64,000 bases of DNA, from contig NW_027191478.1 in the NCBI RefSeq assembly GCF_011745625.1, positions 124,001 to 188,000 of the forward strand, written 5' to 3'. The position numbers were made by a program, and so were the translations under genes. This document shows positions 1 through 64,000 of the stretch, one piece after another; position 1 is the stretch's first letter; every line of letters starts with the position of its first letter. Under the pieces are notes generated by a model. It saw only the letters and a list, made by a program, of their open reading frames with translations, was not told where the DNA came from and made no database searches. The DNA is from Cladosporium halotolerans. Lineage: Eukaryota.

Positions 1-357
1 GGGTTTGCCGTTGATGTGGATTGCGCCGGATTTCATAGCAGCTTCCTGACCGTGTTAGTCAGACGGTATGGTCTGGTTACATGAGCTTCGCGCGCAGCGA
101 CGTACATAGTACTCTTGCGGTCTGTCCCGAAACTCGTCCTTAAAGATTTCGAGGATCTCCCTGCCCCGCCATCGCTGCTTGCAGTTTGTGTTGTATGTGA
201 AGTGGTAAGGCGCTACTCTTCTGAGGCCGTCCTCTAGGTAGTACGGTCGCGGCCAAGGATCGCATGGTGTGGTGACGACTTCGGGAGGAGGTGCTGGTGT
301 GGGTGTAGGCTTGAGGTGACCAAGGATTGAGGACGACTCGACTGGGGCGGCACCCAT
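1..357 (-). CDS. RluA-family pseudouridine synthase (Rib2/Pus9-like), 5' part; runs off the window start
   Basis: N-terminus PYYLEDGLRRVAPYHFTYNTNCKQRWRGREILEIFKDEFRDRPQEYY. Intron 46-105 (GTACGT..CTAAC..CAG) joins it in frame to EAAMKSGAIHINGKP (S4-like segment). Confidence 0.85.
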
Positions 358-840
358 GCTTCTGTGTTGCGCGTGTCAGTGCTATCGCGTGATTTCAGTC
401 AGAGTACAGCATACCCAATATTCCGGCGGGCGAGAAACGCCGCGGCTCTGAGTGGAGAAGCCACGGAGGATAATGAGGCGGGAGATAAGTATGTGGTGTC
501 TATGCCGTCCCTATCCAGATGTTCCACGAATTGCCATACACGCTGCGTCAGAAGAAAAGTCTCGACCGAGGTCGCATAAACCTCGCTGGCGCCGCGCTAG
601 CCTCGAAGCTTTGCGCCTCGATCAGCGGGGGACAGGGCTGATTTGCAGGGGATCGCGTCATTCCCACGGCGATGCTCAAGCGCTTTCCGAAGTGTGCTTG
701 CGATTGTGCTTCTCATTTCGTCGTCTTTGCGATTTCGATCTGCGGAGACCAACAGTACATGCACATGCGTTCGTATTTACTGTGGTTGTCTTTTCATTCC
801 TACCTGCTTTAGGCAAGGGGGCTTGTGAGCGCTTCATCAG

Positions 841-2044
841 ATGGCGGCGGAATGGAGCTTCGATCCTGTCGCAGAGGGCGGACTGTATGGTGAGAACGGC
901 GTTGGCGAGCACTGGTAAGTCACTGGAGAAGTGAAATATGTATCAAAGCCTCCCCAAGGCTGACGCGTGACCAGGTCGTCGGACACTTGGGACGAACCTC
1001 CTCCAGCGTACCCTCCCACTCAAAGAAGCCAGTCACTACACTCTTCACATGCGCCGCCTCGGCATGTGAACAACGACAATCTGCTCGCTCGACCAGCTTT
1101 CGCGACTAGCCACAACCGACCCTTACACACCCCACACGCAACCGAAGCACGCTCCGTACATCGTTGGAGCAGCAACCACGACCTTGCATCAATCCTGTGG
1201 CCCTTACACGATCAAGACTTGCCGCCTGCAAATCAACATCCAGACCACGACCCCAGGTTCAGGCAACGACCTTCTCAAGACTCCGGCAACACTGAGAGCG
1301 TAGATCCCGCCAACCTTCAACAACCACAAGCCGCAAATTCAGCCGGCGATCAGTCGCGAGAGCAGCACGCCACCAGCAGCTCCCAGGTGCTCGACTCAGA
1401 CACCGACGACGAAGGCCCGATGGCTCCCTCGCGCCGGCGCCAGCCCCGCAACTCCAACGGCAACGATCTCGTAGACCTCACGCAATCGCCCAACATGCCA
1501 TCGGCCAGCGCCCTGGAGCAGTCGCGCACAAGGAAGCGCAGCTCAGACAGCTCGGGAGTGAATGACGCCTCTGCAAACAAGCGCACAAAGCGCGCCCCTG
1601 GATCAACAGAGGGGTATAAAGAGGAGGAAGTACAAGAAGAGGCGCCATCGGCCGAAGAAGAGCTCCTGCAAGCACAGCAGCGCGACGCCCTCAAGCTACA
1701 AGAAGAGAACAAGGATGAGGGCGGGACGAGGATCGGGAAGCGGACCTGCATAATATGCTTGGAGAACTATACCAACGCGACTACCTCCTCATGCGGTGAG
1801 TTGCTACGCTTCGTGGGTTGTCGCAAGAGATATCGCTAACGCGTAACAAATAGGCCACATCTTCTGTCACGAGTGCCTCACCCGTGCTCTGATGGCGTCG
1901 GAGAAGAATAACGACCGCGGAGTTGGCAATTGCCCTGCTTGCAGAAAGGCCCTCAGCCGTAAGAAGGCCAACCAGGTCATACCGATCAACTTCATGAAGA
2001 AGAGTGCGTTCAAGAGCAAAGGTCGGCAACCGCACACCCGATAA
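841..2044 (+). CDS. C3HC4 RING-finger protein, probable SUMO-targeted E3 ligase (Slx8/Rfp-like)
   Basis: Exons 841-914, 975-1795 and 1854-2044 splice in frame. C-terminal RING CIICLE..SCGHIFCHECL..CPAC; SIM-like LVDLT and VLDSD in a disordered N-terminus. Confidence 0.8.
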
Positions 2045-2624
2045 GCGTGGTTTCACTCGCATTCTGCGGTCAGCGGGATGGTAAGGTATGGAGTTCGAGG
2101 AGTCACGGATACGGGATAGCGACAGCTTATAGATACCCAGCGGTTGGTTTTACTATGCGTATGATAATGAACACTTTCTCGACTTTACTTGCAAACAGTG
2201 CAACACACAATTTTACCTTCTTGTCAGCTTACAAATCGTGGGTCGCGTGTCACGGAGGATGTGTGGCGTCACTTGCAGGCTTCAGCGATGCATGTAAAAC
2301 CAGGGTTCGCCAACTGGCGCAGAGAGACATGCGGAACGCGTGGGTGGGCGCCGTCGATGTCAGCGATCGCCTTCTCACAACGCCAAACGCCATGCGACCC
2401 CGTCGTGGCCGCAGTAATCAGGGTCGAGAGGCGCACCGAGGGCGTGGGTTCGGCCGAGATTGGCGCAACCGCAACCGCAGCTTCCGAATGAACTTTAAAT
2501 TACTTCCCTCCGTGCATCCACCCACCTGTCAGTCGGTAGTACGCCGGGTGTTTTCCTGGACTCCCCTCCTTTTCACTTTTGTCTCTTCGACAATCACGGC
2601 AGACACGCACCCGTATTGGCGATC

Positions 2625-4172
2625 ATGGCTCCCCCAAAGACTGAGGCATTCCCTCCCATCTCCGCGAATCCTTCCAAAAGTCTCACATCGCAAAACGGCA
2701 GCGCGCAACCTCAGGGGATGGTGGGACGGAGAAGGAAGAGCTCGGGCTTGGGCAGTGACCCTAGAGGGGACACAGGCGTGGGCGGGTTGGCCACACGGCA
2801 AGAAGAGATGAACGCGGCCAGCGGTGTATGTTGATCCGTAGTATACCTTATGCGCTCGCAAGCAGCACTGTAGGCTGACACCAACATGTTCCGCAGAAAC
2901 GCTCGAAGCGGCGCAAAGCGAAAAGCCTCGTCAAGCGTTTGAAGCGCGTTTCTCTGAAGCATACATGGCTCATACCCTTGATACTGCTCCTTGTTCTGCT
3001 CGCCGCTTATTACATTTCCCCTGGCGAACACAACCCTCTACACCCGGCCCTGCACCTCTCCTACGCCAACCCGGCCCTCCATGAGCGCACCAACACTCTC
3101 CCCGCACATATCGGTAACCCGACCCAGTATGGCAAGGGCAAGAAGGACTTCGCCTTTGTCGCCTTCTATACCATCGTCTTCACGTTCACGCGCGAGTTCT
3201 GCATGCAGCGCCTGATCCTTCCCCTCGCGATCCGCGCCGGCATCAAGAACCGCGGCAAGCAGGCCCGCTTCATGGAGCAGGCCTACACGGCCATGTACTT
3301 TGCGGTCTTCGGCCCCTTCGGTCTGTGGGTCATGTCGCGCACGCCGGTCTGGTACTTCAACACGACGGGCATGTACGAGGGCTTCCCGCACCGCGCGCAC
3401 GAGTCGTACTTCAAGACCTACTACCTGCTGCAGGCGGCGTACTGGGCGCAACAGGCGATCGTGCTGATGCTGCAGCTGGAGAAGCCGCGCAAAGACTTCA
3501 AGGAGCTTGTGCTGCACCACATCATCACGCTCGCGCTCATCGGGCTCAGCTACCGCTTCCACTTCACCTACATGGGTATCGCGGTGTACATCACGCATGA
3601 CATAAGCGACTTCTTCTTGGCCGTAAGTTCGAGCGTGAAGACAAGGCATATCCTCACAATGAACTAATGAAAATCAACAGACCTCGAAAATCCTCAACTA
3701 CCTCGACTCCTCCCTGACAATCCCCTACTTCATCACCTTCATCGGCGTCTGGTCCTACATGCGCCACTTCATCAACCTCAAGATCCTGTACTCCATGCTA
3801 CCCAACGGCGAATTCGCGACCGTCGGCTCCTACGTCCTCAACTGGGACACGCAGCAGTACAAGTGCTGGATCTCGCAGTCGATCACATTCGCGCTGCTGG
3901 CGCTGCTGCAGATGGTCAATATCTTCTGGATCTTCCTGATCCTGCGCATCCTGTATCGGGCGCTGTTCAGCGGCGTGCAGAAGGACGAGAGGAGCGATGA
4001 CGAGGAGGACGAAGAGGAGGAGGTCGAGGAGAAGACGGAGGGAAATGCGAACGGGCAGCCGAAGCCGAGCTTGATGCTTAACGGGCAGCCGGTGAGTCCC
4101 GTCGATGCGCAGGCGCCGTTTACGAGGGTGGATGTGCAAGGGAAGGAGGATGTTGTTAGGAGGAAGAGGTAG
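2625..4172 (+). CDS. LAG1: Ceramide synthase (sphingosine N-acyltransferase, TLC domain)
   Basis: Exons 2625-2825, 2897-3622 and 3681-4172. Lag1 motif RKDFKELVLHHIITLALI..HDISDFFLA|TSKILNY; acidic tail DERSDDEEDEE. Confidence 0.93.
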
Positions 4173-4271
4173 ATGGTTTACTGAGAGATGTCGATGTTGG
4201 GGGAAATATGTCTTATTAATTATTGCGGATTTCGCTTCTGGTCGACTTCCGACTTGATGTCTGGAGTATGC

Positions 4272-4298
4272 TGGTTGGTTGGTTGGTTGGTTGGTTGG
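4272..4298. repeat. (TGGT)n tetranucleotide microsatellite, about 6.5 units, downstream of LAG1
   Basis: tggttggttggttggttggttggttgg read directly. Confidence 0.9.
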
Positions 4299-5802
4299 AA
4301 TAGCATGGATCGGATCGGAGGAAAGGTTCAACCAAGGACTGGATCGGTCAAGTGTCGATGCGGTCAAGCGGCTGGAGGTTTGGTCGTAGAGAATCATTCT
4401 TTACGCAGGCAGCATTTGGCGACTGGGGAAGAACGCAGAGGTATCGGAAGATTGCATGACCAGCGCAGGCGGTCTAATTATGATTGCAGAACGCCTTCAC
4501 GTTCGAATCGAGTCAGAATCCTCAAATTTTCAAGAATGGATCAATCGATGCTAAGCGAGCAGATCGAACCATACGCGACACTTCTCGGCAGCGTTGCAAT
4601 TTCGCGTGCCGTGAAGTAGGATCGTGTACCGTGAAGAGCTCCACGCAGCCCTAGCACAAATGCCGAGCCCCAAGCTCCTTGAGCCGCCGCACCAAATGTC
4701 GCAAGAAGGATGAAACGCACCGGCCGCGAAACCCTCGATTCCTTAAAGATAGTATACCGGAAACCCTAGGGTCGTTGGTGTGACGCGGGTCAAGAGTTAG
4801 GCGCTGCTAGCGTTCTTTAGAACGTTCGTGGGAATCGTGTTAGACTCGTTCGGTTTGGACCATGACGTTACACATATACCGGGAGACTCGGGAACAAGTA
4901 GCCTCTTCACCATTGTCTGGTGGTTAGGATAAAAGTACCTAGATTTCTGATTCTGGCTGACTGGATACCAACCAAATGAGGGGCGGCGGTTCTATTGGTC
5001 GACCGCGTCGTTCTTAGAGCTGGTACCGACCGGCACCGGACGATGACGCGCTTCGATCGCGGGGATGATTTGTTCTCGAGGGCTACTATCATCGCCATGG
5101 AGAGCGTTGTTGGGGCCTCGTTCTTCGAGTAGTCGTCTATGCCACGCTGAACGGCTGCTTGCGCACCCGATCGTGCGGTGCTATTTTACGCTACGTTTTG
5201 ACGAGGCTCGAACATGATGGAATCTATGTGGCTCCTTACGACGTTGAGTATGTCGACCAATCTGCAAGGACTCATGGAGCAGACTACCTCTCTCACAGAA
5301 TCCTAACGATAGACATTACGGAAGCGGCTCTGAACTCTACCGCGCGCATACGGACGGGCCGAGCCTTGCGAAACAGACTTCGGTTGCTAGGGGCTGGCAC
5401 GCGACTGGAGTGAGTTTCACGCCAGCGGGCGCCAGGGTCCCGTCGTCTCCTTGCGCCGATCACACACCGCCGGTGGCTTGCTTGCGCCGGAGGTGTGAGC
5501 TCGCCTGCCGCTCCGGCAAGGGCTGCTGTTCTTCATGCTTGCTTTGCCTTCGCTCGTTTGCTTGCCGGCAGCCTACTTTACTCCTGCTGTGCTGTATGCG
5601 TTGTCGAAGTCGCGGGCTGCTGGAATTGCTGGATCCGTGAGCTGGAGCTGATAGTCGGTGTACGTACGGTGCTCACTATCGCTTGCGATACCTCTGGAAG
5701 TCTGCGGGACTGTATGCGACACGATCACACGAGACACTACGTCTTGCGGAAGACTCATCATATGCGATCGTGCGAAGGACGACCGCCACCACATACTCCA
5801 TC

Positions 5803-6560
5803 ATGGACTCGAACAACTGGGAAGAGCGCGGCGAGGCGCGCAAACCACACGATTCAGCCCTCAGCGTCGGCACGAACAACACAGACGACACGGCCAAAGT
5901 GCGCGAGCTGGAAGAGGAGCTGCACAACATGACCGAGAAGGTCGCCAGCGCTTGTACGTCTCACTATGAACATGCTTCAAAAATCCCCTAGCTAACCAGG
6001 CAACCCGCAACAAAGCCCAACGCTTCGCCGACTATGAAAACGACATCCGCGTCCTGAACGCACAACTCCGCCACGAGCGCAAACGCAACGACTCGCTCGA
6101 CAGCACAGCGACGACCGAGAGCGCCAAAGCCGCCGCCGCCGGCAACGGCACAGGGGGCGTCGGGCTCGCTCGCTTCGGCAGCTTCATCATGCACTCGCGC
6201 AAGCCGTCTGCGATGGCACCGACGGCGCCCATGTCACGCGAGCGCGAGCTCGAATCGCAGCTGGCGCAGTCGCAGGCGCGGCGGTTGGCGGCCGAGAGCA
6301 AAGTCGAGCAGATGAGCTCGGAGATCGAGGAGTTGACGGGGTCGCTGTTCTCGCAGGCGAACGAGATGGTGGCGGAGGAGAGGAGGGAGGTTGCGAGATT
6401 GAGGGAAAGAATACGGTTTTTGGAGACGAGGGATGCGAAGTTTGCCATGAAGGTGCAGAGGGTTGAGGAGAGGGAGAGGGAAAGGAATCGCAGGTTGGAG
6501 AGGTTAGAGAGGGCTATGGGGAGGATTGAGAGGGTGAAGGGGTTGTTGGGGAAGGGCTGA
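5803..6560 (+). CDS. Small coiled-coil protein with a Sec2-type Rab GEF domain
   Basis: Exons 5803-5953 and 6016-6560 (GTACGT..GCTAAC..AAG intron). Sec2p-like motif EIEELTGSLFSQANEMVAEERRE. Confidence 0.75.
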
Positions 6561-7705
6561 GGGTCGCGAAGGACGAGGATCCCTTCGGATGGAATATTGG
6601 TGCGATGGTCTGGACTCATTGACAACGCGACAACCCTCTGGATTGCGAACCATTGTGCTGGGCACGGGGGTTCGGACCGCATGCGAACAGTGCAAAGAGA
6701 AGAGCATGGAGAGCTGCATCTTGCATTGACTGTGGAACATGGATCTTGCGGATACGAGCGCTGCTCCAGGTTGGTGAACGGAAACTTGACGCCTTCGGCG
6801 AGCGCCTTGAGAGCGCGAGAAGCACGCGCGATGTCGATACGGAAGGTCGGCAGTACCGCGCGACGTGCTGTTGCTGGACAGCCTCATTCCATCAACATGC
6901 TGGCGAAGTGCCATGTGAAAGACCAAGCTTCACAATGCAGCAAGCAAGTCGTACCGCGGATTCGGCATCAACTTGCACCAAGCTGTGCGTGCAACAAACA
7001 GGGCAGGCGGACGCTCAGGCCACAGACGTGGCTGACTTGACGGAGAGACTGGACGCCTTATCGAGCCAATGAAGCAACGATCGCAGGATGGCCAAACGCA
7101 TTCAGCCGGGCACAGGTTGCCATCGATGTCATCGCAAGCAGGCCTGATTGCATATCGGGTGAGGTCTCGAAAGTGCATTGATTGCTTGCCGAGCGCAGGC
7201 CAAGTAAGGTAGCGTCACAAGGCCGCCAAGGCAGGCGAAGCAAGGGCTTGCCAGCCATCTTACGTCGTCAGCGTTCGCCGGGTGTGCTGTCGCGTGCGCT
7301 GATGGAGTTGATAATCGGGTTCCTGCGACTGGAAAGGAGGAGTCTAATGATATTGACATGGTTTGGCATTGGAAGCATTAAATTTGGTAATAGTAATAAT
7401 CTATCGTACATTCGCATCAGCAGCAGTCGCAAAGCGCATGGATGTTCATCACGCGATGGCCATGAGGTGCACTCGCGTGGTGGGGCAGCTTGCTGCGGCT
7501 CTGTGGAGACTCGAACGTCCTTCACGACGTCATCTCACTTCCACCTTGTTTGGAGTCGACACATAGGGTCTGCCCTCTACATCCTTCAAAACCTCGACCC
7601 ACCTCATATCTGAAGATATCCTTTCACCCATTCTTTCCATACCATACATCCTCAGCTTTTTTGACAAGACACCCAATCAATAAATATACCCAATCGAACG
7701 CAGTA

Positions 7706-8941
7706 ATGGAAGCTATCAAGAATGCCATTGGTCTGGGCACGACCGCCGACCAGCAAGGTCGTGAACCTGTCAGCGGTGTAACTGGCAGCGGAACAGCAGG
7801 CGAGCCTTACGATCAGGGCAATGCCGAGGGTACGTTCGCTTTTCTGCCTAGAGCTGCCTGTATGAGACGATCAAACGCTAACGAATGGCTTAGAGCCCAG
7901 CGTAGGCGGAAAGGCACCTCAGCAGACTGGTGAGTTTGATCACGGCTGTTTGAGTGTGAAAGTAAGAACCAGCTAACAACTCATTCAGACCCTGCAAACG
8001 ACTACTCTACCACTCCGAACGTCGCTTCCACCACCAACACGACTACCAGTGGTAAGTCTACCAGCACACCGGCCGAGCTCTCCAGCGCCGGCACCACCAC
8101 TGGTACCAGCACCACCACCACCACCACCACCGAGCCCCAGCAGTCGAACTCGACCGCAGACGCTCCACCCCAGCAAGGCGGCATTGGTTCCAACTCATGG
8201 TTCAGCACCGCCATCCCCTTCATCGGCGGCAAGAGCAACAATGCCGCAACATCCAACACCGACACCTCCACCACCAACCAAACCACCTCAGAGCAACAAC
8301 CCACCGCAACCTCTGACGAAGCCCCGACCCTCTCCCACGCAGCCTCCCACCCGCCCAACCACCTCCCAACCAACGTCCCCAAAGGCCACAGCACTGACCT
8401 GGCCCCCACAGACCCCTCCCTGACAACAGCAACCAGCAGCCCCTCCAGCGATCCCATGCACGCGACGCAGCCCATCCCGAACGCCAGCGCCGGCACCGGC
8501 GCGCCCTCGCACTCGCTGCCGCCCAGCAAAGCCTCCATCGCGCCCGTCGACAAGCCAGACCACAGCAACGCGCCGCTCAAACCGGCCGCCAAAGGCAGCG
8601 AGCACAGCGGCATCAACCCGGACGCGATCCCGCTGGCGGGCGGCAAGAAGATCGGCGAAGACGCGTACGAGGAGCGCAAGAGCTTCTCGGCCGAGGGGGC
8701 CGCGGCTGGCGTGGGCGCCGGTGGACTGGGCGGCGAGACGGGCGCGAACACGGCGCGGAACGTGGGCACTGCTGGCGGGTTGGGGAGCACGGCTGGGCTG
8801 GAGAAGGAGAAGGAGAGGGAGAGTGTGGATTCGGGCGCGGGCGCGTCGACGGCGTCGCCGTCGGAGTCGACGTCGTCGTCTGGGCACAAGAAGAAGCATA
8901 GTCTGGTTGAGAAGATTAAGGAGAAGGTTCACAAGCACTGA
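7706..8941 (+). CDS. Low-complexity Thr/Ser/Gly-rich hydrophilic protein, probably stress-related
   Basis: Exons 7706-7829, 7894-7929 and 7989-8941 are in frame. N-terminal EPVSGVTGSGTAGEPYDQGN motif; poly-Thr run; C-terminus HKKKHSLVEKIKEKVHKH. Confidence 0.75.
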
Positions 8942-9487
8942 GATAGGGGAGAACTGGAGTGAGGATAGTCGGCGATTGCGGGATGTTTTGTTTGGAGACG
9001 GCACACCGAAGGAGTAACGATAGGACGATTTGATACCTTACTTTGTTATTCACTGAATGTTTCACCGTTTGCTCAAATTGCGATACTCATGCACATATAT
9101 CTTTATGCTCGTGACGTGAATGCATGTATCTACTGCTCTTCCACTCATCTTTCGCTTTTGAATGTCCATTCAATCAATGGAACTCCTCGCTTTTTGTCGA
9201 CCGAAGAAATGCAGTTGCGAGTAAAAGAAAAAAAGCGATCCCCTTTTATATGCCAGCAGCTAGCGCGTTGATCTTTCCCATCGTATGCTTGAGCCCAAAG
9301 CGGAACTAGAACTCCATCGGGCTTCTCGTGGTGCTCTGCAAGTATTCCCTCTTTCCGCGAGTGGCGCCATGGTCGCCGTCCGCTTTTCACACGACCATGC
9401 CGCGAGAGATAATCCAGAGCCTCATCAAGAGCCGCAGAGCATCTTACCTTTATCCCCCCATCCTACCAGCGTTGTTTCCAACCTCGT

Positions 9488-10693
9488 TTACGCACCCTCC
9501 TGCTTCTCAATAATCTCCCTGTTCAGCGTAATCTCCTCCAGAATCTTATCCGCGCCCTTCGCAACCAGCATCCTCGCAACCTCAATGCCAAACTCCTCGG
9601 CGTCCTCCCTCGACGCAATCCGCCTCTGCACGCTCACCTCCGCCGCCTTCTGCCCGTCCAGACTGACCACGATCGCCCGCACGTCCAGCTCGTCCGTCAG
9701 CCCATCGCTGACGTCGTCGCGCGCCGCCGCGTTCGTCGAAGTCGTCATGCCCATCTGCGAGCCCGTCGGCTCCTGCGCCACACCCGTAAGGTGGTGGTAC
9801 TCTTCCGCGGGCTTGACGCCGACGCCGACGCCCGTGCCTGCGTTGCTCGTCAGCGAGGTCTTCTTCGACAGCCAGGAGGTCTCGACGCCGATCGGCACGC
9901 TGCAGCCGCCCTCGAGGGTGCGCAGGACGCCGCGCTCGACGAGGGCGGCGCGCATCGTGCGCTCGCAGACGATGGGCGCGAGGAGCTTCTTGGTCCGCTC
10001 GTCGGCGGACTTGATCTCGACGCCTAGTGCTCCTTGGCCGACGGCGTGCAGCATGCCGCCGTTGTCTTTGCTGAGGTAGGAGGTGATGCGGTCGGTCAGG
10101 CCGAGGCGCTCGAGGCCCGCGACGGCGATGACGATGGCGCTGTACTCGCTGTCGGGGTCGTCGAGCTTGGCCAGGCGGGTGCCGATGTTGCCGCGGACGT
10201 CGGCGAAGGCGAGGTGCGGGAAGTGGCGCTTGAGCTGGGCGACGCGGCGGAGGGAGCTGGTGCCGACGACGGCGCCGGAGGGGAGGTCGGCGAGAGTGCG
10301 GATGGAGGCGGCGAGGGTGGGTTTGACGACGAGGGCGTCGCGAGGGTCGTTGCGCGCGGTCACAGCCCCGAGTGAGCAGTCGGCGGGGAGCTGCGTGGGC
10401 ATGTCCTTGAGCGAGTGGACGATGAAGTCGAGCTCGCCGGCCTGGAGCTTGAGTTCCAGCTCGGCGGTCCAGAGCGATTTCTCGTTGAATTTGTACAGGG
10501 CGGTTTTGAGGTCGTTGTCGGCCGTCGTGGCCATGGCGTGGATCTCAAAGTTGTGTGTGGGCCAGTGCTTTTTCAGTTGGCTGACGATCTGGTCGGTTTG
10601 CACGCGGGCGAGGAGGGAGCGGCGGGTGCCAACGTGGAAGGTCTCGGTGGTGGTAGAGGCATCGTTGGAGGTGTCCATGGCGGCGGAGGCCAT
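9488..10693 (-). CDS. HEM3: Porphobilinogen deaminase (hydroxymethylbilane synthase)
   Basis: GTRRSLLARVQT, VHSLKDMPT, GTSSLRRVAQL, RGNIGTRLAKLD, AVGQGALG, and the cofactor Cys in LEGGCSVPIG. Intronless. Confidence 0.97.
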   Translation of the reverse strand: MASAAMDTSNDASTTTETFHVGTRRSLLARVQTDQIVSQLKKHWPTHNFEIHAMATTADNDLKTALYKFNEKSLWTAELELKLQAGELDFIVHSLKDMPTQLPADCSLGAVTARNDPRDALVVKPTLAASIRTLADLPSGAVVGTSSLRRVAQLKRHFPHLAFADVRGNIGTRLAKLDDPDSEYSAIVIAVAGLERLGLTDRITSYLSKDNGGMLHAVGQGALGVEIKSADERTKKLLAPIVCERTMRAALVERGVLRTLEGGCSVPIGVETSWLSKKTSLTSNAGTGVGVGVKPAEEYHHLTGVAQEPTGSQMGMTTSTNAAARDDVSDGLTDELDVRAIVVSLDGQKAAEVSVQRRIASREDAEEFGIEVARMLVAKGADKILEEITLNREIIEKQEGA

Positions 10694-11482
10694 GATTGCG
10701 GCGTGCGTGGTGGGAGGTTCGGTGCTAGGTGGAGGTGAAGAAACGAGTTGGAGCGACGGACGGTGGCGTGGATGTCAATGCGGATGTGGATGAGATAAGA
10801 TTCAGCGACGTTGGCGGGGTGGATGGAGGGGCTGTTTCTCGCATTCCGTTCCGTGGGCTTGAGCTCAAGATTTCGCCAGGTGCCGGCCGGAGCAGGGCCC
10901 GGCGGCGGCTGCCAAACGTCATGCCCGCCGCCCGTTTCTCGTGCCCTGAATGCCCTGTGATTTGATTAGATCGCCATCAACTTGCCTCCCCTCCTGCGGA
11001 AAAACACCCCGGTTGCAGCATGCGCCGTCTGATCCCACTCAAGCGGCGCGAGATGGGTCCAGCAGCAGCGGCCTCTGGCATTTCATCTCGCTGCCAAAGC
11101 TGAAACAAGGCGCTAGGAGAACGGCTTGCTCGGCCAGCCACATGGCATCGTCTGCAGGGATCCTCTCCATGTCTCGCTTGATGCGACCTGCGCCCGGCTT
11201 CCTACCTACCTGGACTCCAGTATCCGTATCAGCAAACACTGTCTTACACCCTGTGATCGAACGTGCTCGCACCCGGCCCTCTGAATTTTCATTGTTCACT
11301 AGAGACTGCCTTAGACGGCCTTTGTTGGCCAGCGAGCCTGGAACCTAACCTCAAACAAAGATCCGCAACACTCCAGAGCATACCACGCAGAAGCAAACAT
11401 ACACCCACGATATAACCTCTCACTTGACCACCCGCAAACTCACCACTCTCCCAAGGCACATCCACAACACCAGACTACCAAA

Positions 11483-12238
11483 ATGGCCGCCCCTCCAAAC
11501 CTCACCTTCTCCCCCTCCGCCGACCTCGCCACCGTCTCCCCAGCCCGCGGCGCCGAAATGCGCAACTTCCTCCAAGCCCGCCTGCAAAAGAACCGCGCGC
11601 CACCCCTAGTCCACAGCTGGGACTTCTGGCACGACCGGCAAGACCGGTCGCCGTCTTCGAACCCGACCTCACCCTCCTCACCCTCGACCGCAGGCGCCTA
11701 CGAAGACCGGCTCGTGCGCCTGGCCGAGGTCAACGACATCCGCGCCTTCTGGTCCGTCTTCAACAACTTCGACACGCTGCAGCTGCCGCTGCGCGACAGC
11801 GTGCACCTCTTCAAGCGCGGCGTCAAGCCGATCTGGGAGGACCCGCGCAACGCGACGGGCGGCGCCTGGACGTTCCGCGTGCCGAAGGCGCTCGCGCCCG
11901 ACTTCTGGCGCGAGGTCTGCATGCTGGCCGTGGGCGAGCAGCTGCAAGCGGCCGTTGAGGAGGCCGGGCGCGAGACGTTCCGGGACGATATTTGTGGTGT
12001 CAGTTTGGGCGTGCGGTTTGGCAGTATGCTTGTGCAGGTGTGGAATCGCGATGGTGCGCACGAGGAGGGTGTGAGAAGGATTCTGGAGACGATTCTGGGC
12101 GGGCTGACGGAGGGACTGCAGCCGAGGGAGGGCAGCTATTATTATAAGAAGCATAGCGAGCATGCGGCTTTTGCTGGGAATGGCGAGGCGGAGGCGCAGA
12201 GGCAGGGTGGTGAGGCCGGCGTCGAGGGCGTGCATTGA
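11483..12238 (+). CDS. eIF4E-family cap-binding protein (non-canonical paralog)
   Basis: HSWDFWHD, FWSVFNN, HLFKRGVKPIWEDPRNATGGAW, DDICGVSLGVR..VQVWN, YYKKH. Confidence 0.9.
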   Translation: MAAPPNLTFSPSADLATVSPARGAEMRNFLQARLQKNRAPPLVHSWDFWHDRQDRSPSSNPTSPSSPSTAGAYEDRLVRLAEVNDIRAFWSVFNNFDTLQLPLRDSVHLFKRGVKPIWEDPRNATGGAWTFRVPKALAPDFWREVCMLAVGEQLQAAVEEAGRETFRDDICGVSLGVRFGSMLVQVWNRDGAHEEGVRRILETILGGLTEGLQPREGSYYYKKHSEHAAFAGNGEAEAQRQGGEAGVEGVH

Positions 12239-12590
12239 GGTGTGAAGCTAGGAACGTTGAATCATTTCTGAGGATGATAGGCGATTTGGGTTGATCTGAG
12301 CGAATCTTGAGGTCATTTGCTACCACGGTCTATGACAGGCGCCAGACGTCCTTGCTGCAAGTTGATTACAACGTGTCGCGGCCATGGCAGAGTGCGCAGG
12401 AACAGCAGCACTGAGACACTGGGTAGCGAGTTCTGCCTGACAAGAACTGATGAGGTTCGACCAGCTCCTAAAACGGCATCTACAACATTTTCCAAAAATG
12501 CATGAAACTCAAGATACTCTGCTTGGTACACTTTTTTTTTTCATCATTCTCAAGAGCAGATCTCCTTCTCATGAGGCCACTCTCACACGC

Positions 12591-15032
12591 CTACAAAACC
12601 CCCAACAACCTCAAAGCCCCATCCTCGCTCGCAACAGCAAGCTCCCGCACCTGCTCACTCTCACCGTCACCCTTCCGACACGGTCGCCATCTCAAACTCG
12701 TCACAGCCCTGGCGGGCCCCAGATCTCTCCTCACAGCCTCCACCTTCGCACCTTCCCACCCTTCACCGTCCACATCCACACTCACAATCCCTATCCGCCC
12801 CTGCTCCGTACCAGACGCCATCTGCACCACCCCACCAGCAATAGCAGGCGCGAATGCCAGCGCCGTCACAGGCGCCTCGACCGGCATCGTCTTGACAAGC
12901 TCGACATCCTCAGCCGTCACGCGCCAGACCTTGACAGACTTGTCACGTCCCGCAGTCGCAAACACCCCGCCAGAAGGCGCCCACGCGCAGTCGAGGATCA
13001 TGCGCGAATGCCCCTTAGGATTCGCCTTGCGGAGCGCGTAAGCGTGCTCCGACCCCTCGGCACTCCGCTCGAAAAGCGCCCACTGCCGGTCACGGCCGAC
13101 GGACAGCAAGAACCTGTCGTCCGGCGAGAATGCGAGGCTAGTGACAGTGAGGGTGTGGGCGGCGAGCGGCGGGCGAATCTCGCGCCAATCGCGCGTCTCG
13201 TACAGGCGGATGACGGCGTGGTCGAGGCTGCTGGCCTTGCAAGCGGTGGCGATGAGCGAGCCGGTGGCGTTGGCGGCGACGCAGCTGATTTCGTAGCCGT
13301 GGCCGTAGAGTTTCTCGTGCTCGGGCCAGAGGGTGTGGCGGGCGAGGTGGTCTTCGACGGGGGGCTGGGAGAGGGTGAGGGTGGAAGCGGGGACTATTGA
13401 GGAGGTGGTTGGGTCGCCGGAGTCGGTTCTGGGATTGAGGGAGGCGGTGGTGGGGTCTGCGGAGGGTTCGGGGGTGGTGGTGTCGTCTACGGCGGTGATG
13501 GCTTTGTTGGAGAGGCCGAGGACGGGGATGTTGGCTGCGTCGGGGAGGGCGAGGTCTTCTTCGGAGATGGTGTCTTTGTTGCCGGAGAGGAGGGAGAGGA
13601 GAGCGTGGGTTGCTTTGGGTTTATTAAAGACGCGCAGGAGCTTCTCTTCGGCTCCAGAGACGAATTGGTGAGGGGTTAAAGTGGTGATGCAGTTGAGGTC
13701 GTAGCCATGGATTTGGGGTCTTGCTACTTCGTGCCATGACTTAGTGCCGTCTCTCTTCCATTCGCCATACAGCCGAGTCGTCTGGTCCAGTCCTGTGGAG
13801 AGCAAGTAAGAGCCATCAGGTGCCCAAGCGACGCTCTGCACCTCTTGTGTGTGTCCACTGATGCCCGGCTGCTGCAACCATGAATCACTTGCCGCGTCGT
13901 ATGCCCATCGTCTCCAGCTTCCAGTCCGCCCTAAACTGACAACAGCTTTTCCTTCCGGTTGCCACAGCCCAATCCAGAAGCCACCAGTACTTCCTGTTGC
14001 TGTGGTCGAACCCTTCTGTGAGCTGATCTCTCCTAGTCTTGTCTGGCAAACCCACAAGCCCGAAGCCTCCTCAATTGACCACATTGACAGCGAGTTGTCC
14101 GCTGAAGCGGTCATTAAGGTCGATGGCTCGCCACTTTTCGAAGGGGCCCATCGCGCCGAGTAAATCCAGTCCTCATGCCCGACAAGCAACGCCTCAAAAG
14201 TCACCGCGTATTGGTCCGCAGCACTGCCAACCCTATGCGCTTTGTTGGACAGAGATTTCTTCACCGGCTCGATTCCAGACACCCCGGCTCCCCCGTCAGC
14301 CTCAGCATCATCCCCACGCCTAAAACGCCACAAACGCACATATTTGTCTTGACTCGCAGAAGCCAGTAACAAATCATTGCCAGACTCAGCCAAAAAGTCT
14401 AACGACCGCACCCATCCCTCGTGCCCGGAAAGCGTGGCTTGAAGTTCGAACTGATCGCCCGCCTGGACGTAGATTTGCACGACAGCCGTCGTTCCGGCGA
14501 CTGCAAGAACCGTCTCGCCGCTGGGTAGTTTTGCAAGTGCTGTTGCCAGTGGCAGAAATCGAGGTTTGAGTGAAATCGCTTGCACAAGCTCTATCTTCTC
14601 GCCGCCTTCCTCCAGCTGCCAGATCCTGACCGTCCCGTCTGCAGCCCCAGATGCAAAGACGCCCGTTCCAGGTAGGGTAGCGATCGTATTGACCGCGCTC
14701 GAATGGTCCTTTAAACACTGTGACTCCTCGAACGACGGTACGGACGAATCAGCGTCAGTCGTCTGTCGCCATACCCGGACTGTATTGTCGCTTGCGCCAG
14801 TAATGATAAATCTCCGGTCATCGAAATCCAGGATTTTCACTGCATTCACTGCATCCGTATGCCCAGCCAGAAGTGCCCAAATGCCGCTGGTTTTCTCATC
14901 GTCCGGGTTCCAAAGAGCGACGTTGATTCCTGCTCCGAAGGCGAGAAGACCTGGTGTCCAGTCTGCTGAGGACGGGTGGCGATTGCCGCCCGCGGCAATA
15001 TATTCTAATTGCGCCCGAGCATCTGGAGTCAT
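12591..15032 (-). CDS. ELP2: Elongator complex subunit 2 (WD40 repeats)
   Basis: WHEVARPQIHGYDLNC, VSGAEEKLLRVF, ANIPVLGLSNKA, EDHLARHTLWPEHEKLYGHGYE. Likely start is MTPDARAQ at 15032. Confidence 0.95.
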   Translation of the reverse strand: MTPDARAQLEYIAAGGNRHPSSADWTPGLLAFGAGINVALWNPDDEKTSGIWALLAGHTDAVNAVKILDFDDRRFIITGASDNTVRVWRQTTDADSSVPSFEESQCLKDHSSAVNTIATLPGTGVFASGAADGTVRIWQLEEGGEKIELVQAISLKPRFLPLATALAKLPSGETVLAVAGTTAVVQIYVQAGDQFELQATLSGHEGWVRSLDFLAESGNDLLLASASQDKYVRLWRFRRGDDAEADGGAGVSGIEPVKKSLSNKAHRVGSAADQYAVTFEALLVGHEDWIYSARWAPSKSGEPSTLMTASADNSLSMWSIEEASGLWVCQTRLGEISSQKGSTTATGSTGGFWIGLWQPEGKAVVSLGRTGSWRRWAYDAASDSWLQQPGISGHTQEVQSVAWAPDGSYLLSTGLDQTTRLYGEWKRDGTKSWHEVARPQIHGYDLNCITTLTPHQFVSGAEEKLLRVFNKPKATHALLSLLSGNKDTISEEDLALPDAANIPVLGLSNKAITAVDDTTTPEPSADPTTASLNPRTDSGDPTTSSIVPASTLTLSQPPVEDHLARHTLWPEHEKLYGHGYEISCVAANATGSLIATACKASSLDHAVIRLYETRDWREIRPPLAAHTLTVTSLAFSPDDRFLLSVGRDRQWALFERSAEGSEHAYALRKANPKGHSRMILDCAWAPSGGVFATAGRDKSVKVWRVTAEDVELVKTMPVEAPVTALAFAPAIAGGVVQMASGTEQGRIGIVSVDVDGEGWEGAKVEAVRRDLGPARAVTSLRWRPCRKGDGESEQVRELAVASEDGALRLLGVL

Positions 15033-15417
15033 GGTATTACAGAATTTTTCCCTAAGACTCTCATGAACCCTCTCGTTGATATGACCGTCGTTCAAAAATC
15101 CATGATCGCCAAGGCGCTATGCCTTTTTGGGAATGCGCTGTCTAGCGCCCGTCTCATACGCGTTGTAGTACGGTACTATAGTACATTTTCCTCGTTCCTC
15201 ACTTGATACTTATGCACGCTAGGGACTGCGAATTATAGTCTCTGTTCAGGCGGCCTGGGGCTTGAGGCAGGCGTTGCCAGAGGCCCGCACCCTCGCTTAA
15301 TCTCTTGACATTTCTGCGGCTCGAACTATGCCGAGACACCGTATCTTCCTTTGTTGTTGCTTCTGATTCCTGATTAACTGCGGACAACGTCTCAACTTCG
15401 GGTACAGCCTTGACATA

Positions 15418-15784
15418 ATGGACTGCGCTCTTCTTGCCGATGGTCGCCGGATCGATGTAGCAAGCTTGATTGGCGATGGTATAGATGGCTTCATCATCCG
15501 TGAGGGATGCCACGTTGTGGAAAATTCCCAAGCTCTACGGACGAATACAGCCCGATGTGACGATCGAGGCCGACAGTGACAACGAATTGCATCTCGGGCA
15601 CTTGGGCAACGAGAAGCAAGTGTATGCACGATTGCAGGGGGTGGCAGAGGTTGCCAGATGCCTCGAACAAACAAGCAATGGGATCCTGCTGGAGTATTAT
15701 GTGAACGGGTCGTTGGCTGATTACGTTGCTTCCAAAGAGCCACCATCCATCCATTATGGGTGGGATTTCGTGGAGCCTGCATAA
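15418..15784 (+). pseudogene. Truncated, frameshifted protein-kinase-like relic
   Basis: Frame 1 gives LIGDGIDGFIIREGCHVV (Gly loop). After a +1 shift at ~15520 it reads KIPK..EKQVYARL..GILLEYYVNGSLADY (beta3 Lys, alphaC Glu, hinge). No catalytic loop or DFG follows. Confidence 0.65.
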
Positions 15785-15918
15785 AACATCTGGCCCTTTT
15801 CACAGCCGAATCGGCATTGAAAGCAATACCCCGTAGTCATTACCAAAGACTCGCATTACGTCCCCATAACGTTGCTTTGTGACTTCAACAATAACCTCCA
15901 TACGCGCGGCACATCACG

Positions 15919-18900
15919 TCACTTACTCAGCGCAGTCCACCTGAGCATGTCCGGACAAAAGGCGCAATACCACCAGTCAGTTGCCTTCCAACCGCCCTTC
16001 CAGACCCCGTTGATCTCGTCGCCTGGCCCAGTACGCTCGGCCAACCCAGTATCCTCCATCCATTTCAGTAGAAGATCGATCTCCCATGACCAAATCTTGC
16101 CTTTGTGTGTGTCCTCGAGCTCCGAGGCGCTCATGCCAGGCCTGAAAACGATTAGGTACAAGACTGACCGCAGAGCCATTTCCCACATGCGTGGGAGCAG
16201 TCGATCGTGAATATCCGTCCAGAGCGGGAGACGCAGGCCGGCTTCGTTCGGTAGTTGTGGTGGGTGGAGAGGAACGAGGACGTCGTTTCGGAGGCCATGC
16301 TCGAACGTGAACTTGTCCGTCTTTTCGTAGACTATACGGAAGCGCAGGCGGGTCTTGTCGAATGTTCTGACGTTGTAGTTGTACCCAGAGTAACCCCAGA
16401 CCGTGAGTTTTGGAAAAGGAGCATCGAAATTGTCATTACGCTCGGGAAGCAATGATTTGACCTTGAGGAGCCCTTGACTGACCATATTTGTCAGGACGGC
16501 ATAGATCTCATCTTCAGCACTGTAGGCAAGCTCGTAGTGGTCTTGGGTGCGAAGGATTTCAAGAATGTCGGCTCTTCTTTTGGCGACCCTGGTGAGGTAT
16601 TGATGCTCTGGGCCCTGTTTCTCCGACCATCGCTTGAACACAGGTAAGAATGCAGCATCGTCGAGCTTGAGATTCCTACCTGGCAAGCGACGTCCCCTCT
16701 TCCTTTGTTGTAGGATCTTCTCAGCACAAAGTTCTCGGACAGTGGATTCGAGAACCGCATCACCGAACTGCGAAATCTTTCTATGCGCCTCATCCGAGTT
16801 GTAATTCTTCTCATCCGTCAAGACCACAGCGCGAGCCCAAGAACGAAGTAATTCGTTCGAGTCGTGGTCAGCAGCTGCTTCGCTGGTGCCGTTCACTGAT
16901 ATACCGTTCAGGTTTGTGACAGCGACATCTTTTCTCCTTTTGTCGACCACAGCCGTGAAGAACTCCTCTCGACCAGCGTTCAAATCGACCATGGTTTCCG
17001 TGACCATGAAGTCTGACTGCAGCTCGTGCACCGTTGGCGGAAGGTTCGGGACCCTACTAATCGCCGGTACCGGCTTCGCGTAGTTTGTGGAGGAAGTCAG
17101 GACCTCATCTTCGACCCACTCCATCAAAGCTGGCCAATCTGTGCTTTCGAGATCTTCAAAGTCGATTGCAGGCAGGGATCCGCGTTCATAGGCGTCCAAA
17201 AAAGGCTCCCAAATCTGAGCTTGCATTTGTTTCACCAGACCCTCTTTCTGGTCTCTGACCTTATCCCAGCGGTGTCTGAGGAACTCCGATTCAAATTGGT
17301 AGGCGAAGGCGTGCGAGATAATGTACCAGTTGCGCCTGTAAGAGAGACCGCCGGCTACTGCAGAAACAAGAGCGATCGCTTTAGTCAAGCGGTCGTGATC
17401 TCTCTCACCAAAGTTGGCGGCAGCTTTGCGGTTGCGCTTCCTGTATCTCCGAGGATCATCCTCTCTAAGCATCCCCTGTTGAGCTCGGATGCTTGCTTTA
17501 GTCCTAACCCTGCGAGTACGTTTCGATCTGGGAGTCTGTGCATCATCGTCATCGTCACCTCTACCACGCTTCCTTGTGCGGGCGCGAGGCGTCTCATGTG
17601 GTCTTCCGCTCTGCAAAGGCCACTCAATGGTTGCTGGGCTGGTGTAATTGATGAACGGAAGCTCCGCGCCACGAGCAAGAGACTGCTTGGATTTGATGAC
17701 CTTTCTCTCCCAAGCCTCGACACGATCGACTTCGTCGAAGAAATTGGTTGCCTCGTTGGAGTTGCGACGCGGCGCTTGGTCTGGTGATAACAATTGACTA
17801 TTCACAATTTCTTCGAGTGTTTGAGGCACAAATTGAACGTCAGCATTCTGAGTAAGCTCATGATTGTCGACCAATTGTGTGTCTTCCGGAAGCAAAAGGC
17901 CAAATGAGGGTGATTCGTGGCTATCCGGCTCATCCCCTTCGCCGTCGGATGCCCATTCCGTGGGTTGAACTTTCCAATCAGCAAGAGAAGGATCGACCCA
18001 TTGCCAGTGGATACGTCCGATACGTTTAGGTTGTGGCTTGACTTTCGAAACGGTTGCTATCCACTGCGGCTCCACTGAAGAATGAGCGACTTGAGATGCA
18101 ACATAGCCGATAGAATTCCAAGGGAGGTTGGTAGCGGTGCGACTCGCTCGGGCGTTCGAACCGGCTGCGGCTTTCCGCGATCCTTTCGACCCCAGAATGC
18201 GTCCTGGGAGCTTACGTGAACCCGAGCCTCGCACACGACCTGCCCGCGCCACGCGATTGGTGTTCCTACTCCGACTGTAGGGATACTGTTCTTGCCCACC
18301 TTGCAGCATGGCTTCTTCATAGGTAAGTTCACCCATCTCATCGTCAGACCCTGGTCCAAGTGGCAAGATTTTCCGTGGCCGACCACCTCTCTTGATGCTC
18401 GCAATCTTGCGGCTACGCTTGATGCTAGCAAGAGCTGCATCAGTGGCGCCAAGTCCGATGGGGTTGGAGGTACGTTTGACAGTGACTGATGCGTCCGTAG
18501 GGAACTCATCTCGAATATAGTGTGGCGGTAGTTGTCTGGGAGTAGCTTCGACCGCGGGTGTAGGCGGACCGGCTTGACCTGGTGGTTTTGCGGACTTGCC
18601 ATTGTGGGAAATCTGAGTGCTTAGCTTCGCCTGCTTGCGGAACTCTGGTGACACATCCGCCTCCTCTGGCAGAACAGTAGCCGGAAAGCTCTCGATGATC
18701 TTCTTTTGAAGCAGCTTGACCTTTGGTGAGTTCGGATCGATCTCAGGCTCAACCAATATCGAACGCTCGATAGTCAAGCCTTTCTTCGATTTGAAGAAGA
18801 AAGTCAGTTTTTTGAGTTTGCCGCTCGTGATGAGGCCTTTGATAACGTTATCAACTGTTTGTCTGTCGGGCACTTGCTTGTGCTCTCTCTGCCAGACGGT

Positions 18901-21745
18901 TGCAAACGGGAACTGGATCTCTCCCTTTCCAGGGAAAACACCTCCGCAAGTTCGGATGATATCCAGCGCAACGTTTCGCCGTTTGATGTGGAGGGCACCA
19001 ATGTTCTTCGTAACTCCAGCCTTCTTGTAGGTGCGCGTTGGCCCTTCGTCTTTCTCTGGGCTGTGAACGGTAATTTTGGGCAGCGCATCACTAGTGAGCT
19101 CTTCATTGCTGTCAGCACCGGGCACAGTGTCCGTATCCTGTGGGTCCTGTGTAGCATTGCTGCCAAGGCCACCAGCTACAGATTGCAGTGGCTCACGAGA
19201 GGCTGTGTGTGTAACTCTTGGTGTTACAGTCGCACTGTCCGCTTGAGGCTCGACAGTAGGTTCTTCTCCCTGTGACGCGGGCTCCTGAACTTGTGCCTTG
19301 GACTTTTTCGGTGTACGCTTCTGTTTCTTAAAGCTCGGGCTGTGTGAATCATCTGCAAACCACGAGAATTCGACTAAACGATTCGACGTGAACACAGCGA
19401 TCTTAGCTTTCGGAGGCCTTCCGCGTGATTGCAAGGTGAATTTCTTGAGTTCAAATGCTCCAGGCGGGTTGATGGCGACTCCGGGCTTTACATTGAGCTG
19501 GCGACACCTCTTTTTGGCAACGTCAGACTGAATAGATCTCTCATGACTTCCGCTTGCTCTTTCGCCACTGGCAGCAGCTTCAAGCCCTTCTCCATTCTCG
19601 ACGTTTTGCAGTGTGTCGGGATCCTGATTCCCAGGAGTTGCGTCGGACACCGCATCCAGAGTCCCAGCCGGCCGGAAAATTTTTCGTGGCCGATTTGACC
19701 CTCTCGATAATGAGCCGGTCTCACTTACAGCAGAAGACCGCTCGCCCACTTCGTGTCCATCATTGTCGTCGAGGCTCGCTTCGTCCGCCGTCCGCTTTAG
19801 GAGGACTGACGGCGTCTGTTCAGTAGCATCATCAGAAAGTACTTCGTCAATGATTTGGTTCTTCTTCCATTTCTTCTGCCGAGTCTGACTTTTCGGTGTC
19901 CTGTTCGCAAGCTGGGTCTTTTTGGGGCGACCACGGGGACGTTTTGGCGAGCCTAAGGGATTCTTCGGCGGACGTCCAACGGTCCCACCGTTGAGAATAG
20001 TACTCATAGGCTGTGACACAATTTTCGCGCTGCGGCGGCACTCTTCCAAGGTTGCCGATCCACTCTGTCCGACGAAGAGCTTTGGGGACAGCTTCGGGAA
20101 CCCCCAAGCGTCTAGATCAGGCTGAGCAGAAGCAGCGGCTTCGGCTTTCTTCTTGCCAGCCTTTCCTTTTCCCTTTTCTTCCGTGCCGTAGACGCCTTCC
20201 CAGAATGCATCACCGATCTCGACTGCTTTCTCAAAATTGCCGTGACTTCGATACTGGAAAGTTGGCTGTTTCCCTCGCTGGCCAGTATCCTTGACGATAC
20301 TGAGATGTCTGAGGTGAGGCGGCTGTGAGAATTGCCAAAGATCCGTAAGCTTTACTAGCATGTCATCCATAGCTCTTTTCCAGAAGTGGCCAACGGTAGC
20401 CTCGTAGAGTTCGCTGGAGGATGTTCCCTCGACACCGGCTTCTTCGATGCGTCTGAACAACAAGTTCACGAAAGGTAAATCAGGTGTCCAAGATGGCGGT
20501 GTGCGGCGTAGTGTACGTTTTGGGTCTTCGGCTTCACCGTCAAGCCCAGCAAGAGCCTCGGCGTCATCTTCGTCCTCGTCTTCTTCGTCTTCATTCGTTC
20601 CTAGGGCTGCGAACTGAGCAACCTGCGCAGAGTCCAGCAATTTGCTTCTCTGCCAATCGCTTCTAGTGAATGCGACACGATCAATTTCGGTCGGTTCGCG
20701 TAGGAGCTGTAGAGACCTGACGGATTTCATCTCGGCGTCCGGGTCAGAAGCAGGTGCTTCCACCCGAGCTGTGACTTTTCTCAAGACTCCAACGTTCACA
20801 AGACGACGGACACAACGATGAAGCGCTCGAGTCTCGAACCTCCGCTTGTTAATACCGAGGCCGATTCTCAGGTCTTCAAACGCTATGATGTTGTCATTCT
20901 TCTTCAGCTGTCTCATGGTTTCGTCAAACCACTCGTCATACTGGATAATCACTGTCCCAGGAATAGCACTTTGATCTTCGGGCAAGCCGTTGTCGCCAGC
21001 AAATTTCTTCAACTTGAGAAGGCTTGTCTTAGTTCCGCGAGCGATGACGATGGTTTTGACGATATAGCCATTCTTGGCAAGGTTATCCGTTCGTTTTGGC
21101 AAAGACCTCTTATCCTGTCCAGTGAGTTTGGTGACATCGGGCTGCAGGACACCCTTGGACCCTTGTGCGGCGATCACGCTGAGTGCCTGGAATTCGAGAG
21201 GAGGAATACGTTTGTGATCGATACCGTGCCCAGCAATTGCATACCACACTCTCTCCTCTCCGGTACACAGGCGTTGGTTGCGGTATTTTTCGAGTTGAGT
21301 GGATGCATCGTGGCGAAGTTCGCCGGTTTGAGTCTTCACATCAGAACTAGGTGCAACATTCTCGGGTGAGCTCTTGTCTTCGACGGTGACCTCGGGATTT
21401 CTGGAGAGCCATTGCCACACTTCTTCCACGAAGCTGTCGTCGATCACTGGCTCGTTGTGAGGCGGTGCCTCGGAGAAGAGAATATCATCGTTCGATGGAG
21501 TTTGTGCTTGATCTTTCGTAGACGATTGATTCGAATAATATTGGCGGACAGCGTCTCCAAGTTCCGTAACGCCCAAGCCTTCGAAAATATGTCAGTATCG
21601 ATTCCGATTACACAGTCCAATTTCCCCTCTCTCTCGTTGACGAGCGCAGTTAATGCGCCATTTCGCGAGGATACTCACCACCGGTGCCTGCGAGCGCCAC
21701 GTCGTAAAGAAGGCGCTCCACCAACCCGTCAAATCCGAAGGCCAT
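15919..21745 (-). CDS. TFC3: RNA polymerase III factor TFIIIC largest subunit (tau138, B-block binding)
   Basis: ~1900 aa. Exon 1 21679-21745 (MAFGFDGLVERLLYDVALAGTG), intron 21579-21678. B-block domain LSVIAAQGSKGVLQPDVTKLTGQDKRSLPKRTDNL; AT-hook-like GRP motifs; Sfc3-like C-terminus. Confidence 0.9.
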
Positions 21746-22080
21746 TTTTTCACATTTTCTTTGGCTCGCTGATTTTGCAAGAAGCAGTGTACACTCTGAG
21801 GCCGCTTTTGATCGCTGCAGGAGTCGAACGCGATGCCGTGCGTGCAGTAGCGGCAAAATTTGGGAGGGTGGAGTGGTTCAACGGTATAAGCGCATGTGGC
21901 GGCCGGAGGTGCTTGGCCCAAGCGCGGCCTTGGCAAGACTGGTGCACGTGATGTGCCTCTTTCCTAGGTATCTTGTGAAGTGAAAGTACCTTTGTATCTA
22001 CATCCAGAACCTTCATTCCCTTAGCCATTACGCCTCGCTCATAACGCTCATGATTCAGTAAAAGTCAAGCGGTTCCCTTC

Positions 22081-23313
22081 TTAGTCGTATCTCACACGCT
22101 TGCCATCTCGGTCTCCTTGGCCGTCGTCAGCTTCTCTTCTCCGCCGCTCGCCAACAGGCGCAGCATTTGCGCCTGTGCGATCATTGCCGCGAGGATCATC
22201 GGGCTTAAATCGATCATCCAGCCCGTCATACTCTTTCTTCTTGTTCTCGAAAGTCCCCCATCGGCCTGTATCTTCTGACTTGAGATCCTGATATTTCGTC
22301 CTGCCCTTTTTGCCTAATTTGCTCATATCTCGGATCCTCATGTATTCTGGTAAGACCTCCTTAGAAGCAGTCTCGTCCACGAACCTCGCCCCGGCCAAGT
22401 CTCGATTGAGTGCATTCTTCACTTCGTCGTCCTGCTCCTCGTCGCCCTGGAAGAAAGCGCCCTTGTGAAAGTACTTCTGCATGTAGGCCATCTTGCCTTT
22501 GCCTTCCTGCTCGTCTTTTTGTGCCTCGATATAAGCCTTGTCTTCTGCTTCGCGCTCCTCAGCAGTGAGATTCCGCCTGCGCTCGATCTCCTCGCGTTCC
22601 TTTTCTTTCTCTTCGATCGCTAGACGATCGCGGCGCACTCGTTTGAGCTCTCTCAACTTCCATGCTGCCTGCTCCGCCTCCGGATCTAAGCCATCTGTGT
22701 CGTCCACTTCGTCCGCGATGTTGTCTTCGTCGTCCCAAGCCTTCTTGCCTGCGGCGCGAGCCGCTTGATCACGCTCAATCTGCGCCTGCAACATCTCGTC
22801 GGCCTTCTCTTTCCGCCGTCGTTCCTCCTCCGCTGCGATGTCATCCGCAGACCTTTCAGGCTGAGTGCTTTGCAGTTTGTTGCGTTGTGCCTTTGAGATG
22901 AATTTCGGTGCAAGCATGGGTTTCTTCGGCTCATCATCCGAGCTACTTTCTTCTTCTTCTGAGCTCTCTTCCTCCTCACTACTTCCATCTTCGTCTTCAC
23001 CCTCTTCATCCTGCCCTGACTCAGACGCAGTCTCAAACCCCTCCAAATCCTCGTCCAGCTTCTTTAGGGCCGCGCCCTCCGGAACTGTGGTCCTCTGCTG
23101 GTCGGCTTTGCTAAGATCAATCGCAAGTTTCTTCGCGCCCGGAAATGTAGATGCTTTCGGCACGGGCGCGGCAGGTTTCTCGGGTTCTGCCTCGTCCTCG
23201 TCCTCTTCTTCTTCGGTTTCGAACTCGTCTTCGGATTCCACTTCGGCTTTTCCTGGCCGATACCGGAAATCCCTCGGCATATTTTTCGTCATGCGACTCG
23301 AAGGCGGCGGCAT
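22081..23313 (-). CDS. MFAP1: Spliceosomal B-complex protein MFAP1 (Spp381/Saf3 family)
   Basis: RYRPGKA, DDTDGLDPEAEQAAWKLRELKR, YMQKYFHKGAFF, LGKKGRTKYQDL..EDT. Confidence 0.93.
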   Translation of the reverse strand: MPPPSSRMTKNMPRDFRYRPGKAEVESEDEFETEEEEDEDEAEPEKPAAPVPKASTFPGAKKLAIDLSKADQQRTTVPEGAALKKLDEDLEGFETASESGQDEEGEDEDGSSEEEESSEEEESSSDDEPKKPMLAPKFISKAQRNKLQSTQPERSADDIAAEEERRRKEKADEMLQAQIERDQAARAAGKKAWDDEDNIADEVDDTDGLDPEAEQAAWKLRELKRVRRDRLAIEEKEKEREEIERRRNLTAEEREAEDKAYIEAQKDEQEGKGKMAYMQKYFHKGAFFQGDEEQDDEVKNALNRDLAGARFVDETASKEVLPEYMRIRDMSKLGKKGRTKYQDLKSEDTGRWGTFENKKKEYDGLDDRFKPDDPRGNDRTGANAAPVGERRRREADDGQGDRDGKRVRYD

Positions 23314-23509
23314 GATGGGCAGTTTCTACGAATGCCGTGGACGTAGGTGTGGAATTACAATGTTTGGATCGATGTCACTCATGCGACCTAGGTGAAGCTC
23401 GACGTTCACTGGCGCGCATTGCGGGACGAATTCGGCCGACGCGAGCTCATCTTCAAAAAAGTTACCGAGCCGGCTGCGACCTACGCTCCACACTCCACAC
23501 ACCGCAACC

Positions 23510-24504
23510 ATGCCTCACAAACATACTAGACGGACGCAGAATGCGAGCGAGTAAGTCGTACATCATATTCGGTAGTCTTCACCTTTCTAACCGCTCACAG
23601 TTTCAACCTCGCACCGAGCTCGAGCGCCCAACCTCTAGCCGCCTACACCAAGACTGGTTCTAAAGAAGACAAAAAGAAATCTGCACCAAAGAGAGGGACA
23701 GCAAAACCAGCCCCGAAAGCCGATTCCTCCAAGCCAAAAAGGAAAAAGAAGGAGCTCATCGAAGGATATGGTCTCGACGACACGCCCCGCGCCTTCGCGC
23801 GGCTGATGAACCAGCAATCGAACAAGCGTCACATTTCTGGACTCGATGATGGCGAAGATCGCTCAGCCAAGAAGGCAAAGACCTCGAAACTTGCGAAGGA
23901 TACGGAGGCATCGGAGGCGCCTGCCATCCCGAAGATCCAGCCAGGCGAGCGCATGTCCGATTACAATGCACGAGTAGACCAAGCGATCAAAGTCAGCGGC
24001 CTCGTGAAGAAAGGCAAAGCTGTTGAGGGTATTAAGGAGAGAAGGACAAAGAAAGAAAAGCAGATGCACAAGCTGTATGCGCAATGGCGAGAGGAGGAGA
24101 GAAAGATCCAAGAAGAGAAGGAAGAAGCGAGGGAGAAGCAGGAGGAAGAGGATGAGGAGAATGCGGCGAAGTACGGTGAGAGTATCAAGGTGCCTACAAT
24201 GACGCGGAAAGGAAAGCGGCAACGAGTGATTGGAGAGAGCGATGATAAGGAAGGTGACATTTGGGCATCATTGAAAGCGAAACGAGGGCAAAAGGCAAAA
24301 TTGGGCGATGTTGTGCAAGCGCCTCCGGAGCTTGTAAAGCCCAAGGAAAAGTTCAAGATGGCACGAGGTGCTAAGGTTGATGTCGCGAACGTGCCTGTTG
24401 CTTCTGGTAGTCTGAAGAAGCGTGAGGAGCTAAGTGACGCCCGCAGAGAAGTCATTGAGAGGTACAGGGCAATGATGCAAGGGCAGAGGGGCGAAGGACT
24501 GTAA
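23510..24504 (+). CDS. Conserved basic coiled-coil fungal protein (UPF0653-like)
   Basis: Exons 23510-23550 and 23601-24504. Motifs MPHKH, DDTPRAFARLM, KIQPGERMSDYNARVD, DVVQAPP, RREVIERYR. Confidence 0.75.
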
Positions 24505-24890
24505 ATCTGACAAATGTCTATCATGATACCCGGACAGATGTTCACAAGCGAGCACGATGATTCGTGTCGCAGCTTGCATTTGTATATCTCGACAAAGCTA
24601 TCATGAAGCAGAGAAAGCCGTTCTTATCATTCTGAAACAGCTAACAACATAGCCAAGCGCATGAGAATGTCCCCGAAATGGCCGGTGTCAGAAGCAGAGG
24701 CGCATTGAGGTTTCTGCACGCACTAAGAGCACGAGCTCTGTCGAGCCCACGAACAATCGCCGCCAATCATAGAAGGAGAATCCAGAACCTTGAATTCAGA
24801 TCAAGTCAACTCCACAAAGTTCACCGTCGCATTGTATCGCTTGGAGAGTGGTTGGATTGGCATTCGCTTGCGCATCGAAGGCTCCGTCAC

Positions 24891-25070
24891 CTAAGCCGAG
24901 GAAAGAGTGCAGCCATCGAAGACGCGACCTTGTCCGGAAAGAGTGCAGCCATCGAAGACACGGCCCTGCTTGGCAGAAAGGGTGCAGCCGTCGAAGACGC
25001 GACCTTGCGCCTTCTTGGAGAGAGTGCAGCCGTCAAAGACGCGACCCTGAGCGTGGAGAGTGTATTCCAT
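24891..25070 (-). CDS. 59-aa repeat peptide precursor with 4x QGRVFDGCTLS; candidate lipopeptide pheromone or RiPP precursor
   Basis: Hand translation: MEYTLHAQGRVFDGCTLSKKAQGRVFDGCTLSAKQGRVFDGCTLSGQGRVFDGCTLSSA*. All differences between repeats are at synonymous third positions. Start context is ACACAATGG. Confidence 0.85.
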   Translation of the reverse strand: MEYTLHAQGRVFDGCTLSKKAQGRVFDGCTLSAKQGRVFDGCTLSGQGRVFDGCTLSSA

Positions 25071-25095
25071 TGTGTTTGGCTGGTAGTTGCAAAGT

Positions 25096-25436
25096 CTGGG
25101 ACCTTTGGGATGGAGTTAGCGTGATTAGACACCAAGTCGGAACCTGAATAGACCTACTTAACGAACGTGAAGTAGCTTGATGGTCGAATAGGTATCGGTG
25201 GAGGAGGAGGAAGATGGAGCTGTCGCTTGATGTGATCGGTTATGTAGACGTGCTTTTTGATTGCGATCCGAATGTGGATTGTTGGGTGGTTCTAGGAGGA
25301 GAAAGAACCGGAGATTACTGATGGGTTGAGTTATAAGGCTCAGAGGAAGAACTGTTGCTGTTAGTATTGTATGTCGGCTCTGCTCACGGTCGAGCGACCT
25401 TTGTGCGTGACCTTAGTATTGTTCACAACGACAAAG
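25096..25436 (-). promoter_or_regulatory. Putative 5'UTR intron, TATA-like box and HMG-type sites upstream of the peptide gene
   Basis: Donor GTAGGT at 25157, branch GCTAAC at 25115-25120, acceptor AAG (25103) or CAG (25096). TTATAA at 25331-25336. CTTTGT at 25399, ATTGTT at 25418, ACAAAG at 25431. No upstream ATG between the TATA-like box and the start. Confidence 0.5.
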
Positions 25437-26225
25437 ACAACGTGGTCACGCCGAAGCATACAGCAGCGATCATGCGCCAAATGGCTTCACGGAACGTGAA
25501 TACTCGTTGAGCATACGTCAGCTGGAGCCGCCTACTATGATCCTCGCGTGTCTGAGCGATTTTGCTCAAAGAACGCCACATGGGTGGGCGGCTGTTCCCA
25601 AAAGGGAAAGCATGTAAGTGACCTCTGAAGGATCGGCGATCGCTGCCAGTGGCCCTGAGCCCGACGTCGAACCTGGATTGAGAGCAAATTGATGGTGACA
25701 TTCATGTTGCCTTTAGTATGTTAAACATGTACTGCGACTTGGACTAGCGCAGAGAGTGTCCCATCTGTATAGCTATATCACATGCTACCTTGGAACCTCA
25801 CTGTGATTTTGCTTGCACAGCAATTGAAGTCCAAGCAGCCGATTCAAGGGAGCATCCGAGTGCCCTTGAGGTATTGTTGTGGTTGTGACATCGGCCAACG
25901 AGGACGCCGGAGAGTACGAACTCGCCAACATTTCTTGTTGAACAGAAGAAAGCCGCAGAGCTTACATACACCTCCTGTTTTCAATGGTTTCAGCTAGATG
26001 TTCTCTTAGACTCGATGTTTGAGGTGTCGCATAGCAAGGAGATTGCTCTTGCTGTAGTCTATCATGTAAGTGAGGTGACGGGACCATTCATGCAGGTTGT
26101 CCGAGCGCTTTCCTTTTTGGGCGATTTGCGCTGCGCGAGCGAAGCGAACGTCACCGAGGCTTTCGAATGCCAGAACGCGACTTTCTTCTTTGTTCCTAGC
26201 ACTTTGGTCGCAAAACGCCATCACC

Positions 26226-28026
26226 ATGGGCAAAGGTAATTTCTAGACTGATTTTCAAATCTTGAACATTTGTTAACTGTTTCGTAGGTACCGACAAGCT
26301 GTACGTACGTCGTCGAAGTCCACGAAAGCACGCGAAAGCCGGCTAACATCCATCCCAGATCACCCACAGCGAGTGGTCAAGCGAAGATGCCTTTGGCGCG
26401 TCTGCCGGCGCCAACGCGCGCAGATCTGGCGTAGCAGGCGCGAGCTTCAAAAGACTGCCTTTCAACTTTTGCGCCGTCTCACTGCAACCATTCGAGCACC
26501 CTGTCTGCACTGCGGAGGGCACCATCTTCGACTTGACGAACATTCTTCCCTGGATCAAGAAACATGGGACCAATCCTGTCAACGGAGAACCTATCAAGAG
26601 CTCGGATTTGATCAAGCTCAACTTTGCGAAGAACGATGATGGGGAATACGTGGATCCGGTCACCTTCAAGGTGTTCACAGACAACACGCACATCGTAGCC
26701 TTGAGGAACACGGGGAACGTCTTCGCCTGGGACACCGTAGAGCGCCTCAATATTAAGGGGAAGAACTGGAAGGATTTAGTCACGGACGAAGACTTCGCTC
26801 GGAAAGACATCATCACCCTCCAAGATCCACAGAACGTCGCGTCGAGAGACTTGAGCCAGTTCAAATACCTGCAAGAAGGCACAAGCACCCTCACACCAGA
26901 GCAAGAAGCAGAACGAAGCGCCGGCATCAAAGGCCAGAACCTCGGCTCAGCCGCCAAAATCCTCAAGGCCAAAGAAGCCGTCGCCAAACGGCGCGAAGAC
27001 CGCGAGAAAGCCGCCTCCGGCTCCGCGACGCCAATCGAACAACAAGCCCTCGCGAACGCACGCAAAGCAGCCTCCGACGTCGCAAAGCACCGCACCACCA
27101 AACCCACCCCCTACAACGCCGCGCAGCACACCAGCGGCGCCGCCGCCGCCTCCTTCACATCCACGGGCCTGACGCCCAACACTTCCAACGACCGCGCCAT
27201 CCTCAGCGACGAAGAGTACATGCTCAAGCCGCGCCGCGTCAAGCACACGGGCTACGCCAGCCTGCGCACGACGCACGGCAGCATGAACCTCGCTCTGTAC
27301 CCCGAATTCGCGCCCAAAGCGGTCTGGAACTTCCTCGCGCTGGCGCGGAAGGGCGCGTACAACGGCGTCGCCTTCCACCGCAACATCCGCAACTTCATGC
27401 TGCAGGGCGGCGACCCGTCGGGCACAGGCCGTGGTGGGCAGAGCTGCTGGGGCAAGCCGTTCGCGGACGAGCTGGAGGGTCCGCAAACGCATGATGGGCG
27501 CGGGGTGCTGAGTATGGCGAACAAGGGCAAGGACACGAATACGTCGCAGTTCTTCTTGACGTACCGTGCGACGCCGCATTTGGACCGCAAGCATACTGTT
27601 TTTGGGCGCGTGATGGAGGGGTTGGAGACTTTGAAGCGACTGGAGGCTGTTCCCGTGGATGATAAGGATCGGCCGTTGGAGCGGTGCGCGATCGAGGAGG
27701 TGATTGTATTCGTCGACCCTTTCGAAGAGTTCCTCAAAGAGAGGTCTGAAACGGAGGCTGCAGAGGCAAGGAAGGAAGCTCTGAGGCGGGAGGGAGGCGC
27801 GGAAGACGAGAGGACGACATGGACTGGGAAGAGAATCAGAGCCGATGGCAAAGTGGAAGAGAGCAGCGGAGGAGGCGGAGTTGGGAAATATTTGCGCAAA
27901 GCCGCCGAGGAAGCGAAGAATGGCGGCGAGGATGAGATCGTAGGGGAGTGGGAAGAGCCCGAACCCGAACCGCCTTCCAAAAAAAGGAAGGGCGGTGGCG
28001 GGTTTGGCAATTTTGATGCCTGGTAA
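26226..28026 (+). CDS. PPIL2: U-box cyclophilin, peptidyl-prolyl cis-trans isomerase-like 2 (Cyp60/cyp8)
   Basis: Exons 26226-26235, 26288-26304 and 26359-28026 give MGKGTDKLYITHSEW. Also LPFNFCAVSLQPF, FHRNIRNFMLQGGDPSGTG, SQFFLTY..HLDRKHTVFG, and C-terminal FGNFDAW. Confidence 0.95.
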
Positions 28027-28121
28027 CCCGGCTATGAACAGTATGTAGTATAATCGTTATCAAAACAACTTCCTTCGTCCCATGTGCTGTTGTGCCATAA
28101 GCCGTTCACCATGTTGGCTCG

Positions 28122-30749
28122 TTATCTCCTTGTCCTATTCCGTGATCGCCCACCCGCCGCTGCTGCGGAGTCAGAACTGTCCCGTACCATACCCAGGCTC
28201 GCCAGCCTTATCCCGGCGCCCTCGTCAGAGTAGCTCGTCCCCATGCGCTTGGCCAGCTGCAGTCTCGCCGCTTCAGCCTCTGGCGTCTCGTAGCCTATTT
28301 GGGTGCTAGGCAGGTCTTCCTGTCCTGTGACGAACGAAGTCTCGGGAGACTCGTCATGGGATTCCAGCAAGCTTCCCGCGGCTTCGCCGTCCTTGCTTGT
28401 TACCGCTGAGCCGGAATTCGTTCGATTGGTGAGACTGCTTCCGCTTGGAGCACGGCCGAGCTTCCGATGCTTCAGTCGCTGCGCTGGGTTCGGCTGGTCT
28501 GAAGAGGCAGTGCGACGCTGTTGTCTTTCCATTATAGAAGCAAGATCGGCAGTCCAGTCAGCTTGAGCACGCGGAGGAGGTTGGTTCGCGTGCAGAGAAG
28601 CATGATCCACGTGCGAAGTCGAAGGTGTTGCTATCGTATCTTGTTTGTCTCCTGGTACGTTGTCTGCAATGTGCCCATCATCATCCAGAGTTTCTTTGTG
28701 CGAATCGGCAGAAGTCGACTTGGGTGGGGAAGCATTCGGGGAGATACTACGCAAAGGCCCACCATCTTTGATCGAGGTTCCAGCATGTTCAGCAGGTTGT
28801 ACCGAGTCATCGCCTACGGTATGGGATTCATCATCATGATCGTCGTCTTCGTCCTCGTGAACGAATGGGCCTGATGCTTTCTGCGGCTTTGCAGCAAGCT
28901 TGTGTGTATGCAAAGGCAGCGAAGGTGTTGCTTGCCGTTTGCGTGTATTAGAAAGACGGGCTGGCGCTTGAATGTCTTTTCTGTTCAACATCAGTACCGC
29001 GCAGATCGAAGCTTGAATTGAGTACATACCTTGTTCCCATGCTGTTGGATCGGCTAAGCGTGTCGTTAGGTAGCGGACTGGGCGCTGAGGGCCGGCCTGC
29101 AATATTACTCGGGTCGAAGTCCGGTAGCTCAATCTTGAACCTCTCAAAGGAAGTCTTGCGCCTCGACTTAAGACACGTCCACAGCCACTCAGCGGATACG
29201 ACTGGTATCTTGTGTTTTGTGGCGTAGTATGCTTTCTCCTTCTTCACACTAGACGACGCGCATACAAGAACAGATATCGACGGCATCAGCTGCTCTTGGT
29301 AGCTTGCTCCAGTGAGCTTGATGGCTTGGGCGACTTGTCGGTAATCCACCCCGGAGAAGCCAGTTGTAGAGATGGTGAGTTTTGGAAACCCCAAGATGTC
29401 AAGATGCCACAGAGGCTGGCTTAAGACATCTTGTTCGGGGTCTAGTATTTGCTTGTAATGAATGCAGCGTTCGACCCACCATTCGGTCGCAGTGACAGCT
29501 CCAGGCAACGTCGTTGCGATGTGCACATGCTGAGCAGGCTGGGCATGTGGAACGAGGATACAGCTTCTCCCAGGCTGCTGTTCGTCTTCATGCGACTCTA
29601 GGTCCTCTAGCCGCTTGACAACCTGTGCCCCGTTTGGTTCAAGGTACTGCGTCAGACGCTTCGCCTTGTCCTTTTCAAAACCTTGAATCGTGATGCGCCA
29701 GCCAGAGAAGAGACCTTCTGGATTTGGTGGTGCCCTAGCGCTTTGAATATCCGCGGCATCCATAGATTGGCGAACCTGAGGTCGAGGTGCCGGTCGTCCA
29801 AGGGTGTTCTGAGAGTCCTCGTCTCCAGCCGTCCACTGATCCGTCTCCGATGGCGCAACAGTCGAGATGTCGGCGGCAGATATGTCCTGCCACATATCCT
29901 GGCTGTGGTCTTCCAGCCGTCTGCTTGCGTGCCGCCTTAGCTTTCTCTTGCCACCTTGGTTTGCGGTTTGGGGCTCGTCTACCCTTGTCCGTTTACCCAG
30001 GCTCGTCCCTGCTTCTCTGCGAAACGCACCCCTTCCCTGCTCTTCTTCCGGCATCATGGGATCGTAGTATTTCGGCTCCAAAGCCATTCCTCGCTGTGCG
30101 CTTTCCGACAGCCATTTGAGCGAGACCGTGTGTATCCCCCACTCTTTCGCTGCCCGATACTTCGCGCTGCCCTCCGGGTTGGCGACAATCAGGTGCGTGA
30201 CTTGCTTCGTGAGGTCTCCGTGGTATTCCGCGCCTTCGTGTTCGATCATGGAGGAGATACGGTTTCGCTCGGCAAGCTCCGGCACACCAGTCATGCAGAC
30301 CTTGAGGCCAGTCAAGGTAGGACTCCGATGGGCTTTCTCCAGCCCTTCGAGGTCGACATCGCCTCCGGCAGTCCAGACGTCGCGCACGGCATCGATCCAG
30401 GCCGGGGTCAGAACCACAATGTCGGGCCGTTCTTTGGCGACATATTTGTATTTGGGAGTGTCGATATCTCCCACAACCAGATGTGTCACTTCGCCTGTCA
30501 GGTCCAGCTTATGGCTGGCTCCCATGGTCTGCGCGATGTCCGCAAGTCTGATCTGGTCAAGGTGTGAGCAATGAGTTAAAGTAGTATCTCCAGATAGCTT
30601 CAACCTACTCGAACATCTTGAGGAAGCGATGTGCTGCAGAGCACAACGTCCTTGAGCGGCAATTGCTCTTTGCCTGCACGTGGATCAGTATGAGCTAGAC
30701 TTCAGTCTTCCATCCGGAACATACCATGCTCGGCGGCGTGTTGCGCCAT
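28122..30749 (-). CDS. DPB11: Multi-BRCT replication/checkpoint scaffold (Dpb11/Rad4-Cut5/TopBP1 family)
   Basis: Four BRCT repeats (VTHLVVG..TPKYKYVAKERPDI, YHGDLTKQVTHLI, TEWWVERC, IPVVSAEWLW). Two small 5' exons (MAQHAAEHG, KEQLPLKDVVLCSTSL) and an intron near 28982-29029. Confidence 0.85.
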
Positions 30750-33199
30750 AGCACATGAGGCTCGTCGACGAGTCGCGTTCCAATCTAGAAGTTCGAATCG
30801 CGAACGCGAAACTGTCGCGGTCGGCGTGACGTCACGTGCCTCAGGCGGGGCACCAACGTACAGGTTTATTGCAATATTCACAACACGAAGGCAGAAAAAC
30901 TATCAAGACTTTTCTGACAGTATGACAGTTTACACCTCAGATCAAGAGTCGCGGAAAGAGCACCGATGCAATCATGACTGTGTAACGATGCCAATGCGAC
31001 AAATGCGAGAACTATCAAAATGCGAACCTGCACAACACGGTGCATGATCCTTGTCGCACTGAGAAATGGTTACAACAGACCCAATTTCTCTTCGTGTAGA
31101 GTTGCTGATGACTGAAGATCTTTTGAACGGCCAAGATAGGACATCAAAGCGGTCTGACCTTCAAGAAGTCCTTTGTCCAAAGGTACCTCAAAGCGCGACA
31201 AAGAGCTGCATTCCAATCTAAAGATCACGTGATATATTCTGGGTACTCCCGCTCTTGAACGGAGGGGACAAAGAAGCAAACCTGCTGCGGCTCGACGGTA
31301 CTTTGTAGGAGCACTGCAGAAGCAAATCAAAAGCAGAGCCTGCCTGAGCATTCCTCGGTCGCGGCGCAGTTGAATGAGTTCACCGTACGCTTGCTTCTCT
31401 CATGTCTGACATAACCCACGACCAAGGCAGCGGCCGTCTCGATTTGGCATTGCCCTCGCATTGACAAATGACGATCACTTTGCGAAGTACGGTGGTGTCA
31501 GGCGTGGCTTAGCTCGCGACAGCAGGATTTGTATAGCAGATTTGCGAGCAGCGTGCATGCCATGATCATCAGGGCAAGAGGATGCCTGATGACAAGCCTT
31601 CCGCAGATGCCGATGCCGCCGCTGGTGCCGATCTCTCCGATTTCATCTCCTCCTTCTCTCCAGACTGGAGTACAGCGTGCTTTGGGGCGAGGGGAGCTCG
31701 AAAAAGTCTTGCCGTCGATCACCCGCGCCCGCCAGGATCCTCTTGCCGGTAAGTCGCCGAAGAACCCACGCAGCCACGACAGCGCCTGCAGTCCACGCGT
31801 GCGCAGGCAAGACGCACAGCTCTCGACTGTCGTGTGATGCGCTGCGGTCGACTGCCGAGGCTCGCGTGAGCGTGAAGTGCATCCGTCCGTGGCAGCGCTC
31901 TGCAGGCTCTGCCGCATCACTTGATGACAGATCCAGGATCGGAAGCCGGCAGCGCGCGCCAGGGCTGGAGGGTGTTTTGTTTCGCATGCTGACCGCGGCG
32001 TGCACAGCCGCGCTCTTCCATGTGCCGCGCTCTGTGCCATGACACCGTCGAGCGTAGGTACCTCATGCCTTCAGCCTTCTAGAACGCGACGCGACGCATT
32101 GGGCCGCGGCGGACGTGGCGGAAGACGAGCTCTGCGCCGTGAGTTTGCCGCCACGCCCGATTCGCTGTGTCGCTGCAGGTTGCTTTCCATGGCAGGACGC
32201 ATGACGAACTTAGCATCGCCCGCTCGTCCACTCTCGACAGGGCTACGCGGGCTACGTGGGCCACTGCCCGCAATCGCTGCGCTACCCTCACCAAACGCCG
32301 ACCGAGCCCACTCGCGCCGCATCATCCTCGCCGGCCGCGGAGTCAGCGCTCGCCACCAGCCGGCCGCGCCCTCGCATCCGGCCATGTCGCTACTGTCATT
32401 ATTATATATTTGCATTGATTGGGGCGCCCGCCGCCGTGCGACGCCGCAGCAGCCGATGTCATCGCATCCCGCACCGCGCCATCCCATCTCATCTCTGTTG
32501 ACCCGCCTCTCCGCGCCGGGCATAAAACCGCCCTAGCCGTGGTAGCGCCCAGTACAAACCTTGCGCGGCGCCGTCGCCGTCGATCGCTCAGGCTGCTTGG
32601 ATGCATTGCGTAGCGTTTCATACAACACTTGAAATCTCCACGGCACGTCAGCGACTCCCATCCCCCAGTCTCTCTGGAGTAATTTTCTCCAGTCCACACC
32701 CACACCGCAGGATCGGGGTTTAGCTTCGTCCAAGCCTGCCTACTGTTCTTGGTCTGCTGCCGGCGACACTGCCCAACCTTGGGCACCATCTTGGTTGTTT
32801 TCGTACCACGCCGCCCATCTCTCTCTTCTGGAACAGGGTTACCGCAGCCGTGTGCTGGTGCTTTGACCTTCACAATCGCCCGCTGAAACCGCCATACACC
32901 TGCATCCTTGCACCGTTCCCGCTACACCGAACCGCCGTCGAATCGCTCGCGACCAACGTAAGTGTCACCGCTGCTTCTCGCCCTACGCGCTCGTGCGTCC
33001 TGTCCGGGCAGGCAATGGCGGCCTGTGTCACCCGCGCTCCTGCCAACAAGCATGCCGGGCACGCATGGACGGTCCTGCATTTTGCTACCTGTTTCATTGC
33101 ATGTGGCTTTTTCTTCCCTCAAAAGCCACCGCCTCTGCGACGTTGTCATAATGCATCCTTGCTTTTCCTCAGATCATGCAAGCTAACCGAGACTTTGCA

Positions 33200-35723
33200 A
33201 TGGCAGCAGCGATCGAATACCGAAGTTACAATCGAGGACGTCTATATTACCTCCCGGAGTCTCAACCCCCCCGCCGCGCTCGCACATTATCTCGCCTCGA
33301 CTTCTTCAACCCTCGTCGATCCCAAGCTGGCCGCGTTCGCGTGAAACCGCTCACTTCCACGAGTCCCGATCCGCCCACATACAGCGACGCTTCGAAGAAG
33401 CGTAATCCTGGCTTCAAGCTGGCGGTCTCGCGAGAATCAGCGAAACGTTTCCTTCGATCCGTCATTCAATCTCAAAACGATACGACCCCGCAGGATAAGA
33501 AGAACAGGAGGTCTTGGTCCCCGGCTATTCCGCCGAGCTCCACCGTTAGAGGTGCGGAGACAGAGATAGACAATATGAGAGGAGCAATCAGAGGGTCAAT
33601 CAGTGGCCCGGTCAGTGGGATGGTCCACAGGCCAAGACTCAACAGCGATGTGAGAAATGCTTCGACTCGGACAGCTGGAAGCGACAATAGTGCCAACAGC
33701 ATGGCTGTCTCTCCTCAAATCAACGCGAACGGCACTCTGGGAAACAGCATCATACCTGGAAACTTGGACGAAGAGAAGCCACTGGCATCTGGCAATGGAG
33801 TCTCCGTTGGCGTCCATCTGGCCGAGCCGGTCCTTTTCTTGCAGGGATTCGAAAACGCGGAAGCAGTACCTGGCAACACTGCCATGCTGCGAGGCAGTCT
33901 ACACGTCCGAGTGCAAAAGAGCGCAAAGATCAAGGCTATCACGCTACGCTTCCGAGGTAAAGCTATCACCAAATGGCCCGAAGGCATTCCACCGAGAAAA
34001 TCTGAGTTCGAGGAAACAAATACCATCATGAACCACACATGGCCCTTCTTCAACGCACAATTCGACAGCGCAGAGAAGAATACTGGTGCGGATCATGTCC
34101 AGCTTGCCAAAGGACCAGACGGCGCCTCAACCAGCGTGACGAGATTAGATCCGTTGGGTCGTTCGTCGCCAAACCCATCTTCTCTCAACCTGTCCTCTAA
34201 GGACGCAAAAAAGCTGTCGCTACAAGTCAACCAGTCGAGAAGTTTCGGCAAAGGCGAAAACCCTGGACCTTCAGTTGCAGCCAAGGGTTATCGAACCTTC
34301 TTGCCAGGAGACTATTTGTACAACTTCGAACTTCCGATTGACAGCCGGTTGCCGGAAACGATCGACGTCGAGCTTGGTAGTGTCAAGTACGAACTTGAAG
34401 CCACTGTCGAACGATCTGGAGCATTCCGCGCGAACTTGGCTGGATCGAAGGAAGTTACACTTATTCGATCGCCCAGTGAGGGGTCTCTGGAGCAAGTCGA
34501 ACCTATCGCGATCAGTCGAAATTGGGAAGACCAGTTACACTACGACATCGTCATCTCCGGCAAAAGTTTCCCACTTGGTTCTCAGGTCCCGATAGCATTC
34601 AAGCTCACACCACTGGCGAAAGTGCAGTGTCATAGAATCAAAGTGCTGGTGACGGAGAACATAGAGTATTTCTGCTCTAACAAGCACGTACACCGCATGG
34701 AGCCGACACGAAAGGTGCAGCTGTTCGAGAAAAGGTCGGACAGCGAGCCTACGAGCACTTTCCCAGGAAGTACTATGCGGATAACGGCAGGCGGCGGAAT
34801 TCCGTACGACGCTAGAGTCAGAGCTGCACAAGGCGAGCATGTGACGCCCACGGACACAACCAACTTGCTTGGCAATCTGCAAGGCGAGAGCAACATTGGA
34901 CCGACCGAAATGGAATTCAATGTTCAGCTTCCGAGCTGCCACACTATGAAGGAGAAGGACCGACACCAGCGCCTACACTGCGATACAACATACACAAACA
35001 TCCAGGTGCACCATTGGATAAAGGTAATGGCGTATTCTCAAACAACAGCAAAGACAAAGCACTAACACCTCCCAGATCGTCATGCGCCTTTCCAAACCCG
35101 ACCAAAACGACCCCACGAAACGCCGCCACTTCGAAATCTCCATCGACTCGCCCTTCCACATTCTTTCCTGCCGCGCCACGCAAGCCAACACCTCCCTCCC
35201 GGCCTACACCTCACCCGAGTCCGGCATCAACGGCACCCACCTCTACGACTGCGGCTGCCCCGGCGCCGCCCGCCGCCGTAACTCCCCCGTCGTCTTCCCC
35301 GCCATCAACGCCATGAACGCCGCAAACAGCAACCTCCCTCCACCCCAGCCGCAACCCCCCACCGCAATGCAGCGCCCCACCCTACCCCGCCCACCAACAG
35401 CCCACCTCAGCGGAGCAGGCCCCAACGCAAACCGGCCCCAGCGACCAATGCACATGCTGCGCGCGCCCTCTTTCAACCCACCCGCCTTCGAAGACGAAGC
35501 CCCGCCCCCAGCCCTCATCACGCCGCCCCCGCAGTACGACGACATCGCGTCGCCGACCAGCGGGCTGGCGGACTACTTCGCGCGGCTGACGGACACGTAC
35601 GAGGACGAGGACAGCGGCGACGAGAGCCACCGCGGCGGCCGCGTGAACATCCCGCTCACGCCGGGCGGGCGCGTGCACAGGAGTATGGATCTGGGGAGGG
35701 GGTGGGTGCCCGTGGGGCGGTGA
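33200..35723 (+). CDS. Alpha-arrestin, Rsp5 adaptor (Aly1/Aly2/ApyA-like); start codon uncertain
   Basis: LAEPVLFLQG, LRGSL, KWPEGIPP, YNFELP..LPETI..GSVKYEL, ISRNWEDQLHY, HHWIK|IVMRLS..HFEISIDSPFHILSC. PY motifs LPAY and PPQY. Intron 35024-35075. Confidence 0.88.
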
Positions 35724-36803
35724 TGGGGGGTGACGGAAGAAATGTGCGTGGCATGTGTTATGAATTGAAACGAAACGATCTAATGGAGAGGGGTTCAAAA
35801 GCGTTGGAAAGAAAGCCCGGAGTCGGAGGGATATATCCTTGGGTAACATTTGACGCAGGAGGCGGGAGTTTCTTTGGTATTTTTCGTTTGTTCGATCGAA
35901 GCATTTCTTTGCATACTATTATATTTTGAAAGAGAACGATGCACATAGAAGGAGAAGAAGAAGCGTCGGCGCGCGGCGTTCGTATTTAGAAGCTAGATAT
36001 CTCGAATACATCGATGTTCATACTGCTAGGCTTTGGGGTCGGCCGCTTCTCGAATAAGAATCAAAACTTGTACTCGCCGGCAGGCCACGAGTCTTCAGAT
36101 AATTGGTGGCACGCCCTCTTGAATCGGCCAGGTTCTTCGTGACAAGAGCGAAGAAAAGGCTGGCCAGCGGAGAAATCACGGCCAACCGAGTCGCGAGTCG
36201 CTTGTCAAAAGCTGGGGAGGCCAGTGAGAGCGGTTCTCGACGTATTAGACCGCAGACGAGCGGTCATAACTATTGAGTAGCCTGATCACGACATCGCCGG
36301 GTGCCCGAGCGTCGAAATCCTAGCAGGAACTGAGTTTGGTCAAGCACCAGCGCCGCAAAGCTTAACCGCGACTGTCAGCAAACGAGCAGCGTGCGGCCGC
36401 ATGATTACAAGACTTAGAAGCGGCGTGACTGGATTCAATGATGATCTTGACGACGCATTCGTACAGCTTCCAATCTGTCCATTCAATCGATTGGCGATTT
36501 TCTTATCCTCCGTTAGGGTCTGGCTTGGGTCTCCGCTGGGTTGGGTAATCGACCGAGCTTAGCCCTTGTCTGCATCTCACAGACCGATAATGTTCTAGGT
36601 CGCCTATGCAAGAAAATGGGGCACTTCTCACCGTCACCTTCGAGCATACTGACTAGCGGCAGCGCACTATAATGGTGCAATCGTCCACGTTGTTGACGTT
36701 GGGGAGGGTCTCGTGGCTCGAAGCTGTTGTTGGGCTATAAAGTGAGCCATGTGCGACCTTTCTCAACCTTTAGTACGAAGAATTGCGTCCGAAACATCTG
36801 GAG

Positions 36804-39319
36804 ATGATTGCTAGCGAGCCCCCTCGACCTGAAGATTCGGCTGCGGCTTCCCGGCATCATGAAACGGAGACGAAAAACACGCCCCAGCACAGAATTACAG
36901 CAATAGCGGACGAGAACGATTTTGAGAAGCCACCATTTCTTTACACGACTGAGGCCAATAGCGAGCATGAAGATGCAATTGACGATGACGATCCCCGGGT
37001 CCGAGATATACCCCCATACGTGCGTCGCGTCGTGAGCTTCACAGACGACCCCGAGCTTCCGACCTTGACCTTTCGCTACTTCGTCTTAACGATAGTATTT
37101 GTCGTTCCTGGTGCTTTCCTCAGTATGCTTTCGCATTTTAGAAGTACCAGCGCGCCTTATAGTATCTTTTTTGTGCAGATCGCGTCAAGCTACGCCGGAG
37201 ATTGGCTGGCCAGAGTGCTGCCCAAGCGGAGCATTCGTTTCCCTTTCACTACTAGGTCTTTCTCCATGAACCCAGGGCCATTCAGCGTGAAAGAACACGT
37301 ACTTATCACCATCTCGGCTGCATCTGGAGCGACCTACAACCTTGGCTATGCTCCGGTTTCGATGGCGGAGCTTTACTTTGACTCACGGATGCATCCGATG
37401 GTCGCGATCTTTTTCATGTGGGCGATTGTCTGGACTGGTTACAGCTTTGCCGCGATCGCTCGGCAATTTCTGATCTACGATCCCCAATTCCCATGGTTTA
37501 CATCGTATGTGATCCGTTGGTAACGATGTTTTGGTTTCCTCCGCTAACTTACACTCAAGGCTGTGTCAGACCGCTCTATTTGAAATGCAGAAGAAGCAGA
37601 GACAAAACCCAACGCAGGAATCTCGCAAACAGACCAAAGTCTTCTGGCTGGCCCTGCTCGGCATCATCCTTTGGCAATTCCTACCTGAATTTGTCTTCCC
37701 CATGCTCGGATCCCTCGCCTTCTTATGCTGGGTTGCACCACGCAACCACGTTGCAAACTTTATCGGAGCAGGATTCGGTGGCATGGGCTTCTTGAACCTC
37801 AGCCTTGACTGGTCCAATATATCCTCTAAAGGGAGCCTCTTCCTAAACCCTTGGTGGACCCAAGTTGTCATCTTTTGTGGCTTCGCCTTTAGTTGTTGGG
37901 TGTTGATGCCCGCGGCCAGGTTTGGCAATCTGGGCGAGTGGAAAGATCATTTGCAGTCTAATCGATTGTTCCTCGGTGAGTCCTAACTGAATGGTAATGC
38001 CACAGAACGAGATGCTGACTTGCCTTTCAGAGAATGGGACTTCGTACCCGATTACAAGTCTTCTCACATCTCAGATCACGCTCAACGAGACCATGTATGC
38101 GGAACTTGGACCTCCTTTTGTCAGCACTCAAGTGCTATCAAATATGTTCTTCGACTATGCTGCATACACTTCCGCGATCGTCTGGATGGTGTACTTCGGT
38201 TGGAAACAATTGCATACGAGCTTATCCAAGGTGAAAGAGCGCATGAAAAGCAAGGGCGCCCGCATCAGCGAGCAATACAATGACCAATTGAGTATCTTGC
38301 AACGGTCTTATGACGAAGTACCGTTGTGGTGGTTTGGAGCGCTCTTCGGTGTATCGTTCGTATCACTGATCACGATGATCGCCTGTGGCAAGCTGTACAT
38401 TCCAGTCTGGACCTACTTCGTTGCTGTTGGCACCGGTGCAGTCATTGTGGTGCCCCTTGGCTGGCTGTACGCGCTATCCAATTTCCAGCTACCCATTGGG
38501 ACAGTCAATGAGCTCCTCTACGGCCTCATGGTGAACTCCATCGGCGGGTTCAAAAACCCAGTCGGTGCATCTGTGTACGGAAGCATTGCCGGCAATGCAT
38601 GGTACCGCGCCCAGTACAACCTCCAAGACATGAAGATCGGACACTACATGCACATACCGCCGAGAGCCGTCTTCTTCTCGCAGGTTTTCGGCTCCTTTCT
38701 CGGCATCCCCGTCAACTACGCTGTCATCCGGTGGGTGCTTGACACCAAGGCGGATTACATATCTGGCAAATTGACTGATCCCACGCACCAATGGACGGGT
38801 CAGGAGCTTGCCAGCAGCCTTACTACGGCCGTGCAATATGTCATGATAGTAAGTGGTCCCCCTTTGGAGGTTTGCATGGGCTCGTTGCTAACCCTCCCAC
38901 AGGGCCCCAACCGCCTGTTCCAGCAGCACATCTACCACTATCTGCCTCTCGGCTTCCTGGTGGGCGCTGCAGCTCCCATCTTTATCTACACCCTACATAG
39001 CCTCTTCCCACGCGCCAAATTCCAGCTCTGGAACACGACCATTTTCTTCAGCACGGCGGCGCACTTTTTCGGCAACGTCAGCACGGGCTACACGAGCAGC
39101 CTGATCGGCGGCTTTGTGGTGATGTTCTGGGCGTACCGCTACCGGTACACGCTATGGGCGCGGTGGAACTACATCTTAGCTGCGGCGTTCGATGCTGGCT
39201 TCAACTTCAATATGCTACTAGTCTTCCTCTTCTTTGGGGCCGGCAAGATTGTTGTCATGCCGCACTGGTGGGGCAACAGAGAGGATAGTAGTGAGAGGTG
39301 CTTTGCGCTAAGCAGCTAA
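36804..39319 (+). CDS. OPT-family oligopeptide transporter
   Basis: DDPELPTLTFRY, NPGPFSVKEHVLITI, WQFLPEFVFPML, QDMKIGHYMHIPPR, WNYILAAAFDAG. Introns 37505-37559, ~37976-38030 and ~38849-38902. Confidence 0.92.
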
Positions 39320-39413
39320 AGGATATGATCATAATTAGTCTAGCGACTATGAAATCTAGATGCCATCTAGTCTATGCGGCAGCCCAAATGCCTCTACATG
39401 ATCGGCGGGTCCC

Positions 39414-40178
39414 TCATTTTCCAGCCAAGTCCATAACACCAACATCTCTCAGCATCACGACCGCATCCGTCGGATTCAATCTTCGATAATACCCGGTCTC
39501 TCTATTGACCTCCCTAAAACCCCGCTTGCGATACCATTGCAGTCCTTCCTCGTTCGCCGTCCACACGTGCGCTCCCACGCTGGTAATCCCGTAGTCATCC
39601 ACCGCCGTCCGGATGAGGCTGTCGAGCATGTGTGCCGCAATACCGTGACTCCTGTACGGAGACAGCAAAACCAGAGTCGACAGGTAGAGCATCGGTCCAG
39701 TCTTGCGTGCTTTCGACGCCGATGCACCCGGCGGGTGGGCGAAGAGGCGGCATCTGATGGCACCGACAAGGCGACCCTTTTCCTTGCCAATGTCGGAAGG
39801 CGAGTCGTGCCAGAGAGCCATGAGGGTGATGCTGCGATCTACGGGCTCTGCGAGGATTTCTTTGTAGAAGCTTTCCGGGTAGGGAATGGGGAGCAGCAGG
39901 CTGTTAAGCTTCTTGAACGCTGGCATGTCTTCTTTCGTGGGCCCGCGGATTTCTACATTTGGGGGCAGGCGAGGCTTGGAGCCCTTCAGGAATAAGGTTT
40001 CTGCATCGCTAGAACCATTTTCGCGAGTCTGTTCATGTTCAGGCTTTGCTGCTTCTGGTGGTGGTGGCGATGTGGGCGGCTCAGCTGGCTGCTGTTTCGT
40101 AGCCGATGTATCGACAGGCGGAGGCTCTTTGACAGCAGCAGGCTTGCCCAGCCATGTCATGAGCGAGGACTGCGGCAT
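39414..40178 (-). CDS. GNAT acetyltransferase, Naa50/Nat5-like
   Basis: LNSLLLPIPYPESFY, LYLSTLVLLSPYRSHGIA, HVWTANEEGLQWYRKRGF, YYRRLNP. Confidence 0.85.
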   Translation of the reverse strand: MPQSSLMTWLGKPAAVKEPPPVDTSATKQQPAEPPTSPPPPEAAKPEHEQTRENGSSDAETLFLKGSKPRLPPNVEIRGPTKEDMPAFKKLNSLLLPIPYPESFYKEILAEPVDRSITLMALWHDSPSDIGKEKGRLVGAIRCRLFAHPPGASASKARKTGPMLYLSTLVLLSPYRSHGIAAHMLDSLIRTAVDDYGITSVGAHVWTANEEGLQWYRKRGFREVNRETGYYRRLNPTDAVVMLRDVGVMDLAGK

Positions 40179-40405
40179 GTCCGAGACTCATCATGGCAAG
40201 CGTGGCAAGCAAGTCTGCTATCAGATCGAGGACGAAGTCGATGCGGCGGCGGCGGGTTGTGCGGTCGGTCACTGGGGCAAGTGGGGAGGGCTCAAGAAAC
40301 GGCGGGTCTACCCGGTCAGCACGCGAGCCAGGCCAAACTTCACCTCCGCGCTCGCCCGAGTTCGAGGTCCAGCGTCACGGCGACAGTTGCATATCACTCG
40401 TTGAG

Positions 40406-41122
40406 ATGGGTAACGGCGCTTCCAAGCCCGAGCAGCACGTATTCAACGCGTATGTTTCGTCATGTTGGGGAAGCCATTGGGTACTCAATACTAACATACA
40501 AGCAGAGACAGCCCTGTGCGCTTCAGCCAGAGCTTGATCGATTCCCTCCAGTCCAATCCTGAGGTACGCCGTCCGCCAACGTAAAAAACAACACAATTCG
40601 AACACCCATTGACAACTCCTCCCACAGACCGATAGCACACGCGCACAGGACCAGGAGTACAAGGTCCAGTCCCGCGTCAACGCCGAGCTCACGCGCATCC
40701 GCGACGCCGGCGCCCAGCAGCTTTCCGACCTCACCGCATCGCTCACCACGAACGTCGCAAGCGAACCCGAAGCGGTCGCCTCGTCAGAGCCCTCGCGCGA
40801 CCCCAACAGCCTCTTCTATCACCTCAGCTCTCCCTTCTACCAAGACCACAGCGCCGGCAAGCCCGCCGCCGCCGCACCCAGAACCGACTCCGGCCGTAGC
40901 CACGCCAGTGTGTCGCAACAGATCATGGACCTCAAGGCCAAGCTCGAGGCGCGCAAGCAGATCGAGAAGCCCTCGCCCGAAGTGGAGAAGGCGCGCGAGA
41001 ATGTGCAGAACTGCCTGAGGAAGAACGACCGCAGGCCTCTGGACTGCTGGGAGGAGGTTGAGCAGTTCAAGGCCGAGGTTGCCAAGATGGAGAAGGCCTT
41101 TGTCCAGAGGGCTGGACGATAG
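40406..41122 (+). CDS. MIC19: MICOS complex subunit Mic19 (DUF1690)
   Basis: Myristoylation-type start MGNGASKPEQHVF; PVRFSQSLIDSLQSNPE|TDSTR; C-terminal CLRKNDRRPLDCWEEVEQFK. Two introns (~40450-40505, 40564-40627). Confidence 0.9.
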
Positions 41123-41600
41123 AGGAAGAAAAGTTTGGTTCATGCGGAAGTACCGCACGGTAAGGGTTGAGACAGGACGGCCTGGGCCTGGGCCTGTACA
41201 ATACCCTAATAGATGGCTGTATCATAATGGCGGCTATGTACAGATGATTGAGAATTTCATTGCTGCTACCCCGGAATTTGAGCACATGTGATCTTATGCT
41301 CCATAGAGAATCGAACGTCTCCTATTCGAAGGTGTGCAGGCACGTAGCAAGGGGGCTCTTTCGCGGAGTATAAAGGTCGGTTTCAAGAGGGTAAGACGCT
41401 GGTAATATGGCGTCCAATTTTACTATAATACCGTGCTGAGGCCCACTCAAGGCCCTAATCCCGATTTCTACTCGGTGGTGTCACATTCACGAGACAGATT
41501 CGGAGATACAGTGGGCAGGTTTGTCAAAAGTGGTAGCATTATATTATCGAGATAATCGTAAGTCTCGTCATGTTGAATGTGCTAAACGCTCCACATTGTT

Positions 41601-43311
41601 CTACAGATTGTGTGCTGCCCCTGAACCGAGAGGACGTCTAACGAAATGGCTTCTTTCCCAACCATCGATCTCGTCATACGAGGTCTCTCTTACCAGCTCA
41701 TAGCGTCCAAGCTTGGGCAGGATGACCGCCCAGAACACCCAGTAGACGCCACCGCCGGCAATGATGCCCCAGCCGACGACGCAGTGCAAGTAGTATGGCA
41801 ATGACTCGTAGACAGAGTTATCGTCAGTGGGCGGAACAAACGGCGCGACGACGAGGTAGATGTTGCTGAGGAAGAAAAAGATCGCCACCGGCAGAGTGGC
41901 CCGGAAAGGCGGATTCCAGCCGTACGCGTCGCGGTGGGTGTAGAGCCAGATCAATCCGAATGCGACGAAGGCGTTGACGATGGCCAAAGGGTAGGAGATG
42001 ACGTTGAGGATAAAGTTGTAGGCGTCCCCAGGCGGAGGAGCCAGCATGATGATCACGGAAACGAGCCAGTGTTCGAACAGACCAGCAAGAGGGGCGTTGA
42101 AGGGCTTGTTGCTTGCCCAAAACCGGGAAAATGGGAGGATACCCTCACGGCCTAGCTCTTGCACGATTCTTCCCTGTGAGAAAATGACGCTCAAGACGTT
42201 GCCGAAGGCGGAGAGGGCGACGAAGACGGAGAGGGCACGCTCTGCTTTGGCGCCCATGACGTTGCGGAAGAACGAAGCAGCAAGGATGCGGCCGGATGAG
42301 AGTATTTCATCTTTGGGCACAGCCGCGAAGTATGCAACGTTGGCAAGCATGTATAAGATGGCAACGCCTCCAAGTGCCAGAGGTGCTGCAAGCTTGAGCG
42401 TCCGTACGGGGTTCTTCGTCTCAGCCAACGCATAATTAGCATTGCTGTATCCAATGTATGACCAGATAACGTTGTAGATCGCTGTAACGACGCCGTACGC
42501 ACTACCGGTGGTTCCCTCGAAGGCGTTGTCAAAATTGTGCGGGTTTTCGACTTTGATGGCACCTCCGAGAGCAGCCCAACCGGAAACGACAATGATCAGA
42601 AGAATAGCCAGTTTGATGAAGCCAAGTAAGTTCTGCAGTCGAAGTCCCCATTTAAGCGCCAGACCATGGATCAAGAAGGCAGAAGTAATGCAAGCGAGAC
42701 CAACACCGCGTTGATTCCATCGATTGACCTCAACATTAGCAGCGTGAAGGATGTACTCTCCGAAGACGACTGAGTTGCTTCCGGCCCAGCCTGGAAGATG
42801 TTAGTGAAATTGCAGGTATGTTTGAGCAATGGCCTCTTACCTAGAAGCACCACGTAGCCGGTGTAAAGACCTGTCGCAAGAAAACGCGGCTTCTTATAGC
42901 AGAATTCAAGGTAACGGAGCTCGCCACCGTTCTTTGGTATTCCAGTGCCAAATTCCAAGTACACTGCCATACCTGCAGCGGCGATGATACTGCCCGCTAC
43001 CCAGAGGAACAGTGCCAGACCAACGCTGCCCGAGAGTGACAAAATACTACTGGGAGTTGCGAAGATACCAGTTCCAACCATTCGATTGAAGACCAGGAAT
43101 GCCGCAGACAAAACGCCAATTTGTCTTTTGTCCGAAGCTGCTTTGGCATGCTCGCCATTTACTATGACATGGAGTCAGTCAAATCAATCCTACCGATATT
43201 TCATTGACGTGATAACTGACGGGAGTCATCGTCGCTGTTGTTGCTGCCATCATACACGGGCTCTGCTGCCACTCCTGTACCGAACACCTTTGATTCCTTG
43301 ATTGGAGCCAT
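41601..43311 (-). CDS. APC-family amino acid permease, methionine permease (Mup1)-like
   Basis: KRQIGVLSAAFLVFNRMVGTGIFATP, YLEFGTGIPKNGGE, WSYIGYSNANY, QELGREGILP, APPPGDAYNFI. Introns 43162-43220 and ~42790-42840. Confidence 0.9.
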
Positions 43312-44191
43312 CTTAGAGGACTCGGAGAAAGTACCGTATATCATCTCAAAGAAAAGCCTCCACACTAGCAGTGCGGACGTCAAAATATATTTATGAAAAT
43401 ATATCGCCAAGTACTTTGCCTACCTCAGCATATGTTGAGAAGGAGGTCTGGACACGGACTCGTCAGATGGCTTAACCATCGCGTCAACGCGAAGGAGCGC
43501 CATGTTGTTACGAGAAAACACGGGCCGCGAGGTACTTCGGCCTTGGAATGAGTCAGATACGGTATAGTGACCGGTCGAGTAGAAGGGCCGAGCGGTTCAA
43601 GGCTCGCTTTTTCTCTTGGTGGTGCATTCGTCAGTGGAGGCGACAAGCACGCAATTCGGCAGAGATTTTCATTGGGATGGGCTTACAGTACTGTAAATGC
43701 GTCGATGTGATGAGTATTACTCATTTCTTGCATCAAATCCAGGGCACTGCTTGAAGGCCAAGGCACGCAAGGGTCCGTGGGATGGCGCCGAAACTTTGAC
43801 AACGTTGGGGGCCGTCCAATCTCTTCGACCGTGGGGTTCGGAGACAGGTGAATATGTGCGCTAGAGCATGTGGAGGCCCCGGAGACCACCATCACATCAT
43901 TTTTCGCTTACCGTGCGATGTAACACCGCTTCAAGCAATGCAACATGACGGGCTGGGCTTTCCCTCAGGCGCAGGAAAGTGGCGTTCTACCATCCAAGTC
44001 GGTTTCTTTGATGAAAAGCAGTTGCTTAGCGATTTCTCAGAGCCGCTGTTACCTCCACTTCTGGCAGCTCGACAGCGGTACGGTCACGGACATACGTGAA
44101 TAGTGAGAAACTATTCAGAAAATCGCTGGATTGAGGAACATCCGATACTATGCCCCCCAACGTAAGCTCACTTGAATCATGCCATCTGCCT

Positions 44192-45526
44192 TTACCATGC
44201 AGTATACCCTCCATCAATGACCAATGACGATCCCGTCATGAAAGAAGACGCGTCGCTTAGCATAAAGAGAGCCGCACCACGGTACTCCTCCGGCTGGGAA
44301 AGGCGGCCGAGCAGATTCTCGCTTTCCCACAGGGCCTTTAGGTGGGGTTCGTCCTCGAAGTTCTTCCTCACCATCTGCACGGCATGTCAGTCATATCCCT
44401 CTTACAAGAAGAATCAAAGTACTCACTGGAGTCATGATGTTGCCGGGACACAAAACGTTTACACGGATGGCCTTGCCGTTGACGACATTACTCCACTCCA
44501 TCGCCAGACTGCGACCCAGCTGAACCACTGCAGCTTTCGAAGAGTTGTAGACGCTCGTGCGCAGACCTTTGTTGGCGATGAACGCGCTCATTGATCCAAC
44601 AAGGACAATCGAGCCAACGCAATCGTATTTGACCATGTGACGGCAGCAGCTCACAGCTGAAAGGTAAACACCTTTGAAGTTGATGTTCATCATCTAGGCA
44701 CAAGTCAGCAACGTCCAGATATCACTATTGAAGTAAGAATCACCTCGGTGATCTTCTCCGGTGGGTAGTCTAGGGCTGGCGACACAAACTGCACTCCGGC
44801 GGCAGCAATCAGGCCATCCAGACGCTGATGTCCTGCAGCGATCGCGCCCACGGCTTCATCGAGTCCGGCAGCATCTTGGACATCGACTTGCCGGTAGTGG
44901 ATCGATCCTCCAAATTGACCGACGCGATCTTTTGTCTCATAAAACTCCTTCGCGGGCTCTGCGAGACGATCTACGCAGTATACTGTGACTCCGTCAGTTT
45001 TGCTGTTATCAGTCGAGGCATATCTGGCAGGTAATGCAAACCATGTCCGCCAGCCTCTACCAAAGCTTCGGCGAGTGTCAGGCCGAGTCCACGAGCACCG
45101 CCAGTGACAATGAAGACCCGATCGTCAAGCTATATTGTGTCAGCGCGGTTCCCATGAGCAGGAATGTTAAAAGAGAGGGTGTACCTCGAATTCTCGGAAG
45201 CGATGCTGTGTTTTTGTCTCGCTTTTGGACGGCAGCCTTTGCGCAATCGCAGATATGCCTCTAGCATTGTCCTCAATTACCTGGCTTTTCGCACATGGTG
45301 AAAGAGCTGTCGCTACTCTCCTGCCATCGCCGACTTCGCCATAGAGAGATCCCCGGAATGTGGTCGATGCTGTCGTGGTAAAGTTCCTGGTGGCCATGCT
45401 AGCCATGCACGAGGATAGCCATGCCAATCGGTTCGGGTTCCGGACCCTGATCGCGGTGGGGAAAGCTGCAGCTAGGGACCGAGTCGGCAGTCGAGTCAGG
45501 GTCGGTTGCAGCATTGTCAACGGCAT
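44192..45526 (-). CDS. Short-chain dehydrogenase/reductase (polyol/sorbose reductase-like) with a possible mitochondrial presequence; start uncertain
   Basis: Spliced exons give VTGGARGLG, LDGLIAAAG, SMS, YNSSKAA, IRVNVLCPG, SSFMTGSSLVIDGGYTAW. Confidence 0.85.
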
Positions 45527-46079
45527 CTGAGAGACGCCTTGTTTTCAAGCGTCTGAGAGTTGGTGCAAGTGGGCAGTCAAGTAGTCGTGAGGAAGATGCA
45601 GGAGGGGGCTCAACCATAAGAGCCTGGTCAGGAGACATCGCTACACAGGCGGCGGCCGTGTAGCTGCAGTGTCACTTCCCATTCGATTCCAACAGGGCGT
45701 TACCTGGGATAGAGCAAGGGACCTGCGGACGCCACGCGGCGGGGTCTACCTTGGAGGTCACGATGCCCTCCCTGAAGGGGCATCGGAGCTGCATGTAATT
45801 ATTGAAGCCATGGTTCTGGAAGGCTTCCAAAGGGTCTCGGCGGTTGGGGAGAATGTGCATTCTGGTTTCTTGGGTGCGGCGGGATCCAGGATCCGGTGCG
45901 GGGCAATGTCCAAGGTCTCGACCCAGCTGACATTCAACGAGGGCTGCGGTCACGCACCAATCTCTGTGATGCAACAATTTGATAACTCGAAAGGAGCTCG
46001 CAGCCACCAATCGCTAGCAGGATCCAGGGCCAAAAGCAAGCGACTCCTTCTCTCGCCTCGTCGCTCGACTCTCAACAGA

Positions 46080-46511
46080 ATGGAGGGACGCTGCCAATGC
46101 GGACAAGTCACCTTCAGAACACCTTCAAAAGAACCGCAGCAACTCTTAATATGCCACTGTACAGAATGCCGACATCAAAGCTCCTCGACGTACGGTATGA
46201 CCGCCACGTTCCCGTACTTTGACATACTAGCACCGTTTGAGGGAGCCATTGCAGTCTATGCCAGACCCAACACCAAAGGCGAGACTCGCGGTTTCTTTTG
46301 CACCAAGTGTGGCGCTCGGTTGATGCATCAGTCTGTCTCGCGAGATGGCACGCCAGCTGCTTCTGTCAGTGTCAAGTCAGGGTGCCTCGATGGGATCACG
46401 AAAGAGATGATGCGATCTGCCAAACATATATGGACCAAGTCAGCCATCATCGACATACCAGATAATGCAGAAGCATACGAAGAAGAGCCACCGGGAGGTA
46501 GCTTCAGATGA
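46080..46511 (+). CDS. GFA/Mss4-like zinc-binding protein
   Basis: MEGRCQCG, CHCTECR, FFCTKCGARL, HIWTKSA. Confidence 0.9.
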   Translation: MEGRCQCGQVTFRTPSKEPQQLLICHCTECRHQSSSTYGMTATFPYFDILAPFEGAIAVYARPNTKGETRGFFCTKCGARLMHQSVSRDGTPAASVSVKSGCLDGITKEMMRSAKHIWTKSAIIDIPDNAEAYEEEPPGGSFR

Positions 46512-46589
46512 CACAAGGTATCACAGTAGAAAAGTCGCTTTTAGAGTTGTGGAGTCGTTCAAGCGTCTATATCTTCTGGTGTATATCCA

Positions 46590-47685
46590 TCACAATTTCG
46601 CCTGCGCATCGAAAAAGTGCAAATTTACCGGCGTCACCGCTTTGCCAGATTCGAAGAAACTCAAGATGTTCTCCATGCCCAAGCGCTCGAAGCCAATGTG
46701 GCTGTCGACGCTCGCTCCAGCAGTGTGACTTAGCATCTCGACATTCCTCATATCCGCGATCTTCTTGTTCACTGTGGGCTCGTTGAAGTGCACGTCAAGA
46801 CCAGCTGCAGCAAGCTGCCCGCTCTCTAACGCCTGAACCAAAGCATCCTCGTCGATGAGCTTGCCTCTGGCGATATTGATCAGCCTCGATCCCTTCTTCA
46901 TCTTGCCGATCTTCTCGGCATTGAGCACTGCTTCGCCACCGAAAGGCGTGGCGACCAAAACGCAGTCTGCCACGGCCAGCATGTCGTCCAGATTCTGGTA
47001 GAACTTCGCATCCACCTCTTGTTCTATACTCGAGGGCAGCTGGCGAATGTCGTTGTAGAGAATGCCCATGCCGAAGCTCTGGTGTGCTTTCTGAGCAATG
47101 CGGAAACCAATCTTGCCCAGCCCAATAATGCCTAAGCTGTGTCCATTCGGGTTGAAAGTGTTGGCCGCGATATTCTTCTGAGCATCTGAGAACCTAGCCG
47201 GGTCGCAGCTCCTGGCGGCTGTGTGCGACCACGTGAATGCGCGGAATGTCGAAAGGATGAGCCAAATGGCAGCGTCTGCCACGGACTCAGTGCACGCTGC
47301 ACCGGCATTGCAGTAGATGACACCACGCTTAGCGAGTGCTTGTGTGTCAACCCAGTCGAAACCAGCACCAGCTGAGGCGTAGATTTTGCAAGATAGAGGG
47401 AGAAGATCGCTGCGAAGACTGGTTAGCAACAGCCTAGATGTCCGGCAAGCGGCTGCCAACTCACATGAGCTCTTGATTCCACGGGCTCATTTCACCTCCG
47501 GTGTTCCAGAAAGGACGGTATATTGCAGCGAAGTCGCCAAACTTCTTGTCTTTCAATGCCTGCTTGAACTCTTCTCTTCCCATGGAATGGCTACGCTTGA
47601 TATCAAAGGTGTTCGAGAGCTTGGCGTAGAGTTCATGGTTCCACTTGATATCATCGCCGCAATGTAAGAGGATAGGCTTGCCCAT
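46590..47685 (-). CDS. D-isomer-specific 2-hydroxyacid dehydrogenase (glyoxylate reductase/D-mandelate dehydrogenase-like)
   Basis: ASAGAGFDWVD, LGIIGLGKIG, INIARGKLIDEDAL, GLDVHFNEP, SHTAG. One intron at ~47410-47465. Confidence 0.92.
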
Positions 47686-48202
47686 CTTGTCTAATTTGGG
47701 CCTGCGATCTGGAGCTGGAGAAAAGGCAAGAGTCGCAAGGATCGATGATTGAAAGCAATGGAGAGAAATCGAGTCAACAGTGAACGGCGAATGGCGAGTG
47801 AATCGGACATGGCAGCCATTGCCTTATACCCACAGGACATGGCCGAGGCCGAAGCGGTGACAGACCGAGATTCCCGACACTACCTCATGAAATTAGTAGA
47901 CGCGTCTCTTGCACGCGCAGAGGAGTTCAAAGAGCGCGATCAAGGTCGATGGCTCCAGAATGGTCGGAGAAAGTTGCGAGAAACGGCGTTTGACGGGAAG
48001 AATTGCCGCTTCAGCAAAGCCCGACTCGCAACCTCACCACTCGGCCGACACAACGGTACAGCATTGCCCGATCTGGCTACTCATTTGTAACGCAAGATAG
48101 CTCTTAGTCCGTTATCCAATACAACTGTACTCATGATACTGTAGGAAACCGTCAAAGAGATTGAGGTCATAAGACATTACTTTACGTAGGTACCTGGTAT
48201 GA

Positions 48203-50293
48203 CTAAGTCGCCGCAATAACTCTGTGTGGTGATGGAAAACCAGCATCCTTCTGTGCAGAGCCCACGCCTGCTGTTCGCATGGGAGGTTGGGTAGCCACAG
48301 AGGCTGCCTTTAATACCGCCGCCGAGGGAGCATCATCGTTTTCCGCCTCCGATTCTTCCTCAGTGTTGGTGCCGGTGGAAGGCTCGCTCTCGTGGGTGAT
48401 GGCAGAGGCCGTCACCAACGAAGGCTCCGATGGGATATTCTTGAATGGTACACCATCTTCAGATGCATCGGCCAGATCAGCACCCTTCTCATTGACTTGT
48501 TTCTTCAACTCGGAGGTCGAAACTTCATTCGCCGTTTGCTTCTCTTCAGCAGCGTTCGTGGTTGACGTTGGCGGGGCACTTTCCACAGGCTCTTCCTCCC
48601 TCTCGTAGAATAGCATAAACACGCCACCTTGCTGGAGCACATCCTCGTCAGGGACCGAAGACACATCTTCGTCGCTTAATCGCCACCATGGCAGCTTGCC
48701 TTCGCCATTGCACGGAGTCTCATCAGGTTCAGCGAGATTGTCCTCATCTGCAGCTTCATCAGAAGCAGCAGCCGCGGGTGGATGTTGGCGGTAGGCGATG
48801 TAGTGGCCGTTCTCATGTCGACCGTAATGCGTGATGACAGCCTTGAGTTTATACAAGCACTGATCGGGGTCTGACCGCATGGCAAGCATCGATTGTGACG
48901 CCTCAGAAATGGCAACGTCTCCTGATGGTTTTTCTGCTCCGTCTCTGACCCCCAACATCCATTTACCAAGGTCCAGTACCTGGGGATATCTCACTGCGGC
49001 GTAGTTCTTCCTCTGAGCTCCCGTCATTTCATCAAACACACTCCGATTTACGTGTATCACGAGACCGCGCGGGGCACGACCAACGACAGATTGCCTGGTT
49101 TTCGTGCTTGATACCCGAGCTTTCTTAGAAATCTGGCAGCTCTCCTTCAAAGTCTTGTCGCTGAAGTCGTCGGCCTCAAGCGCCTTTTCCACGGCCTTCA
49201 AACGCTGTACGATCTTCTCACGAAGCTCCGGTGGAAGCTGCAAGGCTTTCTTTTCTTCCGCCGATTCCTTTTCCTCCCCAGGCGCCGGAGAAAGCATCCT
49301 GTTCAGATCGATTCTTGCCTTAAGAAGTGTACATTTCGCACACTCCACTTCCGAGATATCCTCGATCTTGGTATACTCATCCAGGCAATTGGCCAGATCA
49401 TATTCGTAACTCGAGCCAAGGGGTACAGTGAGGCAGTTGAATGGGATCATCGACAAGCCTTCGGAGAAGCCACACTTCGTGCAAGCCACTCTCTGCGCCA
49501 GCAAGCCTTCTAGCGGCACCGAGAAAGGTGGTGCAGACATTTGCGCAGCAATATCACCCTTCTTCTTCTCTGCACTTTCCAAACCCGGCTTCACCGCAGC
49601 AGCACCGAAAACTTTGCTCGCCTCTTTCTCCAAATCATCAACAATTTTGCTGTAGTACTCCTGCGCGTCTTGCTGTTGCCAGCTGCTCATGCTCTTCAAC
49701 TTCGCCGGCGTCCAGATATGGCTGCCGTTGTTGGCTGCGTTGTTAAGCTTTTGCACAATTTGCTGTAGTGACGACGATGTGCTGTCCTTGGGCAAGGCCT
49801 TATGCGACGAGAAGCTCGACAAGTATGGCTTGAGCGACCCTACCGCACTCAGACCCTGGAGAACAGAGTTCTGATAGCAGGAGTTGTCCCAGTTGCCCAA
49901 GCCCGGCGGCGCATCAGATTTGGGTTTCCTCTTCGCACCGCCAATATTGCGCATCAGAATCGCGCCAGCCGGCAACTGCTGCATGACAGCTCTGCTCCCG
50001 AGGCCCAGCATGTTTCTCAAAGACTCGGACTTGGCGGCATGTACTTGCGAGCGGGAGCTTTCTTGACTGCGAAGTTCTTCTCTTTTGCTCGTATCCAGTA
50101 GTAATATCGCAGGTACCAGGTAAACGACAGCGTTCCAAGCGACTTCCAGAGGCGAGAGTACAGCAACGTCCAGGTACACCAGCGCTTGGTGCACGACGAG
50201 CAGGGCGCCGATCGCGTACGCGATTATGGATGGGACAGTGGTCTGCACGGGCGGGATGCGTTGCAGGAGCTCGTCCAGCTGGTTGCGGTCCAT
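48203..50293 (-). CDS. Ubiquitin-specific protease (C19) with an N-terminal hydrophobic anchor
   Basis: Cys box GLGNWDNSCYQNSVLQ, QQDAQEY, His box HYGRHENGHYIAYR, WWRLSD, FMLFYE. Confidence 0.93.
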   Translation of the reverse strand: MDRNQLDELLQRIPPVQTTVPSIIAYAIGALLVVHQALVYLDVAVLSPLEVAWNAVVYLVPAILLLDTSKREELRSQESSRSQVHAAKSESLRNMLGLGSRAVMQQLPAGAILMRNIGGAKRKPKSDAPPGLGNWDNSCYQNSVLQGLSAVGSLKPYLSSFSSHKALPKDSTSSSLQQIVQKLNNAANNGSHIWTPAKLKSMSSWQQQDAQEYYSKIVDDLEKEASKVFGAAAVKPGLESAEKKKGDIAAQMSAPPFSVPLEGLLAQRVACTKCGFSEGLSMIPFNCLTVPLGSSYEYDLANCLDEYTKIEDISEVECAKCTLLKARIDLNRMLSPAPGEEKESAEEKKALQLPPELREKIVQRLKAVEKALEADDFSDKTLKESCQISKKARVSSTKTRQSVVGRAPRGLVIHVNRSVFDEMTGAQRKNYAAVRYPQVLDLGKWMLGVRDGAEKPSGDVAISEASQSMLAMRSDPDQCLYKLKAVITHYGRHENGHYIAYRQHPPAAAASDEAADEDNLAEPDETPCNGEGKLPWWRLSDEDVSSVPDEDVLQQGGVFMLFYEREEEPVESAPPTSTTNAAEEKQTANEVSTSELKKQVNEKGADLADASEDGVPFKNIPSEPSLVTASAITHESEPSTGTNTEEESEAENDDAPSAAVLKAASVATQPPMRTAGVGSAQKDAGFPSPHRVIAAT

Positions 50294-50597
50294 GGTTCAG
50301 TCCGGAGCGAGGTCGTGGTATAGATGAAAGTGCCAGAGCAGCATGGGTGGCGAAGCGGTAGGCTTTGCTCCCATGTGGTGGTTGCGAACAACGAAATGTC
50401 GCCGCCCGCCCTGCGCTGCTTGTGAATAATGCATGCGTCGCCGCTCGGCAGGGACCACCCGCTTGGGCCCTCATGCGCGGCCAATCAGCGCGCGGGGTTT
50501 GCTCGCTCGCCTGACCGTCTTCGAAAAAGTCCTGTCACATGCAAAAGTGTTTTAAAGAATACTGACTTCACTACTCTCCAAGAGCGAATCTCTTAAC

Positions 50598-51164
50598 ATG
50601 GCCAAAGTACCCAAGATCAAGAAGAAGGAGGAATCCGTCCGCTCGCGGGCCTACCGCCGCCAGGCCTCGCCCGAAGCGATGCCCAAAAAGACACCCGAAG
50701 GCTCCGTCGACGAGAATGATTCCTGGATGTACGGCGCCGCGAACGCCGGCGTGCACAAGAAGGCAGCAAAGAATAAGAAGATGACTCGCCAGCAGCGCGA
50801 GCGTCAGCTCAAAGCGATCGAGCACGCTGAGCGCAACGTGGACAAGCACGAGAAGAACGTCGCCGACAGCAAGCACCGTGGCCGACGCACGCAGGGCAGG
50901 CGCAAGGATTGGGAGGATATCAACGGCACTACGGCGGAAAAGGTTGCCAAGCTCATGGCAGAGGGTTACGGTGCCGCTATGGAGGGCGCAGAGGATGATG
51001 AGGAAATTGGAGAGGAACAAGGTGCCAGTGCTCCGGATGCTATGGCCGATTTGGACCAGCAGCCTGTCATGCCTGAGCAGAACTTGGGACAGTCTACTAC
51101 GGTTGCTCAGGAGCCTACCCCGGCGCTGCAGCAAGCGGAGGAAGACGTTGATGACATCTCATGA
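50598..51164 (+). CDS. Alb1/Ecm1-like pre-60S ribosome biogenesis factor
   Basis: SVRSRAYRRQASP, NAGVHK, QRERQLKAIEHAE..DK.EK.VADSK.R....RRKDWEDIN. Confidence 0.7.
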   Translation: MAKVPKIKKKEESVRSRAYRRQASPEAMPKKTPEGSVDENDSWMYGAANAGVHKKAAKNKKMTRQQRERQLKAIEHAERNVDKHEKNVADSKHRGRRTQGRRKDWEDINGTTAEKVAKLMAEGYGAAMEGAEDDEEIGEEQGASAPDAMADLDQQPVMPEQNLGQSTTVAQEPTPALQQAEEDVDDIS

Positions 51165-51562
51165 TCTGGCGACGCTGCGAGAAAGTTAGGACGACCACGA
51201 CGATCAAATTGTTGGGCGCAAAGAACCCTCAAATGGAGATGGAGCATTCTTGCCTTTTGAATTCCAGCATGCCAGTAAACCTAGTGCAAGGCGGATGCCA
51301 ATAAAGGATTAGCTGGTAGCCGCACTGCTATCAGGTGGAAGAGGGTGGTAACGACGGGGGAAGCAAGAGGCAGGGTCTTGGGGCTCATTAATATCAAGGC
51401 GGGCGCATATTGCAAGTGCCGCCGTGGAGGAAATGATGAATTATGCCTTCTATGCTAAGAAGCGTATGCTGTTGAATAGCTCAAGCTCAAAGTGAGTGTC
51501 TTCGCCTCGCGCGACACTGCCACAGAGCAAGCCTCTTTCGGGGGCCAAGTAAGGCAAACCGC

Positions 51563-53229
51563 CTAAGGAATATACCTGAAGTTCGGGTGACGGTACCCAA
51601 GCTCTCCTTGCTGAATCTCATCGAGTCCTTCCAATCTGTGGTCACGCTTTCCTCTGGCCCTCAAGCGGTTCTCGCGAACGGTGTATAGGATGCCGAAGGT
51701 GGCGAGCAAGGCCACGCAGATTTGCGCAACCAAATTGATGGTGTGGCCGATCGGATAGTCGGGGGCATCGGTGGCCATGTAGGTCCAGCTGTGCACTGTC
51801 AGTCTCAACGATCTTGTGGGCGGAGTTTCTTTACTTACGTGGCCACGATAGCGCCGAAGCTGCCGATACTGACAATGTAGCCTCCGGCCACAGCGCGTAC
51901 TGCCGGGCCCGCCGCATTGTTTAGGCCCCAGCTGAGGAAACCTGGTCCACCCGGGAAGGCACCGGCCGCGGAGAAGAAGACGGCCATGTACTTGATGTTG
52001 GAGTTGTCGCTCGCTCTCAGAATAGAGAACCCAACGACACACAGGATCGGGAAAGTCGCGAGGTAAACGCCACGCAGCCTGGTTCGGTCACTAGCGAATG
52101 CCACTGCGATAGAAAGGATGCAAGCGACGCAGTAAGGCGCGACACTGTATAGCTGAGCGTTGATGGCGGTGTGTCCCATGTCGCGAAGAAGGGTTGGCAG
52201 GAAAAGCGAGAACGACTGGACGGTGATATTGACCGCGAAGAATCCAAATGCGCAGAAAGTGTTGCTGATGTTGAAGACTGCGCGCTTGACGTGGTGCAGC
52301 TGGACCTTCTCATGGACGTTCGCCTTGTGCTCTCGGTAGAGACGCTCGGCGGCGATTTGTTGCTCGCGAGGTGTGAAGAACTTGCACTTGTCCGGGTGCG
52401 TTTGCATGAAGAAAGGGGCAATGAGCGCAACGATGACCGTGAAGAGGCCTTCGAAGAAGAAGATATGGCGCCAGGTGTGCAGCTTCATCGAAGCGATTCC
52501 AAACTCGGGGATCTGGGTCAAGCCTGCGGCCAGGAGGCCTCCGAAGGCACCTGCCAGCGAACTGGCCGAGACAAAGATTCCGATGCGGAAGAGAAGCTCT
52601 CCTCTCTTGTAAAAACAAGATAGGAAGAAAGCAATACCAGGCATGGTACCACCCTCGGCAAGACCAAGGATGGCGCGAGCGGCAAACAGACCTTGGTGGC
52701 TTTTCACAAAAGCCGTGCAAAGCGACACGAGGCCAAAGGAGAAAACCAGAAACGGAATCCAGAATCGAGGGCCGACAGCCTTCAGAATGATGTTACTCGG
52801 AATCTCAACGCTAAGACGAATTAGTTGACGCAAACGATACAGAAATCAGAATGAGACGCACGCAATGTAGGTAAAGTAGAAGATGGTCAAAGCCCAGTTG
52901 AAACGAAAGCCGACGAGCTCGAGGTCGTCCTGCATTCCTTGAATGCGTGCATTACCTGAACGAGAGGTTAGACTCATTTCACTGCTTTTCGATTGTTGCT
53001 ACCATTGAATCATACCGACGTTCGCTCTGTCGAGGAAACAGAGCAGGTAAAGCAGAGTGACCAAAGGAACAACCCGGAAGTCAAGCTTCCTGCGGATTTT
53101 CCTCTCTTCATCGTCGGTCCAAGTCAGACGGCTCCTGTCGCTGTCGTTGTCGCTCGTCGAAGGCGACGCAGAGTCAACCTCGCGTTGGTTGAGCTCGGGA
53201 AAGTCGTTCTTCTCCAAAGCGGGATCCAT
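51563..53229 (-). CDS. MFS transporter, anion:cation symporter (Tna1/Dal5-like)
   Basis: RKLDFRVVPLVTLLYLLCFLDRANVG|NARIQG, EIPSN, FYKRGELLFRIGIF, WRHIFFFEG, C-terminal LGYRHPNFRY. Three introns; an alternative ATG lies at 53244. Confidence 0.92.
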
Positions 53230-54415
53230 GGTTGGCCTCAGCATCCTGACGGTTGGAACGGGCCAACTGCAGCGAATCCTGGAATCCTAATATAATCAAC
53301 CCCAGGGTTTCAGATCGTGCGGAGACCCCAGATTCTTTCTCTTGGATATGGGGTATGTGGCTGTTCGTCAACCGATCAACCGAAGGGCCCGAGGATGAGG
53401 ATAGAGGTAAAGAAAGCAGAAAATCGGCAGGTGAGGACGGCAAACGGGATGGGTGTATGAATTTTTGGCCGGGTCCCTACTATCAGGCTGAAGGCCAACC
53501 GTGCACGAACTGCCGCGTCTTGGATGCTTTCTTCGGGCGCCGCCATGGCTGCTCTAAGGGCTTGGCCGTGGCCAGGCATTCGCCAGAAGAGAGCTCCAGC
53601 CTCAGGTAGCGGAGCCAGAAAACCTTGGCCCTGTATAGCCCTGCAGATTAAGCTTAACATGTCCGCCTCGTGAACTGCACGTGGTCACGGCAGATGTAGA
53701 AACACGGTTGATGCTAAGTTGCGAGTCTTGCGTGTCCAAATAGTGTTGGTAATTCTGTCTGTCTGTATGTCACAACATGCAATCAACTGTTGTCTGGATT
53801 TCAGTTGAGGAAGGCTTTGACCCACCCCCAAGTCGCTAACGGGTGGGGAAGTGCGATCTCGGCCGCTTTAATCCAAACGTGGCGTGTGCGTTGTTTCGCG
53901 AGATTACTGGACCACCCAGACTCGTGTTGCTTCGAAAATAGACATGAAGAATGTCTTTCTCAGACTTTCCAGATGAAGCGTGAACCACACCACGTTCGAT
54001 CTCAAACATCTTCATGAACGACTCCAAGCTAGAAAGCCTTTGTTCTTGGGCTCTCAGACCTTGGACTTGGTGGTACAGGGGCCCGGACAGCCAACGCTGG
54101 CAGCGTTCGCGTAACCTCGGGGAGCCCTCCTGCGTCGAGGCAACGGCAGTTTGTCTGGCTGGTTTGCTGTGCATGTCGACATGCACGTCCAGCGAAACAG
54201 CATGCATTGTGAGACTGAGGGCTTCGGGGAAGCAGCATGATCTGCGCCGAGTATGCGGGGCTCTCGAAACGGTCAACGTGCACACGCGACTGCACTGACA
54301 CGGGAGCTCTTTCGCTAAGCGACCTCAGCCGCGTTCGCCACGGTCGAGCAGGCAAAGAAACCTTGCAACCAAGGAAACAGCTCCGCTTCTGGGCACTGAT
54401 CCGTTGCTCTCCAAG

Positions 54416-56296
54416 ATGCTTCCGCAACTTGCTTTAGGGCTTTTGTTGGCTTCCGGAGGTGCTGTCGGCAATGTCACGCACAGCGGCAAATCCGTCGAGG
54501 TCGGCGATCGCGTAACGTATCACGGCACTTACAAAGATGGAGTGGAAGCGTTCCTTGGCATCAAGTACGGACAAGACACCTCTGGGAAGAACCGCTTTAA
54601 GGCTCCCAGGGCCTACACTCCGACTCCTGGCTCATCCATTGACGCCACTTCTCCCGGCCTAGCATGTCCACAGGACTCTTCTGTCGGTGAGAGCTTCCTG
54701 CCTCTATATCTCACCGTGTTCAGGGAGTATTCGGAGGACTGCTTGAGTCTCAATGTCAACCGACCCAATGGCACAAATAAGGGTGATAAGCTTCCTGTCA
54801 TGGTCTTCATTCACGGTATGTCTATCCGCAGATGGTGCTTACTGATGACCGCTAATGCACCCACAGGAGGTAGCTATATCGTTGGCAGTAAAGATGAACT
54901 CACCTCCCAGCCTGCTGGCTTAATTATTGAGTCCGTGAACAATGGCCTACCGGTCATCCATGTAAGCCTCAATTACAGGCTGGGCATATTCGGCTTTGCG
55001 AAATCTGCTGCTCTGCCTAGCCACAATGCGGCTCTGAGGGATCAGCGTATGGCGCTCGAGTGGGTCAAAGACAACATCGCTGCCTTCGGTGGTGACCCTG
55101 AGAACGTCACCATCCATGGTCAATCTTCAGGCGGTGAGACCTGCCCTCCCATAGAGCGATTCTTGAATAATCAGATTTTGACATTAGACAGGTCTTTCAG
55201 TCGGTTTGCACATCATGGCGTATGGGGGCGAGAAGCCAGTGCCCTTCCAAAAAGCTGTCTGTCAGTCCCAGGCACTTGAGCCAGGCATCACGGGCGAGTA
55301 CACCAGCAACGCTATGGCAAGAGTGCTGAATGCGTCCGAATGTAATACTACGTCGATAGATTCTCAGGCCACCATCGACTGCTTCAGAGGACTCAGCATA
55401 GAGAAGCTTCTGCAGCTGCAAACTGAAACGGCGGGCGACAAAGAGAATATTGGCGATATATGGCTCCCTGTGGTTGATGGCGACTTCCTGCCGTCAGCGC
55501 CATCGGAGCTGGTTCGTGAAGGACGCTTCGCCGCAATCCCCACCATCATGGGCTGGACCGAAGACGACACCGCGCCGTTCGTAGACATCATCATCAAGAC
55601 CAGCAACGACACCACCAAGTTCTTCCGAGACTACGCCCCATCTATGTCGGACGCGAACTTGCAGAAGCTGCTGGATCTCTATCCTGTTGGCGAGTTCACG
55701 GCGAACCGTGCGGCCAACCTGAGTGCAGAGTTCTATCGCTCTGCCCGGATACTGCGCGACATTCTGATGGTGTGCGAACCATTCCTCTATGGTCAAGCGC
55801 TGTCCAAGAAGGGCCAGCCGGTGTATTTCTACGACCAGAATCAGACTGTCGTCGATAAGCCTTTGGAGTCGCTTGGCCTTCCCGGACTAGGTGTAGTGCA
55901 TACCTCTGAGTTCGCCTACGTCTTCAACAACATCTCGCACTATGACAGTGAGTAGAAGCACAATTTCACAAACTACGAGCGCAATGCTAACGAGCTGCAC
56001 TAGTCAACAACTACACGTACAGCCCCACCGCCTCAGACGAGCGCCTTGCCATCCGTGAGACACGGAGCTGGTCTGCCTTCGCTTCCCATGGCCATCCTTC
56101 CTTGAAAGGTCGTGGAACTCTCGAAGGGTGGGAGCCTGCTTTCGGCTCCCCGAACGAGACTCGCGTCTTCGTGATTGGAAGCGTCGAAGAGGGTCTTCAT
56201 TCGCTCGGCGACAGCTCCGTGATCGGGCGGCAGAAGCTGCAGGAGCGGTGCGATTTCATCAACAGCCCGGAAATCATCGAGCAGCTGCAGTTCTGA
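54416..56296 (+). CDS. Secreted type-B carboxylesterase/lipase
   Basis: Signal peptide MLPQLALGLLLASGG; SEDCLSLNV, VMVFIHG|GSY, NYRLGIFGF, FGGDPENVTIHGQSSG, HTSEFAYVF. Three introns. Confidence 0.92.
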
Positions 56297-57127
56297 GATA
56301 ACCCCGAGATCTTTACACGGCGAGCTTTGGATGCACAATTCTACCGCGGATCATATTTGCCTTCATGTGGATGCGACAAGATACGTGCGAACGCCATGGT
56401 GGCAAATTGCTGAGTTTGATGGGCGGGCTCGGAGGTCTGAATTTCTTAGCGCCGCTGCCTTGGTGGACAAATGAAAGTCTCCCGGGCGATGGTCGTCGCA
56501 GGGTACAGTTGAGCACAGTGTTGCTCGGAGACCACCTTGAGGGTCTCCGTTGCGTCCTGCACAAGTATTTGATAATGCCCTCATCACGTGAAGATTGGAC
56601 AAGAATTGGCCGCGATGTGTTGTGGACCAAGGGACACAAGCGAGGACTGGATCGTCGCCTCGGAGGTCTGTCCGCCGTCCGTCCGTCGCCATCGTTGTCA
56701 TCCGCAGGCCGTCGGCGAAAGGCCAAGTGGCTTGCAGTACAGCGGTCTCGAGTACTTGAATGATATGGTCGTATAACTTGGACGATAATCATGCCTGCTT
56801 CTTATCATATCGCATGGCAATCACGGCAATGTTGTCTCGCATGGTCCGTGCGTGATGGCATCTCAGGCTTGCCATGGCGCGTTCGGCGACGCGGCGGCAG
56901 CTCCGCCCTGTTTCATCAAACCGTCTTTCCGTGCCGTTTGGGCACACAGTAGGGTCGAGTCGTGGCTCACTCCTCCTGCCATCCACCTCCTCGTGATGAT
57001 ACCTTAATAAGAGAGCGCTGGTCGACTGCAATAGTCCCACATCGCATGCCCATAAGTGACACTCGTGGCGCTGCCGGTCGGTAGCAGCCGTGAGGCGGCG
57101 CCTTGCGCCGTCTTGTCGCAGCGGCAG

Positions 57128-60100
57128 ATGCAAATGGAGCGCCAGCGTGAGCGCGAGCTCGCCAAGTGCGTTACAGTAACACCATCATCTGCGCACGCCC
57201 GTAGCGTATGGCTGATTCCCGACCGACAGGTATTTTCGGAGCGCTTCCATTGAGCCCGTGCGTGCTGGGGTCGAGCGTGCTATTGCAGCCGGAGCTCAGC
57301 GGTCCAAAGACGCCACCCTCACTGCGCTTGCGCAGCTCGGAGCGCTCAAGTTGCAGTGTGAGCGGTCGTTCATTTCCATAATTGACCAATCGCACCAATA
57401 TATCATCGGCGAGGCCACCAGAACACATTCGCTGCAAAAAGATGCGGCGGCCTCGCTTGACGACTCGCTGTACCTGGGTGTTCGCGCGCTGGAACTGCAC
57501 TGGGGCGTGTGTCCGACTACCATCCAAGTCTTCACGGGCGTTCGCAAGAGCATTTCCACCGAGAACGTCTCCGCCGACCAGTCCCAATTTGTGATCCGCG
57601 ACTTCACACGTGAGGCGACCTATCGGGACCGCGAATACATTGCAGGATGGTATGATCAGCCCTGGTGCTGCCTTCAATCTCCGCGCTGATGCATTTCTCT
57701 CCAGGCCGCACATGCGTTCGTACGCAGAGGTGCCTCTAAAGACCCAGACAGGCAGCGTGATCGGCTCTTATTGCGTTGTCGACACCAAGCCGCGGTCATA
57801 TTCACCTCTCGATATCGAATCTCTCACTGAAATCGCCGATTCGATCATGGGCCACCTCGACTTGCTGCGCATCAAGCAAGACCATGAAAGGGCGCAGAAA
57901 TTGGTACATGGGCTGAGCTCTTTCGTGAGAGCCAGTCTCGATCCAAATGCTGGTGGGGAGCCAGTCTTACCCATCTTGCAGAGTCAAGACACGTCCCCTC
58001 ACGCGGAGATTGATGGTCGATTCAGCGCAGCCGCTCCTCCAGATCTGGGCGCGGCAAATAGTTTTGCGCCAACACAGTCTACTGAATCTAGAGCTCCGTT
58101 TGAGGCAGAGGCACTATCAATAAATCTAGAGAAGCCCCTCAGTCGCTTGGACCTCGACGAAGAAGCCGTCATGGAGTCCAAACCAGAACGCCAGACAGAT
58201 CCAATCTCACAAGATTTGCAAACACCATCAGACGGTATGGTGGCAGACTCCCACAGCTTGACGGTTTCAGTGAAGCAGCAAAAGCCGGAGCCAGCCGAAT
58301 CCGGAGATGACGCGGTCTTTTCCAAGGTTGCTGATCTGGCGTGCCGGGGTAACGATGTAGACGGTGTCCTCATCCTGGATTCGGAAGTCGACGAATCGTT
58401 CGAAAGCACGAAAGACACATTCTCACCCTTCAGTCCGCGTGGGCAAGACGACACTGGATACTTTAGAGACCCTGGATACTTGAGATCAGAATTGATGTGC
58501 AAGCAACTAGGGCTGGCGTTAAATGCCAAAGGCGATGGTGATTCTGATAGAAGGCGACCAAAGACTAGAAGCATACCCGCAGCCATGGTCCGCAAACTTC
58601 TCGAACAGCACCCTGCAGGAACTATTCTTACGAGAGAAGATGACGCGCCGGCATTGGACCAGCGCATTAAGTCCTCTGCACATGGATCGGATCTTACGCC
58701 GACCACTCCTCAAGCATACGGTGCGATAGACACACTGTTCGAGTGCCTGGGAAGCCCGCTCTCGGTGGTTTTGGCCCCCATGTGGGGCGCAAACCATCGG
58801 AAGTGGTCTCTCTGCATGATCTGTTGGACCTCTGATCGCTCGAGGACGTTCGACAACGACGATATCTCGCTACTCAGTGCTTTGAACAATAGCATCGTTG
58901 CGGACATAGCACGAAAAGACGCAATCTCGACTTTCCAGACAAAGAATGATTTCATGTCCACGATCTCGCATGAACTCCGTTCTCCTCTGCATGGCATACT
59001 GGCCAGCGTGGAATTGCTTGAAGAGAAGCGAAACGACTCAGAGGCCAAAGCTTTTCTACGAAATATACAGAGCTGCGGGACCACGCTTCTGGACACCATG
59101 GATCAGTTGCTGGAATTTACAGAACTCAACAGCGTAGAGGCGCATATCAAGTCTGTAGAAAGTGCTGCAGACGTAGAGACGCCTACTTCGGCCACGTCTG
59201 CATCGAGGAAAACCAGCGACATCTCTACCACGCTAGTACTTGCAAATCTTGGAGCTCTGGTCGAAGAGGTTGTAGTCAGCATGGAGATAGGTCATGCCTA
59301 CAAACAATCACACAACCAGGCGATGAAGATCGAGAGGAGAGGCTCAACTTCTGGCTTTTCTCCTGTTGAGCTGGTCCCTGTCACGACGTTGCTCACGATT
59401 GATCCTCGTGCCGCAAGACCTGTGCAACTGCAAGTCGGAGCTCTCCGACGAATCATCATGGTTCTTTGCTCCAACTCGCTGCGGTTCACGTCGCGTGGAC
59501 ACATTGAAATCGACGTTTCCCTGCTCAGCGAAAACGAACAATCACATGGCCAAGCTATCAGACTCAGCGTGAGGGATTCCGGCAGAGGAATTGCTCGGGA
59601 ATATCAGGAAAGCCGCTTGTTCGATCCGTTCTCACAAGAACACCCCGTCCAGGAGGGCACAGGTCTGGGTTTGCACATCGCCCGACGACTCGTTCGGGAA
59701 CACAAGGGATTCTTCGACGTCAGGAGTGAGATTGGCGTCGGCACTGTCATGGAAGTCATCATACCCTTTGGTGACAAGATGATGCTCGAAAATCCCTCCG
59801 ACGGCACAGACGTCTATCTACCTAAAAGCCTTGTCACTCGATTGGAAGGACTCAGCGTCTGCCTGCACCAAAGCTTGCGTCTGCCCGAGACTTCCAAATT
59901 ACATTCGCCCCTGGATCTCCATGATTCAACAGAGACGGTGCTGGCACGATCGCTATGTATAACTTTATCCGAATGCTTCGGCATGAAAATCGTCAGAGAA
60001 GATCAGGCACCGGACGTCTGGATTGAGAGCGATAGAGGTGAACTTTTCATTTCGACCTCCCAGCGATGCGCCAACTGCCCAGGCCTTGAAGTGAAAGCAC

Positions 60101-60895
60101 CGTTAGTGTCTATCTCAACCCCTCTCGAGGACATCTGTACTGATTTATCCCAGCATTTCCCCTAAAGCCGTTCTCGCGACCCTAGTGCACGTCCTAGGTG
60201 CCTACAGCGACCTCGACGACACTGCACGGCATGTCCTGCGCCACTTTGCGCCGAACAAGATCTCCAATAAGGAATCACCCCCTGCCGTACAGCAACCAGC
60301 CCGTGCCATGCCGGAGATGTCTGACCATCCAATCAATGACGCTGAAAGTCCTCAAAACGAAGGCTCCGGCGAGGTTCCGGAGTCCGCCGTGCAGACTTCC
60401 AAGAACTTCCTTCTCGTCGACGACAACCAAATCAACCTCAAGGTGAGCTGAAAGAGAAATGCAACCGGTTGTTACATGTCAAAGCTAATCGTGGAACCCT
60501 CTCTTTATTAGGTACTGGGCACTTGCATCTCAAAGATGGGCTACGCACACACATACGCCAACGACGGCCAAGCTGCTGTAGAAGCGTTCCAGCAACAGAG
60601 TTCAGGGCCATACAGCGTGGTTTTCATGGACCTATCCATGCCCGTTCTTGATGGTTTCGAGGCTACCAAGCGCATGCGGAAATTAGAGATCGACGAGGGA
60701 TGGCCGCGCGCTAGAATTGTCGCCATCTCGGCTTTCGGGACAGAAGTGAGCAAAGGGAAAGCAAAAGAGTGCGGCTGTGATCTGTTCCTTGCGAAGCCGG
60801 TGAGTATGAAGAAGGTGAAGGATATGGTTCGGCTGTGGGAGGAGGAAGCTCTCGAAGCTCCTTCGCACGAGGTAGGAAACGCTATTCAAAGCTGA
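57128..60895 (+). CDS. Hybrid sensor histidine kinase (GAF-HisKA-HATPase_c-REC); start uncertain
   Basis: GAF (PHMRSYAEVPL..IGSYCVVD), H-box ISHELRSPLHGILAS, DSGRGI, LFDPFSQE, GTGLGLHI, REC LLVDDNQINLK..VFMDLSMPVLDG..FLAKPV. About four introns. Confidence 0.92.
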
Positions 60896-61075
60896 AGAGA
60901 GCTCGCTGGAACGGGAACACCCATCAACGCAGTCAGTATGACAATGAGAAAGGCTATGAAACTTCATCTACAAGCCCAGGCCATCGATCGTTTCTTGTGC
61001 GACAGCATTCTCATGTTGCGAGGCCAGCCTCGAACGCGATCCATTTCGCCTTTCAACACACGTCGTGTACACCAT

Positions 61076-61831
61076 TCATCGAGCAGCTCCTATGCGTTCA
61101 ACAGCTGGCTGGATCCATCGATACTTGAATTGCCTTGTTCTCTCCCGAAATGTAGGCTCGGATCTGGCTCTCCTGAAAAAGTAAACTCCTGGTCCCCGTC
61201 CATAGACTCGGTCATTCTGGCCGAGCGAGTGCCGCTTTACAATGGGCTCCATAGTCATCGAAGTTCCCTCTATGGCCGGCCTCAAATACCTGGCGATGTA
61301 TGCTGCTGATACTCCCACGGTCCAAGCATCTCTGGCAGCCTGGGACATCCGCCGGGCGTATTCCTCTCTTATCTGACCCGTGTTTTGGTCCGGACTGATG
61401 TACACCAGCGCGAGTATCTTCTTGTTCCTAGGCTCGAAGAGGCCATCTTCAATGCCCCCGCGAAGTCGAGAGAAAACATTGTCGCCGGCCTGCAACGCCA
61501 GCGAAAGCTGCGCGATCTTCATCCCTCCACTGAAGATCTTATCAAGGTACACGGGGCACTCGAATTTCTCGTACAGACCCCGGCGCACGCCCTCTTTCCG
61601 GTCCAGCGTTTCCACGTCTTTCGGGTAGACCGAAAAGACCAGGCCTTCGACCCAATGTCCTTCGCGGGAACGCACGACGTTCGCAACGCCGCGCGTGTTG
61701 ATCTGCCACCGATGGCCGTGTAGGATGGCTGTGCCTTCGAATAGGCTTGTCGGACAACGCTCGGCCATCTGCTCGATCAGCATGTTGCTGCCGAACGCGA
61801 AATAATACCTCTTCCGGTGAACTTTTAGCAT
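61076..61831 (-). CDS. AIG2-like gamma-glutamylcyclotransferase (GGCT fold)
   Basis: YFAFGSNM...QMAERCP, WQINTRGVANV, VEGLVF, and the catalytic-type Glu in LDRKEG. Confidence 0.88.
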   Translation of the reverse strand: MLKVHRKRYYFAFGSNMLIEQMAERCPTSLFEGTAILHGHRWQINTRGVANVVRSREGHWVEGLVFSVYPKDVETLDRKEGVRRGLYEKFECPVYLDKIFSGGMKIAQLSLALQAGDNVFSRLRGGIEDGLFEPRNKKILALVYISPDQNTGQIREEYARRMSQAARDAWTVGVSAAYIARYLRPAIEGTSMTMEPIVKRHSLGQNDRVYGRGPGVYFFRRARSEPTFRERTRQFKYRWIQPAVERIGAAR

Positions 61832-62620
61832 GTTGCCGAAGTCGGTTCAAGCTTCTCGTTGCCAGCTGCCAGTCACGGACGGATATGGTCGATAGTTATG
61901 GCCGCAACATCACGTCGACAAAGCTTGGGTTTAAAGCTGAGGTCTATCAGGCTGAGGTCGACGAGGCTGTTGCGAAGATGGCTGTAAGCTGCATCAGCCT
62001 TGCAGCAGCATGCAGCCGTCGGCTGATGAGCTGTACCTCCATGGCTGAGGCCACGGTACTACCGTGACTCACGATGAAGGCATTGCTTGTGAAGGTACTA
62101 ATACAAAGTCCCGCTCAGGCAGGTCTCGAGTAGCTTCATCGGGTGTAGCTAGGCAGCATTGTGGCAGTGGTCTTGATCACACACCAACTCAGGCTCTTCT
62201 TCCCGCAGCGGTTTGCCTTGACGCTTCATTGCTGCGGCTCACCGGCGGGTTGGGTACGCTGACCTGGCGAGTCTATTTGACATTTGCTCGACGCTCAGTC
62301 ACATTTCACTTGCCAGCTGAGGCGAAGCAAGGCAATCAGGCAAAGCATGACCAGAGCGGCCTCTTGTTCGTCCCGCATCTGGCCAATAGCCAAGGTCTCC
62401 ATGGACTGTGAGCATAGCAACGCCTTCCAGCCTGAGGCGAAACGTAGTCAGGTGGCGAACATGTTCTCTGGGTCGGCAGGACTACGCCTCTCCCGGTCAC
62501 TAAGTCACTCTTCTGATCGCGCGAGATAGCAATGCACTATGAATACAGGAATGGCCTTACAGTAGGTCTTGGTGTCTGCGTAGCACCTCTTTTTGCCAAA
62601 CACTTCCATACTCCTCGCAC

Positions 62621-64000
62621 ATGATGGCAGCAGCCATGACAACAATTTCCTATCATTTTGGCGTCGAGATTGAGATCATGGCGAAACCACATCAGATTCG
62701 AGAGACACCCCTCAACCAGCTCCTCTATTGGGAGAAGCTAGGAAAGGCTCTTGAGAAACGTGGCATCAATGTAGAGGTTGACAAGCCACATGGGCCCTAC
62801 CGTAAGAACAAAGAGCGCTATACCCGAGGATGGTGGATTACGAGAGACGGTTCGCTCGTCCGTCACCAAGATGAAAGTGTGTATGAATCCCGAAACGAAC
62901 AAGACATGACCGAACAGTCAGCTGATGTTTGGATCGAAAGTCGCATTCGAAGCGGTATCTCCAATCCTGAACACTAGCAACGGGTGGGAGCACCAAATCG
63001 ACATGTTCTGGAAGGCCTACAGCAAAGTCTTCCATCAGCCTCGCTCCCAGTCAGAATCGTACTGTGGAGGCCATATCCACGTCTCGTCCTCATCACAGGA
63101 GTGGAGCACGGATCAGCTCAGGAACATCGCCTCTGGCATCTTCCACTTCGAGCATTTCATCGAAGACATGATTCCCGCCTCTCGTCAAAACAACCAGTTC
63201 TGCAAGAAGAACTCTGCGAACTCCAGATTCTTGAGGTCATGTCGGGGAAATCCCCGGAAGTTCTTCGAGAAAATCTCAGATGCAAGCCGCGGAGAGATCT
63301 GGGGGCTGATGCAGAATGATCGCAAGGTCCTTTGGAACTTCGCACACGTCGTCAAGGGCGGGACGGGCTCGATCGAGTTCCGTGGCGGCCGATGTTTCCG
63401 AGGCCCGCAACGAACCAAGGCCTGGATTGCATTCGCAGTTGGGTACATGCACTTGCTGCAGGGCATGGTGAGAAGTACCTCGGATGCAGATCGCATTACT
63501 TTGATGCTAACTTCTACAAGCCCTTCTGGGAGTACAAAGTGCACAGGCGTGAGGTCTACTCCACCGAAGTCCTGTATGAGAAGATCAAAGCATCCGCCAG
63601 CAAGTTCTACATGGACCAGTACCTCCCTCCTCGATATACTCAGTTGAACGAATCAGAAAGCTGGTCGGTCAGTCCCCGGTTGCGGCATGTTTGGTACCAT
63701 TTAGTATGCGAACTGACCTTATTCAGGAATAGGTGGGAAGCCTCTGATGAAGAAGACACGTTGGATGCCGAAGATACGGGACGCGTAACACTTCTTCTGT
63801 CGCGCTTTTTGCAGTTCGCGTTCGGTATTGCGGTCGCGTGCGTTTACGGGATAGACAGATCTCGGTCGCTACACTCGGAGTCGCCGAGGGGCATCGAATG
63901 GCTCTTCGCCATGGTGGTGGCCATCATGTCCACGTCGACGGTGGGGGCTTACGGGTGTTTAGGAGTTTTGACAGATCGGTTTCACCAGCACCGAGGGTTT
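62621..64000 (+). CDS. Amidoligase_2 (COOH-NH2 ligase) family protein; 3' end uncertain, frame open to the window end
   Basis: FGVEIE, WWITRDGSL, EAVSPIL, CGGHIHVS, SR.NN.FC..N, RKVLWNF, GSIEFR. Introns 62877-62940 and 63468-63520. Confidence 0.87.

Follow-up and report, generated by a model that had tools for sequence, protein, structure and literature searches.

Does the minus strand at positions 24891 to 25070 of the 64-kb stretch of Cladosporium DNA analysed here (the window) carry a gene, and does that gene encode a lipid-modified mating pheromone of a kind so far unreported in Cladosporium-type moulds? According to the excerpted text of Wilson et al. (2023, PMC10569646), the two pheromone receptors are conserved in filamentous ascomycetes, and so is the a-factor exporter. 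The same excerpts state that, until a candidate from the Leotiomycetes was put forward, the Sordariomycetes were the only filamentous ascomycetes in which an a-factor gene had been found, and that earlier efforts in other classes had failed; the Leotiomycete candidate is itself described there as putative and functionally doubtful (PMC10569646). Ste6-like genes are present at one per genome in all Dothideomycetes analysed, as stated in excerpts of PMC6071951, and excerpts of PMC4227064 report a Ste3 homologue from Aureobasidium. With an exporter of the Ste6 type in Dothideomycetes and a Ste3 homologue in Aureobasidium, a ligand is therefore to be expected. Searches of an open-access library yielded no description of the protein family presented below, nor of a pheromone gene of this kind in Dothideomycetes or Cladosporium.

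A 59-amino-acid ORF with four identical units

The ORF runs on the minus strand from ATG 25070 to TAG 24891. It encodes 59 amino acids, namely, the leader MEYTLHA followed by four copies of QGRVFDGCTLS, which are separated by KKA, AK and G, in that order, and a final SA. The translation is exactly the one described in an earlier reading of this DNA that had used the letters and their ORFs only (hereafter the sequence-only reading). The features of the coding region are as follows.

24891..25070, minus strand: coding sequence of the predicted 59-aa precursor, stop codon included (7-aa leader MEYTLHA, four units, spacers KKA/AK/G, tail SA)
25017..25049, minus strand: unit 1, QGRVFDGC + TLS (residues 8-18)
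24975..25007, minus strand: unit 2, QGRVFDGC + TLS (residues 22-32)
24936..24968, minus strand: unit 3, QGRVFDGC + TLS (residues 35-45)
24900..24932, minus strand: unit 4, QGRVFDGC + TLS (residues 47-57), followed only by S-A and the stop codon

At the DNA level, Tandem Repeats Finder reports the repeats as one array at 24900-25046, with a period of 36, 3.8 copies, 77% matches and 7% indels. The start codon at 25070 has A at position -3 and G at +4. The protein contains one KK pair (residues 19-20) and no KR. Signal peptides were sought with a crude hydropathy scan (9-residue Kyte-Doolittle means) and not with SignalP; the highest mean within residues 1-35 is 1.08, and the protein has no hydrophobic N-terminus, in agreement with the earlier remark that a signal peptide is lacking. 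In size and in the lack of a signal peptide, the 59-aa protein corresponds to precursors of the a-factor class (<100 aa, without a signal peptide).

The gene is transcribed and spliced

In total, 24 sequencing runs from 16 studies contain this DNA in part or in full. As transcript evidence, we aligned contigs of four public runs on positions 23400-26400; the kinds of these runs are only guessed in the run table. The stretch is present at 100% identity in an 81-kb contig of run X19, which is probably source DNA. Contig 6 of run X1 matches the window with 0 differences over 288 nt and connects 24962-25100 with 25156-25303, and contig 14 of run X4, which comes from a second study, contains the identical join 25100->25156. 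The intron skipped at this join ends about 30-32 nt upstream of the ATG and is a textbook fungal intron, with GT..AG borders and a CTAAC branch site. A second intron farther upstream is skipped in a single contig of X1 with a depth of 2.4, and the corresponding stretch is unspliced in X4 contig 14. The transcribed features outside the ORF are listed below.

25103..25157, minus strand: 5'UTR intron 1, 55 nt, GTAGGT...GCTAAC...AG (joint 25100->25156, with a 2-base ambiguity, in one contig each of X1 and X4)
25352..25398, minus strand: 5'UTR intron 2, 47 nt, GTCGCT...TACTAAC...CAG (joint 25351->25399, X1 contig 7)
25158..25351, minus strand: 5'UTR exon between the introns, without ATG (X1 contig 6, 25156-25303; X4 contig 14, 25156-25504)
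24716..24890, minus strand: 3'UTR, extending at least this far (X1 contig 5, 24716-24923; X3 contig 12, 24763-25144; X4 contig 14, continuous over 23601-25100)

In X4 contig 14, a GT..AG stretch of the plus strand in front of the neighbouring gene (23551-23600) is skipped as well. The contigs are therefore derived from RNA, despite the guessed run kinds. The 3'UTR converges on a plus-strand gene for a K/E-rich protein, which ends at 24504.

In the spliced RNA, ATG 25070 has an in-frame stop codon upstream, and no further ATG intervenes from about 25459 to 25070. A transcript that begins anywhere downstream of about 25459 has ATG 25070 as its first AUG. Use of the long leader, which a single low-depth contig shows, would place two uAUGs, at 25473 and 25459, ahead of the ORF. 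A hidden 3' splice that would create a CaaX box directly before a stop codon was considered and rejected; the RNA contigs are unspliced through the stop codon, and the product therefore really ends in ...CTLSSA.

These data establish that an unannotated gene on the minus strand is real, transcribed and spliced. The spliced RNA contigs from X1 and X4 thus bear out the hidden gene that had been proposed for this position.

The ORF is a coding sequence under purifying selection

The DNA sequences of the four units (33 nt each) vary at eight sites, all of which are third codon positions, transitions and synonymous (8/8 in each respect). These are the same eight codon pairs that the sequence-only reading had listed when it noted that the copies differ only synonymously. 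The synonymous share of the possible changes in one unit is 11/33 for transitions and 25/99 for single-base changes, and the probability that eight of eight changes are synonymous by chance is about 1.5e-4 or 1.7e-5, respectively.

Four sites of the ORF (24921, 24930, 25005 and 25029) are different in a diverged lineage, which is represented by contigs from two studies (X3 contig 12 and X4 contig 14), and all four differences are synonymous (V50, Q47, Q22 and G14; P about 0.004). For X4 contig 14, the list of differences over 23601-25100 is complete (26 differences), so that none within the ORF was overlooked; in the upstream leader, 349 nt of this contig contain 26 differences and 3 gaps. Taken together, the changes inside the gene and those between lineages are synonymous in 12 of 12 cases. 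The spacers are 3, 2 and 1 codons long, and the frame is kept throughout.

The back-translated motif GGNTGYACNYTNTC has four matches in the 64-kb window, all inside the ORF, where 0.10 would be expected, and none of 100 shuffles reached four matches. An antisense ORF of 148 aa (24678-25124, plus strand) was considered as the selected frame and rejected, since its repeats are not identical as protein; the selected frame is therefore that of the minus strand. We conclude that 25070..24891 is a coding sequence under purifying selection and not a chance ORF on a minisatellite. The selection on the peptide that had been suspected from its repeats is seen both within the gene (8/8) and between lineages (4/4).

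The protein has a small family of homologues

A word-based protein search with the 59-aa protein as the query (P0001) returned 17 candidates, none of them at E<=1. With phmmer, the same query gave 112 matches at E<=0.001 among 1.84 billion representatives. Twenty of these 112, chosen as short (<=233 aa), were read; the remaining 92 are nearly all long repetitive proteins of 266-5673 aa, apart from three of 213-216 aa that were left out of the short set. Only one of the 20 short matches read, P0012 (E 4.2e-11), has the same build, and none of them resembles an h-type protein. P0012 is 79 aa long and consists of an internal MEFALSKK leader, four units of the form GRxIDGC-TLS/TVS, basic spacers and the tail YM.

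Profile searches with two alignments, A1 and A2, yielded 2 proteins among 799 candidates and 6 among 1082. Six homologues were found in total: P0012, P0114, P0115, P0116, P0117 and P0118. The source name of P0115 is 'hypothetical protein Q7P35_012313 [Cladosporium inversicolor]'. P0114-P0118 start with MQFT(N/T)-ME(L/F)VLNK and contain one to three units VDQGxxxxGGC-(T/V)(L/V)(S/Q). In P0114, P0116, P0117 and P0118, and not in the P0115 gene model, there is a final distinct unit, G(L/M)GRD(S/T)SC-TVS, plus two residues. A search of metagenome contigs with A1 gave 95 pattern matches and two loci that passed tblastn, both of which were rejected as spurious, lying inside unrelated ORFs (771 aa; 284/313 aa).

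All seven proteins (the six homologues and the 59-aa protein) share a short ME..L leader and two to four units, and the invariant columns of their alignment are M, E and L in the leader and G, C, T and S in the box. The spacers across the family are mostly basic. P0116 and P0118 differ in the number of units and retain the unit sequence. None of the seven proteins has a stretch resembling a signal peptide (9-residue hydropathy maxima of 0.39-1.52), and a Pfam search at E<=5 gave sub-threshold noise only for all seven, with no family above the cutoff. Judged by these alignments, the gene belongs to a conserved family, the most conserved part of which is the Cys box C-[TV]-[LV]-[SQ].

The Cys box fits farnesylation but is never at the stop codon

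All 23 units of the seven proteins end in G/S-C-[TV]-[LV]-[SQ]. The boxes are CTLS (11), CTVS (9), CVLQ (1), CVLS (1) and CTLQ (1), with the tripeptide TLS or TVS after the Cys in 20 of the 23 units, and 23 of the 24 cysteines in the family belong to one of these boxes. Immediately after the box stands K or R in 12 units and Y in 6. Farnesyltransferase accepts CaaX boxes with an aliphatic residue at a2 and with S, Q, M, A or C as X, and the box composition agrees with this rule in 23/23 units. The part that precedes the Cys varies among the members (GRVFD, GRPID, GAPYTN, GAPYDG, GAPWVG and GYAYEG). A variable pre-Cys part joined to a constant box is what one would expect of a receptor ligand that carries a common processing signal.

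Farnesyltransferase also requires the box at a free C-terminus. The 59-aa protein ends in CTLS-SA-stop, so that neither a CAAX nor a CPAX box stands directly before the stop codon, and exactly two residues follow the last box in six of the seven proteins, the exception being P0115, an automatic gene model. The earlier description of the product as a multi-CaaX protein therefore fails in the strict sense, as no unit is terminal. Because farnesyltransferase needs a free C-terminal box and the last box is followed by SA, an additional protease step that exposes the units would be required. The search pipeline of Wilson et al. demands, in the excerpted text, a box directly before the stop codon (2023, PMC10569646), and so does that of Srikant et al. 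for yeasts. With boxes that are not at the stop, the family would be missed by both pipelines.

Genomic neighbourhood

The neighbourhood was scanned as the 75 ORFs of at least 170 aa in the 64-kb window. The neighbours of the gene encode an MFAP1 splicing factor, the K/E-rich protein, which has no family, and a PPIL2-type cyclophilin. Among the 75 ORFs, there was no STE3, STE20, MAT/HMG, homeodomain, prenyltransferase or ABC exporter gene, and no RiPP tailoring enzyme. Pheromone genes of ascomycetes are not expected to be linked to MAT. The Ste12-type element, TGAAACA, is absent upstream of the gene; the window contains 6 copies where 8.6 would be expected, and the one closest to the gene, at 24633, is on its downstream side. 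The ORFs of the window are long and intron-free, which, together with the homologue named from Cladosporium, gives it the look of a filamentous ascomycete.

Proposed function and alternative explanations

By analogy with known precursors, we propose that the product of the gene is a tandem precursor, lacking a signal peptide, of farnesylated pheromone peptides (lipopeptides) of the a-factor class, a reading to which we assign a probability of roughly 0.55. Apart from the box, the family resembles lipopeptide pheromone precursors in its small size, its missing signal peptide, its absence from annotation and its varying number of copies. The 59-aa product would be made in the cytosol and cut into its units, by which each C-T-L-S box would become C-terminal. 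A CaaX farnesyltransferase would then farnesylate the Cys of the box, Rce1/Ste24-type proteases would remove TLS, and the Cys would possibly be carboxymethylated. Up to four copies of (Q)GRVFDGC-S-farnesyl could be exported via an ABC exporter of the Ste6 type and would act on a Ste3-type receptor. Translation, the release of the units, prenylation, export, the receptor and the role in mating are all steps that we infer.

Several points weigh against a pheromone. No unit is a true CaaX box, so that a prior protease step is needed, and what follows the boxes (KKA, AK, G and SA) fits no single cleavage rule. There is no mating-related gene among the 75 ORFs of the window, and TGAAACA is not found upstream. 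With 8 residues, R and D among them, the predicted mature peptide is short. Finally, the uAUGs at 25473 and 25459 would precede the ORF if the long leader, which is present in one low-depth contig, were used.

Some of these points would suit a repeat-core precursor, either a RiPP or a secreted peptide, that is matured without CaaX prenylation and in which G-C-T-[LV]-S is the recognition or cross-linking site of another enzyme. The box is never C-terminal, and the canonical prenylation route therefore cannot act on the primary product; in addition, the Cys adjoins Thr and Ser residues that are conserved, the identical units could be excised as in repeat-core precursors, and none of the seven proteins has a Pfam match. 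However, no tailoring enzyme is found beside the gene or among the 75 ORFs, and the changes tolerated in the box (T/V, L/V and S/Q) suit CaaX rules better than a cross-link that depends on Ser or Thr. Known fungal repeat-core precursors, as described in excerpts of PMC10569646 and PMC6339444, have a signal peptide and KR sites, both of which are absent here, and we consider this explanation unlikely, if still a serious one. Another possibility retains the farnesyl chemistry and assigns it a role other than mating, namely, an autocrine or quorum-type signal for germination or development that would be expressed independently of mating type. Quorum sensing is raised as a possible use of a-factor in excerpts of the Huntiella paper (PMC10182648), and the window, without a mating context and without TGAAACA upstream of the gene, would agree with such a role. 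On the other hand, the architecture matches pheromone genes of red yeasts that are linked to MAT, and every chemical step inferred for such a signal is shared with the pheromone proposal; we regard a purely non-mating signal as distinctly improbable.

The product could also remain unprocessed, as a small intracellular protein or the translated product of a young tandem-repeat ORF with no role in signalling. There is no match to a fold or family, and the many unrelated repetitive proteins among the phmmer matches indicate that repeat ORFs are common. Nevertheless, the leader, box and tail are kept across clearly diverged family sequences, the 12 observed changes are all synonymous, and the variation in unit number with retention of the unit sequence (P0116 versus P0118) is typical of multi-copy peptide precursors and not of folded proteins, all of which makes an unprocessed protein very unlikely. 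It is hardly credible that the transcript is non-coding and the ORF a chance product of a DNA minisatellite. The ORF is indeed short and unannotated, and the DNA is tandemly repeated, but the 8 differences within the gene and the 4 between lineages are synonymous in the minus frame without exception, the antisense repeats differ as protein, homologues exist at the protein level, and spacers of 3, 2 and 1 codons keep the frame.

The precursor of farnesylated pheromone peptides is thus the reading that we favour. This raises a broader and more tentative possibility, which we consider realistic without counting on it. The family may represent the long-missing a-factor-class pheromone of the Dothideomycetes, and perhaps of further Pezizomycotina outside the Sordariomycetes, whose boxes, never placed at the stop codon, would have let it escape notice. 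Its tandem design of peptide-GC-T(V/L)S-spacer would be common to the red yeasts through either an ancient origin in the Dikarya or convergence, and the end composed of a box plus two residues would imply an undescribed protease that releases or trims the units before farnesyltransferase acts. With a conserved and transcribed candidate that has a homologue named from Cladosporium, it becomes testable whether ubiquitous 'asexual' moulds signal through Ste3, and with which pheromone. The gene would also bear on the question of an ancestral tandem lipopeptide design in the Dikarya, and on how tandem CaaX units are released, a question that is likewise unsolved for rhodotorucine A and the h-type precursors according to excerpts of PMC3068285.

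Comparison with known pheromone and repeat precursors

Precursors of the alpha-factor type and other repeat precursors processed by KEX2 have an N-terminal signal peptide and KR/STE13 sites around each repeat, as described in excerpts of PMC10569646. They and the repeat-core RiPPs resemble the 59-aa protein in their tandem identical core peptides and short spacers. In contrast to them, the 59-aa protein has no signal peptide, no KR and only one KK. Single-copy a-factor precursors are represented, in excerpts of PMC10569646, by yeast MFA, Sordariomycete mfa-1/ppg2 and the putative Leotiomycete precursor, which ends in CTVM. The likeness here, as far as those excerpts go, consists of a length of <100 aa, the absence of a signal peptide and a Cys box after a G-rich or aromatic stretch. 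The single mature peptide, the S/T-rich N-terminal extension, the GY motif and the box at the stop codon that are described in these excerpts for single-copy precursors have no counterpart in our protein.

Precursors with several boxes are closer. The excerpts of PMC3068285 describe HPP1 of Trichoderma reesei, which has three (LI)GC(TS)VM motifs and basic sites and is indispensable for male fertility, and define h-type proteins by one copy of the motif at the extreme C-terminus, where it forms a CAAX box. They also state that the KEX2-type sites of HPP1 are dispensable and propose a rhodotorucine-like release of several prenylated peptides (PMC3068285). Several CpaX repeats are present in the a-factors of Huntiella and of the Fusarium fujikuroi complex, according to excerpts of PMC10182648. 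All of these are small signal-less precursors with several motifs of the type G-C-(T/S)-V-x and basic sites in between, as here. They differ from our family in host group, which is Sordariomycete for HPP1, Huntiella and Fusarium and Dothideomycete for this family. HPP1 has three (LI)GC(TS)VM motifs, whereas the 59-aa protein has four DGCTLS, with LS instead of VM and with D before the G; the X residue in our family is S or Q and not M, and no copy is C-terminal in a protein that ends in CTLSSA. The parallel with HPP1 that the sequence-only reading had drawn is thus a fair one in that precursors with multiple CaaX motifs and basic spacers do exist. It does not identify the nearest type, which is that of the red yeasts, and it does not extend to the C-terminus, where our protein has no box.

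In the red yeasts, the Rha2 precursors of rhodotorucine A (RHA) consist of M-x-A and four to five identical peptides of 11-12 aa that end in GC, followed by TVS or TVA and then by K, R or K/R + T/S (PMC3236058). Rha2 of Sporobolomyces sp. IAM 13481 ends in GCTVSKA, that is, in a box plus two residues, and that of S. salmonicolor ends in GC(T/I)VSKTVA, while the precursors of R. toruloides and S. johnsonii end in true boxes, CTVA and CTIA (PMC3236058). The RHA2.A1 genes of S. salmonicolor and S. johnsonii strains differ by synonymous substitutions only, and RHA genes have STE3 and STE20 as neighbours in the basidiomycete MAT pheromone/receptor locus (PMC3236058). The literature passages on the red-yeast precursors name neither a maturation enzyme nor a demonstrated processing step. 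Differences from our gene are evident. The window looks like that of a filamentous ascomycete and not of a basidiomycete. The spacers are constant in RHA (K or R(T/S)) and irregular here (KKA, AK and G), and the red-yeast genes lie in the MAT locus beside STE3, whereas the 64-kb window contains neither STE3 nor STE20.

The likeness is one of architecture and not of sequence alignment. In both cases, a very short leader (7 aa here) is followed by tandem identical units that end in G-C (four here). In RHA, the GC is followed by a CaaX-like tripeptide (TVS/TVA) and a basic spacer; in our family, TLS or TVS follows the Cys in 20 of 23 units and K or R follows the box in 12 of 23, with KKA, AK, G and SA in the 59-aa protein itself. 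Both types of precursor lack a signal peptide, can carry extra residues after the box at the C-terminus, and show differences that are exclusively synonymous. On these grounds, the RHA precursors of the red yeasts are the closest known architecture to that of the gene described here, with HPP1 of T. reesei less close.

Transcription around the peptide gene

The peptide gene, which encodes four identical QGRVFDGCTLS units on the minus strand, lies between a K/E-rich gene and a PPIL2-type cyclophilin gene. The features concerned, by window position, are as follows.

23551-23600, + strand, 50-nt 5'UTR intron of the K/E-rich gene (GT..AG, skipped in X4 contig 14)
23806-24504, + strand, ORF of the K/E-rich gene, bridged to the peptide gene by X4 contig 14
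26347-28023, whole ORF of the PPIL2-type cyclophilin gene (ORF scan of the window)
36774-37520 and 37991-39316 (span 36774-39316), two ORFs of an OPT oligopeptide transporter (ORF scan)

A single 1,895-nt contig (contig 14) from X4, one of two public sequencing runs (X3 and X4) with contigs from a diverged lineage, aligned to 23502-25504 and spanned both the K/E-rich gene (+) and the peptide gene (-), indicating that the convergent transcripts either overlap or were merged in the assembly. This contig lacks 23551-23600, and since the skipped stretch is GT..AG on the + strand, we assign it as an intron in the 5'UTR of the K/E-rich gene. For the K/E-rich protein, Pfam returned no family with the cutoff relaxed to E<=5.

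Strongly diverged contigs cover positions 25517-26021, which lie upstream of the peptide gene: those of X3 differ at 36 of 308 nt, and those of X4 at 46 of 502 nt in addition to gaps. The region looks transcribed yet poorly conserved, and would represent either an independent noncoding RNA or an extended leader. If it belongs to the peptide mRNA, extra upstream AUGs would be present at 25514, 25473, and 25459. At the start of the cyclophilin gene (26211-26400), X4 contig 16 connects 26238 to 26359, skipping 120 nt (AT..AG) and carrying 10 other letters in their place; this looks like replaced sequence in a relative and not like an intron.

The two OPT transporter ORFs, presumably split by one or more introns, are located 12 kb from the peptide gene.

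Unit types in homologs and other tandem-box proteins

Four Cladosporium-type homologs (P0114, P0116, P0117, and P0118) harbor two distinct unit types within one precursor: VDQGxxxxGGC-box units come first, and the last unit, G(L/M)GRD(S/T)SC-TVS, is similar to the units of the window peptide gene and of the homolog P0012. A single complete unit separates P0116 from P0118. In the NCBI model of P0115 (Q7P35_012313, Cladosporium inversicolor), CTVSY is followed by a long, unrelated tail, probably a gene-model error.

Tandem units with a G-C-aliphatic-aliphatic-S box are also found in three small predicted proteins: P0078 (IDIGC-LFS, then four DVDDGC-LLS, an EAQ(N/K) spacer following each), P0037 (five FDGC-ALS, separated by four GLHSLRSL spacers), and P0103 (units of GRVFRGC-LVS-ETA). 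These may be mere minisatellite ORFs or analogous tandem-box precursors.

Follow-up and report, generated by a model that had tools for sequence, protein, structure and literature searches.

Do the two genes that lie head-to-head near the end of the analysed stretch of Cladosporium halotolerans DNA (64,000 nucleotides, hereafter the window), one encoding a cyclotransferase of the GGCT fold and the other an Amidoligase_2 protein, act together on a gamma-glutamyl amide, or do they only share a promoter region? The window contains a two-gene module that is conserved among filamentous ascomycetes, its genes diverging from a shared spacer of ~0.7–1.0 kb. The favoured reading, with a probability of roughly 0.55, is a conserved module in which a ligase of the glutamine synthetase (GS) fold and a cyclotransferase of the human GGCT type make and unmake a gamma-glutamyl amide. 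No description of a fungal amidoligase-cyclotransferase pair was found in the papers searched, and no characterised Amidoligase_2 member or substrate (phage, bacterial or eukaryotic) in the literature searched; a Klebsiella "amidoligase" (PMC13419641) concerns an ATP-grasp enzyme and is not relevant here.

Gene structure, transcription and genomic setting

The GGCT gene (minus strand) and the Amidoligase_2 gene (plus strand) are 789–804 bp apart, a range defined by the end of the GGCT start codon at 61831 and by the first in-frame (62621) and the annotated (62636) ATG of the ligase gene. The following features were assigned, X2 and X4 being two public runs of one study:

61076..61831, minus strand: GGCT coding sequence, intronless, 251 aa, C7orf24-type (Pfam AIG2_2 and GGACT, family profile, AF2, Foldseek, X2 contig)
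61832..62635, no strand: divergent spacer between GGCT and ligase genes, presumed bidirectional promoter (gene-model coordinates)
62064-62118, plus strand: 55-nt GT..AG intron inside the divergent spacer (joint 62063->62119, one X4 contig covering 61836-62365)
62636..62876, plus strand: Amidoligase_2 exon 1 with FGVEIEI strand and WWITRDGS motif (gene model, alignment)
62877..62940, plus strand: ligase intron 1, 64 nt, GTGTGT..AAG (skipped in X2 and X4 contigs)
62941..63467, plus strand: Amidoligase_2 exon 2 with EAVSP, HIH, DRKVLWNF and IEFRGG motifs (PF12224 match, invariant columns)
63468..63520, plus strand: ligase intron 2, 53 nt, GTGAGA..AAG (skipped in X2 and X4 contigs)
63521..63667, plus strand: Amidoligase_2 exon 3 with C-terminal helices, ...LNESESWS (gene model, alignment)
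63668..63726, plus strand: ligase intron 3, 59 nt, GTCAGT..CAG (skipped in X2 and X4 contigs)
63727..63732, plus strand: ligase exon 4 in the short form, encoding Glu and the stop codon (306/306 match to P0001)
63728..64000, plus strand: first part of a multi-pass membrane domain with two recognizable hydrophobic helices, truncated by the window end (tblastn, hydropathy scan)

The earlier note on this DNA had extended the pair over 61076..64000; its start at the GGCT gene stands, but the coding sequence of the short-form ligase ends at 63732, not at 64000. The ligase gene is spliced and transcribed. Contigs from X2 and X4 skip exactly three introns, each GT..AG, although none of the runs with matching contigs is on record as RNA. 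The spliceosomal introns claimed earlier are thereby confirmed, and the gene is therefore eukaryotic. The GGCT ORF is covered by contigs of the same two runs as well, the X2 contig being continuous across the ORF. This shared coverage within one study hints weakly at the previously supposed co-expression, contigs giving no levels. Although run X1 is designated metatranscriptomic, the only contig from it is unspliced, resembles DNA and was discarded as transcript evidence, and a joint 61177->61544 (AA..TC, side 31), probably an assembly artefact, was rejected as an intron. Exact 7–9-mers common to six divergent spacers did not occur beyond shuffled controls.

The earlier description of the region as accessory-looking did not hold up, GC being even (0.50–0.64 across the window, 0.52–0.54 in the last 6 kb) and the neighbours being ordinary genes. 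Among the ORFs of at least 170 aa scanned in the window (31 of 75), neither mobile-element Pfam families nor PKS, NRPS or terpene cyclase families were detected, and a core synthase with tailoring genes nearby, as would characterize a secondary-metabolite cluster, was not found in the scanned ORFs. PADLOC models, the library of which is bacterial, yielded no match.

Identity of the two proteins and a downstream membrane domain

The cyclotransferase possesses a complete GGCT fold, closest to the C7orf24 type. The ORF scored above the cut-offs of Pfam families AIG2_2 (E 1.9e-8, 35.1 bits, cut-off 27) and GGACT (E 2.4e-7, 31.8 bits, cut-off 22.8), and human GGCT is matched by a profile of the fungal GGCT family (E 6.9e-14), in line with the GGCT/AIG2-like assignment made previously. 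In the AF2 model (pLDDT 78.9 overall; at least 88 over most of residues 11–190; 65–74 over 121–140), a folded domain of about residues 1–190 is followed by a disordered tail (196–251). Human GGCT (3cry) was the best Foldseek match (E 5.5e-10, TMt 0.71, rmsd 2.1 Å, 183 columns), matches to ChaC-type proteins (E 1e-5) and GGACT (E 2e-4) being weaker. Residues Y10, F11, A12, S15, N16 and E80-G81 (YFAFGSN motif; LDRKEGV) do not vary among the aligned sequences (15 of 15). Glu98 of human GGCT is catalytic and was placed on E80 by HMMER alignment, which rules out E62 in "VEG" as the catalytic Glu. The fungal protein thus resembles human GGCT (C7orf24; 2pn7, 3cry, 2rbh) in its whole-domain fold, a YGSN-type motif and the Glu aligned with Glu98, but shares only ~20 % identity with it, carries an additional 20-residue insert (~120–140) as well as a 55-residue disordered basic tail, and is distinguished by its dedicated ligase partner.

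The spliced ligase product (306 aa) is identical in 306/306 residues to P0001, which is WHR41_06756 of C. halotolerans. PF12224 matched exon 2 alone with E 2.4e-11 and full-length P0001 with E 7.7e-16 (59.1 bits, cut-off 22) over profile positions 3–242 of 245, and the Amidoligase_2 assignment of the earlier note is accordingly upheld. The family is large (about 590 clusters at 50 % identity). The predicted fold (AF2 model, pLDDT 88.3, pTM 0.90) is glutamine-synthetase-like, and the protein is presumably an ATP-dependent carboxylate-amine ligase. Foldseek matches at E <= 0.001 were gamma-glutamylmethylamide synthetase (9qur) and YbdK (1r8g), followed by a tier of type III and type I glutamine synthetases, 1-naphthylamine GS and Dop; the top matches (9qur, 1r8g, 3o6x, 8s59, 8wwu, 4b0r) are all GS-fold ligases, with probabilities of 0.92–1.0 at modest TM values of 0.36–0.47. 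A sequence search of solved structures with the ligase gave no match at E <= 1. Thirteen fungal ligases agree without exception in S87, E226, R228 and the LWNF motif and almost without exception in E84 and H125, and the GVEIE strand is present in every sequence with a complete N-terminus. The acidic, His and Arg positions among these may correspond to a GS-type active site. The intact motifs claimed for both genes are borne out by these alignments.

A membrane domain is encoded directly downstream of the ligase and is new in this analysis. The stretch 63728-64000 lies in the frame of ligase exon 3 and shows homology to the C-terminal domain that P0114, P0138 and P0143 carry as an annotated fusion to the ligase; tblastn with the C-terminal parts alone matched it with E 2e-7 (P0114) and 3e-6 (P0138), and a further homologue occurs in L010 (809-1207). 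The MARVEL match in P0138 is weak and below the cut-off (E 5.5e-4). Ligase and membrane domain are annotated as one fused protein in related fungi (four gene models); the splice observed here ends before the domain, removal of intron 3 (59 nt) leading to a stop codon two codons later. An alternative GT donor at 63664, four bases upstream of 63668, would hold the reading frame open.

Conservation in fungi and relatives in bacteria and phages

The pairing is more than chance. In a sample comprising the window and 21 fungal-type metagenome loci (214,832 bases), a divergent GGCT gene was located 717–1006 bp upstream of the ligase in 8 of the 21 loci (L001-L007, L009); after collapse of near-identical copies, this holds for five of seven ligase genes with at least 1.1 kb of upstream sequence, the window being additional. 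All 14 ORFs matching the GGCT profile adjoin an amidoligase (14/14, with none elsewhere in the window and the 21 loci). The pair also carries adjacent locus tags in Oculimacula yallundae (1169/1168) and Hypoxylon texense (000404/000403). For Hypoxylon cercidicola, Hypomontagnella and three further pairs, adjacency is suggested solely by contigs of equal length. Loci L003 and L007 harbour two tandem pairs each, one lineage having duplicated the whole pair; orthologue identity (ligase 62 %, GGCT 52 %) exceeds paralogue identity (44 % and 37–40 %, respectively). The divergent layout is retained in at least three fungal classes at 36–52 % protein identity. Linkage in other fungi, on which the earlier note had staked its proposal, was thus found.

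GGCT is absent at two informative loci, L011 (only ligase residues 78–245 match) and L014. The family search retrieved 89 proteins for GGCT versus 84 for the ligase profile, and many GGCT matches come from species without a listed ligase; some GGCT members therefore probably work alone. An all-against-all ORF comparison of 11 fungal sources revealed no third conserved gene, and no ligase-GGCT fusion was seen in 18 long relatives from the best 150. In Epichloe, a putative amidoligase is reported to be missing from 4 of 12 asexual strains and is treated together with genes upregulated in stromata (PMC8982410).

The fungal pair is a variant of a known phage and bacterial amidoligase-cyclotransferase theme. 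Comparative genomics by Iyer, Abhiman, Burroughs and Aravind (Mol Biosyst, 2009) reportedly predicted bacterial and phage neighbourhoods in which Amidoligase_2 is accompanied by AIG2/GGACT and glutamine-amidotransferase-like genes. Twenty Amidoligase_2 loci from a single bacterial phylum (Thermodesulfobacteriota) have as neighbours a class-II amidotransferase in six (L123, L124, L125, L128, L139, L141), Peptidase_C26 in five, NlpC/P60 in three and GGACT in three (L128, L129, L135), L128 possessing both the amidotransferase and the GGACT gene. Such neighbours are consistent with a module that makes and breaks a gamma-glutamyl amide. Together with the gene table of the LUZ24-like phage UFV-P2, in which Amidoligase_2 is linked with the AIG2/GGACT family (PMC3890496), the three GGACT loci substantiate the adjacency that had earlier been stated for bacteria. 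No GGCT is annotated near the amidoligase locus of a Porphyromonas phage.

In the ligase tree, the fungal clade (support 100/100) is sister to a mobile-element clade including L128 and L135 (support 91/91; long branches flagged, one bacterial phylum sampled). This nearest sampled bacterial clade has a resolvase and an AlpA-like HTH nearby and matches phrog_2443 (1.8e-83); fungal ligases match phrog_2443 (2.8e-8) and phrog_2520 (1e-11). A tblastn search of phages with the ligase gave only six distant records (24–28 % identity), and a pattern scan of bacterial genomes and viral contigs based on the fungal ligase alignment found no relative. For the cyclotransferase, the fungal GGCT profile had no match at E <= 0.1 to the cyclotransferases of L128 and L135 and reached only 0.0029 for that of L129. 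None of the 80 best bacterial relatives of the fungal GGCT has an amidoligase within 6 kb, five of five searched genomes of these relatives are devoid of PF12224, and mycobacterial relatives are fused to a poly-gamma-glutamate hydrolase domain. The cyclotransferases of the fungal pair and of the bacterial cassettes belong to different branches of the fold, and a shared ancestry of the pairs is therefore no more than a possibility. The L128 operon, however, contains a GGACT gene and its clade stands next to the fungi in the tree, which tempers the proposal that the fungal pair was assembled independently.

The likeness to the phage and bacterial cassette consists in genetic linkage of the same two families. 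The fungal pair differs by its introns, its divergent transcription without an operon and a cyclotransferase from another branch of the fold, and no conserved amidotransferase, DUF5049 or ATP-grasp partner was found in the fungal loci (flanks part-scanned with Pfam). GmaS, 1-naphthylamine GS and YbdK share the GS-like fold with the ligase at TM values of only 0.43–0.47. In amine metabolism, PuuA/PuuD and AtdA1/AtdA2 represent GS-fold gamma-glutamyl ligases with a releasing hydrolase. The logic of a ligase and an enzyme undoing the gamma-glutamyl amide is common to these systems and the fungal pair, but the fungal ligase is much smaller (306 aa) and the releasing enzyme is a cyclotransferase rather than a hydrolase. 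GliK is the GGCT of epipolythiodioxopiperazine clusters and acts on glutathione adducts; compared by description only, it is likewise an enzyme of the GGCT fold that serves one particular fungal pathway, but it belongs to a large NRPS cluster, of which none was found among the scanned window ORFs, and the partner here is a ligase. FluG, in which an amidohydrolase and a GS-like ligase are joined in one protein, is a fungal precedent for an as yet unidentified gamma-glutamylated intermediate (PMC6478659).

Proposed mechanism and competing explanations

In the proposed mechanism, the ligase would attach some amine to the gamma-carboxyl group of glutamate or of a closely similar acid, and the cyclotransferase would then remove the gamma-glutamyl group as 5-oxoproline, freeing the amine, such that the pair would make and unmake a gamma-glutamyl amide. 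The gamma-glutamyl group could serve transiently as a handle or for protection; alternatively, a gamma-glutamylated metabolite could be kept at a low level by the cyclotransferase. In C. halotolerans, both proteins appear to be cytosolic, and the module is most likely used on a small molecule. We infer glutamate as the ligase substrate from the fold and the neighbours only; the chemistry and a "reversible tagging" reading are inferred as well. Acting on the same bond, a ligase and a cyclotransferase would burn ATP in a futile cycle if no third, unlinked step intervened.

If true, the make-and-unmake reading would help to explain the repeated pairing of the ligase fold with enzymes cutting glutamyl amides. 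A two-gene module in fungi that can be cultured and are genetically tractable offers a simpler route to Amidoligase_2 chemistry than the crowded phage cassettes, and a gamma-glutamylated metabolite or protein as the product would make it the second fungal case, beside FluG, of a regulatory or protective gamma-glutamyl intermediate.

Rather unlikely, but best placed among the alternatives, is that the enzymes catalyse two steps of one biosynthetic route, in which a gamma-glutamyl group would be installed, unlinked enzymes would carry out modifications and the cyclotransferase would remove the group at the end, or would instead form a lactam. Fold and linkage speak for such a route just as for the main reading, and it would resolve the futile-cycle problem; gamma-glutamyl protecting-group logic is known from butirosin BtrJ/BtrG. 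The gamma-glutamylated intermediate of FluG (PMC6478659) provides a precedent, but neither PKS, NRPS or terpene cyclase genes among the 31 of 75 scanned window ORFs nor a third gene conserved across the fungal loci came to light.

Less probable still is a protein- or peptide-directed function, with the ligase glutamylating a side chain or terminus and the cyclotransferase reversing it, perhaps in fungal conflict or allorecognition. HET-domain genes reside 1.7 kb (L014) and 6 kb (L009) from the ligase; HET genes are very numerous in these fungi, and the two neighbours may therefore be due to chance. A Neopestalotiopsis gene model (P0144) fuses a HET domain to the ligase but may be a merged model. 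Also in favour, 19 % of the members in Atlas clusters of diatom Amidoligase_2 proteins contain YEATS or RanBP zinc fingers, the relative P0201 has C2H2 fingers, and the nearest sampled bacterial clade has a mobile-element setting and matches phrog_2443 (1.8e-83). Human GGCT acts on free gamma-glutamyl amino acids and GGACT on gamma-glutamyl-lysine; the closer match of the fungal cyclotransferase to the former (E 5.5e-10) than to the latter (2e-4) speaks against a protein target, and no small target ORF was seen.

Doubtful to a yet greater degree is that the pair is the eukaryotic counterpart of the phage and mobile-element amidoligase-cyclotransferase cassette and performs reversible gamma-glutamyl tagging at the membrane. 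In a long form of the ligase, which the Cladosporium lineage and related rock fungi could make, a linker (PPPAY motifs in relatives) would lead to a MARVEL-like multi-pass membrane domain, the two intron 3 donors four bases apart would switch between soluble and anchored forms, and the target would be a membrane-bound amine, i.e. a lipid head group or membrane protein.

A shared promoter region serving unrelated jobs, e.g. with GGCT in general gamma-glutamyl or glutathione turnover, would accommodate the GGCT relatives in many fungi outside the ligase match lists and the missing fusion among the 18 long relatives from the best 150, but is very improbable given the layout retained in at least three fungal classes at 36–52 % identity, the duplication of the pair as a unit, the 14 of 14 GGCT matches adjoining a ligase in 214.8 kb and the linkage of the same two folds in bacteria and phages.

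The divergent gene pair and its transcripts

The final 3 kb of the window are occupied by two genes which lie on opposite strands and point apart:

61076-61831, minus strand: unbroken cyclotransferase ORF of 251 codons (ORF call and Pfam)
62636-62876, plus strand: Amidoligase_2 exon 1
62941-63467, plus strand: Amidoligase_2 exon 2
63521-63667, plus strand: Amidoligase_2 exon 3
63727-63732, plus strand: Amidoligase_2 exon 4 (spliced translation of exons 1-4 corresponds to P0001)
63728-64000, plus strand: multi-pass membrane domain directly following the ligase and read in the exon 3 frame (homology to the C-terminal parts of the longer ligase models P0114 and P0138)

The cyclotransferase ORF matches Pfam families AIG2_2 (1.9e-8) and GGACT (2.4e-7), both beyond the curated cut-offs. 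The ligase gene model was derived from the top database match P0001 (Cladosporium halotolerans WHR41_06756), which the window, once spliced and translated, matches identically in 306/306 residues; all three introns have GT..AG ends and the full protein scores 59.1 bits against PF12224 (cut-off 22). The start codons of the two genes are separated by 789 bp when the first ligase ATG is taken and by 804 bp when the annotated one is, confirming the divergent arrangement of a GGCT-fold and an Amidoligase_2 gene described in the earlier note.

Four public sequencing runs, none of which is recorded as RNA, were aligned on 60950-63800. Contigs of X2 and X4 (one study) skip precisely the ligase introns of 64, 53 and 59 nt and therefore derive from spliced RNA, in agreement with the spliceosomal introns previously ascribed to this gene. 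Both runs cover the cyclotransferase ORF continuously, as expected for a gene lacking introns. Sequences of both genes are present in the same samples, as contigs from which levels, starts and ends are not readable. One X4 contig, which spans 61836-62365 and stops five bases short of the start codon of the cyclotransferase, skips an additional plus-strand intron within the spacer (62064-62118, 55 nt, GT..AG). Plus-strand RNA thus spans almost the entire spacer and may either belong to the ligase mRNA as a long spliced leader or be an independent RNA.

Four related Dothideomycete ligase models exceed 306 aa (P0114, 496 aa; P0138, 531 aa; P0143, 492 aa; P0139, 387 aa), the ligase being followed by a linker with PPPAY motifs and by 1-3 hydrophobic helices according to simple hydropathy scanning (P0139, which is truncated, has one); a weak MARVEL-like match under the cut-off was also obtained for P0138. 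The C-terminal parts alone of P0114 and P0138 match 63728-64000 of the window (E 2e-7 and 3e-6, respectively), and the ligase-adjoining membrane domain is also encoded in the metagenome locus L010 (809-1207). The RNA-observed splice of intron 3 removes 59 nt and leads to a stop two codons on, i.e., to the 306-aa soluble form. With intron 3 retained, or with a GT donor at 63664 (four bases upstream) used instead, no stop interrupts the frame before the end of the window; the X2 contig extends about 1.1 kb beyond 63800. The two GT donors four bases apart could switch between a soluble and a membrane-fused ligase, and a membrane-anchored form is possible in the Cladosporium lineage.

Linkage and tandem duplication in other fungi

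A HMMER search over 1.84 billion representatives yielded 594 ligase clusters at E <= 0.001, of which 176 reached E <= 1e-10. By profile search, 84 fungal-type ligases were identified, ranging from Xylariales, Sordariales, Fusarium, Beauveria and Ophiostoma via several Dothideomycetes and Leotiomycetes to one Aspergillus. A "putative amidoligase enzyme" domain is listed as enriched in Sclerotinia and Botrytis (PMC3158057), and the loss of a putative amidoligase is reported for four of 12 asexual strains of Epichloe (PMC8982410). A ligase relative of 461 aa (P0201) carries C2H2 and BED-type zinc fingers C-terminal to the ligase domain, and YEATS domains or RanBP zinc fingers accompany diatom relatives in 19 % of Atlas cluster members.

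An alignment of 13 fungal ligases (A1), used to scan metagenome contigs from JGI, provided 21 loci; these were queried with proteins and profiles of the cyclotransferase as well as of the ligase. An opposite-strand cyclotransferase locates 717-1006 bp upstream of the ligase in eight of them (L001-L007, L009). In L012, just the 3' part of a cyclotransferase gene is present, downstream; L011 and L014 have no cyclotransferase despite sufficient flank, the ligase match in L011 covering residues 78-245 only, and ten have too short upstream DNA and were kept outside the pairing count. L002-L005 are copies of one organism's locus, L013 equals L014, and L009 is, at 98 %, a copy of L003's second pair; after collapsing such copies, five of seven informative ligase genes are paired, the window being additional. 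All 14 cyclotransferase matches in the 214,832 bases examined adjoin a ligase, and none was found elsewhere in these bases, which include the other 61 kb of the window. Adjacent locus tags exist in two named genomes, Oculimacula yallundae (VTL71DRAFT_1169/1168) and Hypoxylon texense (Hte_000404/000403); five further pairs, the members of which have contigs of equal length, are weaker evidence than adjacent tags. The linkage of both families beyond Cladosporium, the absence of which would have refuted the earlier note, is real. In Beauveria bassiana, two cyclotransferase relatives carry adjacent tags (MY4038_009990 and MY4038_009991) on one contig of 11,955 bases.

Two complete pairs stand in tandem and in identical order in L003 (8213-15616) and L007 (49-3670). 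Those of L003 are:

8213-9682, cyclotransferase, and 9809-11021, ligase: first pair
12828-13772, cyclotransferase, and 14470-15616, ligase: second pair

Between the first pairs of L003 and L007, identity is 62 % for the ligases and about 52 % for the cyclotransferases, as against about 44 % and 37-40 %, respectively, between the paralogues within L003. The duplication therefore predates the split of these organisms and copied both genes together, which is hard to explain unless the two cooperate.

No third gene common to the fungal loci was found in a comparison among them. A hybrid histidine kinase gene (57595-60895, plus strand) converges on the cyclotransferase gene of the window and is not conserved beside the pair in other loci; it encodes GAF, HisKA and HATPase_c domains, then a receiver domain past a frame change at about 60165-60536, which is probably an intron. 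The region had been called accessory-looking, a description not supported by the GC composition, which is even throughout the window, or by the genes identified, which are ordinary ones: porphobilinogen deaminase, eIF4E, TFIIIC, cyclophilin, BRCT, arrestin, OPT and amino-acid transporters, ubiquitin hydrolase, MFS transporter and carboxylesterase. No PKS, NRPS or transposon family was detected by Pfam among the 31 ORFs scanned out of 75 of 170 aa or more. HET (heterokaryon incompatibility) genes occur 6 kb from the ligase in L009 (9131-11080) and 1.7 kb from it in L014 (4779-7238), and in the Neopestalotiopsis gene model P0144 a partial HET domain (25-116) precedes a ligase (280-505) on the same chain; chance or a merged gene model could account for these cases.

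Predicted activities and bacterial neighbourhoods

A solved relative of the ligase family was not found by sequence. A confident structural model (pLDDT 88.3, pTM 0.90) retrieved gamma-glutamylmethylamide synthetase (9qur) and YbdK (1r8g) at E <= 0.001 in Foldseek, followed by type III and type I glutamine synthetases, 1-naphthylamine GS and the depupylase Dop, with probabilities of 0.92-1.0 and TM scores of only 0.36-0.47. Judging from their titles, these enzymes form or cleave amides of the glutamate gamma-carboxyl group. The motifs GVEIE, EAVSP, HIH, LWNF and IEFRGG are conserved among the fungal ligases.

The cyclotransferase is nearest to human GGCT (C7orf24; profile E 6.9e-14) rather than to GGACT or ChaC. 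Its model superimposes on the whole human chain of 3cry (TMt 0.71, rmsd 2.1 A), with E-values of 2e-4 for GGACT and 1e-5 for a yeast ChaC-type enzyme. Invariant in 15/15 sequences are Y10, F11, A12, S15 and N16 of the YFAFGSN motif as well as E80, which aligns (HMMER) with human Glu98, the catalytic residue of human GGCT; residues 196-251 are predicted to be disordered.

In bacteria, Thermodesulfobacteriota were chosen for comparison because the best bacterial cyclotransferase relatives and the top ligase Atlas cluster both come from this phylum. PF12224 was present in 20 of 401 genomes searched; about 6 kb were fetched per side where the contig allowed (L123-L142), and 95 of 146 ORFs plus 10 more were scanned. 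Ligase neighbours could be assigned in all but four of these loci:

Peptidase_C26: five loci (L126, L127, L130, L133, L134)
Class-II amidotransferase: six loci (GATase_6 in L123, L124, L125, L128; GATase_4 in L139, L141)
NlpC/P60: three loci (L136-L138)
GGACT: three loci (L128, L129, L135)

The prokaryotic association of Amidoligase_2 with AIG2/GGACT genes, stated in the earlier note, was recovered in 3 of 20 loci. The neighbour type mostly tracks the ligase subclade in the tree. The L128 operon (ligase, DUF5049, GATase_6, GGACT, AlpA-like HTH) lies on what appears to be a mobile element. The neighbour families cut glutamine or glutamyl amide bonds, the chief indirect argument for a gamma-glutamyl product of the ligase. 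The gene table of the LUZ24-like phage UFV-P2 places Amidoligase_2, an amidotransferase, an ATP-grasp enzyme and an AIG2 protein within one early region (PMC3890496).

The reading of the pair as a write-and-erase module, which is inferred from folds and neighbours, is compatible with everything tested. In full-text searches outside Iyer et al. 2009, a paper that may also treat eukaryotic members, neither a fungal ligase-cyclotransferase pair nor a substrate of any Amidoligase_2 enzyme was found. The fungal pair represents a variant within a type of system that is known but uncharacterised, to which the present analysis adds a distinct cyclotransferase branch, the tandem duplication of the pair and the possible membrane anchoring of the ligase in the Cladosporium lineage.

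Origin of the fungal pair

Evidence on whether fungi inherited the pair points both ways. A careful maximum-likelihood phylogeny included 13 fungal, 19 bacterial (one phylum) and one phage ligase; the fungal ones group together in a single clade (100/100), with the mobile-element clade L123-L125, L128 and L135 as sister (91/91, with a long-branch warning there). Phage family phrog_2443 matches the L128 ligase at 1.8e-83 and the fungal ligase at 2.8e-8. Both results favour descent from such a cassette. Descent of the whole pair is disfavoured by the distance of the fungal cyclotransferase from the cassette cyclotransferases: its profile gave no match in L128 and L135 at E <= 0.1 and only 0.0029 in L129. 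Furthermore, no ligase was detected (tblastn and profile) within 6 kb of the best 80 of 498 bacterial cyclotransferase relatives, the ligase profile recovering the phage ligase of L022 at 1.5e-15 as positive control, and PF12224 was absent from all five genomes of such relatives searched. These relatives are stand-alone proteins of 150 aa in diverse contexts. Either the cyclotransferase partner was swapped after transfer, or the combination was assembled anew in fungi.

The fungal cyclotransferase has relatives in Mycobacterium which are fusion proteins with a poly-gamma-glutamate hydrolase domain (Gamma_PGA_hydro; L044, 5992-7062; L055, 5992-7053) and whose genes adjoin luciferase-like monooxygenase and Nramp genes. 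Some stand-alone bacterial relatives lie near defence-type genes (L024, 3871-4932; L028, 1-1197; L034, 3346-5880; L032, 6717-7160), namely for a BrxL-like ATPase, an ApeA-like HEPN protein, a restriction-modification methylase and a PIN-domain protein.
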